Position numbers and translations under genes: made by a program. Positions 1-13,253 of a stretch of DNA of 13,253 bases are shown piece by piece. The number at the start of each line of letters is the position of its first letter. Position 1 is the stretch's first letter. This DNA is from Planctomycetota bacterium (lineage in GTDB: Bacteria; Planctomycetota; GCA-002687715; DRQF01): contig JALTLO010000204.1 in NCBI GenBank assembly GCA_027001995.1, positions 32,132-45,384 of the forward strand, read 5' to 3'. The notes below the pieces were generated by a model. It did no database searches, was not told the origin of the DNA, and saw nothing but the letters and a program-made list of their open reading frames with translations.

Positions 1-1997
1 GCCAAAGGATAAACCCGAAGATTCGGATTGTAGATTCCGTTGTTCGTCGCTCCATTGGCGATGGCATCCGTATCGAAAGCGCTATCGAATAGGAGAAAGA
101 AATTCTCCGCAAGTCCCAATGCTTCAGCATACATGACACTCGACCCACCTGGATCGGTGGCAGAAATGAAGCCATTTGACATGTTGATTGCGTTCAACAC
201 ATTGGGTCGGAAAATAATTGATTCCGTATTCAAGGAGGTCACTGGCATCATGCCAGTGGCCGCAGAAGCGGTCGTCGTGGCGGTGGTTACAGTCACCCCC
301 GCAATTGACAACAAATCTGGCATGACCCCCAAAGTCGGCGTGAAAACCGAGTTGTCCCAAACCAACCCTTGGACCATGGTCACCTCGTCACGAAGACGGA
401 TTTGATGTAACCCCATCGGCAAATCAGAAGCAGCCGCTGGAGGAACCGTCACTGTTAAGAGCGAAGATGAGGTGGCCAAGACACCAGTGATCGTCCTGGT
501 TGTAAAAGGCGCCCCAGCCTTGGGAATAAAGTCAACTGCGTAGGTATTACCCGGAATCAGGTTGACACAAACGAGATCAATGGTGCCCCCCTGTTGGACA
601 ATATTGATGCGATTGGCGTTGTTCACCGGCAAACCAGACACATTAAATCGAGTGACTGTAGGAGCGGGAGTTACAACAACATTCAGCAAATAGTTGCCAC
701 CGACAAAACCCGCGGCCGTGGCAGCGTTCACGGCGATGTTGTAGGTATCTGTCCACTTCGCTTGCCAGCGGATCCTGGCGTTGTTCATGGGACCTGAGTT
801 GTCGTCGGAAATCAGGTTGAAAGGACCTGTTGTGCCGAAAGCCGTCGGGTCTTCCCATACGAGGTTGTCCAAGTTGCTTCCCTGTTGAAGTGTCACAACA
901 GGGTCAAAACCATCTTGAGCCAATGGATTGAGAAGGCTGCCCAAGCCGTCCAAGATTTGTTGGGTTCCCAAATCGGTGCTGAAGACTTCAATGTCGATGA
1001 TATCACCAGCGTTCAGTTGGACGGTGTGGGTGTTGACTGCGGTGGCGTTCGCAACGCTCGACACAACACTGCCACGGAGACTACCGGGCACGGGCAAATT
1101 GGGGTCAAGGGTCAAAGCGATGGGTCCTGGTGTTCCTGTTGGAACAACCACTTGATCCGTGACAACAAAGTAGTCGTTGATGCCATCATCAGAAGGCAAA
1201 GAATTCCAAATGAAAATCGTCGCCGAAACGGTGCCGCTCAATGCATCTGAAGGCACAATCACTTCCTGATTCAAATTGGTGGACAAAAGTTGTCCCTGGG
1301 GAAAGATGATTTGCTCTCCCCCTTGGGCTTGCCCGGGAATGTCCATCTGGACAGTGCTTCCCGTCGCCCCAATCTGCGGAGTCATGCCACGAACAACAGG
1401 GGCGATGCCAAAGAGAATGGGATTCGAAAAAGAAATATTAAACGGAGCTGGAGCCAGAGCATCCACCACCAAAGTTTGGAAGGTCACACAAATGCCCAAA
1501 GCTGCCGGATCAACGGTGACGCCTAAGTTGAGGTTCACGATGTTGGTCGGCCCAGGAGTTGTGCCCAAGGGATCAGGGAATGGACGGGTTAAACCCAAGC
1601 CATCCACCAGGCCATAGAAATTCCCGGCGTTGTTGATGTCCAACCAAATGTCACCGTCCACAACGGTGGGAACTTGGATGGCTGTGGGCTGAACACCCAA
1701 GCTGTAGGCAATGGTGAAAGGGGATCCCGCGGGAACCCGGGTGTCAGAAAATTGAACAGCGATGGCCTCGCCCATATAGGCTTCGGCAACATTGTCCGAA
1801 TTCACCGCATCCGTTGAATTCGATCCGGTGATGAAATCCAAAATGGCGCTGTTGTTCAGCACAGCGCCCATGGGCGAACCCGTCAAGCCATCAAAGCCCG
1901 CTGGAGTCGGAGGACATATTTGCCCTTGGGATGATGTCGCCAAGAAAGCGACGAGAATAAGCACAAATGTACTCATTCGGGTGGTGATAGAAATCAT
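1..1997 (-). CDS. Large secreted/surface beta-rich protein with IPT/TIG-like and PPC-like segments; 3'-partial (at least 665 aa, runs off the left edge)
   Basis: Translated by hand; absent from the ORF track because no stop lies in the window. ATG at 1997, AGGAG 8 nt upstream (2006-2010), frame open to base 1. N-terminus MISITTRMSTFVLILVAFLATSSQG-Q resembles a Sec signal peptide. APVVRGMTPQIGATGSTVQMDIPG is TIG-like. HTVQLNAGDIIDIEV...FDPVVTL...ISDDNSGPMNNARIRW...DTYNIAV...GNYLLNV is PPC-like. Confidence 0.9.
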   Translation of the reverse strand, partial: MISITTRMSTFVLILVAFLATSSQGQICPPTPAGFDGLTGSPMGAVLNNSAILDFITGSNSTDAVNSDNVAEAYMGEAIAVQFSDTRVPAGSPFTIAYSLGVQPTAIQVPTVVDGDIWLDINNAGNFYGLVDGLGLTRPFPDPLGTTPGPTNIVNLNLGVTVDPAALGICVTFQTLVVDALAPAPFNISFSNPILFGIAPVVRGMTPQIGATGSTVQMDIPGQAQGGEQIIFPQGQLLSTNLNQEVIVPSDALSGTVSATIFIWNSLPSDDGINDYFVVTDQVVVPTGTPGPIALTLDPNLPVPGSLRGSVVSSVANATAVNTHTVQLNAGDIIDIEVFSTDLGTQQILDGLGSLLNPLAQDGFDPVVTLQQGSNLDNLVWEDPTAFGTTGPFNLISDDNSGPMNNARIRWQAKWTDTYNIAVNAATAAGFVGGNYLLNVVVTPAPTVTRFNVSGLPVNNANRINIVQQGGTIDLVCVNLIPGNTYAVDFIPKAGAPFTTRTITGVLATSSSLLTVTVPPAAASDLPMGLHQIRLRDEVTMVQGLVWDNSVFTPTLGVMPDLLSIAGVTVTTATTTASAATGMMPVTSLNTESIIFRPNVLNAINMSNGFISATDPGGSSVMYAEALGLAENFFLLFDSAFDTDAIANGATNNGIYNPNLRVYPL

Positions 1998-2005
1998 GAG
2001 AAATA

Positions 2006-2010
2006 CTCCT
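2006..2010 (-). promoter_or_regulatory. Shine-Dalgarno site of the surface protein gene
   Basis: Minus strand reads AGGAG-tatttctc-ATG (ATG at 1997). Confidence 0.75.
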
Positions 2011-2145
2011 GTTATGCGCACAGCACACTAGGTCAAAACTACCCCCTAGTTTGCAAGGGAAATCAAAACCAATTGTGAGAAGAATCGAGAATGCCAATCG
2101 TTAGGTGAATGAAGTGAGAAGTTTCGGGATATTTACCCCGGTTTC

Positions 2146-3102
2146 TTAGACAGATAGGACCCAACCGTAATAGGCCAAGAACCCCACAATCAGCAAGACC
2201 CCATCACCACGCCCCAAACTTCGTCCGCGGATCATGAGAGGGAGCATCAGCACACTCAAGACGATGAGGACAGGAATGTCTCTTTTTGCAACTTGCTCTG
2301 AGATCGCCAAATGTCCCATAGCCGAACCAACACCCAAGACAAAAGTGATGTTGTAAATGCATGAACCGACGATGTTGCCAATGGCAATTTCGGTGCGCTT
2401 GCGCAGGGCTGCCAAGATAGAAACAGCCAACTCTGGAGCACTGGTTCCGAGGGCTACAATGGTCAAGCCAATGAGATGCTCGCTCCATCCCCAAGCGAGG
2501 GCCAATCCCCTGGCCCCTTCGACGCAAAGCACGCCGCCATAGTGAAGGCAAGTCACCCCGCCAACGACGAATAGGACATCCAAATGAAGAGGTCGATGAG
2601 CCGGTTGAAATTCTTCGACCACATCAGTGACTTGTCTTGCCAGCCTCTTGGCACTGGGGTCCCCCACTCGAAACATGAGCGCCCCAACAAAAAGAGCGCA
2701 CAGACCCAGTAAAATCCAACCTTCGCGGGGAGCAATGACACCATTCCCGGCCATACCAGCCAAGACCAAAGTGACAAGGATCATAAAGGGATGTTCAAGT
2801 TTGAGGGTCCGACTCTTAATATCGACAGGAAAAATCACCGCCGAAAGACCCAAAATCGCTCCCAAATTGAAGATATTGGAGCCGACAATACCGCCGATAG
2901 CCAGATTCCCTGTCCCGCTCCACTGATCTTGCACAGTGATCATCAATTCTGGAAGGGAGGTACCCAAAGCCACAATGGTCAAACCAGCGGTGGTGGGGGA
3001 TATTCTCAGGCGCATGGCCAAGGAAACCGCTCCTCGAACGAGGATCTCGGCACCCAAGAGAAGGAGAATCAACCCACCAATGACGGAAATCCAGTTTTCC
3101 AT
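2146..3102 (-). CDS. yrbG: Calcium/sodium antiporter (CaCA family, YrbG-like)
   Basis: Two homologous halves carrying alpha repeats GLTIVALGTSLPEL...GSNIFN and GLTIVALGTSAPEL...GSCIYN, with about 10 hydrophobic segments. The ORF-track start (3228) overlaps the tRNA, so the likely start is ATG 3102 (MENWISV) or 3117. Confidence 0.92.
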   Translation of the reverse strand: MENWISVIGGLILLLLGAEILVRGAVSLAMRLRISPTTAGLTIVALGTSLPELMITVQDQWSGTGNLAIGGIVGSNIFNLGAILGLSAVIFPVDIKSRTLKLEHPFMILVTLVLAGMAGNGVIAPREGWILLGLCALFVGALMFRVGDPSAKRLARQVTDVVEEFQPAHRPLHLDVLFVVGGVTCLHYGGVLCVEGARGLALAWGWSEHLIGLTIVALGTSAPELAVSILAALRKRTEIAIGNIVGSCIYNITFVLGVGSAMGHLAISEQVAKRDIPVLIVLSVLMLPLMIRGRSLGRGDGVLLIVGFLAYYGWVLSV

Positions 3103-3139
3103 GGATACAGAGTCCATTCCGTGAGGGGGCTCAAAAAAG

Positions 3140-3210
3140 AGGTGGCGCCCGGAATCGAACCGGGTTACACGGATTTGCAATCCGTTGCCTAACCGTTCGG
3201 CCACGCCACC
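3140..3210 (-). tRNA. tRNA-Cys (anticodon GCA), CCA not encoded
   Basis: Minus strand folds as GGTGGCG-TG-GCCG-AACGGTT-AGGC-A-ACGGA-TTGCAAA-TCCGT-GTAA-CCCGG-TTCGATT-CCGGG-CGCCACC-T: 7-bp acceptor stem, GCA anticodon, TTCGA T-loop and U73 discriminator typical of tRNA-Cys. Confidence 0.97.
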
Positions 3211-3252
3211 TTGCACCCAGAAATCCAAAACCTAAGTTTCAACTCCCCGGGC

Positions 3253-3287
3253 GTGGCGCATTATAGGGCGGGACTTGCTGCCATCAA
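3253..3287 (-). promoter_or_regulatory. Sigma70-type stable-RNA promoter for tRNA-Cys (and probably the antiporter)
   Basis: TTGATG (3287-3282) - 16 nt - TATAAT (3265-3260) - GC-rich discriminator GCGCCAC, about 45 nt upstream of the tRNA. Confidence 0.8.
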
Positions 3288-3630
3288 GGCTGATACTGGC
3301 CGGATTTATCGCCAATCACCACGCCCCAGAAGCCGTCCTGCCCCTTGACTTCACTGTTCCAGGGGGCTCAAGGGGATTTTCGAGTCCTTTCAACCCTCAT
3401 TTTTCGCCGTCTGAAGGCTCTCGGGCTTTCCCATGGGCTCAATTTCGAGGGCAGTCGTCACAGAAGACCTATTAAGAAAGAAGATCTGTTTTATTCGCTC
3501 TTTCCCGGTCGCCATCATTGTTATCTTGATGCTAAGTTGCCCCCTGTTGCTCCGACTTTCGGTGAAAACCCGAATTTCTCAGCAGAAAAGGCCCTTTCTC
3601 AGTCCCGTAGTCCCGTTAAGATCGCGAACC

Positions 3631-5256
3631 ATGGAAAGAGAACAGTTTTCAGTAGATGTGTTGTTTGTGGGAGCTGGCCCAGCCAACTTGGCTGCCGCTT
3701 ACCGCTTGGCCAAGAACCTTCAGGAACAAGGCCGCGAAGCCGAAATTGCCATAATTGAGAAGGGCCAAGAAGTTGGTGCCCACATTCTCTCCGGTGGCAT
3801 TATGGATCCGCGTGCCATCGAGGAACTCCTCGGCCCAGATTGGAAAAACGACTGCCCCATCGATTCGACGGTGAACGGCGAGCGAATTTTCTTTCTCACC
3901 GAGAATTTTGCCCTCCCATTCCCTGCGGTTCCCCCCACCCTTCATGCAAAAGGCTGCTACGTTGTCAGCCTTTCCAAGATTTGCGCCTGGCTCAAAGAGA
4001 AGGTCGAAGAATTGGGAGTCATGGTTTGTGAGGGTTTCCCCGGCCACGAGATTCTCTACGAAGAAGATCGTGTCATAGGTGTTCGCACCATGGATATGGG
4101 CCTGGACCAGGACGGAAATCCTGGGGCCAGCTTCCAGCCAGGTACAGACATTTTCGCCAAAGCCGTTGTTTTCGGTGAAGGAAGTCGGGGCTCTTTGACC
4201 AAGAGCTTGGTGGAGAAGTTTGGTCTCGAAGGCGAAAATCCCCAAGTCTATGGCACCGGAATCAAAGAGATCTGGGACATACCCAAGGGCCGCGTCTTTG
4301 CTGGTGAAGTCTGGCATACCGCTGGTTGGCCCCTCAACAATGACCAGTATGGCGGTTCTTGGATGTACGCCATGTCGGACACAAGGGTTTCCCTTGGTTT
4401 CGTGTCGGCATTGGACACGGGGGATCCTGTTTTCGATCCCCACAGTGTCATGCAAAACTGGAAGTCCCACCCCAAGTTCAAGGGGTTGCTTGAAGGCGGC
4501 ACCTTGGTGAAAGCCGGGGCCAAGACCATCCCAGAAGGTGGTTACTGGTCCCGCCCCAAGTCATACGGGGCAGGCTTCCTCATCATTGGGGACAGTGGCA
4601 GCTTACTGAATATCTCTCGACTCAAAGGCATTCACACCGCGATGAAGTCGGGTATGTTGGCCGCAGACGTCCTTTTGGACGCCATCGCTGTCGATCGCTT
4701 CGATGAAGCCCAATTGGCTTCTTACGAGAATCTATTCCGTCAAAGCTGGCTCTTCAAAGAACTCTACGAGACACGAAACTGGCGAGCTTATTTCCACAAC
4801 GGTTTCTGGGTTGGTGGCATCTTAGGAACTTTGGCGAAAGCTCTGGGGGGCAAGATCTTCAAAGATCGTGTGCCTATGAAACCAGACTACCAAACCATGA
4901 CCCCTGCTCATTGGACGGGGCCAGAGGAAAACTTCGATGGCAAGCTAACCTTCGACAAGGTCACAGCGGTCTACAATGCTGGGGCTATCCACGAAGAACA
5001 TCAGCCAAGTCATTTGAAGATTTCCGATACCAACATTTGCGCCACCACCTGTGCTGAAGAATTTGGCAACCCTTGCCAATCCTTCTGCCCGGCTTCTGTC
5101 TACGAGATGGTAGACAATGGCAATGGTGCCAAGAGTATGCAGATCAACTTCTCCAACTGTGTTCACTGCAAGACCTGCGACGTAATGGACCCATACCAAG
5201 CGATCACTTGGACTGTCCCTTCCGACGCTGGTGGGCCTAAGTACATGGGTATGTAG
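3631..5256 (+). CDS. etfD: Electron transfer flavoprotein-quinone oxidoreductase (FAD plus C-terminal 4Fe-4S)
   Basis: Rossmann motif DVLFVGAGPA, IEKGQEVGAHILSG, KTIPEGG, IGDSG...KGIHTAMKSGMLAA and C-terminal CQSFCPASVYE...NCVHCKTCD. Start taken at ATG 3631 (MEREQFSVDV); the 66 upstream codons in the ORF track do not resemble the family. Confidence 0.93.
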   Translation: MEREQFSVDVLFVGAGPANLAAAYRLAKNLQEQGREAEIAIIEKGQEVGAHILSGGIMDPRAIEELLGPDWKNDCPIDSTVNGERIFFLTENFALPFPAVPPTLHAKGCYVVSLSKICAWLKEKVEELGVMVCEGFPGHEILYEEDRVIGVRTMDMGLDQDGNPGASFQPGTDIFAKAVVFGEGSRGSLTKSLVEKFGLEGENPQVYGTGIKEIWDIPKGRVFAGEVWHTAGWPLNNDQYGGSWMYAMSDTRVSLGFVSALDTGDPVFDPHSVMQNWKSHPKFKGLLEGGTLVKAGAKTIPEGGYWSRPKSYGAGFLIIGDSGSLLNISRLKGIHTAMKSGMLAADVLLDAIAVDRFDEAQLASYENLFRQSWLFKELYETRNWRAYFHNGFWVGGILGTLAKALGGKIFKDRVPMKPDYQTMTPAHWTGPEENFDGKLTFDKVTAVYNAGAIHEEHQPSHLKISDTNICATTCAEEFGNPCQSFCPASVYEMVDNGNGAKSMQINFSNCVHCKTCDVMDPYQAITWTVPSDAGGPKYMGM

Positions 5257-5283
5257 GTCTGAAGCTCAAAGACAATTGATGAC

Positions 5284-5325
5284 AAGCAGAGCTGGCGAAA
5301 AAGACGCTGGCTCTGCTTTTTCTTT
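5284..5325 (+). terminator. Intrinsic terminator after ETF-QO
   Basis: AAGCAGAGC-TGGCG-aaaaaga-CGCTG-GCTCTGCTT hairpin (two G-U pairs on the + strand) followed by a T-rich tract, between convergent genes. Confidence 0.8.
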
Positions 5326-5362
5326 GTTGCGGTGGACACCTTGGCAAACTTGATTTTCTGGC

Positions 5363-7963
5363 TTATCGTTTTCGGCCACCCATGGACCACCAAGCTCGCC
5401 ATTCATCTCGGGTGCCATAGTCGATTTTGAATTGCCCCAGCAAGAAACTCCTGACGTCGGGTCCATACCACGGGTCTTCCACAGTTCGAAACAAAAGATC
5501 GCAAGCTTTATCATCCATATGGCCGAGGCGAATGAGCGTCTTGGCTGCAGCCACTGCCACAGCTCGATCCCGATCTTCGACACCAAACCGCAAAGCTGGC
5601 AAAAGATTGTCTTCCTGGTGATGAGCCAGAGCATCAAAAGCAGCTTCTCGCACGAAAGGATGCTTATCGCGGGACAACACCAAAAGTCCTCCCCGAGCCA
5701 CCGCATCTTGCCCCATAGATCCCAAGCACCGAGCTAACTGCAAACGTACCATGGCATCAGGGTCCCGCACCAAAACCAAAAGCTGTTTGGTCAAGGAGCT
5801 GGTCTCGAGGGGGACCAATGCTCTCAATGCCCCTTCACGAACTCGCGCCTGATCAGCCCCCAAAAATCGGCCGATCAAGGGGAGCAGCTTTTGATCTGAA
5901 CCGTAAGCCAAGTATTCAAGCAAAGTCTCCGGTCGCGCTGCTTGAGAGTCAAAGAGCGCCTCCGTAACCAACTCTTTGAGTTCACCTCCCAAACACCGCT
6001 CAAAGAGAGCCATGTAGACGTACATCCGGGTGGCATCCAAGAATGGCGACCGCAAAAGAACAACGATGTCTTCTTTCGGTATGGAAACCCCACGTTCCCA
6101 ACACAGCTCCACCAATTGAAAGGTCGCTCGGGGATCGCCCTTGCCAACGATGCTCCGGGCAACTTCATGGGCCTTCTCTGTTCCGATGTCAAAGAGACGC
6201 TCCAAGGTCTGCATCCGCCGATCCACTTCAATCTCTAAGCTTCTTTGGAACCATGCTGGCCCACTGGGTCGCCCTTGGCGAAAGAATTGAGTCCCAATGT
6301 CCATGGCAACTGGTGAGGTCAACGAAGACAAGGCGCCTTCTATCAAAGGAATAAACAATGGTTGAGGAGATCGAGACATCGCCAAGTAGATGGCATCCAT
6401 TTGATCGACGGTCAATGTCTGATCATAGGTACGTTTGGCCAGTTCGCGCTCCGCCAAACGCTGAGTAAACAAAGGGCTCTCCGTGGACGTCACCCCAAAA
6501 GCTGGGGAAACCAACACAGATTTCATTTCCTCCCCACTTCTCCCCCCATTCTCGAGCCAAGTAAGAAGGGATTGTTGACTTTCAGCAAAGTCGGGCCAGA
6601 CTTCTTGCCACACGCGCCCCCATGCTTGCCTATCTTGTTCAGAGCCAACACAAGTCAGAATGAGTGTCTCCATGGCCACGGCTCGAAGAACGTCGTTTTT
6701 TTTTCCTTCTGCCCAAGGAACGATGCTATTGCGGAGGGTCGAAGACAAAGCCGAATCCTTCAAGACCATAGCGACTGCTGTGGCAATGCTCTTTTCCAAG
6801 TCCTCAAACACAGCAGCCTCCAAATCGGAAGGATAGGCTTTTTTTTCTCCTCTCTGGATGGCAATAGCCGTCAGCAGAGCACTCCGCCTCTTGGGAGCCA
6901 AAAGTGCAGCCCGGGCTTCTTGGGCAACGATTTTGTCTTCTGCGTCGATCAACTCAAAGAACGCCTTCATGGGCACTTGCCCCAAAGGCCGAGCCTCCAA
7001 GACTCGCAAACGAGCCCGCCCCAGAACACCTTTGTCCAACTTCACATCCAGAAGATCAATTCCTTCGTCCTGGCTTTTCTTCACTAAAAGTCGCCCCATC
7101 GCCTCCACCACCCCTGCGGTTTGGGGCAAACCAGACCGCCCCCGTTCCACAGCCCGTGCCCATGTCCAGGAAGACGACGCACGCGCAAAGTGAATCGCTC
7201 CAACAGCAACAGCCTCATCTGTCATCAAAGCAGCCAGAACCTCAGCGATGGCATCGTCCTTCGACAACATGGCCCCCAAGACCGCCGGAGTTAGTTGAGG
7301 ATTCGCTTCTAATTTCTGGCCCAGCCAGCTTTCTAAAGTTGGACTTTTTCGTCGACACACCAAGCGGGCAAATTCAATTTCGTGCTCCCAAAAATAGGCA
7401 CTTTCGTCTCCGGGTATTTTGATAGTCCCAGGAATTTTCTCTTGGAGTTTCTCCGCCCCCAGCTTCTTAAGTTTTTCGCCCATTTCCTTCAGGGACGATT
7501 TCAGAGTCGAAATCTGAGATTGCAACTTTGTCTCCTGAGCTGCCATTTTTCTGACCTTGGCTTCTTCAGCTCCCAGTTTCTTCCGCAGCTCCCCCTGCAA
7601 ACGAGCCGCCGCCTTCATGCCCACTTGCTGATCACTTAAACGCTTCTCCAGACGGGCTGACTCTTTCTTCAGTTTCTCGACCTCCACCGTGGCTTGCCGG
7701 AGTCTCTCTTGCAGGCTTTCAAACTCACTTTCGCTGACCACCGATTCCTCGACCACGAGTGGTTTGGCTGCGTTCTTGAGTTTCTTGTTTGCAGCATTGA
7801 GCTTTTGGGCCAGGATTTCTTTGGCCATGGCTGCTTCTCGGAGGGCAACCTTGTGATCTTTGGCTCCTTGGCTCATCTGAACCCACATCACCCCCAATCC
7901 ACCCAAACAGACAAGGAGAAGAAGGCCAAGCACGACGGTAAATGACTTGCTGTTTTCAGACAT
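5363..7963 (-). CDS. Membrane-anchored coiled-coil and HEAT-repeat protein (~866 aa)
   Basis: N-terminal hydrophobic helix (FTVVLGLLLLVCLGGLGVMWV), a ~150-aa K/E/L/Q-rich coiled coil, then HEAT-like repeats (D-x-x-x-x-VR-x-x-A: DQARVREGAL, DPDAMVRLQLA, DKHPFVREAA, DRDRAVAVAAA). Start set at ATG 7963 because a promoter overlaps the 8023 ATG. Confidence 0.85.
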   Translation of the reverse strand: MSENSKSFTVVLGLLLLVCLGGLGVMWVQMSQGAKDHKVALREAAMAKEILAQKLNAANKKLKNAAKPLVVEESVVSESEFESLQERLRQATVEVEKLKKESARLEKRLSDQQVGMKAAARLQGELRKKLGAEEAKVRKMAAQETKLQSQISTLKSSLKEMGEKLKKLGAEKLQEKIPGTIKIPGDESAYFWEHEIEFARLVCRRKSPTLESWLGQKLEANPQLTPAVLGAMLSKDDAIAEVLAALMTDEAVAVGAIHFARASSSWTWARAVERGRSGLPQTAGVVEAMGRLLVKKSQDEGIDLLDVKLDKGVLGRARLRVLEARPLGQVPMKAFFELIDAEDKIVAQEARAALLAPKRRSALLTAIAIQRGEKKAYPSDLEAAVFEDLEKSIATAVAMVLKDSALSSTLRNSIVPWAEGKKNDVLRAVAMETLILTCVGSEQDRQAWGRVWQEVWPDFAESQQSLLTWLENGGRSGEEMKSVLVSPAFGVTSTESPLFTQRLAERELAKRTYDQTLTVDQMDAIYLAMSRSPQPLFIPLIEGALSSLTSPVAMDIGTQFFRQGRPSGPAWFQRSLEIEVDRRMQTLERLFDIGTEKAHEVARSIVGKGDPRATFQLVELCWERGVSIPKEDIVVLLRSPFLDATRMYVYMALFERCLGGELKELVTEALFDSQAARPETLLEYLAYGSDQKLLPLIGRFLGADQARVREGALRALVPLETSSLTKQLLVLVRDPDAMVRLQLARCLGSMGQDAVARGGLLVLSRDKHPFVREAAFDALAHHQEDNLLPALRFGVEDRDRAVAVAAAKTLIRLGHMDDKACDLLFRTVEDPWYGPDVRSFLLGQFKIDYGTRDEWRAWWSMGGRKR

Positions 7964-7999
7964 GATATTTCGCTCTTTTCTCAAATCTTCGGACGGCCG

Positions 8000-8028
8000 A
8001 TAGTATCCCTTGGCTCGGGCCATGTAAA
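8000..8028 (-). promoter_or_regulatory. Sigma70-like promoter for the HEAT-repeat gene
   Basis: TTTACA (8028-8023) - 17 nt - TACTAT (8005-8000), near consensus with optimal spacing. Confidence 0.6.
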
Positions 8029-8081
8029 CGCCTCATGTTCTCCCCTGTTTCTTCTCGTGGGCGCTTCCGCTATCATGGGCT

Positions 8082-8846
8082 ATGATTGACAGCCACACCC
8101 ACCTCTATTGGAAGAAGTTCGACGACGACCGAGACCAAGTCTTGGCCCGTGCTCGGGATGCCGGGGTCGAAGCTCTCTTAGTTATTGGCATTGATGTAGA
8201 AACCTGCCAACAAGCCATCGAATTGGCAGAATCAGATCCAACCATTTTTGCCACCGCTGGGTTTCACCCCTGCGACCTCAAGGACATCACTGAAGACGAC
8301 TGGATTACCTTAGATGGTTTCCTAAAACACAAATCTGTGGTGGCTGTGGGAGAAACGGGCCTCGACTACTACTGGGAGACAGACTCCATAGACACCCAAA
8401 AAGAGGCTTTGGAGCGGCATTTCGCTCTGGCAAGAAAGCACGACTTACCATTGGTGATTCACACCCGAGATTCCATCGATGATTTTCTTAAAATTCTGGG
8501 AGATGAAGCGCCAGGACTGAGAGGTGTCATGCACTGTTTCTCTGGCGATACTGCCCAAATGGAAGAAACGATAGCCTTAGGTTTTGATGTTTCCTTTGCT
8601 GGGCCTTTGACCTACAAGAAGTCCGCAGCACTCAGAGAGGCCTGCCAAGCCGTCCCCGCAGACCGTTTTCACATTGAAACTGATTCACCATTCCTGCCAC
8701 CTCAATCGAAGCGGGGCAAAAGAAACGAGCCGGCTTTGGTCCGAGAAGTAGCTGAGAAGGTCGCTGAGCTACGAGGTTGGACTCTCAAAGAAACCATGGA
8801 ACAGACCGCTACCAATACCCGGCGTTTGTTTGGCTTGCCGAGGTAA
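8082..8846 (+). CDS. tatD: TatD family metal-dependent hydrolase/DNase
   Basis: Motifs IDSHTHL, GFHP, AVGETGLDYY, PLVIHTRD, GVMHCFSG, IETDSPFL and RGKRNEPA. Confidence 0.96.
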   Translation: MIDSHTHLYWKKFDDDRDQVLARARDAGVEALLVIGIDVETCQQAIELAESDPTIFATAGFHPCDLKDITEDDWITLDGFLKHKSVVAVGETGLDYYWETDSIDTQKEALERHFALARKHDLPLVIHTRDSIDDFLKILGDEAPGLRGVMHCFSGDTAQMEETIALGFDVSFAGPLTYKKSAALREACQAVPADRFHIETDSPFLPPQSKRGKRNEPALVREVAEKVAELRGWTLKETMEQTATNTRRLFGLPR

Positions 8847-8880
8847 AAAGCACTGGGATTTCTCTCTGCATAATCGACCA

Positions 8881-8927
8881 AGAAAACTACGCGCCTTTTT
8901 TTGACAAAGGCGCGTAGTCTTATTTTT
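8881..8927. terminator. Bidirectional intrinsic terminator between tatD and the pilin gene
   Basis: Perfect 13-bp stem ACTACGCGCCTTT (8886-8898) / AAAGGCGCGTAGT (8906-8918), with T-rich tails on both strands, between convergent genes. Confidence 0.85.
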
Positions 8928-8992
8928 GGCTTGGTTCAGGTTTGGGCTTTCAAGAAGAGAAACTCAAACCAGAAGCGGAAGCGGGATGGGCA

Positions 8993-9700
8993 CTACTGAA
9001 GAGTGACCCAAACTTCACCGTCAGCGCCAACGACACCTGGGGAGGTGTTGGCTGTTATGTCACCAGCTGCGGTACCGGCAATGAATGCAGCTTCCGCAGC
9101 GGGTCCTGCACCTGGTCCATCGTAGGCCCGGTTCACGGACTGATTGGTGAACATGATTTCACCAGCTTGGTTGACGAAGAAGGCCCGGTTACCCGTGTTG
9201 GCCAAATCTGCAGGCCAAGCATAGGCGGCCCAGGAAAGCTCGCAAACATCAGCGTCTGCTTGAACAATATTGGTACCAGCTCCTGTTTCAACATCACTAG
9301 CACCTGCAGCAGTTGGCAAGAAGATTCGGAAGACATAACCACCCTTAACCACCTCACCTGCAGCATTGATATTGCGGAAGGAAGCGGCCAAGACGGGGGG
9401 GTTCAAGGTGTTTGCGTTGGCAACACCACCATGGGAATCAAGTTGATAGAGACCAGAAAGATCGCCGAAGAAACCGTACTCGCCGGTTCCGTCAGCGTCT
9501 GAATCAATAGCCCCACCTTGTTGAAGCTGAGCCTGAGAAGACACCAGTTGACGCAAAGTAGCAATAGCATTGGACTCATTGGCGGCCAAACGGGCGCTCA
9601 ACAAGTTTGGTACAGCGATAGCTGCGATAATCGCGATGATGGCCACCACGATCATAAGTTCAATCAGTGTAAAACCCTGATTATTGTTGGACTTCACCAT
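8993..9700 (-). CDS. pilA: Type IV prepilin, probable major pilin (235 aa)
   Basis: Class III signal peptide MVKSNNNQG|FTLIELMIVVAIIAIIAAIAVPNL (G-1, F+1, E+5, P+22), strong RBS AGGAG at 9710-9714, its own terminator, and location downstream of pilT-pilC. The major-pilin call is inferred from context. Confidence 0.88.
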   Translation of the reverse strand: MVKSNNNQGFTLIELMIVVAIIAIIAAIAVPNLLSARLAANESNAIATLRQLVSSQAQLQQGGAIDSDADGTGEYGFFGDLSGLYQLDSHGGVANANTLNPPVLAASFRNINAAGEVVKGGYVFRIFLPTAAGASDVETGAGTNIVQADADVCELSWAAYAWPADLANTGNRAFFVNQAGEIMFTNQSVNRAYDGPGAGPAAEAAFIAGTAAGDITANTSPGVVGADGEVWVTLQ

Positions 9701-9752
9701 TATGTGAATCTCCTAATTCCGCTCAGCGAGAAGAAACGCTCAGCAACCTTTA

Positions 9753-9847
9753 TTGACCGAGAACCATGCGGTGCGAAGAACACACTTCGTCGCCAAGAAC
9801 TCAGTTTTGCCCGAGAAAGCGCGGTGCGAAACTTCAGTTTCGTCGCC
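9753..9847 (-). repeat. Two tandem imperfect 41-42-nt direct repeats with internal dyad symmetry in the pilin leader
   Basis: Plus strand: TTGaCCGAGAAccatGCGGTGCGAAgaacacacTTCGTCGCC (9753-9794) and TTGcCCGAGAAagcGCGGTGCGAAacttcagtTTCGTCGCC (9807-9847). 29 positions are identical, in four blocks. Confidence 0.9.
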
Positions 9848-9918
9848 TTTCCTCTGGCGTACCACCAAGGCCTCGATCACCTCGCAAAACGAGGACGACT
9901 GAGGCCCCAGTTGTGTCA

Positions 9919-10737
9919 TCAACCGTTCAACAATTCTTCGATTTGGACGTCTTGGGCGTGCTCATGCCAAAAGGCGTTATTCTTGAGCAAACCCCGACCG
10001 CGTTTGTCGAGTTGAACGTATTTTCGCAGAGCCCTTTCGGCACCTTGGGCATCCCCAACTTCCATGTAGGAACGGGCCAACGTGTGCCAGTAAGGCCAGG
10101 CCACGGATTCTTCCGCGGGTATTCGATTGAGGGCTGCCCAAGCATCGCCATAGCGTTGCTCCTCGATGAGAGTGCCTGCCATCATGGCATCGAATTCGGC
10201 GTTTTCAGGATCGAGTCTCTTGGCAGCAGCAAAGTAAGAACGAGCTTGGTCAAATTGGGCTTCTTGCCAAGCGATCAAACCTCGCATGCGAAGAGTCCCT
10301 GGGATTTCTCCCAATTCGTCTTCGATGGTCCCCAGTTCATCTTTCGACGCTTGGAAGTTTTCTAAGCGGCGAAAAAGATCGGCAACAGAAAGCTTGATGT
10401 CTCGTTTCAGATCCGATTCTGACGTGAGAACCAAGGCTGCTCGATAACTCTTGATGGCGCTGGTTTCACGTCCTTGACGCTCGTCAATGAGCCCCTGAAT
10501 CAGCCATGCATGACGGCTATTCGGCTCACTATCAAAGACAAAGTCGAGATGGACTTGGGCTTCATCGTAGGCGCCACTGCGGGCCAGCATGTCCGCACTG
10601 GAGAGCCGCGCTCCCATGTCTGGCTCAGGTTCTTGGATCCAGCCAATAAAACCCAAGATTGCGACGGCTACCAGCGCCAGGGGGTAGACAACCAAGCGGT
10701 ATTTGTTCGATCTGAATTTTACGAGTGTGTTTGACAT
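9919..10737 (-). CDS. Tetratricopeptide-repeat protein with N-terminal membrane anchor, in the pil cluster
   Basis: Hydrophobic segment LVVYPLALVAVAILGFIGW, then TPR-like units (EPNSRHAWLIQGLI...AIKSYRAAL, FDQARSYFAAAKRLDPENA, YWHTLARSYMEVGDAQGAERALRKYVQLD). Start uncertain: ATG 10737 preferred over GTG 10800. Confidence 0.85.
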   Translation of the reverse strand: MSNTLVKFRSNKYRLVVYPLALVAVAILGFIGWIQEPEPDMGARLSSADMLARSGAYDEAQVHLDFVFDSEPNSRHAWLIQGLIDERQGRETSAIKSYRAALVLTSESDLKRDIKLSVADLFRRLENFQASKDELGTIEDELGEIPGTLRMRGLIAWQEAQFDQARSYFAAAKRLDPENAEFDAMMAGTLIEEQRYGDAWAALNRIPAEESVAWPYWHTLARSYMEVGDAQGAERALRKYVQLDKRGRGLLKNNAFWHEHAQDVQIEELLNG

Positions 10738-10854
10738 CACGATTTGGTCAACAGTCCTTTGAGGCTGAATTCGACTTCGGCACTTTTTAAGATCGTCCAC
10801 ATAGTCTATATACTTAAAGTACTTTTCTCTGGAATAAATATGCAGGAACCGAAG

Positions 10855-10891
10855 GAGGCCGGGCCACTCCTTGGTGGAGAAACCCGGCCTC
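10855..10891 (-). terminator. GC-rich hairpin after pilC (possible terminator or stability element)
   Basis: 9-bp inverted repeat GAGGCCGGG (10855-10863) / CCCGGCCTC (10883-10891) with further internal pairing, 25 nt after the pilC stop. The U-tract is weak. Confidence 0.5.
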
Positions 10892-10915
10892 GCGAATCTG
10901 TCTAATTGGGTGAAC

Positions 10916-12133
10916 TTAGCCCCCTGGAGTCAGGGAAGCCTGGAGCTTCATAATTGGCAGGAACACGGCTAAGACGATTCCGCCCACCATGATTCCCATA
11001 AACCCAATCATCAAAGGCTCGATCAAACTGGTAAGTGCTTTAACCTCCGCTTCAATCTGCTGGTCATAGAAATCGGAAATCTTGCTCAGCAGGTGTTCCA
11101 AAGCACCGGACTTCTCACCGATACCAACCATGCGCGTCACCATGGGAGGGAAAATCCAATGTTGGGCCAAGGGCTCAGCCAAAGTCTCGCCCTGGCGGAC
11201 ATTCTCCAAAGAATCACGAACCGCACGAGAAACAATGATATTGCCAGCGGTATCCGCAACAATTTCGAGGGAACCTAAAATCGGTACACCACTCTTGATC
11301 AAGGTAGAGAAAGTTCGGGAGAAACGAGACAAGGCCACCTTGCGAAATAGGGAGCCAAAGACCGGCAACTTCATGGTGAGATGATCGAAGAAGACTTTGC
11401 CGCTTTTAGTGGTCTTCCAGGCTTTCACGGCGAGGAAAATGGCCACGCAACCACCAATGCAAGTACCGACATTCTCTCTCATGAATAGAGATGCTGTCAT
11501 AACCATGACGGTCAATCCTGGCAGTTCAATATCCAGGCCATCAAAAATCTCTTTGAACTTCGGTACGATGCAGATCATGAGGAAGCCGGTGATGGCTATA
11601 ACCATGACCAAAGACACAACTGGATAAGTCATGGCCGACTTGATCTCCCGCTTAAGAGCGGCAGTCGACTCAAGATACTCGGCTAAGCGATCAAGAATTT
11701 CATCGAGCTGACCTGAAGCCTCGCCAGCTCGAACCATACTGACATAGATCTCAGAGAAGACCTTAGGGTATTTCCCGAGAGCGGAGGACAAGTCTGTACC
11801 GCCGCGAATGTCTTCGATGACAAAACCAACACAATTGCAAAATCCGGGAGACTGGGCTTGTTCCCGGAGAATCTCCAAGCATTCCAGAAGAGGAATACCG
11901 GCTGAAATCATGGTGGCCAATTGCCGGGTGAAGAGTTCGAGTTCGCCCTTCTTGACCGAGGGTTTGGCCTTCGCATCGCGCTTGACTCCACGCTCAGCAA
12001 CTTCCTTGACGTTCACAACAACAAGTCGCTGGCGTCCTAACTTCTGGCTTGCTTCTTCTTTTGTTGAACCTGAGACCATGCCGGTGACAGTCTCACCTTT
12101 AGCATTCTTAGCTTTGTACTTAAAATTCGCCAT
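10916..12133 (-). CDS. pilC: Type IV pilus inner-membrane platform protein (GspF/PilC family)
   Basis: FTRQLATMISAGIPLL, YVSMVRAGEASGQLD, IKSAMTYP, SRFSRTFSTLIKSGVPIL, GEKSGALE and LTSLIEP; adjacent to pilT. Confidence 0.95.
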   Translation of the reverse strand: MANFKYKAKNAKGETVTGMVSGSTKEEASQKLGRQRLVVVNVKEVAERGVKRDAKAKPSVKKGELELFTRQLATMISAGIPLLECLEILREQAQSPGFCNCVGFVIEDIRGGTDLSSALGKYPKVFSEIYVSMVRAGEASGQLDEILDRLAEYLESTAALKREIKSAMTYPVVSLVMVIAITGFLMICIVPKFKEIFDGLDIELPGLTVMVMTASLFMRENVGTCIGGCVAIFLAVKAWKTTKSGKVFFDHLTMKLPVFGSLFRKVALSRFSRTFSTLIKSGVPILGSLEIVADTAGNIIVSRAVRDSLENVRQGETLAEPLAQHWIFPPMVTRMVGIGEKSGALEHLLSKISDFYDQQIEAEVKALTSLIEPLMIGFMGIMVGGIVLAVFLPIMKLQASLTPGG

Positions 12134-12164
12134 TACCTATCTCTCTTAGTCAATCTCAAGGGGC

Positions 12165-13241
12165 TCATACCCGGGCATGTGGATTCGAAATGAGTCGCTT
12201 CAGTTCTTCTGGGTCAGTGGAACGTGACACAGCTTCGTCCAAGGAGATCAGTCTTCGGCTGTAGAGGTCGTGCAAAGACATGTTCATCGTGTTCATACCG
12301 GATCTACCGCCTGTTTGGATTTGGGAGTAAATCTGGTGACCCTTGTTATCGCGAATCAACGCCCGAATAGCTGTGTTTGACAGCATGATTTCCGACGCCA
12401 TGGCTCTTCCTCTTGAATTCGCCAGGGGAATCAACTGCTGACAAAAGACAGCTTGCAAAGTGAATGAAAGCTGTGTTCGAATTTGTTGCTGCTGGCCAGC
12501 GGGAAACACATCAACGATACGGTTGATGGTTTGCACACAATCGGATGTATGTAAGGTGGCAAAAGTGAGATGACCTGTTTCGGCTAAAGTCAGTGCCGCT
12601 TCAATGGTCTCCATTGTTCTCATTTCGCCAATGAGGACAATATCTGGATCTTGCCGCAATACGCTTCGCAAGGCATTTTCGAAGCTGTAAGTGTCCGTAC
12701 CTACTTCTCTTTGGTTGAAAAGGCACTGCTTGTTCTGGTGCAAGAACTCAATAGGGTCTTCCACTGTGACAATGTGCTGCTTGCGGGTTTGATTGATACG
12801 ATCAATCATGGCTGCCAAGGTTGTGGACTTACCAGAACCGGTGGCTCCAGTAACGAGCACAAGACCTTTGGGCAGATCGCAGATCTGTTGGCAAACATCG
12901 CCGGGAAGCCCCAATTCTTCGAAACCCTTGATCTCGTAGGGAATGACCCGAAAAACAGCAGCCACTGCGCCTCGTTGAACAAAGACATTTGTTCGGAAAC
13001 GTCCTAATGACGCAATGCCGAAAGACAGATCAAGCTCATGCTCTTTTTCGAACTTGGCGATCTGTTCGGCATTCAAGACGCTATAGATCAGCCTTTTGGT
13101 CTCTTGGGGCTCAAACTGCTCGTTGCTGGCATCAACCAAATCGCCGTCCAGGCGAAATTTCGGTGCCGATCCTGCGGTGACATGAAGATCGGACCCTCCA
13201 CGTTCCACCAGACCTTGCAACAACTCTTCTAAGGTGACCAT
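12165..13241 (-). CDS. pilT: Type IV pilus retraction ATPase
   Basis: GSDLHVTAG, Walker A GATGSGKST, TVEDPIE, LRQDPDIVLIGEMR, AETGHL...TLH and an AIRNLIRE-like motif (AIRALIRDNK). Likely start ATG 13241; the GTG at 13253 is at the window edge. Confidence 0.95.
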   Translation of the reverse strand: MVTLEELLQGLVERGGSDLHVTAGSAPKFRLDGDLVDASNEQFEPQETKRLIYSVLNAEQIAKFEKEHELDLSFGIASLGRFRTNVFVQRGAVAAVFRVIPYEIKGFEELGLPGDVCQQICDLPKGLVLVTGATGSGKSTTLAAMIDRINQTRKQHIVTVEDPIEFLHQNKQCLFNQREVGTDTYSFENALRSVLRQDPDIVLIGEMRTMETIEAALTLAETGHLTFATLHTSDCVQTINRIVDVFPAGQQQQIRTQLSFTLQAVFCQQLIPLANSRGRAMASEIMLSNTAIRALIRDNKGHQIYSQIQTGGRSGMNTMNMSLHDLYSRRLISLDEAVSRSTDPEELKRLISNPHARV

Positions 13242-13253
13242 GGGCAACCCCAC

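Follow-up and report, generated by a model that had tools for sequence, protein, structure and literature searches.

What precedes the pilin gene of this type IV pilus locus is a short sequence written twice, and the question it raises is whether the repeat acts as RNA, serves as a pair of sites on DNA, or is the trace of a neutral duplication. The locus belongs to a window of 13,253 nt (the whole stretch of DNA that was analyzed) from a Planctomycetota genome. On one strand the genes run pilT-pilC-TPR-pilin, and the element lies ahead of the last of them, in the intergenic region, about 220 nt long, that separates the TPR-repeat gene from the type IV pilin gene. The features are as follows.

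8880–8924, strand unassigned: hairpin between the convergent tatD and pilin genes, likely the terminator that ends the pilin mRNA
8993–9700, minus: type IV pilin of 235 aa with an N-methyl motif and a DUF2950-like domain, from its position probably the major pilin
9693–9708, minus: predicted start-codon hairpin (UUCAC/GUGAA) whose loop contains AUG and which can extend into the Shine-Dalgarno (SD) sequence
9710–9714, minus: SD sequence AGGAG of the pilin gene, read from the sequence and found in 9/9 loci
9719–9746, minus: SD-proximal hairpin ending a few nt 5' of AGGAG
9756–9805, minus: unit 2 (outer stem, core, apical hairpin), from homologue comparison and folding; 36.8 bits with covariance model R2
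9788–9794 and 9767–9775, minus: unit 2 core, GGCGACG and CGCACCGCA, respectively; the core ends 53 nt 5' of the SD
9809–9858, minus: unit 1 (outer stem, conserved core, apical hairpin), from homologue comparison and folding; 50 bits with model R2
9841–9847 and 9820–9828, minus: unit 1 core, GGCGACG and CGCACCGCG, respectively, the final letter being G where the consensus has A
9867–9908, minus: strong hairpin without a core, just 3' of the TPR stop codon
9919–10800, minus: TPR-repeat protein gene whose PilW-like match is weak and sub-threshold; immediately upstream in 9/9 loci
10916–12133, minus: PilC/T2SSF platform protein gene
12165–13253, minus: PilT/PilU-family ATPase gene, exceeding the TIGR01420 cut-off

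Elsewhere the window holds a tRNA gene with a GCA anticodon (Cys; 3140–3210, minus strand) and a gene at 5363–8023 (minus strand) for an 886-aa protein with an N-terminal membrane anchor, a coiled coil and C-terminal HEAT repeats. Short N runs lie immediately beyond the window end, and upstream of pilT on the same strand (G000:C204:45691-49656) are elongation-factor-G-like and prepilin-peptidase-like genes, which were named by eye.

The two units in the source genome

The two units are present, with the letters first quoted for them, at 9807–9847 and 9753–9794 on the minus strand. Their proposed period of 53–54 nt is borne out, with starts 53 nt and ends 54 nt apart, and the fifth apical pair reads A-U in unit 1 but G-C in unit 2, which confirms the compensatory change noted at the outset. 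When folding was compared with shuffled sequences, the 95-nt stretch 9753–9847 gave a z-score of −1.20, unit 1 alone −1.00 and unit 2 alone +0.39, while positions 9780–9920 gave −3.66 and the entire intergenic region −4.1. The 95-nt stretch folds no better than its shuffles because the coordinates first assigned omit the 5' strand of the unit 1 outer stem; the true helices start about 11 nt further upstream, and the corrected units span 9809–9858 and 9756–9805.

A search for further copies of the repeat found GGCGACGAA-N6-12-TTCGCACCGC exactly twice in the 5.2-Mb genome, both times at the pilin leader, and blastn of the leader against its own genome returned itself plus two 15-mers at E 0.86 and nothing else. 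Tandem repeats of comparable layout (blocks of 9+10+7, period 45–65) occur at six places in the genome. The middle has diverged in the pilin leader alone, and the remaining five consist of near-perfect tandem repeats, lysine/alanine-codon repeats or microsatellites. At G000:C29:7138, C58:13014 and C146:40863, stretches of 47–51 nt are duplicated in tandem almost perfectly.

Conservation and fold of the unit

When the upstream regions of homologous pilins were gathered, as the earlier note had advised, the motif proved to be kept: we count 19 copies, 1–3 per locus, in 9 loci (8 genomes of one Planctomycetota family and 1 metagenome contig). The genomic copies number 18 in the 8 genomes, the source genome included, with 2–3 per locus and always in the interval between the TPR gene and the pilin gene. 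The family has eight other genomes. Seven of these contain a pilin orthologue with 65–84% identity, each with the motif upstream; genome G004 (81% complete) is without the motif and also without close pilin and pilC orthologues. Scanning metagenomes by pilin gave 10 loci, one of which has the motif (a single copy; pilin 63% identical). The class of the source genome comprises 23 genomes in one order and four families, and in the three sister families (14 genomes) no copy was found at the pilin. The element is shared by four genera and the metagenome contig, a sample of about five independent lineages with paralogous copies among them. Over this range the core letters depart from consensus at just 7 of 19 × 16 positions, whereas the adjacent TPR protein is merely 30–54% identical.

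Covariance model searches place the element at one locus per genome. Model R2 scores 17 genomic copies at 36.8–66.1 bits and one degenerate copy at 24.6 bits, mostly on sequences it was trained on, and model R1, trained on 11 copies, recovered six of eight held-out copies at E ≤ 0.01. The best off-locus R2 match in the source genome's own class (29.7 bits, in G019) is without CAC and lies in a coding region. Among 151 genomes of the phylum, R2 found the family loci only, plus one coding-region match at 31.2 bits; in three other classes it matched 0/2, 0/4 and 3/151 genomes, the three being single matches of 26.5–31.2 bits inside long open frames. A tandem-pattern scan of GTDB genome contigs gave at least 120 loci, every listed one at 24.2 bits or less, and of the 85 loci that a single-unit scan picked out in viral contigs, none exceeded 24 bits. 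The genome searches scored 36–150 first-look candidates per genome, and because the candidates were limited in this way weak copies may have been missed.

Alignment of the copies shows that the unit is a single long hairpin, made up of a variable outer stem of about 7–11 bp, a near-invariant core (GGCGACG/YGCACCGCA) and an apical hairpin of variable length, whose interior measures 11–19 nt across the 19 copies; the covariance model of the unit has 0 branch points. In a plain MAFFT alignment of 18 copies, double changes occur at 10 of 13 predicted pairs. In a model-fitted alignment of 17 copies, 15 of 20 pairs have changed on both sides, 89.7% of pairing cells are paired (67.7% in shuffled and at most 42.7% in slid controls) and the covariation score reaches 0.59, against 0.195 in the shuffled and at most 0.128 in the slid alignment; these figures are inflated by the fitted alignment and by kinship among copies, the latter being retained in the slid control. 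The outer stems contain 135 Watson-Crick, 31 G-U and 6 A-C combinations in 209 cells, and in folding the sense strand is more stable than the antisense strand at 9/9 loci. The excess of G-U over A-C and the stabler sense strand both assign the fold to the mRNA strand.

Under a shared register the core reads G.A (18/19 copies), then G-C, C-G and G-C (19/19 each), followed by a 1×3 internal loop in which a single A faces CAC (18/19). Beyond this loop come C-G (17/19, with one A-U and one mismatch) and G-Y (18/19), and in 11/19 copies a 3-nt bulge before the apical stem. RNAfold often draws an alternative 2×2 AC/AC loop in the core. Because the core hardly varies, its register is almost without covariation support (the one A-U in place of C-G fits both registers), and its invariant letters leave the 1×3 and 2×2 loops undecidable from sequence. 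Unit spacing ranges from 53 to 94 nt across loci, and in two genera some unit slots are occupied by hairpins without a core. In the source genome the hairpin at 9867–9908 is possibly a decayed third unit; both other genomes of the genus have a hairpin at that position with a different sequence.

The claim of the earlier note that the leader contains a tandem structured cis-acting RNA outside known families is therefore supported by the 19 copies, the covarying stems, the G-U bias of the sense strand and the lack of an Rfam match. The fold it had drawn survives in part: the apical hairpin stands, and the two small hairpins per unit give way to one long hairpin with an internal loop. Its downstream elements belong to this same helix: CCGC folds back onto the 5' GCG, and UUCUCGG supplies the 3' side of the long outer stem. 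The supposed invariance of the UUCUCGG block does not extend beyond 2/19 homologous copies, and the second stem (A)CCG/CGG(U) can form in 6/19. Taken together, the comparison indicates that selection acts on pairing in the stems and on sequence in the core, and we have very high confidence that the element is a functional RNA structure.

The pilin leader and the regulation of pilin in sister families

Between the units and the pilin gene the leader has a recurrent layout. The distance from the last core to AGGAG is 45–54 nt in 9/9 loci, the last core is intact or nearly so throughout, and folding predicts a hairpin, of a sequence that differs between loci, immediately ahead of the SD in all nine. 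Behind the SD lies a CAC able to pair with a GUG that coincides with or follows the start codon, and this pairing is compensated (UUGCAC/GUGCAA) in L064. The median folding energy from SD to codon is −7.0 kcal/mol in the 9 element loci vs −1.7 kcal/mol in 13 element-free pilin loci, a comparison between related, non-independent loci that includes one mis-picked SD. No terminator was found between the units and the pilin gene, and no terminator or anti-SD switch is common to the nine loci; alternatives that pair the SD exist in some single loci. In whole-leader folding the core forms at P ≥ 0.5 in 16/19 copies. An alternative fold with the SD paired is preferred in the G008 leader, and the low folding figures of L064, for which a truncated leader was folded, arise because the folded boundary cuts into a unit.

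A sigma-70 scan found no site from the TPR gene to the pilin start. A sigma-28-like motif gave no genome-wide spacing peak and no conserved site in the element-bearing family, and no promoter signal at the nucleotide level is conserved in the TPR gene across that family. The first core begins 19–32 nt past the TPR stop codon in 6/9 loci. The lack of conserved promoter letters in the TPR gene, together with this short distance, suggests that the element is co-transcribed from the upstream genes. We also compared metatranscriptome contigs (one run, 6% of words shared) with positions 8000–13253 of the window. One contig of 151 nt matches 9599–9749 with 1 difference and another matches 9751–9863 with 13 differences, both at a depth of about 4; no close piece of the neighbouring genes is present among the matches listed (8 of 22). 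Four substitutions are listed, two of which keep or improve a pair and one of which restores the consensus A. As the contigs carry no strand, start or level, they are not counted as proof of transcription.

The element-free relatives have a different sequence in front of their pilins. In two sister families GCCGAARA lies 170–225 nt before the pilin cleavage codons (L010, L012, L014-L022), inside the 3' end of the upstream gene, where it encodes Ala-Glu, often with TTRRG 16 nt before it. These residues are coded GCC GAA at 11 of the 12 loci examined, while the same-frame codon shares are 0.14–0.52 of Ala for GCC and 0.07–0.71 of Glu for GAA. In G024, TCAAG-N16-GCCGATGA spans the TPR stop codon. 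These motifs resemble the flagellar-type −10 box GCCGATAA through which, according to the available text of PMC8325347, WhiG drives type IV pilus genes in Rubrobacter, and GCCGAARA is a candidate sigma-28-like promoter for the pilin in families without the RNA element. The source genome also has a second DUF2950-like pilin gene (L031, G000:C43; 52% identical), with GCCGATAT about 90 nt before the cleavage codons of this paralogous pilin and no RNA motif.

A c-di-GMP-I riboswitch (RF01051) is present in 23/23 genomes of the class (L210-L235), and at 19 of the 23 loci listed it stands directly before a FliA/WhiG-like sigma factor frame. One source-genome copy, G000:C159:8865-8950 (minus strand; L214), is among these loci, and the genome's own sigma factor exceeds the FliA/WhiG cut-off; the arrangement of riboswitch on sigma-28 thus appears to be class-wide. 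The second copy in the source genome, G000:C146:36365-36454 (minus strand), precedes a long open frame (up to 920 aa) that probably encodes a secreted protein. G024, which belongs to another class, has a c-di-GMP-I riboswitch (L024:3297-3399, minus strand) immediately before its TPR-pilin gene pair. Pilin control seems to differ by family, with a candidate sigma-28-like promoter in the sisters and the RNA array here, although the mutual exclusion of promoter and element is a single contrast between clades and not a statistical association.

What may read the core

The element can be pictured as an array of cis-acting RNA hairpins that the pilT-pilC-TPR-pilin transcript carries in an untranslated part, immediately ahead of the ribosome-binding site of the pilin. 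Since the stems vary yet stay paired, and the 16 letters of the core are held, something would have to read both the sequence and the shape of the core. This reader would act in trans and would most likely be an RNA-binding protein or a ribonuclease/adaptor, for which the one to three copies would provide additional binding sites. Its binding may raise or gate pilin output post-transcriptionally, by shielding a processed mRNA of the pilin, by easing the passage of ribosomes through the weak start-codon hairpin, or by both, so that pilin would be made in excess over the co-transcribed assembly proteins. The lack of a switch that overlaps the units and the confinement of about 16 conserved letters to an unbranched helix favor a protein or nuclease adaptor as the partner, and none is encoded beside the locus. 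With a probability of about 0.5, we take the units to be repeated binding sites through which a factor acting in trans, probably a protein, sets pilin output after transcription; that the element controls the amount of pilin made is probable.

The invariant core would be explained equally well by a small ligand, and tandem riboswitch aptamers, with the core as a pocket for a cyclic dinucleotide, another nucleotide or an ion and with an effect on pilin translation (for example through the start-codon hairpin) or mRNA processing, are the strongest competitor, though we rate them as rather unlikely. In general, tandem aptamers consist of a short structured, conserved unit repeated 5' of a gene, and a bulged invariant core, variable distal stems, 1–3 tandem copies and a 5' position fit that picture. 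The lineage already uses c-di-GMP riboswitch control (RF01051 in 23/23 genomes, and before the TPR-pilin pair in G024), the folds of G008 and L064 (the latter on a truncated leader) pair parts of a unit with the SD or start, and the core CACCG is complementary over 5 bp to the AUGGUG start region. This last match is estimated to be at chance level, however, and there is no conserved terminator, anti-SD or overlap of the last unit with the SD, from which it is separated by 45–54 nt and another hairpin. The conserved part amounts to only some 16 letters of an unbranched helix in which neither pseudoknot nor junction was seen; the unit is unlike RF01051 and every Rfam riboswitch, and the organism already has canonical c-di-GMP-I switches. 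A specific form of this proposal, which we consider unlikely, is a very small new riboswitch class in which the 16-letter bulged core senses a lifestyle signal and 1–3 additive copies control pilin translation, replacing the sigma-28 promoter of the sisters; if true, pilus control would have moved from transcription to an RNA sensor in the element-bearing family. More doubtful still is a leader that acts by structure alone, whose hairpins would be nuclease cut sites or 5' protectors of the papBA or Clostridium SRPS kind and whose core would be a nuclease determinant or a mere fold-stabilizing motif, with no regulatory factor. At about 50–60 nt and some 20 bp the units are similar in size to the substrates of double-strand nucleases, core-less hairpins take some of the slots in two genera, and the element separates assembly genes in low demand from a pilin in high demand that is followed by a terminator-like hairpin; precedents are described in the available text of PMC5927463, PMC4423207 and PMC10311766. 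Yet protection requires stability rather than 16 near-invariant letters per copy across genera, the core in fact reduces stability, and a single hairpin would be enough where 7/9 loci have 2–3 intact cores.

Sites on DNA, either tandem duplex operators (CGAA-N8-TTCG, or GGCGACG and GCACCGCA as half-sites) or single-stranded hairpins for a recombinase, are very improbable. The two copies of the source genome do show the N8 dyad about five helical turns apart, and GCG/CGC forms a short inverted repeat, but the dyad that had been offered as an operator is confined to those two among the 19 copies. Across the copies the spacer is 11–19 nt long and covaries, contrary to the invariant N8 without covariation by which the earlier note would have recognized an operator. 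A duplex operator, with fixed half-site spacing and no need for pairing, is largely refuted, given that units lie 53–94 nt apart, spacer and flanks conserve pairing and not sequence, and the G-U bias is strand-specific; occurrence at one locus per genome and the lack of a recombinase in the window also speak against DNA sites. We give least credence to a neutral local duplication, a REP/MITE-like repeat or a coupled leader peptide. Copy number is variable, and in 4/9 loci starts that overlap the TPR stop open frames through the array. Neutral duplication is nevertheless contradicted by the conservation of the core across four genera and the metagenome contig at a single locus per genome, and the many unrelated loci expected of a dispersed REP/MITE-type repeat were not seen. 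The peptides encoded there have neither frame nor sequence in common, and stop triplets show no depletion, with 41 counted vs 43.3 ± 4.6 in shuffled sequences.

To our knowledge, few descriptions exist of type IV pilin control at the RNA level apart from c-di-GMP riboswitches, sRNAs and Csr, and the cis-regulatory RNAs of uncultured Planctomycetota are almost uncharacterized. Should the core bind a small molecule, it would define a new riboswitch class, and should it bind a protein, a new post-transcriptional pilus regulator; the narrow range of the motif, one family, limits its general weight. Because the motif is small, its secondary structure well supported and the core letters to mutate obvious, its testing in vitro does not require the organism.

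Comparison with known RNA families was made at several levels. The proposed Rfam comparison leaves the novelty of the units standing: at a permissive E-value, Rfam 15 matched only the tRNA in the window plus one chance match elsewhere at E 4.1, and the eight homologous loci gave three sub-threshold matches, none on the units. RF01051, a two-stem aptamer, had no match at the pilin leader at 35 bits or more, and the two copies in the source genome lie on other contigs (76.1 and 68.4 bits). Guanidine-II (mini-ykkC) riboswitches have two hairpins capped by ACGR tetraloops; we rejected this class since ACGR does follow GGCG in 14/19 copies but within the helix, the apical loops are variable and Rfam gives no match. 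The aptamers of glycine and glutamine-I riboswitches form a three-way junction, and they were set aside on the unbranched unit model and the lack of an Rfam match. ANTAR, CsrA and K-turn sites were likewise dropped, as the variable apical loops are without their consensus. Literature searches found no description combining planctomycete, RNA motif, pilin and riboswitch; papers containing both core words appeared unrelated by title among the matches listed, and word searches in the available main text of four motif-discovery papers (PMC11109978, PMC8632094, PMC5737381, bioRxiv 10.64898/2026.09.15.751765) found no pilus or Planctomycetes motif.

The element shares with the glycine, glutamine-I/glnA, NAD+-I/nadA and guanidine-II riboswitches a tandem 5' unit with a conserved core and variable distal stems. 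Unlike them, it is an unbranched helix with the core in an internal loop and a variable apical loop, no expression platform was found, and the controlled gene is a pilin. With c-di-GMP-I (GEMM-I) it has in common that it is a cis-acting RNA linked to pilus/motility genes, with no match in sequence or structure here.

A closer likeness at the level of the core is the C-loop, an asymmetric loop within a hairpin in which 3 nt starting with C lie opposite 0–2 extruded nt (available text of PMC4551918 and PMC9516175). Compared with JAR3D group IL_73276.5, the element has the same C-A-C long strand, one extra base on the short strand and the hairpin setting, and under the shared register CAC lies opposite A in 18/19 copies. 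The closing pair of a C-loop has to allow the crossing trans WC/Hoogsteen pair; the common variants close with U-A, those accepted in Table 12 of PMC4551918 ending in U*A, whereas the element, in its putative register, closes with C-G after CAC in 19/19; variants other than U-A are reported for viroids in PMC9516175. As the A/CAC loop closes with C-G and not the usual U-A, we term it C-loop-like only. For at least one C-loop that was tested, protein binding is reported (PMC9516175, section 9).

In position the nearest counterparts are papBA, where a 5' structure stabilizes the downstream pilin mRNA (PMC5927463), and the SRPS stem-loops (PMC4423207), both as described in the available text. Like them, the element is intercistronic and stands before the pilin at the end of an operon with unequal output, occupying the interval between the TPR gene and the pilin in 9/9 loci, upstream of a pilin presumably needed in excess. 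In contrast to both, it has a repeated, sequence-conserved core. On these comparisons the element is a candidate for a new, family-restricted cis-regulatory RNA with a well-supported structure.
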